A stretch of DNA of 64,000 nucleotides from Pyrodictiaceae archaeon (GCA_027036135.1 JALVSY010000030.1:192001-256000), one strand, 5' to 3'. Positions 1-64,000 are shown, counted from the first letter of the stretch. The notes: a model not told the origin generated them from the letters alone. A program made the numbers and translations.

Positions 1-366
1 CAACCCATATACCTACAAGAATACATAGAGAAAGAAAACAACATGGACTTAAGGGTATTCGTTGTAGGAGATGAGGTCGTCGCGTCAATGTATAGGCAGG
101 CGACAAGGGGCTGGAAAACAAACATAGCCCGGGGGGCTAAACCCATACCTGCACATCCTAGGGAGGAAATTGCTAGGGCAGCTATAGAGGCGACAAAGGC
201 ACTAAACCTACTTTATGCAGGCGTCGATATAATAGAAGCGCCTAATGAAAACTTCTACATAATAGAGGTAAATGCTTCACCGCTCTGGAAAGGACTTCAA
301 AAGGCGACAGGAATCGATCCAGCACAATACATTGCAACAATGGTAATTGATTTAATAAAGAAATAA
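1..366 (+). CDS. RimK/LysX-family ATP-grasp ligase, C-terminal part (5' end lies outside the window)
   Basis: The frame is open from the window edge (..YLQEYIEK..DLRVFVVG). WKTNIARG, YAGVDIIE and IIEVNASP are ATP-grasp motifs. Confidence 0.85.
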   Translation, partial: QPIYLQEYIEKENNMDLRVFVVGDEVVASMYRQATRGWKTNIARGAKPIPAHPREEIARAAIEATKALNLLYAGVDIIEAPNENFYIIEVNASPLWKGLQKATGIDPAQYIATMVIDLIKK

Positions 367-371
367 ATATG

Positions 372-430
372 TCAGTTGTCCTGGCCCTCTGCATCTACGA
401 TGCTATGCTGAGCCGGTGATTTTTCATCAT
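372..430 (-). ncRNA. Box C/D sRNA candidate
   Basis: ATGATGA-guide-CTCA...guide-CTGA. The D guide matches 23S 26735-26745 (11 nt) and the D' guide matches 23S 25524-25531 (8 nt). Confidence 0.75.
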
Positions 431-473
431 CCATGCACGAATATCCTCTTAACCATATAACCTATATTTCGCG

Positions 474-1220
474 CTATATAGCTTTTGGAGCCAAGAGATA
501 CGTTACATTACCGCCAGCGGGCAGCTTGAATTGAAGCCGTAAAGGCATATCCGGCGAGAACTCTACTACTATTGTATCAGCGACCTTTGTTAGAGAGAGC
601 ACATGCTTCAGATAGTCTATGCTATAAGCCGACTTACCTGTCTCCTCTACATTAAACTCCACTACCGCAGGGGAGTCACTTCTAACCTTTGTCTCAGCAA
701 CAGCTGTGCCAACACCTCTTATGATGAGTGTTGACTCGTCGGGGGCCTCTAGCTCAACCGTGTCCCCTACAGCTTCAGCATCACGTAGGGCGTTCTTGAA
801 GGGGTCAACTATCATCGCAACACGTATCTTAAACTCAAGCTGTGCCTCAGGGATCTCGGGAACGGGTATCTCTAGATTATTTATCCTATATCTTTTCACT
901 ACTGCACCGACTATAGACCATGTAACCTTGTCCTCGGTAACCTCTATGTCCAGTTTATCCCCTTTCTTACCCCTTTTAACAAGTTTAGCGACATTAGCTA
1001 CATTAAACCCTAGCTTTACCTCATCTTCAACTTCATACTCTATGAAGCTTTCTGGCGGAAGCTCTATTGTTATGAGTGCCACGTGTGCTGGGTCTATAGC
1101 TACCGCTTTGACCCCTTCATTCGTAATAGTCATGTTAACCTCATCAACTATTTTCGATAACGAGTCAAGTATGTTGTAGAATGACTTAGCATCCGGGAAT
1201 GATAGCCTGGCTTTACCCAT
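474..1220 (-). CDS. pcn: DNA polymerase sliding clamp PCNA (paralogue 1)
   Basis: AIDPAHVALI, YSIDYL, FSPDMPLRL and YLLAPK motifs. Start taken at MGKARLSF (1220) rather than the longest ORF (1319). Confidence 0.95.
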   Translation of the reverse strand: MGKARLSFPDAKSFYNILDSLSKIVDEVNMTITNEGVKAVAIDPAHVALITIELPPESFIEYEVEDEVKLGFNVANVAKLVKRGKKGDKLDIEVTEDKVTWSIVGAVVKRYRINNLEIPVPEIPEAQLEFKIRVAMIVDPFKNALRDAEAVGDTVELEAPDESTLIIRGVGTAVAETKVRSDSPAVVEFNVEETGKSAYSIDYLKHVLSLTKVADTIVVEFSPDMPLRLQFKLPAGGNVTYLLAPKAI

Positions 1221-1378
1221 TCCTGTCCCCCCTCTACTAGTTAGCTCGGGGAAAGGGTATAAGAGTGAGGGGAGAAAGACTAGGGGCTTAACTTGGGTAG
1301 AATTATCTACATTGAGCAAAAACCAGCTCCTAATACGAGAGAACCATGTGCTCTAACCCACAGTTGCAGGGATGAGTA

Positions 1379-2284
1379 TTGGCTCAGCTCACCAATAAGA
1401 ACAGCATAAAGGCCTATGCCGAGCTACTGGAGAGGTGGCGACAACTAAAGACGAGAATAGACGCTGCCATCGAAGATAGGCTGAAGGAGCTTCCTGAAGC
1501 CGAGGCTATTAGTGTGGCAAAGTACATCGCTCTAGGGGGTAAGCGTCTGCGTGGGTTCCTGGTAGTAGAGTTTGCCTCCTCGCTTGGAGCAGACGAGGAC
1601 GATGCCTTGGACGCAGCTGTAGCTGTCGAGCTGGTTCATGCAGCCAGCCTAGCCCTCGACGATATAATAGATGAGGATATTGTTCGAAGAGGGAAAAAAG
1701 CTGCATGGGTTAGTTTTGGTATAAAGAAGGCTGTCATGGTATCTAATATTCTTATCCCTTTTGCCCAGAACATAGTGTACCAGAGATACGGCTCGCTTGC
1801 GCTACTGCGTACTGTTGCAGCCTGGCTTGACATATCCAGAGGAGAGGTTATTGATGCATTCTATGATGCGGATAGCATAGACCCCTTGCTCTACATAGAG
1901 ATGGTTAGGCTCAAGACAGGAGCCCTCTTTAGACTATCCGCCGAGCTAGGAGCAATTGTAGCTAAGGCATACGACATTATAGACTCCGTATCAGAGATAG
2001 GCGAGAACATCGGAATAATGTATCAAGTAGCCGACGATATAAGGGACAGCAATGACCCCGTGAAGAGAAACGAGCCAGGACTAAGACTCTTCCGCCGCTG
2101 GCTAAACGGCAAAGGCCCCGAGAAAGCGTTGTCATTCATAAAGAGTATGCTCATGCGCACGCACATATTGCTTGATAAAACGTTTGGCAAGAGAAGCTCA
2201 GCTATAAGGATGCTTCCCGAGCTAATTGTTAACGCGATGTTAGGGAACATTGATGCTGATGCTATAAGCTCAAACCTGGGCTGA
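1379..2284 (+). CDS. Polyprenyl diphosphate synthase
   Basis: GGKRLR, first Asp-rich motif DDIIDED..RRG, KTGALF and QVADD. Confidence 0.92.
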   Translation: MAQLTNKNSIKAYAELLERWRQLKTRIDAAIEDRLKELPEAEAISVAKYIALGGKRLRGFLVVEFASSLGADEDDALDAAVAVELVHAASLALDDIIDEDIVRRGKKAAWVSFGIKKAVMVSNILIPFAQNIVYQRYGSLALLRTVAAWLDISRGEVIDAFYDADSIDPLLYIEMVRLKTGALFRLSAELGAIVAKAYDIIDSVSEIGENIGIMYQVADDIRDSNDPVKRNEPGLRLFRRWLNGKGPEKALSFIKSMLMRTHILLDKTFGKRSSAIRMLPELIVNAMLGNIDADAISSNLG

Positions 2285-2320
2285 TGCCAATAATTTCTCT
2301 CCTATGGGGGCTGGGCCTAC

Positions 2321-3385
2321 ATGTCTGGTCATGATTTCATAGTTATAGGGGCGGGGCCTGCTGGGGCAGCCTTTACTTATTATGCTTCTAGTAGAGGTTA
2401 CCGTGTCAGAGTCTATGACCTACATGCGCCTGGTTCTAAACCATGTGGATGGGCTGTACCGCTTCAGATAAAGAAATACATTAATATACCGAGAGAATAT
2501 ATCCTTACAGAGATAAGAGGCTTTAGAATATTCCTTGACGAGAAAATGGTTAGAGAGGAAAGAGGAGAACTATGGGGCTATATAGTTGATAAACCAGGGC
2601 TTCTGAACTACCTAATAGAGTCAGCCGAGTTAGTAAAAAAGCCTATAATATTGAACCGATCATCGCTGAGGCCGCTAAGAAAAGACGACTACAGGGATCC
2701 TCGTTCCACTATTATCGCTGTAGGGAGCATTGGTGCGCCGAGACTAGGCACCGATTACATAAACGCTGTACAACAAATAGTTAAAGTAAAAAGATCCATC
2801 GATACAGATATCATAGAGATATGGTTTGATAGCAGCCTCGTTGGCTACTACTGGGTCTTCCCGCGAGACACACATGTAGCAGATATCGGTGTAGGAGGTT
2901 ATGGTTCCTTCGAGGAGTTTAAGAAAAGACTAGTAATTTTTGTGAAGAAGCGCTTCAGGGACTCAGAGTCATTATCTCCTATAAAAGGCGCGAGAATAAA
3001 CGTAGGCGGTGTAAATGTCTCGCTCTTTGTCCGAGACGAGTTCCCAGTAATAGGCGAAGCAGCCGGATTCGTATACCCTATAACTGGTGAAGGAATAAGA
3101 CCAAGCATTGCTTCTGCATTCGCGCTCTTTAACAAGATGGAGAAAGGCACTGATCCTTTAAAGACAATTAATAATGTAATTACCTGGATTAATAGGCAGA
3201 GAAAGCTCTTACAGAAAATTATTGAGAGCAGACCTAGTACTCGCGCAGCGGTACTAGAGTCACTGCCAACTAGTTTATTTACATCAATAGGACTTGGCGA
3301 ACTTGATCTCAAGTCGGCTGTAAAGCTATTACTATCTCTTCCGCGTGGAGCAGTAAAGGTCTTACAAGTACTATTAAGGGACTAA
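2321..3385 (+). CDS. Geranylgeranyl reductase-family FAD oxidoreductase
   Basis: GAGPAG, KPCG, GYYWVFP and GEAAGFVYPITGEGI motifs. Directly follows the prenyl synthase. Confidence 0.88.
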   Translation: MSGHDFIVIGAGPAGAAFTYYASSRGYRVRVYDLHAPGSKPCGWAVPLQIKKYINIPREYILTEIRGFRIFLDEKMVREERGELWGYIVDKPGLLNYLIESAELVKKPIILNRSSLRPLRKDDYRDPRSTIIAVGSIGAPRLGTDYINAVQQIVKVKRSIDTDIIEIWFDSSLVGYYWVFPRDTHVADIGVGGYGSFEEFKKRLVIFVKKRFRDSESLSPIKGARINVGGVNVSLFVRDEFPVIGEAAGFVYPITGEGIRPSIASAFALFNKMEKGTDPLKTINNVITWINRQRKLLQKIIESRPSTRAAVLESLPTSLFTSIGLGELDLKSAVKLLLSLPRGAVKVLQVLLRD

Positions 3386-3391
3386 CATAAC

Positions 3392-3454
3392 TCAGTGAGA
3401 GAGCTCGTCCTCACCCCGGGGCCATGCCCGGTCGGATGGTTTGCTATTCATCAC
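3392..3454 (-). ncRNA. Box C/D sRNA candidate
   Basis: GTGATGA/CCGA/GTGAGGA/CTGA boxes. Guides match 23S 27232-27240 and 27211-27218. Confidence 0.8.
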
Positions 3455-3468
3455 TATCCCTGGCTTAG

Positions 3469-3524
3469 ATGAAGAGGGTTATCGGTCAACTGAGTAGCTA
3501 CGTGATGAAGCTGGACCCGCTTGA
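3469..3524 (+). ncRNA. Box C/D sRNA candidate
   Basis: ATGAAGA/CTGA/GTGATGA/TTGA boxes. The D' guide can pair with 16S 23187-23195 (one G-U). No target found for the D guide. Confidence 0.65.
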
Positions 3525-3546
3525 TACATTTCGGCCACGTTGTGCC

Positions 3547-3608
3547 TCAGAGGAGCCAGGGGATATTTCATCGCATCTATAGCTCATTGACGTCCGACGG
3601 GTCTTCAT
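3547..3608 (-). ncRNA. Box C/D sRNA candidate
   Basis: ATGAAGA/ATGA/GCGATGA/CTGA boxes. Guides pair with adjacent 16S sites 23613-23622 (1 mismatch) and 23634-23643 (1 G-U). Confidence 0.7.
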
Positions 3609-3612
3609 CGGC

Positions 3613-3668
3613 TGAGTAGTTCCATAACTGATATCATTATCTACGTCGGTAAATCGACCCTTCTTCAT
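3613..3668 (-). ncRNA. Box C/D sRNA candidate
   Basis: ATGAAGA/CCGA/ATAATGA/CTCA boxes. The D' guide matches 23S 27221-27228. Confidence 0.6.
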
Positions 3669-3734
3669 CCACCCCTTGCAGAGAAGGCAGGGGGTGTACG
3701 TTTATGTCGGCCTCCTCACACTGTTCCGGGATAA

Positions 3735-4478
3735 TTATCTAAGGCCCAGTATCTGTTCTATAAACTCTCTTAGTGCATCACGGCCCTTTGCGTAATATAT
3801 CTTCGCGTACTCGAAGATAGGGAGCCTTTTTAGTGCCTCATTGAACACTTTTATGGCTTTTGTATCAGGGATTTCCAGCTCTATGTCGAGACACACTCTC
3901 CATATAATATCCTGTATCTTTGCTATCATTTCCGAGTCTGTTGAATCGGCTTGGTGAACTATCTGTGACTCGATCATTGTGAAAGGAACAGTGCCGTGAA
4001 CCTCTGCTACTGCTCTAATAAGTCGCTCAGGTGCACTGCGCGACGAAAGCTCCGCTACCATGGCGAAGTCGTGGCTAAAGTACCAGTCTGAGCGAGGCCT
4101 ATATCCACCAGTTAGAGGGTCTCGCTCGTATTGATAATATTTGAATAGGTCGTGGAGTATTGCTGCTGCAATTACTATATCCCTATCAATGCTTGCCCCA
4201 TATATACCGCTATATACCTCCATTAATTTCTCGGATATCTCGGTAACGCCAAGAGTATGATCAAGTAATCCCCCAGGATACGCATGGTGCTTCTTTGGAG
4301 CAGCGGGGCTCTCTATGAAGCTTATGCGTGGCTCTACCTTAGTGAAAGTTATTACAGGGTTCTCCAGAAGCTCCTTAGTAATCTTTCTTATCTCATTGTC
4401 TCTTATTTCACTTATTTTTGATTCAAGAATGGATATTATTTTCCGTGCCCTCTCCTCTAGGGCCTCCATGTCCTCCAC
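3735..4478 (-). CDS. HD-domain phosphohydrolase (YhaM-like HD domain)
   Basis: PAA..HHAYPGGLLDHT, LHDLFK and HQAD motifs. Confidence 0.85.
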   Translation of the reverse strand: MEDMEALEERARKIISILESKISEIRDNEIRKITKELLENPVITFTKVEPRISFIESPAAPKKHHAYPGGLLDHTLGVTEISEKLMEVYSGIYGASIDRDIVIAAAILHDLFKYYQYERDPLTGGYRPRSDWYFSHDFAMVAELSSRSAPERLIRAVAEVHGTVPFTMIESQIVHQADSTDSEMIAKIQDIIWRVCLDIELEIPDTKAIKVFNEALKRLPIFEYAKIYYAKGRDALREFIEQILGLR

Positions 4479-4570
4479 CCATTACGCAATCATGATTGGT
4501 TTATAGGGTTCCTAGTAGTTCTTGATTCCTCGTTGTCGTGTGTTAATATAGGTTTGTGGAGAAGGGTGGC

Positions 4571-4629
4571 TCAGAGCTGGTGTCCATCATCAGTACTCAA
4601 GGGCTCTCAGCAATACCAGCCCTCTTCAT
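4571..4629 (-). ncRNA. Box C/D sRNA candidate
   Basis: ATGAAGA/CTGA/CTGATGA/CTGA boxes with a short GGC/GCC terminal stem. Guides match 16S 23398-23408 (11 nt) and 23378-23385 (8 nt). Confidence 0.85.
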
Positions 4630-4719
4630 AGCCATGAGGTACTATTTGTTATTCAACTCATTAATAGAGCTTACCGCTAGGAGGGAAAGTGGCACTAATG
4701 AGAAAGGCAGGTCATCGAT

Positions 4720-6141
4720 ATGATGTGCAAGCATAACGAGATAGAGCTAGAGGTATTAAGAAGCATAGTGCCGACAAGGGAGGATAGAGAGCTTCTCAAC
4801 ACTGTGTCGGAGAAGGCACGTTCTCTTATAAGCAAGTTCCTTGAAGAGGTTAGTATAGGCGCGCTCATAACTCTTGAGGGAAGCTATGCTAAGGATACTT
4901 GGCTACGTGGAGATGTTGACCTAGACTTATTCATACTATTACCGCGAGAGAATTGCCTCAACATAATAGAGCAGGGACTTATAGATAGGCTCGAGGAGTG
5001 GCTACGAGAAAAAGGCTACATAGTTCAGCGCAGGTATGCCCAGCACCCGTATCTACGTGTATTTTTGGACAATGTATGGGTAGAGGTTGTACCTGGTTGC
5101 CGGGTCGATGATCCTTCTAGGCCTTTGACCCCTGTTGACCGGACACCGTTTCATCGAAGATACGTGGTATCACATACGACGCCGGAGCAGAGGAACGAGA
5201 TACGATTATTGAAGTCGTTTCTGAAAGGCATAGAGGTGTATGGCGCGGAGATAGCTGTTCAGGGTTTTTCTGGCTACCTTGCAGAACTCCTAGTGATAAA
5301 GTATGGATGCTTCCGTGATCTCCTAATAGAGGCTAGTGAGAATTGGAGACCCCGGCTTGTAATAACCCTCAACGAGGTAGAGAAAGAGTATGTTAATAAG
5401 CTTAGAAAAATGTATCAAGATGCTCCACTGATAGTAGTGGATCCTGTTGATCCCGGCCGCAATGTCGCTGCTGCTTTGTCGTATAGGTCGTTTGCAACAT
5501 TTATACTAGCGGCAAGACTCTATTTGGAAAAACCGTCTATCAAGTTCTTCCACGTGAGCAGAGGGAAATATCTCATCCAAAGCCCCGGAGAAATAGTAGC
5601 AGGGACAGCTGATAGAACAGAAAACATAGTACTGGTAACGCTCTCCTCCGATGAACCAGAGCCTCCTGATAACTTCTGGGGCATTGCTCGCCGTGTAGCA
5701 CGCCTGGTAAAAAGAGTACTCGAGATAAATGATTTCAGAGTACTTGATCACAGCGTGTATGTAAATAAGGATAGCACAAGAGCACTCATAGCATTAGAGC
5801 TCGAGAAGAGAATAGTATCTAGGTATAAGCTGCACTATGGACCACCTGCATGGAACAAGGAGAATACATCCAAGTTCCTAGAGAAACACTTGGCAAGCGG
5901 CTCTATAGGGCCCTGGGTAGACGAATCAGGCAGACTCGTTGTTATCAGGAAGAGAAGGTACACTGATGCATTAGATGCTATAAGGGAGACAATAAACCAG
6001 TGGCTTCCAAGCTCGGCTCGAAAATACCGTATCAAGGTATCAATGCTTCTAGGCCTTCTAGACTCCCTTCATAGGGATGAGCTCCAATGGCTAGAGAAAT
6101 TCGTGACAAAAAGACCTCAGTGGATGAACTCATACCGATAG
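4720..6141 (+). CDS. cca: Archaeal (class I) CCA-adding enzyme
   Basis: GSYAKDTWL.GDVDLD, YAQHPY, DRTPFH, GFSGYLAELL and DPVDP.RNVAAA. Confidence 0.97.
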   Translation: MMCKHNEIELEVLRSIVPTREDRELLNTVSEKARSLISKFLEEVSIGALITLEGSYAKDTWLRGDVDLDLFILLPRENCLNIIEQGLIDRLEEWLREKGYIVQRRYAQHPYLRVFLDNVWVEVVPGCRVDDPSRPLTPVDRTPFHRRYVVSHTTPEQRNEIRLLKSFLKGIEVYGAEIAVQGFSGYLAELLVIKYGCFRDLLIEASENWRPRLVITLNEVEKEYVNKLRKMYQDAPLIVVDPVDPGRNVAAALSYRSFATFILAARLYLEKPSIKFFHVSRGKYLIQSPGEIVAGTADRTENIVLVTLSSDEPEPPDNFWGIARRVARLVKRVLEINDFRVLDHSVYVNKDSTRALIALELEKRIVSRYKLHYGPPAWNKENTSKFLEKHLASGSIGPWVDESGRLVVIRKRRYTDALDAIRETINQWLPSSARKYRIKVSMLLGLLDSLHRDELQWLEKFVTKRPQWMNSYR

Positions 6142-6857
6142 AGAGGGCAAGGGACGCGATATGTTATCCTGACCCGATGTCTGAAACCTGTGACAAGCTG
6201 ATAAAAGCCCTAGTAAGGAGCGGTATAATGTACTTCGTCAACAAGGGCCCCATAACTATAAACAGGTACAAAGTACTTGGCAAGGGCTGGGCAAGCATAG
6301 TATTCTTGGCAAGAATAGGCAACAGAGACGTGGCTGTCAAGGCCCTGAGGCCTGGCTCGCGGAGACACACACTACTCCACGAAGCCGCAATGCTCCTAGC
6401 AGCCTCAAGACTTGACATATCCCCAAGGCCTTACTACTATGACCACCTCTTCATAGCGATGCAGTACCTGGACTCAATCCCCCTAATAAACTACGCCAAA
6501 CAAGCCAACCTCTTGGAACTAAGATATGTGCTCAGAAGGTTACTAACAAAAGCCTATCTACTAGACCTCATCGGTATAAGCCACAACGAGCTAGCTAGGC
6601 CACATAACCAAGTCTTGGTAGAGAAGGGGACCAGTGAGCCCTACATAATAGACTTCGAGGCCGCAACGATATCAACAAACCCATCAAACTTAACACAGTT
6701 AGTGGGCGGCATCCTAAGAATAAGGAAGATAAGAGAAACCATAGACATAGACGTCTCCGAGATAAGAGAACTGCTACGAGGCTATAAGCTCGCAAAAAAC
6801 ACTGAACAGAGAACCGAAGTGGTGAACATCTTGATAAACAGGATCGCTCCACTCTAA
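6087..6857 (+). CDS. Atypical Ser/Thr protein kinase (RIO/Bud32-like)
   Basis: LGKGWASIV glycine loop, VAVK, HNEL and IIDFE. Confidence 0.8.
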   Translation: MAREIRDKKTSVDELIPIERARDAICYPDPMSETCDKLIKALVRSGIMYFVNKGPITINRYKVLGKGWASIVFLARIGNRDVAVKALRPGSRRHTLLHEAAMLLAASRLDISPRPYYYDHLFIAMQYLDSIPLINYAKQANLLELRYVLRRLLTKAYLLDLIGISHNELARPHNQVLVEKGTSEPYIIDFEAATISTNPSNLTQLVGGILRIRKIRETIDIDVSEIRELLRGYKLAKNTEQRTEVVNILINRIAPL

Positions 6858-6899
6858 AAACGGCAAGAAATAGGGAGCGAATAAAGAGGGAACACCGAG

Positions 6900-7265
6900 A
6901 TGGTTGTTAAGGACCAAGCCACCTTATGCGAGGCTATAGAACTACTTCCAAAAAGAGCTAGGAAAACCATCATAATGATAGTACTCAATAATGGCTACGC
7001 AACAAAAGACGTAGCCGAGTTAATGGGAGTAAGCATATCAGCTGTCTCGAGATACACACATGATGAACTAGCGCCAAGCGCGTCCTCGCTATGCAGACTA
7101 CTTAGCCTAGTAGATGAGAAGACCAAGACGCAGATAATCAATTACATAGTAGAGGAGCTATGGTTAGTTCTCTCAATGCTTCTGAGAGAAACAGAGCCCT
7201 CAATCATAGAGCAAATAGCAGACGACATTGCAAGAATAATAGTGAAGAAGACCGAGACTAGGTAG
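6900..7265 (+). CDS. HTH transcriptional regulator
   Basis: TKDVAELMGVSISAVSRY helix-turn-helix. Confidence 0.75.
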   Translation: MVVKDQATLCEAIELLPKRARKTIIMIVLNNGYATKDVAELMGVSISAVSRYTHDELAPSASSLCRLLSLVDEKTKTQIINYIVEELWLVLSMLLRETEPSIIEQIADDIARIIVKKTETR

Positions 7266-7277
7266 CATATAAGTTAT

Positions 7278-7365
7278 TGGTGCGGGGGGTGGGATTTGAA
7301 CCCACGCAGGCCTACGCCAGCGGGTCCTAAGCCCGCCCCCTTTGACCTGGCTCGGGCACCCCCGC
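7278..7365 (-). tRNA. tRNA-Leu(TAG)
   Basis: Cloverleaf with anticodon arm GCGGG-CTTAGGA-CCCGC, long variable arm, GTTCAAATC and encoded CCA. Confidence 0.97.
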
Positions 7366-7462
7366 GCCCACCGAGCAGCGGGGGATTACCCCGGGTGCTA
7401 ATGACTCTAGACTAATCCTGGGATAAATATAATTTTACCGTCATAGAGTCCTTAGTTCTTCG

Positions 7463-8059
7463 CTACTTACCTTTATCCATGTATTGTCTTATCACTTCTC
7501 TTATCACGCGGATCAAGGTCTCACCACTACATTCGCCCAGGCTTACCTCAAAGAATTTCTCTATCGCGTAACATTCTTTCTCAATAATTTCCTTTGAGTT
7601 ATTAGCCTCCGAGTATAGGTTGATTAGCTTCTCGTTTATTCTCAGGAACTCTGGTCCCCACTTGAACACCGAGAGCAACTCTTGTGCCTGCTCATTAAAC
7701 CCTGTAATTAACAGTGATGCTGCTAGGGCTTCAGCACTACTAAGCAAGTATGGTTTCCCATAGTTTACGGGATTAGCTGCAAGTAATAGGGGGAGCCTTC
7801 TACGAAGACCCCGGTGCTTACCAAGTATCGTCCTTATTTTCCGCCATGACGCGTCAAGTACTACTACACCGTAGCGCTCTAAGAGGCCTTTGTCAATCTT
7901 CGATAAAGGATGCGGAGACAAGGGGTCAAGCACAATGCTGGTTGCTGGTAGCCTCTCTACACGCTTCACCATGCCAAGTCTTATCAGTTTATGCACTGTA
8001 TTGTACCTGGGATTATCGTGTCGATAGTAAAGCGCGTATAGCTTCACCATCTTAATCAA
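7463..8059 (-). CDS. tsr3: 16S rRNA aminocarboxypropyltransferase Tsr3
   Basis: LDASW, RRLPLLLAANPVNYG, LSSAEALAA and FKWG..F..IN. Confidence 0.93.
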   Translation of the reverse strand: MIKMVKLYALYYRHDNPRYNTVHKLIRLGMVKRVERLPATSIVLDPLSPHPLSKIDKGLLERYGVVVLDASWRKIRTILGKHRGLRRRLPLLLAANPVNYGKPYLLSSAEALAASLLITGFNEQAQELLSVFKWGPEFLRINEKLINLYSEANNSKEIIEKECYAIEKFFEVSLGECSGETLIRVIREVIRQYMDKGK

Positions 8060-8191
8060 CGCTCATTGCTGCAAATACAATGCTCCCATTTTCATGAAAT
8101 GCTCTATCAACAAGTATATTTTCGCTACCATTGATATAGTTTACCCGGAGCACTCTCTAGCCCGAATACTCTTCCTCGGAGGAGAACACGC

Positions 8192-8437
8192 ATGCCTAAA
8201 GCCATAGTGCTCATAAACACCGAGATAGGGGCTGACGAAGAGGTATTCGAGACCCTCAAAAATGTTCCAGAGATGAGAGCTGCGTACATGGTCTACGGGC
8301 TATACGATGTAGTGGCTATAGTAGAGAGCGACGATATGAACAAGCTAAGAGACATAATATATAAGCACATAAGAAGCCATGGCAAGGTTCGCTCAACACT
8401 AACCATGATAGTTGTAAAGGACTACGAGAAGAAGTAA
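8192..8437 (+). CDS. Stand-alone Lrp/AsnC ligand-binding (RAM) domain protein
   Basis: VYGLYDVVAIVE and VRSTLTMIV. No HTH. Confidence 0.85.
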   Translation: MPKAIVLINTEIGADEEVFETLKNVPEMRAAYMVYGLYDVVAIVESDDMNKLRDIIYKHIRSHGKVRSTLTMIVVKDYEKK

Positions 8438-8471
8438 CAGGGGATCCCCGCCTGAAGGGGAGAGAAGCCTA

Positions 8472-9707
8472 GTGATCCTAGCCATAGGCATTGATAGTTT
8501 TGATACCGCTTTTGCAGGCTGCACGACACATTTTTCCTCACTATATGTAGCCGCTCTACTAAGTAGTGGCTACGAACTGGCAGATTACCCCTGGCTCGTG
8601 AGACTTAATCCAGCAATACCCTGGAAAACCCGAGGCAATGGAGCTATAGCGCTATACGTCTATGTTGATAGTCGCGACGATGCTACCAGGGCTATTCAAT
8701 TACTAAGGGAACTTACAAGAGCTTATAGTATTAGCCCCAAGGCATCCTATATAGCTGTGCTATTCGGCCACGATGATATTAGGGAGTATTTAGCAGAAAG
8801 ACCACAGTGCCTAACATCCCTGTATGATAGAGCGGTACACGAGGCTATTCCTAGAGACCTTGTACATGACTGCATAAGGAATATGAGGTCTAATATAATA
8901 GATGTTTTGGGACTAGATAATCGTGGTATTGTGGGCTCTGTTGCTGCACTCGGTATGAGACTTGATGACTATACCTTTGAGCTTACAATGTACAGGAAGA
9001 TAGAGAACTGGAATAAGCCAAGAGAGATAGATAGGGATAGCATTGTGCGATTCGACGTAGCTACTAAGCCCTACACATTCCTTAACATAGACTACACTAT
9101 AGGAAAACCACTAATAGCACCCCATGGCTACGACCCTGTACTCTACGCTGTTAGGGGTGAGAATCCCGATATACTCCTAAAGGCGCTCACCTTGATAGAT
9201 CCCGGTGAGGAACCGAGCCACGGGATACTGCATAGAAGTAACCAGGCAACAGACGCTCATCTGCGCAGGAAGAACATAAACCAGATACGCCCATACGACA
9301 ACGTTGTAGTGAAAGGTATCCTTAGGAACCCCCGCTGGATTCCCGGAGGTCACTTGCTCCTAGATCTATGCGACGATACTAGCTGCATGATTGTAGCTTT
9401 TTATCGTGAAACCAGGTGGCTAAGACACTATGCTGCATCTCTGACTGAGAACTATCTAGTGGAGGTTGGTGGCCAAGTAAAGCCGCACCGCGACACCATA
9501 ACGCTTAACGCTGAATACGTCGGAATAAGAGGTTGTTTAAAAGAACCATGCATGTATACAGGGCCACTAACTCTTAGGCCTCCCCCTAGTACCTTCCACC
9601 ACCTAATGCGCCCCCCAGAACGCAGGGCGGGAGAAAAAGCACTAATACTAACTCCTCCGAGGATCGTATTCATTCAGAACCAAGAGACTTTACAGACTAG
9701 TAACTGA
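8472..9707 (+). CDS. tiaS: tRNA(Ile2) agmatinylcytidine synthase TiaS
   Basis: GCTTH, LVRLNPAIPWKTRGNGA, PHGYDPVLY, SNQATDAHL, GGH and a C-terminal HL.RP. Confidence 0.9.
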   Translation: MILAIGIDSFDTAFAGCTTHFSSLYVAALLSSGYELADYPWLVRLNPAIPWKTRGNGAIALYVYVDSRDDATRAIQLLRELTRAYSISPKASYIAVLFGHDDIREYLAERPQCLTSLYDRAVHEAIPRDLVHDCIRNMRSNIIDVLGLDNRGIVGSVAALGMRLDDYTFELTMYRKIENWNKPREIDRDSIVRFDVATKPYTFLNIDYTIGKPLIAPHGYDPVLYAVRGENPDILLKALTLIDPGEEPSHGILHRSNQATDAHLRRKNINQIRPYDNVVVKGILRNPRWIPGGHLLLDLCDDTSCMIVAFYRETRWLRHYAASLTENYLVEVGGQVKPHRDTITLNAEYVGIRGCLKEPCMYTGPLTLRPPPSTFHHLMRPPERRAGEKALILTPPRIVFIQNQETLQTSN

Positions 9708-10164
9708 CCCCTCAGCTTCCTCTGGAGCCCACATAGATGGGATTTACTAACATATTTTTGCTGCAGTAATGACTAGAGCTATACCAAGTTTACCAAGGTG
9801 CCGCGCCCCTATGCTTCCTGTAAACAATGGCGACACCATCTCATTGACTGGTATCAAAAATCTATATATTGTTTGTTAATATGACTCAGAAATTATATTC
9901 AATACCCTTGTTTATTTGTATAAACTACTAATAAGATTCCACTTGGTATTATTGCTAAGGATAGAAGAAGTGTAATTGTCCACACGAAGTAGAGGGGTCT
10001 GGAGCTTCTCCATAATATCTGGTATACTTTTATTAGTAAAGTGTTTTTCTTATAGTTTCTAGAAAGGACCCCTAGCTTTCCTGTGGAGTGGGAATAACGA
10101 TCCCTGTAAGGAGCGGCAGAGTTAAGAGAAGGCAAAGCCAGTTGTTCACAATGGGTAGCGGGGT

Positions 10165-10359
10165 TTGCCGCGTAGTAAGAGGAGGCAGAAGAGCTCCTCC
10201 AAGGAGGAAAAGGCGAAGGATACGTCACCCACCGTGTTTACAGCTGCAGGACTATTAGCGTTCAGCGAAGAAGAAGCATTAATAAAACTAGAACCAATAC
10301 ATGTATTGGCTCTAACCATAGGACTTATAGCAGTGGTTCTCTTCTTCTCAGTAGTCTAG
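10165..10359 (+). CDS. secG: Preprotein translocase subunit SecG/Sec61-beta
   Basis: Basic N-terminus, AAGLL.F.EE, IKLEP and one C-terminal TM helix. Confidence 0.85.
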   Translation: MPRSKRRQKSSSKEEKAKDTSPTVFTAAGLLAFSEEEALIKLEPIHVLALTIGLIAVVLFFSVV

Positions 10360-10399
10360 CGAAATAGCCAATAAGGCTAGGTATGTGAACCGAGCATGC

Positions 10400-10460
10400 T
10401 CGGTTCGCGGCCTCTATCATCATATTTTGTTCTCAGATGTCCGGCAGGGCTACTCCTCAT
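10400..10460 (-). ncRNA. Box C/D sRNA candidate
   Basis: ATGAGGA/CTGA/ATGATGA/CCGA boxes. Guides match 23S 27440-27452 (13 nt) and 27419-27429 (11 nt). Confidence 0.9.
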
Positions 10461-10612
10461 CTTCTCTCCTCTAGACCGAGCCCTAGTAAGAGATAACCAA
10501 TACCAGCGGCTAGTATAGACGAAGCTATGTCTCCTAAGTGGAGCATATACACACTCAGCGCGAAGAACCCTATTCCAGCCCCTAAGAGTGTCACGCTTAG
10601 ATACTTATTCAT
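10457..10612 (-). CDS. Small two-TM membrane protein, 51 aa (not in the ORF track)
   Basis: Translates as MNKYLSVTLLGAGIGFFALSVYMLHLGDIASSILAAGIGYLLLGLGLEERR*. It starts 7 bp after the upstream stop in the same operon. Confidence 0.7.
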   Translation of the reverse strand: MNKYLSVTLLGAGIGFFALSVYMLHLGDIASSILAAGIGYLLLGLGLEERR

Positions 10613-10619
10613 ACTCTAA

Positions 10620-11369
10620 TCACCTGACCCCAAATAGTTTGAGCAACGCGAAGTAAACTATTGCGTAGACAAGGATGTCTAGATTTCTTAGCCTCCTACT
10701 TGATGGTGTAAAAAGCTTAATGACGTAAGCTATGAGTGTTACAGCGGCATAGAAGGGCTCGTGATACGTTATTGAGGGAGCTAGGCTAGCGAGGTAAAGA
10801 GCTATCCTAAACCCGTTGTCAGGCGTTAATGTGCTTAGTAATTTTCTCGCTACTAGTGCTTCTCGTGGCACAAGTCTATGCCCGGAGTAATATCCGTAGG
10901 TGACTGAGGAAGCGAATAGTGCTGCAAAGCCATAGATTATTGCGGCGCCTTGGCTGCTTAGGCCGAGTTCTTTAAGTCCCTCGATACTCGTGTTACTCAG
11001 TGCGTATATTAGGATTGACGAATACGTTATAGTTACTATTGCTACAAGTATTCCCAGTAGTAGAATCCTTGCGCTATACCTGGGTACAGGAGTATGTGAA
11101 CGGATCCCGGTTAGCGATGAGAAGACCGCATAGAGTAATACTAATATAGAGAGCATGTTACTGAGATAAATAGCTAGTATCGCGGCCGCCGATACGGATA
11201 ACAAGTAGGATAACCAGTCAACTCTAATAGCTATAGCAGTGGCCGCTATGCTCAGGCCAACTACGGGTACTAGGATAGCAGACGGCACAGTCCCGTAATA
11301 GGTAATAACGGTAACTAATGGTAATAACGCCGACGATAACACTAGTATAGTTGAAGCACTAGGCCGCAT
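10620..11369 (-). CDS. Multi-pass membrane protein of the MoxR operon
   Basis: Many hydrophobic segments. Overlaps the DUF58 stop. Confidence 0.7.
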   Translation of the reverse strand: MRPSASTILVLSSALLPLVTVITYYGTVPSAILVPVVGLSIAATAIAIRVDWLSYLLSVSAAAILAIYLSNMLSILVLLYAVFSSLTGIRSHTPVPRYSARILLLGILVAIVTITYSSILIYALSNTSIEGLKELGLSSQGAAIIYGFAALFASSVTYGYYSGHRLVPREALVARKLLSTLTPDNGFRIALYLASLAPSITYHEPFYAAVTLIAYVIKLFTPSSRRLRNLDILVYAIVYFALLKLFGVR

Positions 11370-12651
11370 ACCTCACCAGCCTCGGTGCGACCATGTTGAC
11401 GGCTCCTAGGGCCTCTGTAAACGAGGACGCCCTTAGTACATGTACCATGGGGTAGTCCCTTAGCTTGCTCGCCGTGTACCTGTATTCCTCGAGAAAAACC
11501 TCTCTATGCATATCGGGGTACAAATAGACAATTATTAGCGGAGCTCTACGCTTCCTAGCAACATCGACTAAGTCGTCTACGTGGAGCGAGATCTCGGGAC
11601 CCGTGAGAATTACTAATGGAATATTCTCGGAATAGGCTGAGGCCTCGCGTAGCGCGTCCCGGAAATTAGCCCTAGGGGCGCTGAGGTAGGGATCGGTCAT
11701 CGAGGCACGGTTATATAGTTCAAAGAATGTCTGGGATGCATGTGCCGGGGATCTACTGAACCAGACCTCCCCGTAAAGAAAAGTGTACCCCAGTATGCCT
11801 GCACTCTGCTTAACACCCATTGCGAGCGACGAGGCCACTCGTAGTACGTTGTCGCCAGGGGTTGCCCCGGGCTCTCCTATCCACATTGGTCTAGAGAGGT
11901 CTAGGAATATGTAGAGACGGAGACGGAGCTCAGCTAGGTCCTCCCTGACCATTAATCTCTGTAAGCGGGCAGAGGCTGACCACACAATGCGTCTCGGGTC
12001 ATCCCCGGGCTGGTACTCCCTTATGCTGTAGAACTCCATTCCAGCGCCCTTAATCCTCTTAGAGTATATTTCCTCGAGCCCCAGCGTCTCTCCAGAATAC
12101 ATCCTGGTTCTAGCAGTGATTGCTACAGGGTAGTATCTAACAACAATCACGGACTCTAGGCTCCTTGCAGCACTGAAGAGGGCTAGTGGAGACGATTTCT
12201 CTAGGACTATTCTCCTCGCAGTACTAAGCCCTGGTGCACCCACGAGCCCGTATGTGTATGTCTTACACTCTCCTGGTCCCACGTTGACGAGGAATCCTGT
12301 TGCAGCTGGTACTCTGCGAGTCCTTGGGGGAGTATCCTCTAGTACCACGAGGTTATCGATATTCTCGCTGGACTTGTTGCATACACGGGTTAGTATCCTT
12401 ATGGGTGTGTTCTCAGGAGCTGCTCTCTCTACAACGTCTCTCCGAACGCTTACACGGGATAATAATGACTCGTATTTGTTGATTATCGCGTACTCTGCTG
12501 TCACGAGGACTACTAGGAGTAATGAGACGGGAAGCGTTATCGCCGGATATGCCCCGAGGAAGCCGAGAACATAAAGAAGCACAGCCGAAAACACAGCAAC
12601 AATAGCCTTTGGCGTCGGGGTTATCGCCACTCCTTGCCAGCCCTCTACCAA
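11359..12651 (-). CDS. DUF58 / vWA-like MoxR partner
   Basis: EFYSIREYQPGDDPRRIVWSASAR and a MIDAS-like LDLS..M. Confidence 0.9.
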   Translation of the reverse strand: MVEGWQGVAITPTPKAIVAVFSAVLLYVLGFLGAYPAITLPVSLLLVVLVTAEYAIINKYESLLSRVSVRRDVVERAAPENTPIRILTRVCNKSSENIDNLVVLEDTPPRTRRVPAATGFLVNVGPGECKTYTYGLVGAPGLSTARRIVLEKSSPLALFSAARSLESVIVVRYYPVAITARTRMYSGETLGLEEIYSKRIKGAGMEFYSIREYQPGDDPRRIVWSASARLQRLMVREDLAELRLRLYIFLDLSRPMWIGEPGATPGDNVLRVASSLAMGVKQSAGILGYTFLYGEVWFSRSPAHASQTFFELYNRASMTDPYLSAPRANFRDALREASAYSENIPLVILTGPEISLHVDDLVDVARKRRAPLIIVYLYPDMHREVFLEEYRYTASKLRDYPMVHVLRASSFTEALGAVNMVAPRLVRYAA

Positions 12652-12667
12652 GGCAGTTATCTAGCCG

Positions 12668-13579
12668 CTACGGGGGAGGAACCTTAGCCAATACCTCCTC
12701 TATTATCTTCTCGGGTGTTATCCCGGCAAGCTTCGCCTCCGGCTTCAATATTATCCTGTGACGCAGGGCTGGCCACGCAGCTTGCTTCACGTGGTCAGGT
12801 GTAACGTGCTTGTCTCCCCGGATATATGCCAGTGCTCTAGCTATCTGCATCATGGCTATAGCTGCTCTCGGGGAGCCGCCTAGCTGGACATGGGGGCTAT
12901 GATGAGTCGCCTCAACTATTGAAGCTATATAGTACTTTACGTTCCGATCCACGTAGATGCTCCAAATCTCTTCCCGTGCTTGTAGCAGCTGCTCCCTAGT
13001 TATCACGGGCTTTACGGGCCACTCCTCTATCGTTCTCAGCCTCTCAAGTATCTCTACTAGCTCGTCGCGCGACGGGTACCCTATCACGACCTTCGACATG
13101 AACCTGTCTACTTGTGCCTCGCTTAAGGGGTATACGCCCTCGAACTCCACGGGATTCATAGTAGCTATTACTGTGAACACGGGGGAAAGCCGGAAGGTAT
13201 TCCCCCATACTGTTACTTGTCTCTCCTGCATAGCCTCCAGTAACGCCGCCTGCGTCTTCGGGCTAGCACGGTTAATCTCATCTACTAGCACTATGTCCGC
13301 GAATATGGGGCCCCTCTCGAACTCGAAGCGGTTCTGCCTATAGACATAGGTTCCTATTATATCGCTGGGGAGTAGGTCCGGGGTGAACTGGATACGCTTA
13401 AACTCAAGACTCATTGCCGAGGCAATAGCCTTTGCTATAGTCGTCTTAGCTACTCCCGGCACACCTTCCAGGAGAACATGGCCACCAGCAAGGATTGTAG
13501 CAAGAATGTATTCCAGTTCCTCACGCTTACCCACAATAACCTTGGATACTTCATCAAGTATCTCCGAGAACACCGTCAA
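12668..13579 (-). CDS. moxR: MoxR-family AAA+ ATPase
   Basis: [26 protein letters not shown] and [11 protein letters not shown]. Confidence 0.95.
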
Positions 13580-13634
13580 TGCTTACTATGACCTCCTCTC
13601 CGCGCATGATACAGGGAGACGAGGGTTTTACGGC

Positions 13635-14639
13635 TTACTTTGATCCCGTCCTCGATACTATGGTCTTTATAGTCTTCAGCACCTCCTCTACATCCACTAG
13701 TTCCTCGCGCCGCTCCTCGGGCTTCTCTGGGAGCCCTGTGACAAGAACAGCAGTGATAAGCGGTAGAATAATCGTAGCAACAGCGACGGCCACTAGGTTG
13801 TTCTTAACCCAGGCAGCTATCCCCGCTAGTACTCCTATAGCGCCAGCTATTGTTTCCCTAAGGAAGGCGGAGACGCGTATCACTTGGCTCATACGATAAT
13901 GAGTATTATCGAACACTATATAGTGGATATGGTAGTGTTTATCGAGTAGTTTTACGAGGCCTAGCGCCACTCTTCGGGTAGACGGGAATGGTTTCAGCCC
14001 CTCGATCTCGAAGTTAGAGAAAATACTAGAATCACTAACAACGAGTGCCCATCCTTTCCCAGCCCTAACGAGTGCTGCAACAGGGTAGCGCTTACCAGGG
14101 CTCGGCTCAGCCCAGCAAACAACACGTGCTCCACTAGGTAGTTTCTTTAACCATGCTACCTTGGTTGATACTATTACCTTGCCCATACAGATTAGTGGTA
14201 CCAGGTAGCTAAGCTTACCAGTAACCCTGCTCTCGAGAAGCGAGTCGCTTATCTCTATGCCCCCGAGCATGTCTAGGAGTTTCCTAGTGTTACCCGTCTC
14301 ATCAGCTACCAGTAGGGCTATTTTTCCCTCCCTGACCAGGCTTGCTAGCGTGGCTGCCTCGGTGTCTGTGAAGGGCTTATCGGGGCCTAGTATGACGTAG
14401 AGGGTCTTTCTATGCATGTAGGAGCGAGTCGCTATGTATGAGGGAGAGCCTAGTGCGACATAGTATCCTCGCTGGGATAGGTAGGAATAGAAGTCATGTG
14501 TGCCCGTCATGAATATGTTCTCGGGGCTAGTTGAGTAAATCGAGGCAGACCTTGTAGATATGTTGCCAGCGGCTGCCGCCAAGAAGGCAGCACTAAGAAC
14601 CGCTATCACTAGTAGCGTTGTTCTCCCAGGCACTAACAA
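13635..14639 (-). CDS. DUF4350-like secreted/membrane protein
   Basis: Signal peptide, LLVADE, GKG..LVVSDSSIFSN, VFDNTH and C-terminal TMs. Typical MoxR context. Confidence 0.7.
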   Translation of the reverse strand: MLVPGRTTLLVIAVLSAAFLAAAAGNISTRSASIYSTSPENIFMTGTHDFYSYLSQRGYYVALGSPSYIATRSYMHRKTLYVILGPDKPFTDTEAATLASLVREGKIALLVADETGNTRKLLDMLGGIEISDSLLESRVTGKLSYLVPLICMGKVIVSTKVAWLKKLPSGARVVCWAEPSPGKRYPVAALVRAGKGWALVVSDSSIFSNFEIEGLKPFPSTRRVALGLVKLLDKHYHIHYIVFDNTHYRMSQVIRVSAFLRETIAGAIGVLAGIAAWVKNNLVAVAVATIILPLITAVLVTGLPEKPEERREELVDVEEVLKTIKTIVSRTGSK

Positions 14640-15168
14640 GCCTCTTCGCCTCCTCTACCTCCTCCACGCTGGGCTCCCGGGGAGAAAACACTGTTGAGTT
14701 ATAGATATCCGCGAACCTCATCAGTTTTTCATCAGGGCCGAGCAGCGCAGCAGTCTCAGTAACAGTCAACCCCTCGTAGAACCCAGATGTGCCAAGCAGC
14801 TTCCCACGTAGATAGTCGAAAAGCGACCTAAGCACGCGCTTACGCCCCTCATAGCGATACGGCGGAGAAACCGAGTAGAGCAACCCAGTGCCAGGCCCAG
14901 CGGGAACGACTTCGCCTTCGCCGCTATACCGGCTAGCAATAAGGTAGAGGAGAACAGCGACAACAAGGGCAACAACAACCGATACAACCACGGAGAATGG
15001 TACCCCATGAAGACCCGAGCTCGTAGATGAACCAGCTACAAGCCCTCCATGCCTCTCAGTACCAGTATTGTTCAAAGCAATAGCCTTGTATATATAGGAG
15101 AGATTAAGCCGAGGAGAAGAACCCCCAAGCGGTATATAGTGCTGAGGCGTATCTATGACGCTAGCCAC
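14593..15168 (-). CDS. DUF4129-like membrane-anchored protein
   Basis: One TM helix, then LT..E and F..IY...VFS. First gene of the MoxR operon. Confidence 0.55.
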   Translation of the reverse strand: MASVIDTPQHYIPLGGSSPRLNLSYIYKAIALNNTGTERHGGLVAGSSTSSGLHGVPFSVVVSVVVALVVAVLLYLIASRYSGEGEVVPAGPGTGLLYSVSPPYRYEGRKRVLRSLFDYLRGKLLGTSGFYEGLTVTETAALLGPDEKLMRFADIYNSTVFSPREPSVEEVEEAKRLVSAWENNATSDSGS

Positions 15169-15212
15169 ACCAAGAGCACCGAAAACAGTTCACTAGGCCC
15201 CGGGTAGAGGGG

Positions 15213-15289
<77 letters not shown>

Positions 15290-15349
15290 ACCCATGTAAG
15301 TGGAATGTACCCAGCCCTATCCAGGGCTATAAGGCTTCTCCCCGAGAAC

Positions 15350-15371
15350 CAGGAAAAGAGCAGGAAAAGAG
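15350..15371 (-). terminator. Tandem pyrimidine tract (CTCTTTTCCTG x2), probable terminator
   Basis: Exact 11-bp tandem repeat directly 3' (minus strand) of a GC-rich structured island. Confidence 0.4.
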
Positions 15372-15470
15372 GCTCGGATGCGGGCCTTGCCGCCATCCCC
15401 CGGAGCACCCGGGGCCCCCGGGGTTGCCGGTGCCACGGGCCTTTCAACCCGGGTTCTCTCTTCACAGCCA
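15371..15470. ncRNA. Unassigned GC-rich structured RNA candidate
   Basis: GC-rich island between two tRNAs with several stems and no credible ORF. Strand is uncertain (see findings). Confidence 0.5.
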
Positions 15471-15581
15471 CCAACCAGTACACAGAGCAATACACCCTCA
15501 TAAACCTCGTCTAAGCTCCCCAACAACCCTTGGGGGAATGAAGTATATTAATCCGAGAAACACTGTCTCCAACTAGCCTGG

Positions 15582-15640
15582 GTGAAGGGCCGCCTCCATA
15601 GAGCCCCGCTCAAGGGGGCGATGAGGCCTAGCGGCCTCGT
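15582..15640 (+). ncRNA. K-turn-containing hairpin upstream of tRNA-His
   Basis: GGCCGC/GCGGCC basal stem and a GA-GCCCC...GGGGC-GATGA kink-turn pattern. It lies between a TATA-like TATATTAA (15544-15551) and the tRNA. Confidence 0.45.
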
Positions 15641-15664
15641 GGATCCCTCGGATGAAGCATGTGA

Positions 15665-15741
15665 GGCCGCCGTAGCTCAGCCGGGAGAGCGCGGGGCTGT
15701 GGACCCCGAGGTCCCGGGTTCAAATCCCGGCGGCGGCCCCA
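15665..15741 (+). tRNA. tRNA-His(GTG) with encoded G-1
   Basis: Anticodon arm CGGGG-CTGTGGA-CCCCG, C discriminator and encoded CCA. Confidence 0.97.
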
Positions 15742-15896
15742 TTCTCGTTCCCCATTTTATTCGATATACGTGAAGAGAAGAAGGTATGTACTGGCTATTA
15801 CTATGCTTCCAGCCTAGCTTGTGTTGATTCGTTGGAGAATATACACTATGTATATTTTGTTATATTCTAGAATAACTCTTATAATGTACGCGACTA

Positions 15897-17543
15897 GTGC
15901 GCCTAATTACGGGAAAAGAGGTGACAAGCCTTAGAGACCTTATTGCCGAAAACATTGGGATGATGAAGATACTGAAACGGTATGTAGCACTTACTCTCGT
16001 AGTATTTACTCTTGCATCTCTGACGACGTATTTTGAAGCAATACTTATGAAGAAATTTATAGATTCGCTTGCTTCTAAGAGCAGTATTAGTGAAGTAGTT
16101 AAGCTAGGAATGTCTATACTCTTTGTAGTAGCATTATCTTATATTCTGAGCTTTTATGGTGAATACATGTTACAGACCCTAGGCCTAAGAAGTATTCGAA
16201 TCCTTACCTCTCGTGTATTAGAGTCCCTTTACAAGGCTAAAATTCAAGTTATAAGAGCCGGCGATGTGCTTGCCCGTATAGTCTCGGACATACCGGAGCT
16301 CTCACATGTAGTTGCAGAGTTTATACCAGCGTTACTAATTAATATAATAAATTTCATTATTGTTGTGTTTACGCTGAAAGTGCTCTCTATGCAACTATTA
16401 TTAGTCGCATTAATTCTGATACCCGTTAATTACCTTGTTTACCGAATTGCATCAAGAAAAATTTCTCTATATTCAGGCCTTGAGAGACGAAGCCTCTCAG
16501 AAATGGTCAACGAGGTTAAGACCACTATTGATAGCTTATTCCTAATAAAACGCGCAATGAGCTTCGAGTTCTTTGAAGAACGTGTAGGTTTTTCGCTTAG
16601 GCGATGGGTATCAAGCTTAATGAAATTCATTCTGTACAAGATATTTTTCAATAAATCGTATTTTTATCTAAACTCTATACTTAGAGTAATAATACTTATT
16701 ATCGGTGGTATGTTAGTAGTCAAGGGTCAAATAAGTATAGGTGCATTAATAGCATTTTCGTCGATATTGTCAAGTTTATATGAACCTATAATGAATATAG
16801 CTAATTTCCTTACATCTATGACTGCATACATACCTTACCTGGAGAGATACTATGAGGTCATAAATATTGAGAAGGAAAGAGACGGTACTAAGGAATTAAA
16901 GGAAGTTAGAAACATAGTAATCAAGAACGTCACTGTTAGCGTGGATAGAAAAGTATTGTTACAAGACATTAATATGGAGATTAAACGTGGAGAAAGCATA
17001 GGCATTAAGGGCCCCATAGGATCCGGGAAAACGACGTTCGCGTTGCTATTAACTAGATTCTACGAGCCCTCAAGCGGGGCTATACTAATTAATGAAATTG
17101 ATTATAGAGAGTATAAGTTATCCTCGCTAAGGAGAAAAATATACTATGTGCCGTCAAAGGATGTAGTACTTCCACTCACACTACGAGAAAACATCACCCT
17201 AGGCAACGATATCAGCAAGGAGGAGCTAAACAGAGTACTTAGGCTCACTAGGATAGATTTCGCGGACCCCGATACATGGATTAATCCAAGTAAGCTATCT
17301 GAGGGCCAGAAGCAGAAAATCGCATTAGCTAGAGCACTAGCACTTAAGCCTGATGTACTAATACTTGACGAGGCAACAAATAACCTAGATAGAGCCGAGG
17401 AACTAAGAATACTCAATAATATAAGAAAATACATGCCCGGCTCAACACTGATACTTATCTCTCATAGAGAGACAACACTACTAAACACTAATACCATATG
17501 CGAAATCCGCGAAGGTCGAGTAAGATGCCATAAAGCAATATGA
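15897..17543 (+). CDS. ABC exporter, fused permease and ATPase
   Basis: N-terminal TM domain, GPIGSGKT, LSEGQKQ, LILDEAT and ISHR. Confidence 0.92.
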   Translation: MRLITGKEVTSLRDLIAENIGMMKILKRYVALTLVVFTLASLTTYFEAILMKKFIDSLASKSSISEVVKLGMSILFVVALSYILSFYGEYMLQTLGLRSIRILTSRVLESLYKAKIQVIRAGDVLARIVSDIPELSHVVAEFIPALLINIINFIIVVFTLKVLSMQLLLVALILIPVNYLVYRIASRKISLYSGLERRSLSEMVNEVKTTIDSLFLIKRAMSFEFFEERVGFSLRRWVSSLMKFILYKIFFNKSYFYLNSILRVIILIIGGMLVVKGQISIGALIAFSSILSSLYEPIMNIANFLTSMTAYIPYLERYYEVINIEKERDGTKELKEVRNIVIKNVTVSVDRKVLLQDINMEIKRGESIGIKGPIGSGKTTFALLLTRFYEPSSGAILINEIDYREYKLSSLRRKIYYVPSKDVVLPLTLRENITLGNDISKEELNRVLRLTRIDFADPDTWINPSKLSEGQKQKIALARALALKPDVLILDEATNNLDRAEELRILNNIRKYMPGSTLILISHRETTLLNTNTICEIREGRVRCHKAI

Positions 17544-17640
17544 CTAAGAGACGTAAGCCTTGTTCCTCAAGAACTTCATTAGTGACAATAACCCTACGGC
17601 AATACAGGCTTATTACAATAGTAACTAATTGTATAGAACG

Positions 17641-17974
17641 TGGCTGGGCCCCGGCTGGCCGCTGACGGGCCCTCTTCGGGCCCGAGGAAACTCCGCCCTC
17701 CCCGCGGCACCGGGGCACCGAGAGGGTGCACGGGCAGTCCCCGTGGCAACGGCACAGAAACGGCACGCCCGCCTAGGGAGGACGATGAGGCGGCGAGGGC
17801 TCCCCGGCAACGGGGGCCAGTAACCCGCTGAGGACCTAGGCGGGTGCGTTGAAACGGCCGACCCCCGGGGAGCAAGGCGGCGCGCCGATGAGGGCCGCGC
17901 GAGTGGCGCGCCGGGTCCGCTTAGTCGGATGCGGCCGAAGGTACAGAAGGCGGGTTATAGCCGGGGCCCAGCCA
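17641..17974 (+). ncRNA. rnpB: RNase P RNA
   Basis: GAGGAAACTCC, ACAGAAA, TGAAAC and ACAGAAGGCGGGTTATA conserved regions. P1 helix TGGCTGGGCCCCGGCT/AGCCGGGGCCCAGCCA. Confidence 0.97.
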
Positions 17975-18060
17975 TTCCTTGGCTCTTCTTTGGTGGCTGC
18001 TTTGCTGAGTAGTTACTATATTAGTCTCCCGATTGCTACGTGGTTCTCTGGGTGCAGGAT

Positions 18061-18441
18061 TTGGGTAGGCGGAGGAGGAAGTATCGTAAGCGGCAATTGC
18101 TGCGCCCACAGCCGCGATTACCGACGGTGTTCGAGTGTCCTCACTGCGGTGCTAGGGCTATTAGTGTTGAGATAAAGAAGAAGGAGCGTAATGAGAGAGG
18201 CGAGGTAAAGGCTATAATTAGGTGCGGGAATTGCGGCCTCTATGCCGAGATGTGGGTTCCTGAGATATTCCAGCCAGTTGACGTGTATTCTAAGTTCCTT
18301 GATGCGTATCTTGAGGGCAGGATAGAGGTCAAGTTCTTAAAGAAGGCTGAGGAGCGCACGATTAGTCTAGAGGAACTGGGTGCTGAGGAGACTGGTTTTG
18401 AAACCGGGGAAGGTGGAGCAGAGTCTGAAGAAGCGTATTGA
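18061..18441 (+). CDS. elf1: Transcription elongation factor Elf1 homologue
   Basis: (M)GRRRRK, FECPHCG..CGNCG zinc ribbon and PVDVYSKFLD. TTG start at 18061 inferred. Confidence 0.9.
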   Translation: MGRRRRKYRKRQLLRPQPRLPTVFECPHCGARAISVEIKKKERNERGEVKAIIRCGNCGLYAEMWVPEIFQPVDVYSKFLDAYLEGRIEVKFLKKAEERTISLEELGAEETGFETGEGGAESEEAY

Positions 18442-19138
18442 GGCTGGGGAGAAGCTCTTCTTCCTGCTCTCTGATCCGGAGGACCCGCTAGACCCTAGCA
18501 TAGTTAAGCGATTCGAGGAAGGCGGGGCCGATGCTTTACTAGTCGGTGGCAGTCTTAACATAACGCCGCAGGACATAGATAACTATATTGACTCGTTGAG
18601 GAGGAGCGGCATAAGGCTCCCTATAATACTGTTCCCCGGGGGGCTGAACAATCTCTCTTCCAGGGCTGATGCTATCTTCTTTATGTCCCTGCTCAATAGC
18701 CTAGATACTTATTGGATTATTGGGGCACAGCTCGCAGCTGCTCTACTAGTTAGGCGAATGGGGCTGGAGGCTATCCCCACAGCCTATGTAATCATAGGGC
18801 ATGGCGGTGCGGCGGGGCATGTTGGGCGAGCCCTTCCCATACCCTACGAGAACACCTACATAGTAGCTTCATATGCTGCTGCAGCGGAGCTTCTTGGGTA
18901 TAGGTTCATCTACCTAGAGGCTGGGTCTGGTGCGCCGAAACCTGTGCCTGCCGAGGCTGTTAGCTATGCTAGGCGCGCGACAGAGGAAGCAGTGATAATC
19001 GTTGGTGGTGGTATACGCTCGGAGGAGAAAGCAATAGAGCTACTAAGCGCGGGAGCAGACGCAATAGTTATAGGTACCTTGGCGGAGAAGAACCCGCCTA
19101 AGGCGCTCCAAGTCTTAGACGCTGTTAAGAAGCGCTAG
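18380..19138 (+). CDS. Geranylgeranylglyceryl phosphate synthase
   Basis: DP, VGGS, PIILFPG, FMSLLNS, YLEAGSGA and VGGGIR. Confidence 0.93.
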   Translation: MLRRLVLKPGKVEQSLKKRIEAGEKLFFLLSDPEDPLDPSIVKRFEEGGADALLVGGSLNITPQDIDNYIDSLRRSGIRLPIILFPGGLNNLSSRADAIFFMSLLNSLDTYWIIGAQLAAALLVRRMGLEAIPTAYVIIGHGGAAGHVGRALPIPYENTYIVASYAAAAELLGYRFIYLEAGSGAPKPVPAEAVSYARRATEEAVIIVGGGIRSEEKAIELLSAGADAIVIGTLAEKNPPKALQVLDAVKKR

Positions 19139-33458: not shown

Positions 33459-34391
33459 TTGAGGAGGGATTGGCTCGTGCTCGGCAAGCCCGCTGCGAGG
33501 ATCCTAGCTGCCTCCGTGTTGTTCCTGCTAGGATTCCTCCTTGGCTCCAGAAGGGCTGGCGCTAGCGTAGCATCCGTGTTGTCTAAGCTACTACTCTACC
33601 TAGTGATCCCGGCAATAATAATCTATAAGACAATGTATAGCTCCGTAAATATAGTCGCGTCGTACGCCGTCCTCGTCACCGCTATATTCTTCGCAACCGT
33701 TGGGACAGCTTACACATTGATACCGAAAATACTGGGAGAGTACCCCGGCCAAGTCATCGGGGCAGCAGTGTTGGCAGCGGGGATACACAACGCTGGGTTT
33801 CTCCCCATACCACTAATGCTCATACTCTACGGCGACGCGGGGCCAGCAGCCCTCTATGCTACGCTATCAAGCAGCTACGCAGCCATAGTGGTACCCATAA
33901 TAATCAGTAGGTTCGCCCAGGAGAAGAGAGGCACAATTCACATAGCCCGCTCAGTGCTCACCTATCCACCCTTCATCGCCCTGCTACTAGGAGTCTCACT
34001 AAGACTAGCAGGCGGCCCAGACCTACTCAGCGCAAGCACGATGAGCGACATCTATGTATTGTCCGCCGACGCGACGCTCCTAAGCTTCTACCTCGTTGGC
34101 GCAAGCCTCCGACAAAGCGGAATAGGGCTAGACAAGCCAGTAACAGTTATCGCTCTCTGGAGATTAGTAGTAGAGCCAACAATAGCACTCACTACATTAG
34201 CACTACTAGGCAGCGGCATCAAGGGGCTCTGGAGACAAGGCATAGTACTCGAGTCCTTCATGCCATCAGCAACAATGAACATAGTGGTATCAATGATATA
34301 TGGCCTAGACTACAAGACAGTCGCGAAATCCATAGGACTAGTAACACCGATATCAATAACCATAGCAACAATACTAGCACTAGACCACTAA
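33459..34391 (+). CDS. AEC (auxin efflux carrier)-family transporter
   Basis: About 10 TMs, NAGFLPIP, PPFIA and MPSA. Confidence 0.85.
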   Translation: MRRDWLVLGKPAARILAASVLFLLGFLLGSRRAGASVASVLSKLLLYLVIPAIIIYKTMYSSVNIVASYAVLVTAIFFATVGTAYTLIPKILGEYPGQVIGAAVLAAGIHNAGFLPIPLMLILYGDAGPAALYATLSSSYAAIVVPIIISRFAQEKRGTIHIARSVLTYPPFIALLLGVSLRLAGGPDLLSASTMSDIYVLSADATLLSFYLVGASLRQSGIGLDKPVTVIALWRLVVEPTIALTTLALLGSGIKGLWRQGIVLESFMPSATMNIVVSMIYGLDYKTVAKSIGLVTPISITIATILALDH

Positions 34392-34424
34392 ATCCACGCA
34401 CTATGGAAGCTTCTCACACGATCA

Positions 34425-35198
34425 CTAAGTTACTAGGACTGCCTCCCGGCTACAATAAAGCCTCGGAGGATACATCTCGCCAAGACCCCTCGAAACATAC
34501 ATGACATTACCCCTTAGGCGGTAAAGACCCCACCTATACCCATAAACACTGTTAGTCGCGATACTAATGCTTCCCGGTAAACAGACTTGGCCACCATGGG
34601 TATGGCCAGCAAGCAGCGAAGCACCGTGCTTCCCCAGGTAGGGAAAAGCGTCAGGAGAATGAGAGACGAATACATCGGCGCCGCCAAGCCCTTGGAGTGC
34701 CTCCTCGTAGTCCCGGGGATTATCGCGCCAATCAAGCCCAGCAACACGGAGCCCAGCACCGTCAACAACCTCGTCGCGTAGAACCATGACACCAAGATTC
34801 TCTAGCCCGGCTATAGCCTCCCTCAACGGGAACTTGCTAGTATTCCAATACTCATGGTTACCCAGTATAGCGATAACAACCCTTGCGTTCCTTCGAAGAC
34901 CTTCTACAAGCATCCGTACAACGCTCATGTCATGTGTGCGTTCATCCCATAGGTCGCCGCCAATAATTACAATATCGGGCCCGAGCTTCTCGGCAACCCT
35001 CACCACGTAGTCTCGCTCACCACTTCTATGGACATGTATATCGGGTAAGAACAAGACCCTCCTGCCAAGACCGAAATCAAGACGAGTCATAGTAAGAGAA
35101 ACACCGTTCACTGCACCAACTGCGGTGAACCCCAACGCGCTAGCCGCTATTGCTAAGAGGAATCGTCGCCTACTAACCCGCATAGCTCTCATGCACAA
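34425..35198 (-). CDS. Metallophosphoesterase with twin-arginine signal
   Basis: SRRRFL signal, then DIH, GGD, GNHE, SHSPD and GHTHGGQ. Confidence 0.92.
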   Translation of the reverse strand: MCMRAMRVSRRRFLLAIAASALGFTAVGAVNGVSLTMTRLDFGLGRRVLFLPDIHVHRSGERDYVVRVAEKLGPDIVIIGGDLWDERTHDMSVVRMLVEGLRRNARVVIAILGNHEYWNTSKFPLREAIAGLENLGVMVLRDEVVDGAGLRVAGLDWRDNPRDYEEALQGLGGADVFVSHSPDAFPYLGKHGASLLAGHTHGGQVCLPGSISIATNSVYGYRWGLYRLRGNVMYVSRGLGEMYPPRLYCSREAVLVT

Positions 35199-35352
35199 GG
35201 AACACTAAGCTCTCAGCATAAGTGTTCCGGTCTTTTAACGCTTATTTGATAATTAATGATATTGTATATTTAGTATGGGTCTTTGTTGTAAAATGAAAAC
35301 CAGAAAAACTTAATTGATAGCTATGCGATATTAGTATCATGAAAAATGGCTA

Positions 35353-36039
35353 GTGTTTCTCATATATATTTACCTAGGTGATGAAGGTGTGTCTATCTCC
35401 GTTCGTCTTGGGTTCTTGGTTAGTTGGCTGGGAGTAGCGAAGAAGATATACCGTGATTCCGCTTCCTTTGCGTTCGCTGTTGTTTTACCCTTATCTATAG
35501 TGGCTTGGCTACTGGTTAGAGCCTATATCGGGGGCGGCTGGGAGGCTATCTGGTCCCTCCTCTCCGGGAGAGACGGGCTCGCGGCTGCTGCGGTTATAGT
35601 TCTTCTTTTGGTGATACCACTTATCCCGCTGGCTGTCGCTTGGCTCGCATCACTCGCTGGCAGGGGTAGCTATGGCTACCTCGTGGAGGATAGGCGCATC
35701 CGCCTCTTCATAATGAAGGCCTACACCGTGCCCCTCGAGGAGGCAGAGATAAGGCTCGTCCCGCTAAAAGAAGTCAAGCCGTTACCCATTAAGCACGGAG
35801 TGCATCTAAGCGGCTTCGATGCCCAGGGCCTCCACATAGGCTACACCATTCTCGCCGACGGGAACTCGGGCCACGTCTTCATCTACGAGCCAGGCGACAA
35901 GGCAATACTCATACAGTACCGCGGAAAGAGATTCGTCATAGCACACCCCGGCGTTGAGAAAGTATACGAGAAGCTACTCCAGCTCCAAGGACCCAGGCCA
36001 CGTCAATGCGGCATTTCGAGTACGGCAACACAAAGTTAA
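35353..36039 (+). CDS. Membrane protein with probable C-terminal bacterial PH-like domain
   Basis: Two TMs, then a beta-rich region (SGFDAQGLHIGY..AILIQYRGKRFVI). The domain call is by pattern only. Confidence 0.5.
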   Translation: MFLIYIYLGDEGVSISVRLGFLVSWLGVAKKIYRDSASFAFAVVLPLSIVAWLLVRAYIGGGWEAIWSLLSGRDGLAAAAVIVLLLVIPLIPLAVAWLASLAGRGSYGYLVEDRRIRLFIMKAYTVPLEEAEIRLVPLKEVKPLPIKHGVHLSGFDAQGLHIGYTILADGNSGHVFIYEPGDKAILIQYRGKRFVIAHPGVEKVYEKLLQLQGPRPRQCGISSTATQS

Positions 36040-36364
36040 AACAATGTAGCAATCCTGACTAAGAGAAAGCCTCGTGTCTTAAAGAGGCTAGACTCCAGCG
36101 CATTCATAGACTTGCTTTCTTACTTTTCAACGAGATGGATGCTAAACCGGTAGGAAAGCAAAGCATCTAAACAGGTACTAGGACTTGTGTCTATATATCA
36201 TCTTTCAATACTAAGAGCTTTGCTTGCCAATCTTTGTTGAAGGTCATATGCTATCCTCCGACCTCTATGCGTTTGTGTGATATAAGCACTTCCTTGATCC
36301 TCGCAAGATTAATTAACTAGAAGCAATGATTATGGAGGTATGTATACGAGAATAAGAATGAGAG

Positions 36365-36410
36365 TGGCGCCGCGGCCGGGATTTGAACCCGGGTCACGGG
36401 CTTGACAGGC
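36365..36410 (-). repeat. Distal att site (3' 46 nt of tRNA-Asp)
   Basis: TGGCGCCGCGGCCGGGATTTGAACCCGGGTCACGGGCTTGACAGGC, identical to 44591-44636. Confidence 0.97.
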
Positions 36411-36430
36411 TTGAGAGTATATAAACTAAC

Positions 36431-36464
36431 GTTGCATGTATGCAACTTCAATCATGCAACATAA
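36431..36464. repeat. Three RTGCAAC motifs, including the palindromic GTTGCAT-GT-ATGCAAC
   Basis: Copies at 36431-36437, 36440-36446 and 36454-36460. The same motif occurs three times inside the other end. Confidence 0.8.
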
Positions 36465-36749
36465 CTCGCTAGATTAATGAGCAATTCTGGTTCTAGTTCT
36501 TGATTCGACTGCAAAAAGGTAATGCAGCTCAATGATATTAAGTTCTGTATTAACTTTAGTCCCGGTAAACCGCATTATGCAGGTATATTTTTGTCTATAC
36601 CCTTGCCTAGACTGTGCTAAAGTTTCTACGACAATAAAATGATCGGGGGAACACGGGAAACTATACTATATCTCGTTCTTTACTACCTGTGTATATACAT
36701 CAGTTCAAAAAGCCAAATCAATTGTATACGGGAAGTATAGACTTTAGCA

Positions 36750-37298
36750 CTAATAATAGTATGTTATTGAGACTACTTGTGTAGCACCGCTGATAAAGTT
36801 GCTATTACCTACTCTAACCTCAATAGTTCCCGGGAGAACTGGGAATACTGCGCTACCCTCAGAGCCCACATAGACTTTTTGGTCAAAGGAGGTGCCATAA
36901 GAGTGATATACAACTTCTACATAAGTCTTATCTGTTGTTGATGAGTGCACTGTAACCACTATGTAGCCGGCGTAGTTGATGTGGAATCTCCAGTACATAT
37001 AGGAGGAGGCTGGCTCATTAATAGTCTCGTGGCTCACTAGTGTCTTTGAGAGCCTTAGATTAACTATATCCTCTAGCCGAGATAATTGGTTTTGGCAAGC
37101 GTTAAGCTCTCTTTGCAAGGCACTGATCTGGGACTCAAGATCGCTAGTTGATCTTGCACCAACCGTTTGACTTATTTCGTTTAGCTTAGACTTGTAGTGG
37201 TAGTAGGTGTATCCCCATCCTATAGCCATTAAGACTATGATAGTGACTAGAGCCATTACTGCTGCGGACTTATTAGCGGAGGGAATGCTCTCCGCCAA
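36750..37298 (-). CDS. Membrane-anchored coiled-coil protein with beta-rich C-terminal domain (element cargo)
   Basis: N-terminal TM, heptad segment LESQISALQRELNACQNQLSRL and an aromatic beta-rich tail. Confidence 0.75.
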   Translation of the reverse strand: MAESIPSANKSAAVMALVTIIVLMAIGWGYTYYHYKSKLNEISQTVGARSTSDLESQISALQRELNACQNQLSRLEDIVNLRLSKTLVSHETINEPASSYMYWRFHINYAGYIVVTVHSSTTDKTYVEVVYHSYGTSFDQKVYVGSEGSAVFPVLPGTIEVRVGNSNFISGATQVVSITYYY

Positions 37299-37425
37299 GT
37301 CCGCAGCACCATAGTCAATATTCCTAATATTTCATTATATAAGACTTATGTAATGTACTACCAAGTCTCGGTGTTAAGGAATAGAGTCAAAGTTATACCT
37401 GGTACTTAACTGAAGGAAGGAAATT

Positions 37426-37850
37426 CTACCTAGCACGTGTGGGCATTTTTAGTAACGCTTCTCTTAGCTGTACCATTAAGTCATAGACGTTACTACTACC
37501 TCTTAACTCTATCTTGCCGCCAGGGTAATATATAATCATTTTGTATCTGTTCAGCCAGCCATAGATAGCTATTGCTAGTCCTATTACGAAGAATACTATG
37601 AACACTATTGGGCCTAGTTCCGCGCTCAAGTTTATCCCTGCAATGTTGAGAAGCAGGGGAGCAAGGGCTATGAGGAGCCCTGCAAGCACCAGGTCCAGTG
37701 ATTCCGCTAGTTCAACTGAGTATATTGCTTCGAGGAGTATGTCGCGGATCCATTCACCTTTATGATTATTAGGCGTAGATTTGTTATGGTGTATAGGGTG
37801 CCTTTAATTCCTCCTTGCCAGATCTTTTTCTCGCCCTCGGCGAGAACCAA
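37426..37850 (-). pseudogene. Frameshifted PH-domain-like membrane protein
   Basis: TTG 37850 reads MVLAEGEKKIWQGGIKGTLYTITNLRLIIIK. The -1 frame continues GEWIRDILLEAIYSVEL into ORF 37426-37689. Confidence 0.7.
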
Positions 37851-37938
37851 GACTAGCACCCATTATTAGTGTGTCAAGAAGGACAGACTTCTATCTAGCT
37901 CCCAGACTGGTCATAGAGTTCGGCTAGGGGATGGAGCC

Positions 37939-39183
37939 TCATCTCGTTACCGCCTCTTTCTTGCCCCGCTTAATCTCTTCGAAGAACCGTTCCCTGATCT
38001 CCTCGGGTACGTGGGCTCTCGCATAGGTGTAGGTTACTGGGTTCCTATCCCAGCCACATCCGAGGCACAAGTCGTGCTGCTTCATCCGCCTACAGCTAGG
38101 CATTAACCAGTTCCGCCTAGCGCCACGCAACCCATAGGCATACTCGACCTGGTACCTCGTAACCCTCTCATTGTAATCTCTAGCATGTTTGGCGAAGAAC
38201 CCTATCACTTGCTCCTTGTCGAAACCGACCCACTTCAGGTACCAGACAAGGGCCAAGCGAGCATAGTGGTCAACATCACCACTCCTAACCATGGTCTCGA
38301 TAATGTTCCTGATACAGGGCGGCACGGCCTCGCTCCCAGCCAGCTCCTCGATGCTCCTGGGTAGGGGCTTCTTTGGCCCCCTGGTTGCCCTGGGCCTTGG
38401 TCGTAGCAGCTTGGGTCTAGGCATATCTACCTCAATCCTATAGACTGTGACTTCCCCAGGGTCTAGTGGGTTGAACATGCTCCAGTCGAAGTCCTCGGCC
38501 CCAAACCTCGGCTCTATGGGCTTTGCAAAGCCCTTATGACCCTTATTGTTCCTATTAGCGGAACAGTCATCCTTGACATTGTAAGTAAAAGGTGGCCTCG
38601 ATGGGTGCTTTGCATCATTGAACATGCTTGGATCCACTAGGGGTTTCCCGCTGCACTTTATCTGGGTGTAGCGGTAGGGCTGTATCAGGCTCCTAGCTAG
38701 TAGGACGTAGCCCTCGTAGTCCGTGGGCTTCTTGAGCGGGATAACGAGTCTTGCACCCTTACACCCGGTCACATACACTAATGGGTCTACCTGGTACCGC
38801 TCCCTAAGGCTCCTCGCAAACTCTAGTGCACGGCTCACAGCCAGCTCTGGGTCGTCTTTGCAGTCGAAATCGTATTGCACAGTATCATAGACCAGGTGCT
38901 CAGCCCCTAGATCAATCTCCCCAGTTACCGCTGCGAGGCTATACTCGGGGCGCACAGCACCAATACCTATGAAGAGATTAACGCTCCGAAACCTAGGCAT
39001 AATCACTTGATCCAAGAGGAGCTCAAAGCCCTGGACAAAGAATACCCGTCTAACCTTAACCCTTGCCCTACGAGGATCACCAATACTATAGAAGACTTCG
39101 CGAGCCTCACCAATCCCAAGAGGCCCCCTAAACCACTTCACCAAAAACTCCCTTACCTTGTTTAGGCTAACCACAATAATCAC
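37939..39183 (-). CDS. Fused PriS-PriL primase (AEP domain plus Fe-S PriL C-terminal domain)
   Basis: AEP motifs YDFD, TGCKGAR and D...SRPPFTYN. PriL-CTD motifs PPC..HYAR..DYNERVTRYQV..PSC..LC.GC..NP. Confidence 0.85.
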   Translation of the reverse strand: MIIVVSLNKVREFLVKWFRGPLGIGEAREVFYSIGDPRRARVKVRRVFFVQGFELLLDQVIMPRFRSVNLFIGIGAVRPEYSLAAVTGEIDLGAEHLVYDTVQYDFDCKDDPELAVSRALEFARSLRERYQVDPLVYVTGCKGARLVIPLKKPTDYEGYVLLARSLIQPYRYTQIKCSGKPLVDPSMFNDAKHPSRPPFTYNVKDDCSANRNNKGHKGFAKPIEPRFGAEDFDWSMFNPLDPGEVTVYRIEVDMPRPKLLRPRPRATRGPKKPLPRSIEELAGSEAVPPCIRNIIETMVRSGDVDHYARLALVWYLKWVGFDKEQVIGFFAKHARDYNERVTRYQVEYAYGLRGARRNWLMPSCRRMKQHDLCLGCGWDRNPVTYTYARAHVPEEIRERFFEEIKRGKKEAVTR

Positions 39184-40994
39184 CCTTGAAGTTCTTCTCG
39201 TGATCTGACTAGATACTTGTCAATAACCTTGGCATATTTCTCGCTGACATAGGGCCTCTCGGTATCCTCAAGCACTCCTACGTGGTAGAGAACCTTCACA
39301 AGCCTGTTGATCGTTGATGGGCTCAGTTTGAGTTTCCTTGCCAACTCTCTTTGGGTTATATCAGGTTCCTCTACAAGCTTGACCACTATATCGCCTAGAG
39401 TCTTAGACGAGGAGCCCAGAGCAAGCTTTGCAGCAAGCCTCATAGCGTGATCATCTATCGTTGGAAGCCCGATTATTCGTGGAACCTGACGTATCAACGT
39501 GTTAGCTTTGACAAAGAGTGAAAGCTGCATACGCGACCTTATCGGGGTATCAGTCTGTGTAACCTCTATATCTTCCGCCCACCGGCCCCGCCCATCATCG
39601 CTTTCCTCATAGTAACGTTTTCTATGAAAAGCTACCCGTAACTTAGCGAGAAGGGTTGCTAGCACATCGAGTTCATCGCTCTTTTCAGGTAGCATTGTGG
39701 CCTTATACAAGTCATCCCTCGTTATTGATTCAAGAGCAGTTGTGAGCATAGTTGAAAGCATGCTCCTTAGCCAGATCATAAGTTTCTGAGCAGCAGGTCT
39801 CTCCAACAATAAAGCTATACGAATGGCATCTTCATCCCTAAGCTGGTAACGATAAATAAGCCATCTAGACCCATAAGCTATCATGGGACCTAAGAACTTA
39901 TTTTCATAAGTCTCAACAGTCATGTTACCGACTATGACGGTATCCACGGGAGAGGATCGTGCACCCTGTGCAGTATCCCTTCTGAAATAGCCATCATAAA
40001 CGCTCTCAAGCAGCGAAAGTATCCTTCTTGCCTCTTTTTCATCCTTTTCCGCTATTGAGCTAAGAGTCGGGAATAGTGTGACTCTGCCATGCATTTGCTC
40101 CACAAGGGCAGGCTTATCGGGCTCTGCAGGCGAAAAACTCGCATAAGTAACATCCCCCAAGCTGAGAACATACACAGAGTCTTTGATCAGTCCCGTAAAG
40201 GTTGTCTTGAGGGCACTTGGTGGCGCAACTACTAGCACCCATAGTGGGCGAGGTTGAACTAGGCCCCTTCTCCTCTCAACCACACGTAGTGTTAAGGCGC
40301 TAGTAATAGTTGTCTCTACTAAGTCTCCTATTTCGGGAGAGAAAACAAGCCTAATGAGCCTTATTATGTCCTCTATGCTTGGCTGGCCTACTAGTCGCTC
40401 TATCATTTCTGTTAGTTCTTCTCTTAATATTTGGCGTGTTTCCACTAACAGGTTAGAGGAATCCACTAAGGAGTTGATGACCTTTCTAATATCCAATTCT
40501 TCATAAGGTACCTTGTGATGTGTTTCCACGCCATATGTTTCCACACCATATAGGCGTTCTGCGCTGGGGGAAACACTTTCAAATCTTCCCAGCTTCTTCA
40601 CAAGCAATTCCTTTATGAGTTTCTTCCTTAGAAGCGTGGACCATGAGTAAATGTATTCAAAGACCTTCTCACTTATCTCATCCACATAGCCCTTTAAGAG
40701 TTCGTCACCAATATACTCGCTGTGCGCGCGTAGTGTGTCCGCTAACTCGTTCACGTTATGCGCTTCTACCTCGAATAGTGCTTCAACATCGTTGTCATTG
40801 TAGCGCCAGAAGGTTACCCTGTAGCGGGCATCTTCCTTACTCCTCTTCATACGCCGTATCTCTATCGCGTAGTGGCCTAGGATTAGAATCATTTTCTTCT
40901 TATTTATTGCTTGTAGCTCAATCGGCAAATCTACTATTTTTGGCTTGACGATTTCAACCCTATGTTCGACACTATTGTGTGGCTGCATACTCAT
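39180..40994 (-). CDS. MCM-like AAA+ ATPase/helicase with C-terminal wHTH
   Basis: APPSALKT P-loop, LESVYDG..R, GSRW (SRF-like), TPIR and ITQRELARKLKLSPSTINRL. Start moved to ATG 40994, which has a GAGGTG RBS and follows the Cas4 stop. Confidence 0.7.
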   Translation of the reverse strand: MSMQPHNSVEHRVEIVKPKIVDLPIELQAINKKKMILILGHYAIEIRRMKRSKEDARYRVTFWRYNDNDVEALFEVEAHNVNELADTLRAHSEYIGDELLKGYVDEISEKVFEYIYSWSTLLRKKLIKELLVKKLGRFESVSPSAERLYGVETYGVETHHKVPYEELDIRKVINSLVDSSNLLVETRQILREELTEMIERLVGQPSIEDIIRLIRLVFSPEIGDLVETTITSALTLRVVERRRGLVQPRPLWVLVVAPPSALKTTFTGLIKDSVYVLSLGDVTYASFSPAEPDKPALVEQMHGRVTLFPTLSSIAEKDEKEARRILSLLESVYDGYFRRDTAQGARSSPVDTVIVGNMTVETYENKFLGPMIAYGSRWLIYRYQLRDEDAIRIALLLERPAAQKLMIWLRSMLSTMLTTALESITRDDLYKATMLPEKSDELDVLATLLAKLRVAFHRKRYYEESDDGRGRWAEDIEVTQTDTPIRSRMQLSLFVKANTLIRQVPRIIGLPTIDDHAMRLAAKLALGSSSKTLGDIVVKLVEEPDITQRELARKLKLSPSTINRLVKVLYHVGVLEDTERPYVSEKYAKVIDKYLVRSREELQG

Positions 40995-40999
40995 TGTTT

Positions 41000-41611
41000 T
41001 CACCTCTTGGCTAGGCATTGCCATTTGTATGGGCAGTGTGTGCACCATGGGCCTGGCTCTCTGGGTGGCTTTGTCCTCGTTGTTATTGCTTTGTGTAGCT
41101 TGATTGCTCTCTTTACTAGCTGGCTCCACATCCCCTTGTCTAGGCTGTGCCTGTAGACCTTGACCTCGCCGCTCCTAGCTATGTAGACTAGGTAGCCTCT
41201 CTTGGCTCTCAGCATGTAGGTGTAGGCGTTTAGTTGTAGTAGGTGGCTCCTATAGGGCTCCACTGGCAGCTTATTGGTTGTCTTGAGCTCTACGACTACT
41301 CCTTCATCGGGGTGGTAGAGGTCTGCGTGCCCCACTAGCCAGAACTCTCCCACCCTGTACCTTGCCTCGACCTCTACTAGCCATCCCTTCCCTGTTAGGA
41401 GCTCCTGTAGCTTCTCGTGAACCCCATTACCAATCAACATCACAACGTTGCTTGGGTCGAGGGCTGGGCGCGGCCAAGTACGCTCATAGTAGGCGCGTCT
41501 CAGACAGCCAGCAGCCTCACTAACATGGATCCTGTCAAGACTATAGACTCTCCTACGCTTCTCGACAAGCTCGCGGAACCAGCCATAAACAGTCTCAGCA
41601 GTAAGCAACAC
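41000..41611 (-). CDS. Solo Cas4-like PD-(D/E)xK nuclease
   Basis: VSE..CLRR.YY, G..VH, GHAD, VELKT, QL.AY and WCTHCPYKWQC (four-Cys Fe-S pattern). Confidence 0.9.
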   Translation of the reverse strand: MLLTAETVYGWFRELVEKRRRVYSLDRIHVSEAAGCLRRAYYERTWPRPALDPSNVVMLIGNGVHEKLQELLTGKGWLVEVEARYRVGEFWLVGHADLYHPDEGVVVELKTTNKLPVEPYRSHLLQLNAYTYMLRAKRGYLVYIARSGEVKVYRHSLDKGMWSQLVKRAIKLHKAITTRTKPPREPGPWCTHCPYKWQCLAKR

Positions 41612-41613
41612 AG

Positions 41614-42015
41614 CTACCGCCTCTTGAAGCCTTCTTTGAGAACCCAGTAGGGGCAGATCCCGGCAAGGCCGCAGACTGTGCCTTCGCTTTCGCAGCGGAA
41701 GCGCTGCCTACGACTACTACAGCGTTTGATGAACTCTCTCCACAATGTCTTGGGCTTCAAGGTGTACCTTACAGGGCGGCTACCATTATGCCTCTCAGCC
41801 AGCCCAAGCCTCTCCAAGAGGGCTAGGAGCTTGCCTAGCTGAGTAACCCAGTAATGATTATAGCCATAGATTGCCGCCAGATCCCTGGCCTTGACATAAA
41901 GGCTCCGCTTAGTAGAGACCACATCAATTAACAGGGACAGAGCCTTAACCATCTGCTTCTCGTTAGCAGCAGCGTTTTTTGGAGAAGAAAACGCGCCAAA
42001 AACTTGGGCTGCCAT
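41614..42015 (-). CDS. wHTH-like protein with C-terminal Cys cluster
   Basis: VKARDLA..LGKLLALLERLGL..RYTL, then C-x8-C-x6-C-x5-CPY. Confidence 0.65.
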   Translation of the reverse strand: MAAQVFGAFSSPKNAAANEKQMVKALSLLIDVVSTKRSLYVKARDLAAIYGYNHYWVTQLGKLLALLERLGLAERHNGSRPVRYTLKPKTLWREFIKRCSSRRQRFRCESEGTVCGLAGICPYWVLKEGFKRR

Positions 42016-42074
42016 CTTAGTCGTTACCTCCTCTTCTTGTTTTTGAAACCTTTGCCTAGCTTAGTTACCTAGTT

Positions 42075-42257
42075 CTAATCATCGCTGTCTATCACTAAGT
42101 AGACCTTGACCTTCTTGCCCTTGGCGTGTAGCTCGCTCCAAAGGTCATTATACATTGTGGGCAAGTAGATCTTGTAGCGCTTGGTCTCCTTTACTATACC
42201 TCTCCTGCCAAGATATAATGATGTAGCTCTAACAATTAGGCTTGAATCGGTACTCAT
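42075..42257 (-). CDS. Small AbrB/SpoVT-like DNA-binding protein
   Basis: 60 aa with RYKIYLP..NDLW..L..KKVKVYL. First gene of the replication operon. Confidence 0.55.
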   Translation of the reverse strand: MSTDSSLIVRATSLYLGRRGIVKETKRYKIYLPTMYNDLWSELHAKGKKVKVYLVIDSDD

Positions 42258-42325
42258 GTGCTACACACCGTGTATATGATTATGTGAGCACGAAAATAGG
42301 GATTTCTAGAACCTTTTTTATTCTG

Positions 42326-42339
42326 TGTATCCGGATACA
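42326..42339. promoter_or_regulatory. Palindrome TGTATCCGGATACA, candidate operator
   Basis: Perfect 14-bp inverted repeat between divergent regulator genes. Confidence 0.5.
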
Positions 42340-42363
42340 GGCACATAGAGGAGGTCTGCGAAA

Positions 42364-43221
42364 ATGGGGGATTCTGAACCCAGGTCTATAGAACTGTTGA
42401 GAGAATTTAGCGAACTAATACCTCAATTCAGAGAATTCGTTGAAAATATTGTTACTAATGTATTGAGTATGTCTTACCAGGAGGGTGTGGTCTATATGAG
42501 TATTGCTGGTCTCAGCGATATCACGCAGAGCAATGTTATTAGTGTGCTTAAAGCGAAGCTTGGAATCGATGAAGGAAGAGCTAGATATATTCTCCGAAGG
42601 CTTGCAGAGTATGGTCTTATTGATAGAAAGGAGATAAAAGGTAAACAAGGCCGTACTTATCTCTTATCTGCGCCTAGTTGGCGTCTAAGACTTGTTCTAG
42701 CGCTAGTGTGCTCCCCGAGCTTAATATCGATCACCTTGCTTCCCCTATGCGAAGAACTAGTAATGCTTGGCACGGATGAGCAATGGGAGAACGGCTTACC
42801 AAAAATACGCCACCTCTACTTACAATACATCAAGCTTGTCCTCAATAACCTATCTGCGCAGAGACAAGGTGACGTAGATAATAGGGCCAGGAAAAAACGT
42901 TCCACGTCATTCTCTTCTATAAGAATGCCAGGCCTCCTCGCTGTAGCTCAATATATAGACTTTGTCACGGCCTTACTAGCGGCCAAGATTCTTATTCCGG
43001 GTAACCAGTTCAGCAGCCTAGTAAATGAGCTAAGAAGATATAACGAGAACGACGTTGCAGACCTATTTAACTATGCTCGTGAGTCTAAATCCCTAGCCAA
43101 GTTCATTGAAGGACACGAGGATCCGTGCAAGCTCTTACTAGCCATAAAATCATCAATCACCTTGTCGCCAAGTCACATGCTCCTAGTACGAAAACTCCTC
43201 AAGAAGCAAACAGTAAATTAA
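42364..43221 (+). CDS. wHTH-containing protein, candidate element regulator
   Basis: LGIDEGRARYILRRLAEYGLI..GRTYLL and a GGAGGT RBS. The C-terminal domain is not recognised. Confidence 0.65.
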   Translation: MGDSEPRSIELLREFSELIPQFREFVENIVTNVLSMSYQEGVVYMSIAGLSDITQSNVISVLKAKLGIDEGRARYILRRLAEYGLIDRKEIKGKQGRTYLLSAPSWRLRLVLALVCSPSLISITLLPLCEELVMLGTDEQWENGLPKIRHLYLQYIKLVLNNLSAQRQGDVDNRARKKRSTSFSSIRMPGLLAVAQYIDFVTALLAAKILIPGNQFSSLVNELRRYNENDVADLFNYARESKSLAKFIEGHEDPCKLLLAIKSSITLSPSHMLLVRKLLKKQTVN

Positions 43222-44623
43222 AGATATGCAAAATATATTTTTGATATTTTTCGTCTGTTTCTCCTAATAGGTCGCTGTATCTTCTCTCGCTTACCCTGAG
43301 TTCTCCGAAGCGGCTCTGGGCGAAGGCTGCTGCTTCGTAGCCCATTGTCTTCCTCATAAGCTGCCACGCTATCTTCCTGAGGTACTTCGGCCTTATTAGG
43401 CCGTGTCTTTTAGCGTACCTCGTGACTAGCTCGCGTCTGAGCTGCTTGCTTAGGAGCTCCGTCTCTCTTAGTAGCTCTAGTGTCTCCTTTGCGAGGTATA
43501 GCCATTCGCAGGGCTTGTTCCCCTCTCTCAGGCCTAGGTAGTAGCGGCAGAACCCCTGCTCGGGGCAGACTAGCCTAGGGGTGAACCCGTAGCCAGGGAT
43601 CTCTACCTGCTCCTCTGGCCGCCACACAGCTAGCATCCTGAGAGCATGCTCCAGCCTTGCACCACTCTCTAGCATTAGGCGGTAGAGCGCGTAGTAGCCC
43701 CGGTGGTTCTGTCTTAGATGTTCAAGGGTCTTCCTCAGCTCTTCTAGGTTGATGGGGTAGACTCTTATGTCTAGCTTGTAGCTCCTAGAGGGCACTACTT
43801 CTAGTATCCATGCCATTGTTTCTCCGCTTATCCTTCTCTTGTGGTATAGGTAGCGAATGTAGTGCCTAAACACATTGCGTAGCCAGCCGTTTTTGTGTCT
43901 AGCGATTTGCTCTACTAGTTCCTCGCTGAGCTCCTTGCCTTCTAGCTCGCGTTTGAAGAGGTTGCGGTACTTCCTTAGCTGCTCCTCTGTCAATACCTTT
44001 CTGCGCTTCTTCCTCTCCCGCAGGTAGTGCTCGAAGTCCTCGCTCCACTCTAGCTTGACGCCCGCTAGGGATAGGCCGAGCATCTTCTTGAGGTCCTCTC
44101 TGAACTCCTGGGCAACGAAGCGGAGAATAGCGTTCTTCAAGTACTCATCGTTCTTAGCGAGCGCCAAGACCTCTAAGGCCAACCCGTAGTCTATGCCGCC
44201 GTCCTCGCCTAGTATGCCCAGAGCCCTAAGCCTATCAGAGGCAGCAACCAGGCTCTCGAACTCACTCCTAGAGACAAGCCCAGAGGAGAAGAGTCTGAGG
44301 AAGCGCTCGTCTGGTACCTCTAGCCTCTTGTTCAGGTAGCGGTTGAGAGTATACCTACTAACACCCAGGGCCTCGAGGACACGCCTCTGCCCATACTTCT
44401 CTACAGCATAGCGCAGAACCCTGAGCTTGGTCCCAGGGTCTAGCCTAGAGGGGTCTAGCTGAGAGTACCAACCCACGCCCAGGAACCCGTGATAAGCGGG
44501 ATGGATTCTCATACTTATGTTGCACGGCTGAGACATGAACCATGCAACGTAGAGTTGCACGAGGAGTTGATAGGAGAGGCGTTGAGGATTTGGCGCCGCG
44601 GCCGGGATTTGAACCCGGGTCAC
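43199..44623 (-). CDS. int: Tyrosine integrase (SSV1-type catalytic signature) with N-terminal HTH
   Basis: SGAR, KYLRK, QSR and RRY give R..KxxR..R..Y. The HTH is LEALGVSRYTLNRYL. The ORF is open into the tRNA, and an alternative start is GTG 44476. Confidence 0.92.
   Translation of the reverse strand: MTRVQIPAAAPNPQRLSYQLLVQLYVAWFMSQPCNISMRIHPAYHGFLGVGWYSQLDPSRLDPGTKLRVLRYAVEKYGQRRVLEALGVSRYTLNRYLNKRLEVPDERFLRLFSSGLVSRSEFESLVAASDRLRALGILGEDGGIDYGLALEVLALAKNDEYLKNAILRFVAQEFREDLKKMLGLSLAGVKLEWSEDFEHYLRERKKRRKVLTEEQLRKYRNLFKRELEGKELSEELVEQIARHKNGWLRNVFRHYIRYLYHKRRISGETMAWILEVVPSRSYKLDIRVYPINLEELRKTLEHLRQNHRGYYALYRLMLESGARLEHALRMLAVWRPEEQVEIPGYGFTPRLVCPEQGFCRYYLGLREGNKPCEWLYLAKETLELLRETELLSKQLRRELVTRYAKRHGLIRPKYLRKIAWQLMRKTMGYEAAAFAQSRFGELRVSERRYSDLLGETDEKYQKYILHIFNLLFAS
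44515..44560. repeat. Three RTGCAAC motifs inside the tRNA-proximal end
   Basis: TTATGTTGCAC 44515-44525, ATGCAACGT 44542-44550 and GTTGCAC 44554-44560. Confidence 0.8.
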
Positions 44624-44668
44624 GGGCTTGACAGGCCCGCATACTAGGCCAGGCTATACTACCGCGGC
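44591..44668 (-). tRNA. tRNA-Asp(GTC), integration target
   Basis: Anticodon arm CGGGC-CTGTCAA-GCCCG and encoded CCA. Confidence 0.97.
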
Positions 44669-44825
44669 ACCATGTAGAAGCGTCTCTCCTCCCAAACCGG
44701 GTTAAATAGTTAACGTGGATGAAGTTCTCCGATAGGGCTTCTTCCCGGTCTTCTTATTGTTCTATTCCTGGTGACCCTAAGCTATAAATGCGGCTATAAA
44801 GTGTTGAGTTTGCGCGGGGATTAGG

Positions 44826-45236
44826 ATGAGCGTCAACTATGCAACTCTCGGAGAGCTACGTGTTGGTAGCTACATAGTTATTGATGGGGAGCCCTGCAGA
44901 ATAGTTGAGATGAGCAAGGCGAAGACAGGCAAGCATGGTAGCGCTAAGGCCCACGTGGTGGCTGTGTGCCTGTTCTCCGGCAACAAGAAGACAATGGTTG
45001 CGCCCGTCGATACTAGGGTAGAGGTACCCATTATCGATAAGAGGGTTGGCCAGGTAATCGCTGATCTCGGCGACATGGTCCAGATAATGGACATGGAGAC
45101 TTTCGAGACATTCGAGGTAGAGAAGCCCAAGGACGAGGACCTACGAGCTAAGCTTCAGCCCGGTGCTGAGGTTGAGTACTGGGTAGTGATGGGGAGGTAC
45201 TGGATAGCGAAGGTTAGGAGCGCGCCCAAGAGCTAA
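44826..45236 (+). CDS. eif5a: Translation factor aIF-5A
   Basis: Hypusination motif KTGKHGSAK. Confidence 0.98.
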
Positions 45237-45378
45237 TCTCTCCCAGGAACCGTCCTATTATCGTCTTTCCTTGTTTCTGCTTTTGCTAGCGATGCTTGGT
45301 TTTCTTGTATTTACTCCTTGGTGCTTTCCTATATTAGGGTATGTGTACCTCCTCCTATCTAGGGGCTGATTTAGTGCC

Positions 45379-46728
45379 TTGCCGGGGCTTGAGGATATTC
45401 GTAAGGCTGTTAGTAAGCTTCTTCGCCGGAGTGGTCCATACGAGTCCATTGTGAAGGAGTATATACGTGATTTGCAGAAGGCATTGATAGCTGCTGATGT
45501 AAATGTTAGGCTGGTGTTTGACCTAACTAAGCGTATTAGGGAGCAGGCTCTAAAGAGTGAGCCCCCGCCTGGTGTTAGTCGTCGTGAGTGGCTTGTCAAG
45601 ATAACCTATGAGGAGTTGGCGAAGCTTTTTGGCGGCGACTATGAGCCCGAGGTTAAGCCTCCCTATACTCCCTATGTTATAATGATGGTTGGCGTCCAGG
45701 GGAGCGGTAAGACCACTACTGTCGGTAAGCTCGCGAAGTTCTACCGCGATATGGGGTACCGTGTTGGTGTTGTTGCTGCCGATACTTATCGCCCCGGTGC
45801 GTATGACCAGTTGCGACAGTTAGCGGAGAAGGCCCGGGCAATGTTCTACGGGGAGCCTGGGTCGCGCGACCCTATTGGTATTGCTAAGCGTGGTGTTGAG
45901 GAGCTTAAGCGCCGTGGAGCAGAGATAATCATTATCGATACTGCTGGTAGGCATGGCTACGGGGAGGAGGAGGCGCTGCTAGAGGAGATGAAGAACATTG
46001 CTGACGCTGTTAAGCCGGACGAAGTTGTCCTTGTGATAGACGCTGCTATGGGGCAGAAGAGCTATGATCTCGCAAAAAGATTCCATGAGGCGACCCCGAT
46101 AGGTAGCATAATTGTGACTAAGATGGATGGCACAGCCAAGGGTGGTGGAGCATTATCGGCTGTCGCGGCTACTGGTGCGAGGATAAAGTTCATCGGGACA
46201 GGCGAGGACATCGAGGAGATAGAGGTTTTTAAGCCTAGGAGGTTCGTTGCCCGGCTCCTCGGCATGGGTGATCTAGAGTCGCTCCTCGAGCGCATAGAGA
46301 GGCTTGAGAGTGCAAAGGAGTTCGAGAAGACAGTCACCGAGATGCTCTCTGGGAAGATAACGTTTAGGACTATTTATAGACAGATACAGCAGGTGAAAAA
46401 GCTTGGCCCCTTCCGCAAAGTACTCCAAATGATACCAGGTCTCTCAACGATGATAGAGTCTGTTGAGGATGCTGCTAAGCTAAGTGAGGAGAAGACGAGG
46501 AAATGGATAAACATAATGAACTCTATGACCTACGAGGAACTCGATAACCCCGAGCTCCTAGAGCAACGGTCAAGGGTGAAAAGGATAGCCATAGGAGCTG
46601 GTGTCGAGCCAAGCGATGTCAAGGAACTCTACAACTACTACAAGACTGTTAAGAGAATGATGAGGACATTGAAGAAGAGGAAGGATATCCTTGACAAGCT
46701 CGTCAAGTCTGGGAAGCTACCAACTTAG
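45379..46728 (+). CDS. srp54: Signal recognition particle protein SRP54
   Basis: [17 protein letters not shown] and M domain. Confidence 0.98.
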
Positions 46729-47188
46729 CATATACTATATAACAACCTGTTCCACGGAGTCTCTTCTCCATGCAGCGCACACTATATCCTCGGCGCTGTT
46801 CCTCTCCAATGCTATACGCTACTGGGTTACGCTCCGTCTCATACTAAGACTGAGACACAGTGATGTCTGCACCTCGTACCTCTTGGAGATAGAGGGGAGC
46901 CGGGTAAAGTGGCTCCGACCAGGAGAGAACAACCTCCTCGGATTCCTGCGCACAGTGCTAGACGGGAGGAAGTGGCCAGGTACACGCCTTAGAGCATTAT
47001 CCTGTCAGCAAAGACCCGGGTACCCAGAGGACTGTATTAATGTCATGGAGTATGCAGTTAACCCTAGCGCTTGTCCTAGCTGCATAATAGTAGATGAGGA
47101 CGAGGTACGCGTTGGTTTAAAGCCCTGGTGGCTACTCGCATTAATAATGGTCGTGAATGATGCCAGGTGCAGACAACAATGTACTTAG
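46691..47188 (+). CDS. Shortened TrmY-like (SPOUT) protein
   Basis: ISSALFLSNAIR and G..VKWLRPGE recall the TrmY N-terminal half. It sits between srp54 and pus10. Confidence 0.5.
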   Translation: MTSSSSLGSYQLSIYYITTCSTESLLHAAHTISSALFLSNAIRYWVTLRLILRLRHSDVCTSYLLEIEGSRVKWLRPGENNLLGFLRTVLDGRKWPGTRLRALSCQQRPGYPEDCINVMEYAVNPSACPSCIIVDEDEVRVGLKPWWLLALIMVVNDARCRQQCT

Positions 47189-48488
47189 CTCAGCTAGGGA
47201 GATAGTAGAGAAGAGTCTGAGACTGCTGAGAGAGTATCCTCTCTGCGATAGATGCCTTGGCAGAATGTTCGCACTGCTAGGGCGCGGGTGGAGCAACCAG
47301 GAGAGAGGTGATGCAATTAAGAGAGTAATCCTGATGAGCCTGCATGAGAGAATCCGCGAGGGCGATAAAGACGCCGTAGAGCTTCTCAGACAGCTTGCCC
47401 CGAACATCGGTGAACAAGCTAGGCAGCTATATAGCGAGACAATAGGTGAGGAGCTTCAACCACTAAGATGCTACATATGTGGCTCGGAACTAGAGAAGTG
47501 GATACAAGCAGCGGGGGAGAAGGCGTCAGAACTGCTGCGCAGTGTTGATGCACGCAACTTCCTCGTTGCGGCAAAGCTGGGAGACGATATACGAGTAAGG
47601 GAGGACGAGATTAAGCGCAGGTTCTCACTAATATACTCTGAGTCGATAGGCTCTGAGACCAAGCGAGAGGTAAGCAAGATAATACAAGCTAGGACTGGTC
47701 TTAAGCCAAACTTCACTAACCCTGACGTAGTCGTCGTCGTTCATATCCCAGGCGGTAGTGTTGAGCTCCAAATAATGCCTATGCTACTTAGGGGAACGTA
47801 TTGGAAGACGAGTAGGAGGATCTCGCAGTCCTACTGGGTCACTAGGCGCGGGGTAAAGAGGTACCCCATTAGCGTCGAGGAGGCCCTATTCCCTCTACTC
47901 GGGCTCTACCACGCAGAAGATATAGTGCTACATGCCTCTGGCCGAGAAGACGCAGATGCCCGCATGCTTGGCTCTGGCCGCTCATTCATAGTCGAGCTAA
48001 AGAAGCCTAAGAAAAGAAGAATAGGCCTAGCCGAGGCAGAGCGAGTAATAAACGAGCATAGCAAGGGATTGGTTCGCGCCAGGTTCCTAGAAGAGGCTTC
48101 TCGCCGCGACGTTGTTGAGCTAAAATCGGAGCACCAGAAAAGATCCAAGGTGTACAAGGCATTAGTTGTTGTTGAGCGAGAAGTAAGCGACAACGAGCTA
48201 AGAGCGCTCGAGGAATTCTTTACTAATAGGGAGATAAGGCAGAGAACACCGCGCCGTGTTCGACACAGAAGACCCGATATTGTTCGCGAGCGAATAGTAT
48301 TCGGAGTAAAGACTCGAAAGATAGCCGATAACGTTTTCGAGGCACTTATCCGGGCCGAGGGAGGCTTATACATAAAGGAACTCGTGAGCGGCGACGAAGG
48401 CGATACTTCGCCGAGCTTCTCAGAGATTCTTGGGGCGAGAGCTATCTGTGCCGAGCTAGACGTAGTAGAGGTAAGCACTAGTAGGTGA
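47157..48488 (+). CDS. pus10: tRNA pseudouridine synthase Pus10
   Basis: CDRCLGR, CYIC, GREDADARMLG, QRTP.RV and GGLYIKEL. Confidence 0.96.
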   Translation: MMPGADNNVLSSAREIVEKSLRLLREYPLCDRCLGRMFALLGRGWSNQERGDAIKRVILMSLHERIREGDKDAVELLRQLAPNIGEQARQLYSETIGEELQPLRCYICGSELEKWIQAAGEKASELLRSVDARNFLVAAKLGDDIRVREDEIKRRFSLIYSESIGSETKREVSKIIQARTGLKPNFTNPDVVVVVHIPGGSVELQIMPMLLRGTYWKTSRRISQSYWVTRRGVKRYPISVEEALFPLLGLYHAEDIVLHASGREDADARMLGSGRSFIVELKKPKKRRIGLAEAERVINEHSKGLVRARFLEEASRRDVVELKSEHQKRSKVYKALVVVEREVSDNELRALEEFFTNREIRQRTPRRVRHRRPDIVRERIVFGVKTRKIADNVFEALIRAEGGLYIKELVSGDEGDTSPSFSEILGARAICAELDVVEVSTSR

Positions 48489-48538
48489 AAGGAGTATAGT
48501 AGTAATCAAGAATATAACGTACCGCTACTAGGTAGTGC

Positions 48539-48877
48539 GTGCGGGGACTCGAAGTGAAGCCATCAAAGGGGTTCAGGCATAGGACTAGAAAGGTATTCAA
48601 GAAACACATACGCGAGAGGGGAGCGGTTCCGCCACTAAGCCTACTAATGCACGAGTACAAACCCGGTGACAAGGTCTACATAATAGTTAACCCAGCAATA
48701 ATGAAGGGAATGCCGCATAGAAGATATCATGGAAAAGTAGGAGTAGTAGTGAGTAAGCGTGGCAAGGCATACATAGTCCAGGTAAAGGTCGGGAGCAAGA
48801 TAAAGACCTTGTTCATTAGGCCAGAGCATCTACGCCCGGTACCGCCGGAGGCATTAACGCCTCCTAAGACCGAGTAA
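48539..48877 (+). CDS. rpl21e: Ribosomal protein eL21
   Basis: SKGFRHRTR, KGMPHRRYHG and RPEHL. The start is probably GTG 48554. Confidence 0.97.
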   Translation: MRGLEVKPSKGFRHRTRKVFKKHIRERGAVPPLSLLMHEYKPGDKVYIIVNPAIMKGMPHRRYHGKVGVVVSKRGKAYIVQVKVGSKIKTLFIRPEHLRPVPPEALTPPKTE

Positions 48878-48964
48878 TAGGCGGGCAAAAGATACATATA
48901 ACAGGTATTTTATGCAATAAATTGTTATAATGACTATGACTTATTTACGACTGGTGACAAGGAA

Positions 48965-49309
48965 ATGGTTGAGATACTATCATCTAGTTACGTGCCCAAC
49001 CCTGTTGCAAAGAAGATACTAGAGTCTGCTAAGAAGCTAATAGAGCAAAACCCCATAGTCGCTAGAACATATGAGTACGTATCCAAGTTCTCTAAATGCA
49101 GTCCCGAGAACGCGGAGAAGGCAGTAGAAGAGCTTAAGGCAGTTGGTTTTAGCGACTTTGCTGCAACAATGCTTGTAAACCTAGCACCAAGTGAGCTAGA
49201 GGAAACCAAGGCTCTGCTCGGCGATATAGATGGAGGCTACGAGGACGATGTAGTAGAAAAAGGACTAGAAATTCTTAAAAAGTATTGTACAAGTAGCCGG
49301 GAAGAGTAA
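48965..49309 (+). CDS. rpoF: RNA polymerase subunit Rpo4/F
   Basis: TYEYVSKFSK and VNLAP, in the conserved position after rpl21e. Confidence 0.88.
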   Translation: MVEILSSSYVPNPVAKKILESAKKLIEQNPIVARTYEYVSKFSKCSPENAEKAVEELKAVGFSDFAATMLVNLAPSELEETKALLGDIDGGYEDDVVEKGLEILKKYCTSSREE

Positions 49310-49410
49310 TTCTCCGCGTTTCTAGTTACCCAGGATTAGTCTTTAGCTAGGCCTATTCTTCGTAGTACGGGTTAGCTTAAATCCCTTTATATTGTGACTA
49401 AGAGGATTGG

Positions 49411-50139
49411 GTGCTGTTAACTTTGTCATCTCAGCGGCATTTCGCGCAGCGGCGCCATAGGCCGCGGAAGCCTCACGAGGAGTACGCTTACGTATTAGAC
49501 TATCTGCCTATGGGTAACCCGGCTGATAAGCATCCAAAACATCGTACTAAGCCTGTTGTACAGCTGATTGGTGAGGACTATTTCCTCTTATTGGAGGCTT
49601 CTCCGCGTCATGGGGCGTCTCTCGAGATAGGGGAACGTGTATATGTTGGCCCCATAGCGGAGAAAAGATTAAAGATATTTAGAGTGGAAGCAGAAATAGA
49701 ATATGATGACTTGACCTCATTCGCTAAGAGCATGCTACCGAGCATTGTTGAAGAGATAGTGCGTCGGAAGGAAAGAGTGTTTGTCGAGTTCTTTAACATA
49801 GCGGGTCCAATAACTCTAAGGTTTCATAGCCTCGAGCTGCTCCCAGGTGTTGGTAAGAAGACAGTCGCGAAGATAATTGAGGCGAGGGAGCGTGAACCGT
49901 TTAGAAGCTTCGAGGATATACAGGAACGTGTACACATAGACCCAGTCAAGGTTATTGCCGAGAGAATAGTGGAGGAGATAAAAGGCGGACAAAAGTACTA
50001 TCTCTTTGTGAGGCCTCCTAGGCGTGAACGCGAAAACGTTGTTCCGCCGTTGTTCCTTAACTATCTTGGCCAGGTATATGAGAGGCTAGGAAAGCAGAGA
50101 GGAGAGGAAAAAGAGGTCTATGGAGAGAATAAGGCCTAG
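49411..50139 (+). CDS. DUF655 RNA-binding protein
   Basis: EEYAYVLDYL, FFN.AGPITLRFHSLELLPGVGKK and KYYLFV. Confidence 0.92.
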   Translation: MLLTLSSQRHFAQRRHRPRKPHEEYAYVLDYLPMGNPADKHPKHRTKPVVQLIGEDYFLLLEASPRHGASLEIGERVYVGPIAEKRLKIFRVEAEIEYDDLTSFAKSMLPSIVEEIVRRKERVFVEFFNIAGPITLRFHSLELLPGVGKKTVAKIIEAREREPFRSFEDIQERVHIDPVKVIAERIVEEIKGGQKYYLFVRPPRRERENVVPPLFLNYLGQVYERLGKQRGEEKEVYGENKA

Positions 50140-50890
50140 TAAGAGGCTTGGCCAACACTTCCTTGTATCGCGTAAAGTAGCGCGAGTATTTTCCTCATGG
50201 GCTTGTAGGTATAGGAGATTATTCGAGATAGGGCCTGGCACGGGCTTCATAACATCCCAGGTTCTCCGTGATTGCAAGGAGTTAGAGCTTCTAGCAGCTA
50301 TAGAGCTGGACAAGCGACTATCAAGTCACCTTGCAGCGTTGTCGTTAATGGATTGGAGACTACAACCCATACTTAGTGATGCCTTATTGCCGCCTTTGGT
50401 GCTGAGGAGATTCGATGCAGGATACGGCAGTATTCCATACAACATAACTGGGCCATTACTATCACTACTTGTTAAGTTTTTCCAAAAACCAGTCCTGCTC
50501 CTAGTACAGAAAGAGGTTGCTGATAGACTGCTAGCTAAACCCGGTACAAAGAACTATGGAAGAGTAACAATCCTCGTCAATCTCGTCTACGAGGTTAAGA
50601 AGATAATGACTGTTCCTCCCACAGCCTTTAGACCTAGGCCAAAGGTTTATTCACAAATAATCGAATTAGTACCAAGGAGACACATTAATCAAGACATTAT
50701 AGAGCTTGTTGAGGAACTTACTAGGTGCTTTTTCTCCCAGAGAAGGAAGCTGGCAAGGAAGGCTGGGCGTGAGTGCCTAGGAGGCTGTGCCGAGAAATAC
50801 ATCGAGGACACGATAAGAGTCTATGAACTTGGGCCAGGCTTCTTCTTAGAGGTAGCTCGGAGATGTGCCAGGAAGCCGAGAAACCAATAA
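50120..50890 (+). CDS. rsmA: 16S rRNA dimethyladenosine transferase KsgA/RsmA
   Basis: LGQHFL, EIGPGTG, IPYNIT, QKEVA and FRPRPKV.S. Confidence 0.95.
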   Translation: MERIRPSKRLGQHFLVSRKVARVFSSWACRYRRLFEIGPGTGFITSQVLRDCKELELLAAIELDKRLSSHLAALSLMDWRLQPILSDALLPPLVLRRFDAGYGSIPYNITGPLLSLLVKFFQKPVLLLVQKEVADRLLAKPGTKNYGRVTILVNLVYEVKKIMTVPPTAFRPRPKVYSQIIELVPRRHINQDIIELVEELTRCFFSQRRKLARKAGRECLGGCAEKYIEDTIRVYELGPGFFLEVARRCARKPRNQ

Positions 50891-51531
50891 AACTAATGTA
50901 TGTTTGTCGCCCAGTGCCTATACGTACATATACTGTGGGCGGCTTATCCCTACAAGTATGTGAAAACGTCTATGAACCCTCAGATGACAGTTTCTTAGCA
51001 CTAGAGGCAGTATCTGGTATAGGCTCTCGAAGACCGAGTGCTAAGATATGCATAGATATAGGGACGGGAACCGGTATCCTAGGCTTGTACTGTACAGAGA
51101 GAATGGATACTCTATACGCGTTACTTATAGATATTAATCCATGTGCCCTCTACTGTGCTAAGAATAACGCGTTGCTGAATAAATTGATAGTACGAACCGA
51201 TTTAGTGCAATGTGATAACCTTAGCTGTTTACGAAGACCAATACGCAGAAGCATAATCGTTTACAATACTCCGTACCTCCCTGTTGAGGAACGAGATCTG
51301 CTAGGGTTAGCCTGGAGCGGGGGTCTCAGAGAGGCTCAACGCCTAGTAAGCCAAGTAGTTGATGCAGATCCGAATGATCTATGTGTTGTACTAGTCTATT
51401 CGTCCTTGAGTGGAGATGACTCAGCAGTATTATCGAGGCTTAAGTCAAGCGGTTTCAATATATCCGTGAAGAAGGTTCACTTTTTCTTCGAGGACATAAA
51501 GGCGGTGATTGCATGCAAGGAACAAGGATAA
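50863..51531 (+). CDS. HemK2/Mtq2-family methyltransferase
   Basis: VYEPSDDSFL, DIGTGTG, NTPYLP and WSGG. Confidence 0.88.
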   Translation: MCQEAEKPIKLMYVCRPVPIRTYTVGGLSLQVCENVYEPSDDSFLALEAVSGIGSRRPSAKICIDIGTGTGILGLYCTERMDTLYALLIDINPCALYCAKNNALLNKLIVRTDLVQCDNLSCLRRPIRRSIIVYNTPYLPVEERDLLGLAWSGGLREAQRLVSQVVDADPNDLCVVLVYSSLSGDDSAVLSRLKSSGFNISVKKVHFFFEDIKAVIACKEQG

Positions 51532-52229
51532 GGCTCATTATAGTCGGTATTGAGGGCGAGATTAATCTCGGGTTTATAGCAAGGCTGGCAGCGAATTTCC
51601 GTGTAGACGAATTCTACCTAGTATCGCCTAGGGCCTTGCCGAGTAGCCCAGAAGCGAGACGATTCGCGGCTAATGGTGCATACATGTTAGATAAGGCGAT
51701 AATAGTTAATGAGCTTGATGAAGCCATAAAAGGTATTGGTTTATCCGCGTGTACAAGTGCTAAGATAGGTCAAAAAGGCGATGTTGTCCGTCATGCTGTC
51801 TCAGCGCGTGAATTTGCTGAGCAAATAGCTCCGCGTTATAGTAGCATAGGTCTAGTCTTTGGACGAGAGAGCGTGGGTCTTACACGCGAGGAGTTGGCTA
51901 AGTGTGACCTATTAGTACATATTCCCGCGAACCCTGACTACCCCGTACTTAACCTTAGTCATGCTGTTGGAATAATACTCTATGAGCTTTGGCAGAGTCT
52001 TAATAAGCCGCAGCTATATGAAAAAGCGCCAGAGAAGCAGCTTCGCTACATATATGAAAAGCTTGAGCCAGTGATAGACTCTCTAGTAGATAAAGAAAGA
52101 GTATCTCAGGTTAAGGCCGCACTAAAGCATCTATTATGGAAATCCGGGATAACACCAGGCGAGGCATCTTTGCTCTATTACCTAGCTAAAAAGCTTAAAC
52201 GAGTTATAGAGGAGTGTGAAAAACAATGA
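51513..52229 (+). CDS. trmJ: TrmJ-family SPOUT RNA methyltransferase
   Basis: NLGFIAR, VFGRESVGL and IPANPDYPVLNLSHAV. Confidence 0.9.
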   Translation: MQGTRIRLIIVGIEGEINLGFIARLAANFRVDEFYLVSPRALPSSPEARRFAANGAYMLDKAIIVNELDEAIKGIGLSACTSAKIGQKGDVVRHAVSAREFAEQIAPRYSSIGLVFGRESVGLTREELAKCDLLVHIPANPDYPVLNLSHAVGIILYELWQSLNKPQLYEKAPEKQLRYIYEKLEPVIDSLVDKERVSQVKAALKHLLWKSGITPGEASLLYYLAKKLKRVIEECEKQ

Positions 52230-53269
52230 GCAATGTCAAGGTAGTTTTCACGACTAATCCAGGCATCGAGGACATAGTAACTGAAGAAGTTAGCGCAAAG
52301 CTAGAAGCAGCTATTCTTGAACAAAGGAGTGGAAAAGGACGAGTCCTGGCATCAGTTCCTCTAGCTAACATTGATTTAGTTGATTCGTTGCGCTCAATTC
52401 ACCGTGCAAGAATACTTCTTCATCGAGGCACCATCTGTAAGAAAAAAGAATGCCTAGAAACGATTAAGGATGCTATTCGTGGAACCGATATTCCAAGGTA
52501 CGTGACGCCTTCCACAACGTTCGCTGTCAGAGCCGAACGCGTCGGTGAACACGATTATAGCTCCCTTGATATTGCCAGAGTAGCAGGCGATGCAGTCATA
52601 GAGGTCGTAGAGAAGACTCATGGGGAAAGACCGCGCGTTGATCTGGATTATCCATCGGTTATAGTGGTCGTTGACGTGATAAACGATGAACTCTATGTAT
52701 CAATAGAGCTTGGCGGCGACTTATCCTGGCATAGGAGAGGGTACAGAATTTATGATCACCCAGCTGCTCTTAAGCCTACACTTGCATATGCTATGCTTCG
52801 CATCTCAGGTGCAAGGGATGGAGACACTATACTGGATCCTATGTGTGGAGGCGGAACGGTAGCTATCGAGGCAGCGCTTCTCTTTGAATCATCGCGCATA
52901 ATTTGTCTCGATAAGAATCCACGACATATAATGGGTGCGAGACTTAATGCTAGAGCAGCTCTCGTGGAACCCCGCATAGAATTCATCGTTGGTGATGCAA
53001 CTCGGTTATCAAGATACATTAATCGAGCAGACATAATTGTGTCAAATCCCCCCTATGGTATTAGAATGGGTAGCCCCCGTGAAGTAAGAACACTCTATAA
53101 ACGCTTCCTGGAAGAAGCAGTTAAGGTCATAGATAAGTCAATAACTATTATAACGACCGAGCATGTCATAGCTAAGCAGGTTCTTAGTAAGCATAACTGG
53201 GAGATAGTTGAAGATAGAATTGTTGCTCACGGGAATCTACATCCACACATAATAGTGGCTAAGCGATAA
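52226..53269 (+). CDS. trm14: THUMP-domain tRNA (guanine-N2)-methyltransferase, Trm14-like
   Basis: THUMP domain, HRRGYR..HPAALKP, LDPMCGGGT and NPPYG. Confidence 0.88.
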   Translation: MSNVKVVFTTNPGIEDIVTEEVSAKLEAAILEQRSGKGRVLASVPLANIDLVDSLRSIHRARILLHRGTICKKKECLETIKDAIRGTDIPRYVTPSTTFAVRAERVGEHDYSSLDIARVAGDAVIEVVEKTHGERPRVDLDYPSVIVVVDVINDELYVSIELGGDLSWHRRGYRIYDHPAALKPTLAYAMLRISGARDGDTILDPMCGGGTVAIEAALLFESSRIICLDKNPRHIMGARLNARAALVEPRIEFIVGDATRLSRYINRADIIVSNPPYGIRMGSPREVRTLYKRFLEEAVKVIDKSITIITTEHVIAKQVLSKHNWEIVEDRIVAHGNLHPHIIVAKR

Positions 53270-53360
53270 CCCCCATGCATGCCTTGGAAGACTAGTATTT
53301 AATACCCTAGTCTCTTTTCTCTGCACAGCAAGGGGCCACGAGGAGAGGGGTGTGCAATAA

Positions 53361-53909
53361 ATGCCACAGAAGCCTGCCAGATGCTTCACAAAGAGGCGCT
53401 CAAAGGCATTCTCCGGCCCAGCCTATACCAGGCACGAATACATTCATGGTGTACCTCCGCCCAAGATACAGAAATTCACAATGGGTAACCCACACGGTGA
53501 TTACGACTACCTACTGGAGCTATATGTCCTCGAGCGTGGCCAGATAAGGCATAACGCACTCGAAGCAGCACGCGTCATGGTTCATAAGTACTTATCAACA
53601 ACTATAGGTGACACCAATTATCTATTCCGCGTAAGGGTATACCCGCATCATGTACTCAGAGAACACAAAATGATGGCATTTGCAGGCGCAGACCGTCTAC
53701 AAGAAGGCATGAGGCTAGCCTTCGGCAAGCCCGTCGGTACGGCAGCGCGTGTATTTCCGGGCCAGGCCGTTTTAGAGGTACGAGTAAGACAAGAGCATCT
53801 AGAGCATGCAAAAGAAGCACTACGCAGAGGTGCATCAAAGCTGCCGCTGCCTAGCAGAATAAGAATTATCCCGCTTAAACCAGAGCTAAGCAAGACAGCA
53901 AGTAGCTAA
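53361..53909 (+). CDS. rpl10e: Ribosomal protein uL16 (L10e)
   Basis: [11 protein letters not shown] and [16 protein letters not shown]. Confidence 0.98.
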
Positions 53910-53986
53910 CATTATACTGCTGGCCTTATTATTTCTAGATACAAAACCCCGCTTTTAACCGCTGGTGATAGTAGGGCAGATTTTTT

Positions 53987-55054
53987 ATGAAGAAAGACTG
54001 CGTATACACAGATGGTTCTTATCGCTTCGACTTCTCCACGCTTCTCGAACTCCTTGTCAAGAGGGGAAGGTCTAAAAGAGTTGAACTATACATTGAAGCC
54101 CCTCAGGGTTTCGTACGCTTACTTAGGCACATTAGTGACTTTCTTTCCGAGTGCCTAGCTAGTAAGGGCTACGAGGCAACGGTACACATTAAGCTAGAGC
54201 CTGTGTTCGGGGCATGTGCTCTTAGCATTGATGAACTTAAGTATATCGGTAAGAATGTGTTCCTCATCCATCTAGGGCATGATCCGTATATCTACCCGAT
54301 CTGTACCGGAGGCACATGCTATCATAGTTCTCTTCCTAACGTTGTGTTTGTTCCAGGCGAGTATGTGGGAGGTAGTGTTGAGGAAATTGTAGAAAATCTG
54401 AGAGAGCTGCTTGGTGCTTCAAAAAGATTAGCTATAGGTTACTCTGTCCAACATCGCATGCTCTCTCATAGTGTTGCAGAAGCTCTAAGTAGGAATGGTT
54501 ACGATATTAGATTAGTAGCACCTGTCCTTGGGTGCTATTATTACAACCTTGTCAAGTATAGAGACGTTGTTGATGCGTTTATAGTAATCGCTGGGGGCTA
54601 CTTCCACTCTCTAGGCCTCGGACTAGCTCTTGGAGGCGAAAAAACAGTCCTAAGAGCTGATCCCTACTCCAACAAAGTAGAGAATATCGGTGACAAAGTA
54701 CTACATGTCCTCTCCAAGAGATACTGGGCCTTATCACTCTTATCAAGTGCTAAATCGCTTGGCATAATAATCGGGTTACTGCCTGGTCAGTACAGGCCTT
54801 GGATAGCTAGTTTCATAGAAGCACTGGCTAGGCGTCGAGGAATAAAAACTTACAAACTTTATGCGAGGTATCTTAGCAGAGAAGTTCTCGATAATTTGAG
54901 TCCAAGCGATTACGATGCCTTTGTCGTTACGTCTTGTCCTAGACTGGCTATAGATGATTTAGGTGATTATTGGAAACCCGTACTTACGCCAGCTGAGGCC
55001 AGGCTATGGCTTACCGATGCTCTTGGTAAATACGGCTATACTTTTCCATGGTGA
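53987..55054 (+). CDS. dph2: Diphthamide synthesis protein Dph2
   Basis: FGAC, HLGH, VLGC, GG.FH, GQ and TSCPRLAIDD. Confidence 0.9.
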   Translation: MKKDCVYTDGSYRFDFSTLLELLVKRGRSKRVELYIEAPQGFVRLLRHISDFLSECLASKGYEATVHIKLEPVFGACALSIDELKYIGKNVFLIHLGHDPYIYPICTGGTCYHSSLPNVVFVPGEYVGGSVEEIVENLRELLGASKRLAIGYSVQHRMLSHSVAEALSRNGYDIRLVAPVLGCYYYNLVKYRDVVDAFIVIAGGYFHSLGLGLALGGEKTVLRADPYSNKVENIGDKVLHVLSKRYWALSLLSSAKSLGIIIGLLPGQYRPWIASFIEALARRRGIKTYKLYARYLSREVLDNLSPSDYDAFVVTSCPRLAIDDLGDYWKPVLTPAEARLWLTDALGKYGYTFPW

Positions 55055-55062
55055 TTAACTAG

Positions 55063-55695
55063 TTGTTGAAACCTTCACAAATAGTACTTATTTTGGAAAA
55101 GAATGTTAAGCGCTTTAGTAAACCAAAACGTCTTCTCGAACAATACCGCACGCCACCAGAGATAGCTGTTGAGATTGCTCTTTGGTTAAGGAGTATTGGC
55201 TGTGAAGTAGTAGTTGACCTAGGCACAGGTACAGGCATGATAGCCTATGCTTCGTCTCTACTCGGCTTCTATGTCGTCGGAATAGACATTGATAGCGATG
55301 CCCTAAAGGATGCTATAGAGTCAAAGCTCTATAGTAAATTGGCCATAGATTTTGTACAAGCTGATGCCAGATATCTCCCCCTCCGACAAGGTGGCGACAA
55401 GTACTGCGTTGCGCAGAATCCTCCCTTTGGTATACAACGAAAAGGACAAGACACGGTATTTCTTGGAGCAGCTGCTGGGCTCGAGGCTAGTTACATAGCA
55501 TCAATACATCATGGAGGCTCGAATAGTGCTCTCAATTACTTAGAAGATTTTATGAAAAAATATGGATACAGGCTTAAGCACATTGAAGCATTTAAGTTCC
55601 CAATACCCGCTATGTATCGGAGCCATACTAGGCGCATCTATTACGCCCCCGCGCTACTACTGCTATTTGAGAGAAAAAGGGTGCACGAGCATTGA
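55063..55695 (+). CDS. METTL5-family methyltransferase
   Basis: LEQYRTP, DLGTGTG and NPPFG. Confidence 0.88.
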   Translation: MLKPSQIVLILEKNVKRFSKPKRLLEQYRTPPEIAVEIALWLRSIGCEVVVDLGTGTGMIAYASSLLGFYVVGIDIDSDALKDAIESKLYSKLAIDFVQADARYLPLRQGGDKYCVAQNPPFGIQRKGQDTVFLGAAAGLEASYIASIHHGGSNSALNYLEDFMKKYGYRLKHIEAFKFPIPAMYRSHTRRIYYAPALLLLFERKRVHEH

Positions 55696-56291
55696 GCAAC
55701 GTGCTAGCAAGTATCGTTGGTAAAAAGGTGTACCCTGGCGACGTGCTTTGTACTATAGAGGAGTTTCTGCCAGGTGATGGAGTATACGTTGAGGATGGAT
55801 ATATACGAGCAGCTCGCTTTGGTATAGTTGAGGTAGATTTTGCTAATAGGTGTATACACGTTAAGCCTCTTGGTAAAAGACCGCGTTTACCAAGAAAAGG
55901 TTCAGTAGTATATGGAGTCGTTACTGGTGTGCCTAGAGAGGAGCTAGCCTTTGTAAAGATATTTGCAGATGAGAGAATGATGCCTTTTAACGGGTTCTTT
56001 AGCGGCGTGCTCCACGTATCACAGGCTAGTGATACACCGGGCCAGCACAGCATCTACGATTTTGTGAAGCCAGGCGACTTCATAAGGGCAACAATAGTAT
56101 CTTCTTCAGCGCCATACTTGTTGTCCATCAAGAGGCCGCAGGATGGTGTGATTCTCGCTTATTGCTCGGTTTGTGGTGCTCCTCTGTATAAGGTTCCGGG
56201 TAGCCCATACTTGGTGTGTAAGCGTTGCGGAAATAAGGAGAAACGCAAGATAGCAATACACTACATGTTGGAGGAGAGAAGAAAGAGGTAG
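55692..56291 (+). CDS. csl4: Exosome RNA-binding subunit Csl4
   Basis: VYPGD..EEF.PG.G, an S1 domain and a CSVCG..CKRCG..EKRK zinc ribbon. Confidence 0.93.
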   Translation: MSNVLASIVGKKVYPGDVLCTIEEFLPGDGVYVEDGYIRAARFGIVEVDFANRCIHVKPLGKRPRLPRKGSVVYGVVTGVPREELAFVKIFADERMMPFNGFFSGVLHVSQASDTPGQHSIYDFVKPGDFIRATIVSSSAPYLLSIKRPQDGVILAYCSVCGAPLYKVPGSPYLVCKRCGNKEKRKIAIHYMLEERRKR

Positions 56292-56296
56292 AACTA

Positions 56297-56941
56297 GTGA
56301 TGCCTATCAAAGTTATTAAGAAGAAGCTCTATGTAACAAGCATCCCACCGGGTTTTCCACTAGAAAAGATATACGAGAAAATATCCAGTAATGTCAGGAC
56401 ACCTTTCGCCGAAATAAGTATACGTGGTAATAGGGCATTCATAGAGCTAGTAGGCACCGAGGCCGAAATAAAAGATACATGGTACAGGATTAGGAACGCT
56501 CTACAAGATCTCTGGGAGCTATACAGATTAGAGAGACAGAAGGAAGCAACAATAAACGCCATAGTTAAGGAAGCTGGACGCACCTTTCCTCCAGAGTCGC
56601 TTGTATACGCACTTAAGCTAAAAGGGTATGATGCGAGGCTGAGCGAAGATAAGCAATACATCTATACTAATGCGCCACCCGATATAGTTGTTGAAAGTGC
56701 CCGCCGCATAGCAGAGGTAATCGATGAGATAAGATTCCAAGTAAAGGGATCGGCGGCAAAACGCATGATAGCAGCTATAGCCGTTGGTTTATCGGTTGAT
56801 CCCGAGAAGGTAATAGAGTATGGGCTTAAGACGCGCGTTCTAGAAGAAACCGATGATGGACTTAGGCTACGAGAGGAATGGAGAAAAGGTCTAAGAAAGA
56901 TAGCAGTCATGCTTAAGGGGGCTGAGCTAGGCTTCGAGTAG
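56297..56941 (+). CDS. Conserved archaeal protein (DUF2067-like)
   Basis: Intact ORF between csl4 and rpoL. The family call comes from synteny and pattern. Confidence 0.55.
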   Translation: MMPIKVIKKKLYVTSIPPGFPLEKIYEKISSNVRTPFAEISIRGNRAFIELVGTEAEIKDTWYRIRNALQDLWELYRLERQKEATINAIVKEAGRTFPPESLVYALKLKGYDARLSEDKQYIYTNAPPDIVVESARRIAEVIDEIRFQVKGSAAKRMIAAIAVGLSVDPEKVIEYGLKTRVLEETDDGLRLREEWRKGLRKIAVMLKGAELGFE

Positions 56942-56958
56942 GTGGGGCTGAGCAGAAG

Positions 56959-57294
56959 ATGAGTAGCCAAGAGCAATTGCTTGCAGGGTCAAAACTTAGG
57001 CTGCTTAAACGCGAGAAAGACTCTATTGAAATAGAGCTTGAAGGCGAGGATCACACAATAGCGAATCTGATCGCGAAGTATGCTATACGCAAAAAGGGCG
57101 TCGTGTATTCATCATACATAATATCTCATCCATTAGTTGGGAAACCCGTGGTCGTGTTATCAACTGATGGTAGTCGTGATCCTTTAGAAGTACTTGAAGA
57201 AGTGCTGAACGATATAATCAGGGATGCAAAGGAGTTCCGCAACAAGCTACAAGAGGTTATAAAAAATAATGCATTCTGCCAAGAAAGAGGCTAG
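56959..57294 (+). CDS. rpoL: RNA polymerase subunit Rpo11/L
   Basis: EGEDHTIANL and Y..SHPL. Confidence 0.95.
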   Translation: MSSQEQLLAGSKLRLLKREKDSIEIELEGEDHTIANLIAKYAIRKKGVVYSSYIISHPLVGKPVVVLSTDGSRDPLEVLEEVLNDIIRDAKEFRNKLQEVIKNNAFCQERG

Positions 57295-57631
57295 ACTTTT
57301 ACTCATTTATAGATGCAACGAAGGCCTTTATGCAGTAATAGTGTTTAGAGGCCCTTTCCGTCTAGAGTATGCCAGTACTGGTACTAGAGACGTAATTGAG
57401 GAAGTTGCGCATTCGAGCATATTTGATGAAATACGCTATGTTTGGCCGCCAAGCTTCTCTCGTAAACTTGGGCTAAGTCCTCTACCTAACTTGGAGAGCT
57501 ATTTTGGCTCTTGTTTACTCTGCGTGGATAATCTTGCTAAAAATATATGTAGTATAGCAGATAACTTAATAGTTTCCGAAAATTCTTTACTTTTTAAAGA
57601 CCAGAGAGAAAGCAATAAGAGGAGCCAGTAG
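57269..57631 (+). CDS. Hypothetical protein
   Basis: Co-oriented ORF overlapping the rpoL end. No motif recognised. Confidence 0.5.
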   Translation: MHSAKKEARLLLIYRCNEGLYAVIVFRGPFRLEYASTGTRDVIEEVAHSSIFDEIRYVWPPSFSRKLGLSPLPNLESYFGSCLLCVDNLAKNICSIADNLIVSENSLLFKDQRESNKRSQ

Positions 57632-57692
57632 CTAAGAGGAGCTAAACTGGCTAAACCGAATTACTATGGTACAAGTCAAGAGGTGAGCGAAG

Positions 57693-58037
57693 ATGAAGTT
57701 CTGTCCACGCTGTGGTTCATTAATGGTTGTCAAGACCATTAATGGTAAAAAAGTATGGGTCTGTCCCAGCTGTGGTTACACCGAGGAAATCAAAGACGAT
57801 GGAAGTGTCTCAGCACTTGTTCTAAAGCAGCGGATAAAACACAGCGAGAAAGAGCGGCTAGTGGTAATACCTAAAGATATCAATTGGGAAGCGATGCCAA
57901 AGACTAGAGTAACATGTCCACGCTGTGGATACCATGAAGCCTATTACTGGGTTGTACAGACTCGTCGTGCCGACGAGCCTCCAACAAGATTCTTCAAGTG
58001 TGTGCGCTGCGGATACGTATGGAGAGAATATGACTGA
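57693..58037 (+). CDS. tfs: Transcription factor S
   Basis: Two zinc ribbons and QTRRADEPPTRFFKC. Confidence 0.97.
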   Translation: MKFCPRCGSLMVVKTINGKKVWVCPSCGYTEEIKDDGSVSALVLKQRIKHSEKERLVVIPKDINWEAMPKTRVTCPRCGYHEAYYWVVQTRRADEPPTRFFKCVRCGYVWREYD

Positions 58038-58260
58038 CACGGGTAGAGGCGCGGATATTTGTTACGAGGCCGAGTACTTTACTAGACTTTTTAGGAAACT
58101 GTTAGAAGATGCAGAGGAGGCCTATTATCGCACCCCAGTGCACGTCTCGTCAAGGCCATATATGGAGCGTGTGCTTAGGCTAGTACAAGCCGGGCTTAGC
58201 GAGTCAATAAGATTACTAAGTGAATGTAAGAAAGACATGGGGAGTGAGTGGAGTGCTTAG
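58030..58260 (+). CDS. Small hypothetical helical protein
   Basis: ATG 58030 overlaps the tfs stop. 76 aa. Confidence 0.5.
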   Translation: MTDTGRGADICYEAEYFTRLFRKLLEDAEEAYYRTPVHVSSRPYMERVLRLVQAGLSESIRLLSECKKDMGSEWSA

Positions 58261-58325
58261 ACTTGATTTATGCATAGACCTTTTCTAGCTAAGTCTCCTA
58301 AATACTAGCTTCTCGGGGAGAGCGG

Positions 58326-59066
58326 TTGAAAATAACATTCTTTGATGCAAGAGTATGGCGGTACCTGATATCAGCAATCTCTAAAGTAATAGAGGAAGGC
58401 GTGTTCATAGTTGATCCAGAGAAAGGATTTAGATTTAGAGCCATGGATCCCTCACATGTAATTCTACTCGATATGAACTTTCCCCGCGAGTCCTTCGAGG
58501 AGTTCGATGTTGATAAGGAGTATCAGCTCGGCGTAAACCTAGAAGATCTTGCAAAGGTCCTAAGAAGGGCTAGGAAAGAGGATAAACTAGAGATACGAGC
58601 AGACGAGAACACGATATCAATTAGCTTCATAGGTAAAGGATATCGTGAGTTCACACTACCATTACTCGATGTAACAGCTGAGGAGATACCAGAGCCCGAG
58701 CTAGAGTTCAAGGCAAACGTAAAAGTGATGAGCGATGTCTATAGAGATACTATTAAGGATGTAGAACTAGTCGGTGACGTGATAAAATTCACGGCCTCCG
58801 AGAACGAGTTTCGCGTAGAGTCTTCAAGCGAGTTAGCAGAAGCGGAGATAGTCTATACCCTTGAGAGTGGTAGCATAATAGAACTGAATGTTGAGGATAC
58901 TCAGTCAGCGATGTATACGCTCGAGTACTTTAGCGATCTCTCCGGAGCAGCACGTGTGGCAGATACAATAACTATACGCTTTAGTAGCGAAATGCCTGCT
59001 CTTATAGAGCATGAGATACCTCAGGGAGCTAAGTTTAGTTTCCTAATAGCTCCGCGGGTCGAGTAA
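58326..59066 (+). CDS. pcn: PCNA sliding clamp (paralogue 2)
   Basis: AMDPSHV, YTLEY, EMP and FLIAPRVE. Confidence 0.96.
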   Translation: MKITFFDARVWRYLISAISKVIEEGVFIVDPEKGFRFRAMDPSHVILLDMNFPRESFEEFDVDKEYQLGVNLEDLAKVLRRARKEDKLEIRADENTISISFIGKGYREFTLPLLDVTAEEIPEPELEFKANVKVMSDVYRDTIKDVELVGDVIKFTASENEFRVESSSELAEAEIVYTLESGSIIELNVEDTQSAMYTLEYFSDLSGAARVADTITIRFSSEMPALIEHEIPQGAKFSFLIAPRVE

Positions 59067-59127
59067 GGGCCACGAAAAATGCATCAAATTTTATCAATAG
59101 TGCCATAATTTATCCTTTAGTAGCGGG

Positions 59128-60324
59128 TTGTCTTTAGGCTCGGAACATAGATATAAGGGTCACGTAGTAATGGCCGACCTCTTTCGGCGAACAAAGCGCT
59201 TCCTAGAGCGGATAACAAGGAACTACTATGAGAGAAAAACACCTCATGTCCCGAATGACTTCATGTTAAGAGAGTTTGCTGCCCAGACCTGGCATAGTAG
59301 GAGCTACATAAGGCACATGGCTTTCCAGAGCATAGAGGAGATAAAAAAATTCCTCGTGACAAAGGCGCCACGTCACTTCTACTATTCCTCAGCTAGGTAT
59401 AATCAGCCCGAAGCAAACGATATGGAGCTTAAAGGATGGCGCTCTGCAGACCTGGTATTCGATATTGATGCAGACCATTTACCTGAGTGCACAGATAAGG
59501 TTATTGAGATAAAAATTGAGGCAAGCGGTGAGAAAACAAGCCTAGTCGATGACGAGTGTATAGAACGTGCCTCACTCCGTGCTCTCAACCTTAGAGATAT
59601 ACTAGTCTATGAGTTGGGCATAGACGAGAAACGCATAGCAATAGAGTTTTCAGGTAATAGAGGTTTTCATGTCACGGCATACCTTGACGACAATAATGAG
59701 CTAGCTAAGAGCGGTTCAGACGTAAGAAGAGAACTAGTAAACTACATAAAAGCCATAGACCTCCTAGACGAGTCTCTTGAACCGTGGCGCCAGCTCAGCC
59801 TTAGACGTGGTAGGCCCAGCCCTATTCCGCCTAGCCCTCTGAGCGGCGGTGTGCGCGGCCGCCTTGCCAGAATAATGGTGCGCTTAGCTCAGCAACGAGG
59901 ATTAACAAGTATAGTGGCCAAGCTATATAAGTTTCAGTCACAGAAGACCACAATGCTGTATGAAAATGCATTAAAAGATCTTGAGCAAGAAGCGCGTGAA
60001 CTTATTGGAGTGGAAATAGATGAGCAAGTAACAATAGATACTTCTCGATTAATCCGTGCACCTTGGAGCCTAAACGGGAAAACAATGCTACCAGTCATGC
60101 CTCTAGACGAGCATATGTTAATTAGATTCAAGCTCTCTGCACATATCTCCCCGTTTGCAAACATGGAGCCCGTGCGTGTGCGTATGCTTACAAATATCCC
60201 GACTAGTATAAAGATTCTAGGTACAAGAATGAGCTTGAAGAAAGATGATAGACCTAAACTTGATGCTCCCTTGGCGCTCTACTTGCTTAGTAAAGGGCTT
60301 GCTATAATAGAGCAGGAGGGGTGA
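59128..60324 (+). CDS. priS: DNA primase small subunit PriS
   Basis: DLVFDIDAD, FSGNRGFH and IDEQVTIDTSRLIRAP.SLNGK. Confidence 0.96.
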   Translation: MSLGSEHRYKGHVVMADLFRRTKRFLERITRNYYERKTPHVPNDFMLREFAAQTWHSRSYIRHMAFQSIEEIKKFLVTKAPRHFYYSSARYNQPEANDMELKGWRSADLVFDIDADHLPECTDKVIEIKIEASGEKTSLVDDECIERASLRALNLRDILVYELGIDEKRIAIEFSGNRGFHVTAYLDDNNELAKSGSDVRRELVNYIKAIDLLDESLEPWRQLSLRRGRPSPIPPSPLSGGVRGRLARIMVRLAQQRGLTSIVAKLYKFQSQKTTMLYENALKDLEQEARELIGVEIDEQVTIDTSRLIRAPWSLNGKTMLPVMPLDEHMLIRFKLSAHISPFANMEPVRVRMLTNIPTSIKILGTRMSLKKDDRPKLDAPLALYLLSKGLAIIEQEG

Positions 60325-60800
60325 TTCCCCCAATGGTTGATGGCTATGACGAGGCTGGATTACAAGCCCTTATTCGCTCGGCCAAGAGGCTTCTAGAAGA
60401 AGGTAAGCTAGAAAGCATACTCGATGATGCGAAGCGCTATAGGGAAGGCTTAGCAAGTACTCTGCTCTCATTAGAAAATTATAAACATAGCGATATATTG
60501 GAAACTTATCTTAATATGGCTAATAAGGCTATTAAACTCTTATTGAAGTCATATAGCACGGCTAACAAGGTTAACAGAGAGGAAGCTGAAGCAACGCTCG
60601 CCGGGATAATAGGCTTAGCTGTTTCAGCAGATAAGTGTACGCTCATAGAGCTAGCAACCGATATCAAGCTCCGGGGTAAGAATAGAAGCCTTGGTTCCAT
60701 AACTTGTGTTAGCTCCGAGAAAGCAGTACACATGGTTTTAGCAGATATCGCCTCATTATTGCCCAGCGGCCTCAGTGAAGCCCTCAGAGGCTCAGAGTAG
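60321..60800 (+). CDS. Probable GINS subunit (Gins15/51-like)
   Basis: Conserved position between priS and rpl44e, with a helical N-terminal part and a short B-domain-like C-terminus. Confidence 0.5.
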   Translation: MIPPMVDGYDEAGLQALIRSAKRLLEEGKLESILDDAKRYREGLASTLLSLENYKHSDILETYLNMANKAIKLLLKSYSTANKVNREEAEATLAGIIGLAVSADKCTLIELATDIKLRGKNRSLGSITCVSSEKAVHMVLADIASLLPSGLSEALRGSE

Positions 60801-60867
60801 TATTTAAGCCAGAACCCTGTCTCTCGTGATGAGGGTACTAAGTAAGGGGCTGGGGAGTGATAGCGCC

Positions 60868-61152
60868 GTGAAAGTACCAAAGGTGATAGTAACGTACTGT
60901 CCCCGTTGCCGTACACATACACCACACACAGTAATGATATATAAGCATGGTAAGAGACGTAGCCTTGCAGAAGGTGAGCGCAGATATAGGCGCAAGCAAG
61001 AAGGTTATGGTAGCAAGAGGAAGCCTGAGCAAAAACGCTTCGCAAAGGTAACAAAGAAGGTCGTACTCAAGCTCAAGTGCCAAAAGTGCGGCTACATACT
61101 GCACCGTAGAGGCATTAGGCTTAAGAAAGTTGAATTAGTCGAGGTGAGGTGA
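60868..61152 (+). CDS. rpl44e: Ribosomal protein eL42 (L44e)
   Basis: (M)KVPK..TYCPRC..HT.H, GYG..K and CQKCG. Confidence 0.97.
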
Positions 61153-61158
61153 GACCTT

Positions 61159-61359
61159 ATGGTCAAGAAGCTCAAGATACTAGTTCCTCAGCCGCGTAGC
61201 AGGTTCCTATTGGTACGCTGCCCGGTATGCGGAAACGAGCAAGTAGTATTCAGCCATGCTACTTTCCCGGTACGTTGCCTAGTATGCGGTGCACAGCTAG
61301 TCGAGCCTACTGGAGGAAAAGCAAAGATACATGGCCAGGTAGTTAGAGTCCTCGGCTAA
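61159..61359 (+). CDS. rps27e: Ribosomal protein eS27
   Basis: [19 protein letters not shown] and PTGGKA. Confidence 0.98.
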
Positions 61360-61488
61360 TAATAGCTATATGGCTTATGTAAAGCTTAGGTATTCGCCTT
61401 TTTCTAGGAATAACCTGCTTCAAGAGACGTACATAGTTCGTTTTTATTGAGTCTCTCTAATAGGGTATCAAGAGGTGATATAGTAACC

Positions 61489-62292
61489 TTGGCAATTAGG
61501 AAGAAAGAGCTACCCGATGTAGGCGAACTCGTTGTAGCAACAGTGAGAGAAGTATATGACTATGGAGCCTACCTTAACCTCGACGAGTATGGCGGCCTAG
61601 AAGCATACTTGCCGTGGAGCGAGGTTGCTTCTCGATGGGTCCGTAGCATTCATGATGTAGTTAAGCCTGGCCAGAAAGTCGTTGTAAAGGTTATACGTGT
61701 TCATAGAAAGAGAAAAACAGTTGATGTATCATTAAAGAGAGTTACTGATAGTGAAAGAAAGCGTAAAATGGCGCAGTGGAAGCGTGAGCAGAAAGCACTC
61801 AAGATCCTCGAGATAATTGGGCAGAAGAAGGGCAAGACCCTCGAGGAGATATACGAAGTAGTTGGGCGCAAGCTTGAGGAAACATTTGGCGACTTAATGA
61901 CCGCCTTCGAGGAAGCCGTTATACGAGGAGCCGAAGCCCTTAGGGAGGCTGGTATACCTGAGGAATGGATAGAGCCCATCCTAGAGGAAGTTAAGAGGCA
62001 TGTGCACGTCAAGAGAGTGAAAATAGAGGGTACAATAATAGCTACTTCTAGGGCAGGCGATGGAGTTGAGAGAGTAAAGAAGGTCCTCCTTGCAATGAAG
62101 CAACAGCTACTAAGATTCTCTAAGGACATAAGTGCACGCCTATATACCATAGGTGCGCCGCGCTACAAGATAGAGCTAGAAGCATACGATTATAGAACCA
62201 TTGAGAAAGCGCTTGAGGAGGCCCTTAGCGAGGCGGAAAAGAACGCTAAGAAGCTAGGGGTAGAGTTTAGCTTCACACGTGAAAGGAAGTAA
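61489..62292 (+). CDS. eif2a: Translation initiation factor aIF-2 alpha
   Basis: S1 domain (YGAY..LDEY, DVSLKRV) and GAPRY. TTG start lies after a GAGGTG RBS. Confidence 0.96.
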   Translation: MAIRKKELPDVGELVVATVREVYDYGAYLNLDEYGGLEAYLPWSEVASRWVRSIHDVVKPGQKVVVKVIRVHRKRKTVDVSLKRVTDSERKRKMAQWKREQKALKILEIIGQKKGKTLEEIYEVVGRKLEETFGDLMTAFEEAVIRGAEALREAGIPEEWIEPILEEVKRHVHVKRVKIEGTIIATSRAGDGVERVKKVLLAMKQQLLRFSKDISARLYTIGAPRYKIELEAYDYRTIEKALEEALSEAEKNAKKLGVEFSFTRERK

Positions 62293-62310
62293 ACAAGGAG
62301 GACCCAGGGC

Positions 62311-62493
62311 ATGCAATGGCTTTTAAGACGTTGCACTAAATGTGGACGATACACTCTTAGGAGAGATAAATGCCCTGTCTGTGGTGCCCCGGTACAGGTA
62401 CCTCATCCGCCAAGATTCTCTCCAGAGGACAAATATGTCGCATATCGTTACCGTATGAAGCTAGCGGCTCTCCGCGAACAAGTGAGTAAATAG
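62311..62493 (+). CDS. nop10: H/ACA RNP protein Nop10
   Basis: C..CGRYTL, CPVCG and HPPRFSPEDKY. Confidence 0.97.
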   Translation: MQWLLRRCTKCGRYTLRRDKCPVCGAPVQVPHPPRFSPEDKYVAYRYRMKLAALREQVSK

Positions 62494-62531
62494 ATTGGGC
62501 CCTTCTAGCGCCTCTTATACTTCCCCTTATT

Positions 62532-63038
62532 TTACCAAGGTACGGGTTTTAGTCTAAGCTTATGCGCAGCGGTATTAGTAGCCCTGTGCAACGCCATAAC
62601 TACTGGCGCGAAGCCTAGTATAACCCATGGATTAAGCACCAAGTGAGCAGAGTACAGCATATAGAGAGCACCGGAGTAGAAGTCTAGCTGGTCTAGAACC
62701 GGAGCTGGCGCCCCTCTCTCAAGCCCTATTCTTCTCTTGATAAAGGCTCCAAGCATGTCACCCAAGAGAGCGCCAAGCGCAGCTAATACCCCTCCATAGA
62801 ATATTATAGGAGAGCATGTAAGTGCAGCTAGGAATAGGGCTACAGTAGAGCCGTATAGGAATCCTATGATTAGCCCCTCCCAGGTCTTTCCCGGGCCCAG
62901 TAAGGGACGCCCATCCCGCAGCACTAGGCCCCTGTCTATCGGTGTGCCCTTGTACCGTAACAGTACTGGTGCGCCATTGGCAGCGAGCGCAGGCAATAAT
63001 ACCAGTATAGTGTTTAGAGGGTTCAGCAGGTAAGCCAT
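62532..63038 (-). CDS. carS: CDP-archaeol synthase
   Basis: PA..AN..PV, PID.G, GKTWEG, GD..GAFIKRR, LDQLDF and K.VPW. Confidence 0.95.
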   Translation of the reverse strand: MAYLLNPLNTILVLLPALAANGAPVLLRYKGTPIDRGLVLRDGRPLLGPGKTWEGLIIGFLYGSTVALFLAALTCSPIIFYGGVLAALGALLGDMLGAFIKRRIGLERGAPAPVLDQLDFYSGALYMLYSAHLVLNPWVILGFAPVVMALHRATNTAAHKLRLKPVPW

Positions 63039-63619
63039 TCTATCCCCCTTGCTGTAATCCGAAACAAAGCTTCATAGCTTAGAGGGTGCTCTACTACCAG
63101 TCTCCTAGCTCCCTGTTCCTTTGCCTGCTCTATCCTAGCGATGCTGTGTGCCCAGAAATATATAGCGTTCTCCATAAGCGGGCGGGGCCTCTTAGTCTCA
63201 GGGTCGATATGTGTATCACTTATCAGGATAACAGGGATACCAAGAGAATCGCTAAGAGATCTTAGGGCAGCAATTGCGAAGAGTGTAGCATTAAAGGCTA
63301 TCCCTCCTTCGCGGGCAAAGGCTGTAATGGGGTCAACGACTATTAGATCTAGTTCATAATAATTGGTTTTCAACAATACATCAACGAGATCAAGGTAATC
63401 AATTATTTCTCGAAGCTTAACGCCTGCTAGCCTAATCCCTATGTTTTTCATTCTCTCAATGATAGGTGTAAGTGTTGTCCCTACATATAAGCAGGAGGAC
63501 AAACAATAATGTCTTACAAACTCAAGAGCAATATTCGTCTTACCAGTACCCGGCTCGCCATAAATAGCTAGAATCGTTGGCCACTTTATTGCATCCAGGA
63601 ATTCCTTGCAGAGAGCCAC
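63023..63619 (-). CDS. RadB/RadA-paralogue RecA-family ATPase
   Basis: IYGEPGTGKTN, LIVVD and a C-terminal FRITARGIE. Confidence 0.75.
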   Translation of the reverse strand: MALCKEFLDAIKWPTILAIYGEPGTGKTNIALEFVRHYCLSSCLYVGTTLTPIIERMKNIGIRLAGVKLREIIDYLDLVDVLLKTNYYELDLIVVDPITAFAREGGIAFNATLFAIAALRSLSDSLGIPVILISDTHIDPETKRPRPLMENAIYFWAHSIARIEQAKEQGARRLVVEHPLSYEALFRITARGIEWLTC

Positions 63620-63670
63620 TTATCCTCCCCTGCTATTTACTAGCTCTATTAATGGGGAACGAGACAGCCA

Positions 63671-64000
63671 ATGCCGCTAAGGGTTATCGCCTGGATTAAT
63701 GATACAGAGCTTGCTCATAAATTTCTAGAGCTAGCCAGAATACTAGGTATTAGAGCAGAGATACCCCGCCTACCTATATCTACCTGCCAAAACTCTAGCT
63801 CCCTGGTTGTCACAGACGATGCAGAGATAGCTGCAAAAATAGATGGGAAGTGCAAGGTGCTTCTCCTAAGAGCTAAGGATACACTATCAAACTTAATCAC
63901 AGTGGTCTCAGAACTTGCCGGGACTCCGTCGGAGATCGTCGTCGGGGTAGACTTGGGGAAAGAGAAACTCGCCTACGTAGTAATAGTTGCTGGAATCGTA
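63671..64000 (+). CDS. Partial ORF with RNase H-fold-like motif (runs off the window)
   Basis: ATG 63671 is open to the window end and contains IVVGVDLG..LAYVV. Confidence 0.55.
   Translation, partial: MPLRVIAWINDTELAHKFLELARILGIRAEIPRLPISTCQNSSSLVVTDDAEIAAKIDGKCKVLLLRAKDTLSNLITVVSELAGTPSEIVVGVDLGKEKLAYVVIVAGIV

Follow-up and report, generated by a model that had tools for sequence, protein, structure and literature searches.

What kind of genetic element occupies the tRNA-Asp(GTC) gene of a hydrothermal-vent Pyrodictiaceae archaeon, and what might its tightly packed operon, comprising a Cas4-family nuclease, an AAA+ ATPase and a fused primase, accomplish? The element, 8.2 kb in size, lies within a 64,000-nt stretch of DNA (the window), flanked by the housekeeping genes aIF5A and SRP54. 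It is probably an integrative, non-conjugative, cryptic plasmid-like replicon, with an SSV-family integrase directed at tRNA-Asp(GTC) and a replication operon as its backbone; as part of this explanation, the membrane proteins at the left end and a 285-aa ORF are regarded as cargo. Its features are compiled below.

36365..36410, no strand: attL, 46-bp copy of the tRNA-Asp 3' part, exact repeat of 44591-44636
36431..36460, no strand: three ATGCAAC heptamers (one inverted, giving a palindrome), just inside attL
36750..37298, minus: 182-aa coiled-coil protein, membrane-anchored, its C-terminal domain beta-rich and conserved, cargo; no family above cut-off
37426..37689, minus: 87-aa hydrophobic protein, cargo; ORF only, no family
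37707..37859, minus: 50-aa ORF; ORF only
37939..39183, minus: fused primase, N-terminal AEP and PriL C-terminal Fe-S domain; PF04104, E 7e-19
39180..40994, minus: 604-aa AAA+ ATPase with C-terminal wHTH; PF13412, E 1e-7
41000..41611, minus: Cas4-family PD-(D/E)xK nuclease, four Cys; TIGR00372, phrog_1706, PF01930
41614..42015, minus: 133-aa protein with C-terminal four-Cys cluster; no family found
42075..42257, minus: 60-aa protein, first operon gene; no family found
42364..43221, plus: 285-aa ORF, weak wHTH hint; PF13463, E 0.009, below cut-off
43199..44536, minus: tyrosine integrase, SSV/archaeal family; PF16795, E 2e-20, and phrog_5127
44591..44668, minus: tRNA-Asp(GTC), integration target (ARAGORN); attR is 44591-44636

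Boundaries and integration site

The preliminary description of this locus had proposed exact 46-bp att repeats and integration at tRNA-Asp, and both proposals hold. The two copies of the 46-nt direct repeat are spaced 8226 bp apart, such that the element comprises 8180 bp plus one att copy, and the 33-nt att core occurs at only two sites in the window (0 of 100 shuffles matched). With tRNA-Asp(GTC) located on the minus strand at 44591-44668, attR represents the 3' part of this gene. In a genome of the same genus (G275), both flanks and the tRNA-Asp gene are kept around the same site without the element, with 2.96 kb of unrelated DNA versus 10.2 kb in the window; at the tRNA-Asp of a second genome of the genus (G276) lies an integrase with 76% identity. 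The G+C content amounts to 0.41-0.44 in the left part of the element versus 0.50-0.54 in the flanks. Neither a circle junction nor a clean empty-site junction was seen in the assembled contigs, and no origin of replication was identified in the element. A fourth ATGCAAC heptamer resides just inside attR (44542-44548); of the 9 matches in the window, 4 are no farther than 60 bp from the att core, and these heptamers are putative integrase arm sites or origin repeats.

The integrase was recognized as such at the outset, and its match to PF16795 (73.7 bits, cut-off 27, residues 291-464) leaves this assignment standing. Its reading frame is open up to 44623, inside att, and the true start is probably M30 (44536) or M38 (44512). 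In SSV-type integrases, attP is located inside the integrase gene, so that integration splits the gene in two. This feature is absent here: a complete catalytic ORF resides on the attR side, no N-terminal piece of the integrase was found on the attL side, and the upstream frame has stops. In a paralogue on another contig of the genome (C2), a stop separates the tRNA part from the integrase. Judged from these reading frames, the gene adjoins att and stays intact on integration.

Proteins of the minus-strand operon

The operon runs, on the minus strand, from the 60-aa protein through the 133-aa Cys-rich protein, Cas4 and the ATPase to the primase, with gaps of 59, 2, 5 and -4 bp, in agreement with the tight arrangement described earlier; the ATPase ORF is open up to 41129, and the ATPase and primase genes overlap by 4 bp. 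Four-Cys clusters in three of the five products (Cas4, primase, 133-aa protein), also claimed previously, were read from the sequence. The labels given to the two small proteins were not confirmed. For the 60-aa protein, termed AbrB-like, there was no match to PF04014 (AbrB/SpoVT-MazE), nor to any family at E up to 5; it is a probable small regulator, with homologues in four related loci (L017, L024, L132, L134) and, in its own genome, on contigs C32 (98%) and C28 (67%). A different small protein occupying the same position in locus L010 does match PF04014 (8.8e-5), and compares with the 60-aa protein at a BLASTP E value of 0.96. For the 133-aa protein, termed a wHTH protein, family searches gave no match. 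Its four cysteines fall within the last 35 residues and are retained in the homologue of L016; homologues lie directly upstream of Cas4 in five loci (L016, L127, L128, L131, L135) and next to the ATPase in L126, so by gene order the protein is a conserved partner upstream of Cas4.

The Cas4-like gene was identified correctly. Its product scores above the curated cut-off of TIGR00372 (67.6 bits, cut-off 65) and matches PF01930 (30.2, cut-off 22.7) and phrog_1706 (5.6e-36); together with the PD-(D/E)xK residues D97, E108 and K110 and the cysteines C36, C190, C193 and C199, all read from the sequence, these matches place it in the Cas4 family. It is not associated with cas1/cas2 or a CRISPR array; the element carries no other cas gene, and the 11 CRISPR arrays of the genome are situated on other contigs or far from the element.

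The ATPase core matched no Pfam or PHROG family. Assignment to the AAA+ superfamily is based on profile similarity from Walker A to the lid, the Walker A Lys, sensor 1 and the arginine finger: the broad family profile aligned with RFC at 85% in hhalign (P 6e-6, 170 columns), compared to 87% for MCM versus RFC in the same test, and within the family K263 is nearly invariant, while T359, R377 and R486 are invariant. The earlier designation "MCM-like" lacks statistical support and identity with MCM was rejected, since hhalign gave 10% (P 0.003) against MCM, the MCM model PF00493 matched three other sites in the genome and not this protein, and the MCM N-terminal OB/Zn domain is absent. Two further candidates were discarded, namely a superfamily 3 helicase of the DUF5906/D5-like type (no match to PF19263; 22 Walker A columns aligned) and DUF3987 (PF13148 without match in the own genome or by hmmscan). 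With an E-value limit of 0.001, the family search returned 191 representative proteins, none of which Pfam or PHROGs cover, and 11 of 25 distant relatives scanned carry an N-terminal Prim-Pol, Toprim, RepB-primase, PriCT or DUF3854 domain together with a C-terminal wHTH. The protein is predicted to be a replicative helicase/initiator. None of the 16 close family members has the canonical Walker B aspartate; they read LFPTLS versus IIKDYT in the distant relatives, with Pro or Ser at the position taken by Asp in the latter, so that ATP hydrolysis cannot be taken for granted.

The primase had been described as a PriS-PriL fusion, of which the PriL C-terminal Fe-S domain is confirmed and the PriS-like catalytic part is not, the latter being a generic AEP domain nearest to NHEJ polymerases. 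The match to PF04104 (68.6 bits, residues 284-377) spans profile positions 105-205 of 266, and the PriL N-terminal domain is absent. Across 29 relatives, D105, D107, G140, G143, D184 and R196 are invariant, as are C290, C364 and C373, with C376 nearly so; on the strength of motif I DxD, motif II, the motif III Asp and a downstream Arg, the protein is assigned to the AEP superfamily, with the motif II His replaced by Arg in the window copy. Compared with the PDB, the family profile found the PriL C-terminal domain (3.6e-10), and its N-terminal part led to AEP polymerase domains (NHEJ polymerase 5dmu, 6.7e-6; 2iru, 0.011), Sulfolobus PriS (1zt2) following behind the NHEJ polymerases at E 0.033. 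Along these lines, a tblastn search of the own genome retrieved the host PriL (about 36-37% identity over 103-125 residues) and not PriS. Longer family members carry an extra C-terminal extension, winged-helix-like by eye.

The substitutions at the Walker B aspartate and at the motif II histidine could be taken as signs of an immobile relic of an element that became fixed in the chromosome, with genes in decay or domesticated; the missing circle junction in the assembled contigs would fit, as would the remnants of related elements which the same genome harbors at its tRNA-Glu and on two contigs, C28 and C32. However, the Walker B change is common to the entire close family, including the circular relative described below, and hence does not represent decay, the two 46-bp att copies show no mismatch, and every reading frame of the operon is unbroken, with starts and stops coupled. 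As same-genus genomes lack the element, too, a remnant is considered quite improbable.

Recurrence of the module and alternative readings

Relatives of the module were collected from two directions. The ATPase-anchored set comprises 20 loci, i.e., the window, two genomes and 17 metagenome loci, the last having been chosen via the ATPase, so that their ATPase count is not independent. The primase follows directly downstream of the ATPase in 17/17 loci with downstream DNA (window included), and in the three loci without a primase the contig stops short. Cas4 is found in 11 of the 20, directly upstream of the ATPase in nine; 3 to 4 of the nine loci lacking it are cut upstream. An integrase is present in five, and one relative, L015, forms a circular contig of 14.5 kb whose ends overlap by 42 nt. 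The primase-anchored set (n=10) covers each of the 8 other genomes of the class that encode the primase at full length, together with 2 others. Here, a P-loop ORF directly precedes the primase in 9/10 loci, of the SF3 (DUF5906) type in six and DUF3631-like in three, and the N-terminal domain of the window ATPase was found in seven (hhalign 94%, P 1.5e-7 versus the SF3 group; 69% versus the DUF3631-like group). The occurrence of SF3 and DUF3631-like ATPases in the same slot, with the same N-terminal domain, argues for a helicase role of the window ATPase. The order Cys-rich protein, Cas4, P-loop ATPase, primase was seen again in loci found via the primase alone. The genes of the module thus do co-occur elsewhere, as the preliminary description required; Cas4, absent from part of the ATPase-anchored and from 5/10 primase-anchored loci, is not obligatory for the replicon.

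A DNA-repair or defence island rather than a replicon might be considered for the Cas4-ATPase-primase genes, given that Cas4 belongs to a nuclease family of CRISPR adaptation and that a primase-polymerase with an adjoining helicase acts in repair, as shown in PMC11724360. Yet PADLOC yielded only wHTH matches besides Cas4, the module occurs together with integrases as well as on a contig that is circular, and helicases of the replicative SF3 type occupy the ATPase slot in sister elements, rendering such an island highly improbable.

Database and literature searches agreed with the claim that the module does not map to a characterised plasmid or virus family. By tblastn, the ATPase had no match in the phage collection (50,697 records) or the plasmid collection, and across the two the primase obtained only a weak 89-residue match to ANMV-1; the ATPase family was not found in IMG/VR contigs, and no description of this nuclease-helicase-primase module was found in the searched literature. 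On the best reading, the element belongs to an undescribed family, whose cassette recurs in related heat-loving archaea and has no name so far.

The left end of the element raises the possibility of a small provirus or virus satellite, with membrane proteins serving as virion or envelope parts and the operon serving a viral genome. Its three small ORFs are hydrophobic or coiled-coil, one homologue of the 182-aa protein was automatically named "phage scaffolding protein", a weak Rz-like spanin match was obtained (E 0.0011), and one related locus (L022) shares its 29-kb contig with a glycosyltransferase and a coiled-coil protein of 1615 aa; moreover, Cas4 is common among viruses of Desulfurococcales and Sulfolobales, according to PMC5704561. 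On the other hand, capsid, packaging and known archaeal virion families were not found in Pfam or PHROGs, and the earlier statement that no capsid or conjugation genes are recognisable held against Pfam, PHROGs, NCBIfam and PADLOC. The 182-aa family is, like that of the ATPase, absent from IMG/VR contigs, the ATPase lacks a counterpart among the phage records, and the left-end genes are shared by none of the relatives of the module. A viral nature is accordingly unlikely. The 182-aa protein has 43 homologue clusters, mainly on short contigs, and its C-terminal domain is patchy in the class (about 22/351 genomes); the 87-aa protein shows no linkage to 182-aa homologues elsewhere, the 50-aa ORF may not be a gene, and the 285-aa ORF has no relatives in related loci.

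Proposed mechanism and comparison with known systems

For a plasmid-like replicon, the following course can be envisaged. The SSV-family tyrosine integrase would insert the element into the 3' part of tRNA-Asp(GTC), and the excised circle would be replicated by its own initiator-helicase: the wHTH of the ATPase may bind the origin and the AAA+ motor unwind the DNA, with the N-terminal domain docking the motor to the module, where its partner is perhaps the primase. Primers laid by the single-chain primase would be extended by host polymerases. Cas4, a member of a 5'-3' exonuclease family, might process DNA ends or flaps in replication or recombination restart.

A more far-reaching joint reading is offered tentatively and must be regarded as doubtful. 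It holds that the ATPase constitutes an undescribed AAA+ helicase clade, with an MCM-like layout (AAA+, lid, winged helix), another N-terminal domain and no canonical Walker B in the close family; that the N-terminal domain is a docking module; that PriL was captured independently of PolpTN2; and that the Cys-rich/Cas4 pair is a conserved accessory. If true, a portable N-terminal domain would let unrelated motors (AAA+, SF3, DUF3631-like) swap before one primase, the latter would have taken its Fe-S domain from host PriL on its own account, and the Cys-rich protein and Cas4 might start or rescue replication via end processing.

Among known systems, the pTN2-like plasmids of Thermococcales come to mind, likewise cryptic replicons of small size, in which the gene directly after that of the helicase encodes a single-chain primase; PolpTN2 and the window primase both join an AEP domain to a PriL-like Fe-S domain (PMC5862659, PMC3973330). 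In hhalign, no sequence relationship showed: 0.2% for the two primases and 0.3% for the pTN2 helicase versus the window ATPase. With no PriCT_1 match and no tblastn match in PLSDB, membership in the PolpTN2-like AEP family was rejected. The motif II residue is His or Arg in the window family versus Gln in PolpTN2, and the PriL part, easily recognised and about 36% identical to host PriL, suggests a separate capture. The helicases differ as well, being AAA+ in the window element and annotated as "ATP-dependent helicase" in pTN2, where the enzyme is described as a member of superfamily 1. The hosts of the window family are Thermoproteota.

The pRN1-type and other prim-pol plus SF3 elements share a replication core of primase, AAA+-type helicase and DNA-binding winged helix, and in sister elements of the window family the ATPase slot is indeed taken by SF3 helicases (DUF5906/D5_N). 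In the window, however, two separate genes coupled in translation encode helicase and primase, helicase first, and the alignment of the ATPase core with the SF3 group is confined to the 22 columns of Walker A. With MCM, including MCM on archaeal mobile elements, the ATPase has in common an AAA+ core, a helical lid and a C-terminal winged helix, and a permissive hhalign comparison was collinear in Walker A, sensor 1, an SRF-type arginine finger, sensor 2 and the winged helix; it differs by the lack of the N-terminal OB/Zn domain and by its non-canonical Walker B. Finally, cryptic integrated and SSV-type elements, as PMC6563490 describes them, target tRNA genes by means of "phage integrase 3" family enzymes and combine, within a few kb, replication gene(s) with cargo. 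The window element matches them in tRNA target, integrase family, size and the combination of replication genes with cargo, and is set apart by its unsplit integrase and a different replication module.

The insertion at tRNA-Asp and its putative mobility

The element is bounded by an exact direct repeat of 46 nt (36365-36410 and 44591-44636, spacing 8226 bp), whose 33-nt core has no other copy in the window and was matched in 0 of 100 shuffles. ARAGORN finds tRNA-Asp(GTC) on the minus strand at 44591-44668. The right repeat copy is thus the tRNA's 3' part, which confirms the exact att repeats at tRNA-Asp named in the preliminary description. The right flank carries genes for aIF5A and SRP54, the left flank those for a metallophosphoesterase and a membrane protein of unknown kind, and G+C, 0.50-0.54 outside the element, is 0.41-0.44 in its left part. 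In G275, a complete genome of the same genus, the right flank and tRNA-Asp are collinear with the window as far as 44591, synteny returns at window position 34361, and the gap between is filled by 2.96 kb of unrelated DNA, versus 10.2 kb in the window; the 8.2-kb DNA is an insertion. Relatives of its ATPase were found neither in the four other genomes of the genus nor in the 28 others of the family, and a second same-genus genome (G276) holds an integrase 76% identical to that of the element, adjoining its own tRNA-Asp, where the contig stops. The 2-kb stretch from the synteny break to attL (34362-36364, metallophosphoesterase and 228-aa membrane protein) has no counterpart at this site in the same-genus genome; the surroundings of tRNA-Asp are variable even apart from the element. 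Four ATGCAAC heptamers, of nine in the whole window, lie within 60 bp of the att core (36431-36460, 44542-44548) and are candidates for arm sites of the integrase or repeats of an origin; this cluster excepted, an origin search by short repeats and promoter/terminator scans stayed at chance level.

The integrase ORF (474 aa; match to the archaeal integrase model PF16795, E 2e-20) extends 33 nt into att. In the classical SSV case integration splits the integrase gene, and a split of this type was rejected here: the frame upstream of attL contains stops and no N-terminal integrase fragment, and in a paralogue on contig C2 of the source genome (45% identical, beside tRNA-Ser) a stop separates the tRNA-encoded part from the conserved start region. 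For these reasons the start is read as M30 or M38; in contrast to SSV, integration leaves the integrase gene whole. Elsewhere in the source genome, a 171-bp stretch next to tRNA-Glu(CTC) (G000:C30:310006-310221) looks like the remnant of a related element; translated, it shares 95% identity with codons 1-57 of the integrase ORF. The 5.5-kb contig C28 begins with an integrase C-terminus (91% identical) and also holds a copy of the 60-aa gene (67% identical), another copy of which (98% identical) lies on C32; ATPase and primase are absent from C2, C28 and C32.

Assembled contigs of public hydrothermal vent metagenomes contain the element in several samples, runs X2 and X3 among them, and no clean circle or empty-site junction occurs among them. 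In run X5 the two flanks have a depth of 12.4 and the element is almost uncovered; no contig spans the site, and the run is not counted as evidence. Two kinds of joint were read as other tRNA genes or organisms: one in run X6 (36403 to 44624), with 28 foreign letters and one side of 28 letters, and the joints that go back 8309, with sides of 34 and 24 letters, off the expected att register. A simple repeat scan of the source genome gave 11 CRISPR-like arrays of three or more repeat types (C2, C7, C9, C36, C37, C40; several at contig ends), no spacer of which matches the element or its relatives over at least 24 nt, and a DNA search of 351 genomes of the class returned gene homologies, mostly of integrases, and no clear spacer match.

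Proteins of the operon

The ORF list of the minus strand bears out the described operon, with gaps of 59, 2, 5 and -4 bp.

Genes of the operon, from the ORF list
42075-42257, minus strand, 60-aa gene
41614-42015, minus strand, 133-aa gene
41000-41611, minus strand, Cas4
39180-40994 (frame open up to 41129), minus strand, ATPase
37939-39183, minus strand, primase

The Cas4 protein matches TIGR00372 (67.6 bits, cut-off 65), PF01930 (30.2, cut-off 22.7) and phrog_1706 (5.6e-36), holds D97, E108, K110 together with C36, C190, C193 and C199, and is 32% identical to the chromosomal Cas4 of contig C7. Neither of the two small proteins has a family match. The 133-aa protein has a four-Cys tail that is preserved in homologues; the label AbrB-like given earlier to the 60-aa protein found no support; in the related locus L010 a MazE/AbrB-type protein occupies the equivalent position, and the two are not alike. 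Outside the operon, a membrane-anchored protein of 182 aa with a coiled coil represents a patchily distributed family of 43 clusters, which occurs in about 22 of 351 genomes, was not found in IMG/VR and shows no linkage to the replication module.

The 414-aa primase matches the PriL model PF04104 with residues 284-377 (model positions 105-205 of 266, 68.6 bits), and its PriL-like part shares about 36-37% identity with the PriL of the host. Searched against the PDB, the family profile finds PriL C-terminal domains (E 3.6e-10), then the archaeal NHEJ polymerase 5dmu (E 6.7e-6), the LigD polymerase domain 2iru (E 0.011) and the Sulfolobus PriS 1zt2 (E 0.033). By this ranking and the partial PF04104 match it is an AEP fused to a PriL Fe-S domain, so that of the earlier label PriS-PriL the Fe-S domain stands, and PriS with a whole PriL does not. 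Among 29 aligned relatives D105, D107, G140, G143, D184, R196, P198, T200, C290, C364 and C373 are invariant and C376 is nearly so; residue 145 of motif II is Arg in the window copy and its two nearest relatives, His in most members and Gly or Tyr in others. The family comprises 76 clusters in a large protein collection, all unnamed, 'hypothetical' or automatically named; the MAGs of origin carry the labels Staphylothermus, Thermosphaera, Zestosphaera or Thermoprotei.

The core of the ATPase is covered by no family in Pfam, PHROG, NCBIfam or PADLOC; a C-terminal wHTH is recognized (PF13412, E 1e-7, residues 540-569 of the 604-aa form, 585-614 of the 649-aa ORF form). An exhaustive HMMER search returned 191 representatives at E <= 0.001, 17 of them below 1e-30; an alignment profile search of genome and viral contigs gave no confirmed relative, and a word-filtered homologue search gave three. 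Of 25 distant matches scanned, many have a C-terminal wHTH, and 11 carry N-terminal Prim-Pol, Toprim, RepB-primase, PriCT-1 or DUF3854 domains. The Walker A motif has the form GxPSSxKT (APPSALKT in the window copy, K263), and D334, G335, T359, R377 and R486 are invariant in the alignment. Close relatives retain the Walker A Lys and a putative arginine finger, whereas the Walker B Asp (residues ~303-311), kept in distant primase-fused relatives (IIKDYT), is missing in 16 of 16 (LFPTLS), Pro or Ser standing in its place. The name MCM-like survives as a description of layout, the motifs being collinear one by one as far as the winged helix in a permissive alignment with MCM, and fails as one of membership: PF00493 (MCM) does not match the ATPase in the source genome, and close motif resemblance to MCM is not borne out by the hhalign statistics of the broad profile (10%, P 0.003, 117 columns). 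PF13148 (DUF3987) likewise has no match to the ATPase in this genome. The broad profile gave 85% with RFC (P 6e-6, 170 columns) and only the wHTH with Orc1/Cdc6, while MCM against RFC, as a control, reached 87%. By these comparisons the protein is an AAA+ protein of unplaced clade.

A recurrent cassette with a proposed exchange of motors

Close relatives of the ATPase occur in 2 of 351 class genomes (G208, G211) and on 17 metagenome contigs. Since these loci were picked via the ATPase, only conditional frequencies count: the primase follows directly in 17 of 17 loci with downstream DNA, the window included (the three loci without primase end at a contig edge there), Cas4 is present in 11 of 20 and directly upstream of the ATPase in nine, and an integrase of the window's family is found in five of 20. 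The co-occurrence of the module genes is thus seen beyond the element, and the cargo varies (Hjc resolvase, methyltransferases, a type II restriction-modification fusion, large unknown proteins). The circular locus L015 has ends that overlap by 42 nt and are spanned by the integrase. L022, a 29-kb metagenome contig, may be a virus employing the same replication cassette; its relative of the module adjoins a coiled-coil protein of 1615 aa, a glycosyltransferase, Hjc and a Dam-type methylase.

By the primase profile, 11 of 351 class genomes carry the full-length fused primase, and about a dozen more have AEP-only relatives whose C-termini differ. The primase-anchored set consisted of the eight other full-length cases plus G210 and G127 (n=10), and in nine of these loci the ORF immediately upstream of the primase has a P-loop. 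Pfam assigns it to DUF5906 (SF3) in six (one of them below cut-off), with D5_N in two; in three it is DUF3631-like, of which two were scanned, both below cut-off, with the third almost the same as one of the two. The first ~110 residues of the window ATPase family are present in seven of the ten loci (HMM E 3e-10 to 3e-4, 405-ORF set). In hhalign this N-terminal domain reaches 94% (P 1.5e-7) with the SF3 group and 69% with the DUF3631-like group; the cores align at Walker A only. The order Cys-rich protein, Cas4, ATPase, primase recurs in L127, L128, L131 and L135. We argue that the window ATPase is probably a replicative helicase, the displacement of motors behind a common N-terminal domain being the strongest argument. 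In L129 (G341:C5) this domain is an ORF of its own (251 aa) with a 390-aa SF3 ATPase immediately downstream, which resembles a helicase divided where its domains meet. In L134 (G210:C8) neighbouring ORFs encode the AEP and the PriL part separately, and in-frame TAG stops interrupt the primase frame in L130 (G340:C83) and G166:C76; gene splitting, decay or errors of sequencing may account for these cases.

Comparison with known replicons

To our knowledge, few replicons have been described from hyperthermophilic Thermoproteota outside Sulfolobales, and the element defines a recurrent replication cassette, so far unnamed. Three points can be tested: a second, independent fusion of AEP and PriL Fe-S domain, one common N-terminal domain behind which helicase motors of three kinds are exchanged, and Cas4 with the Cys-rich protein as a conserved pair outside CRISPR. 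With 8.2 kb and a defined att site, the element is also a possible basis of a vector for vent archaea.

Cas4 genes are already described in viruses of Desulfurococcales and Sulfolobales (PMC5704561). Among primases, the known fusion of such kind is PolpTN2 of Thermococcales plasmids, which joins AEP, PriCT-1, PriL-like and winged-helix parts, has Gln in motif II and is described as having close homologues confined to Thermococcales (PMC5862659). Its sequence and the window's primase family reach only 0.2% in hhalign, which points to an independent origin of the fusion. In phage and plasmid collections the ATPase has no tblastn match and the primase a weak one to ANMV-1 only; a characterised plasmid or virus family holding the whole module, which would have refuted the preliminary description, was not found in these collections. 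No description of the cassette turned up in the literature searched; members of these primase and Cas4 groups may be tabulated in the supplements to PMC5862659 and PMC5704561. As a kind, the element is familiar, a tRNA-integrating cryptic plasmid with helicase and primase; its particular proteins and their combination are previously undescribed.
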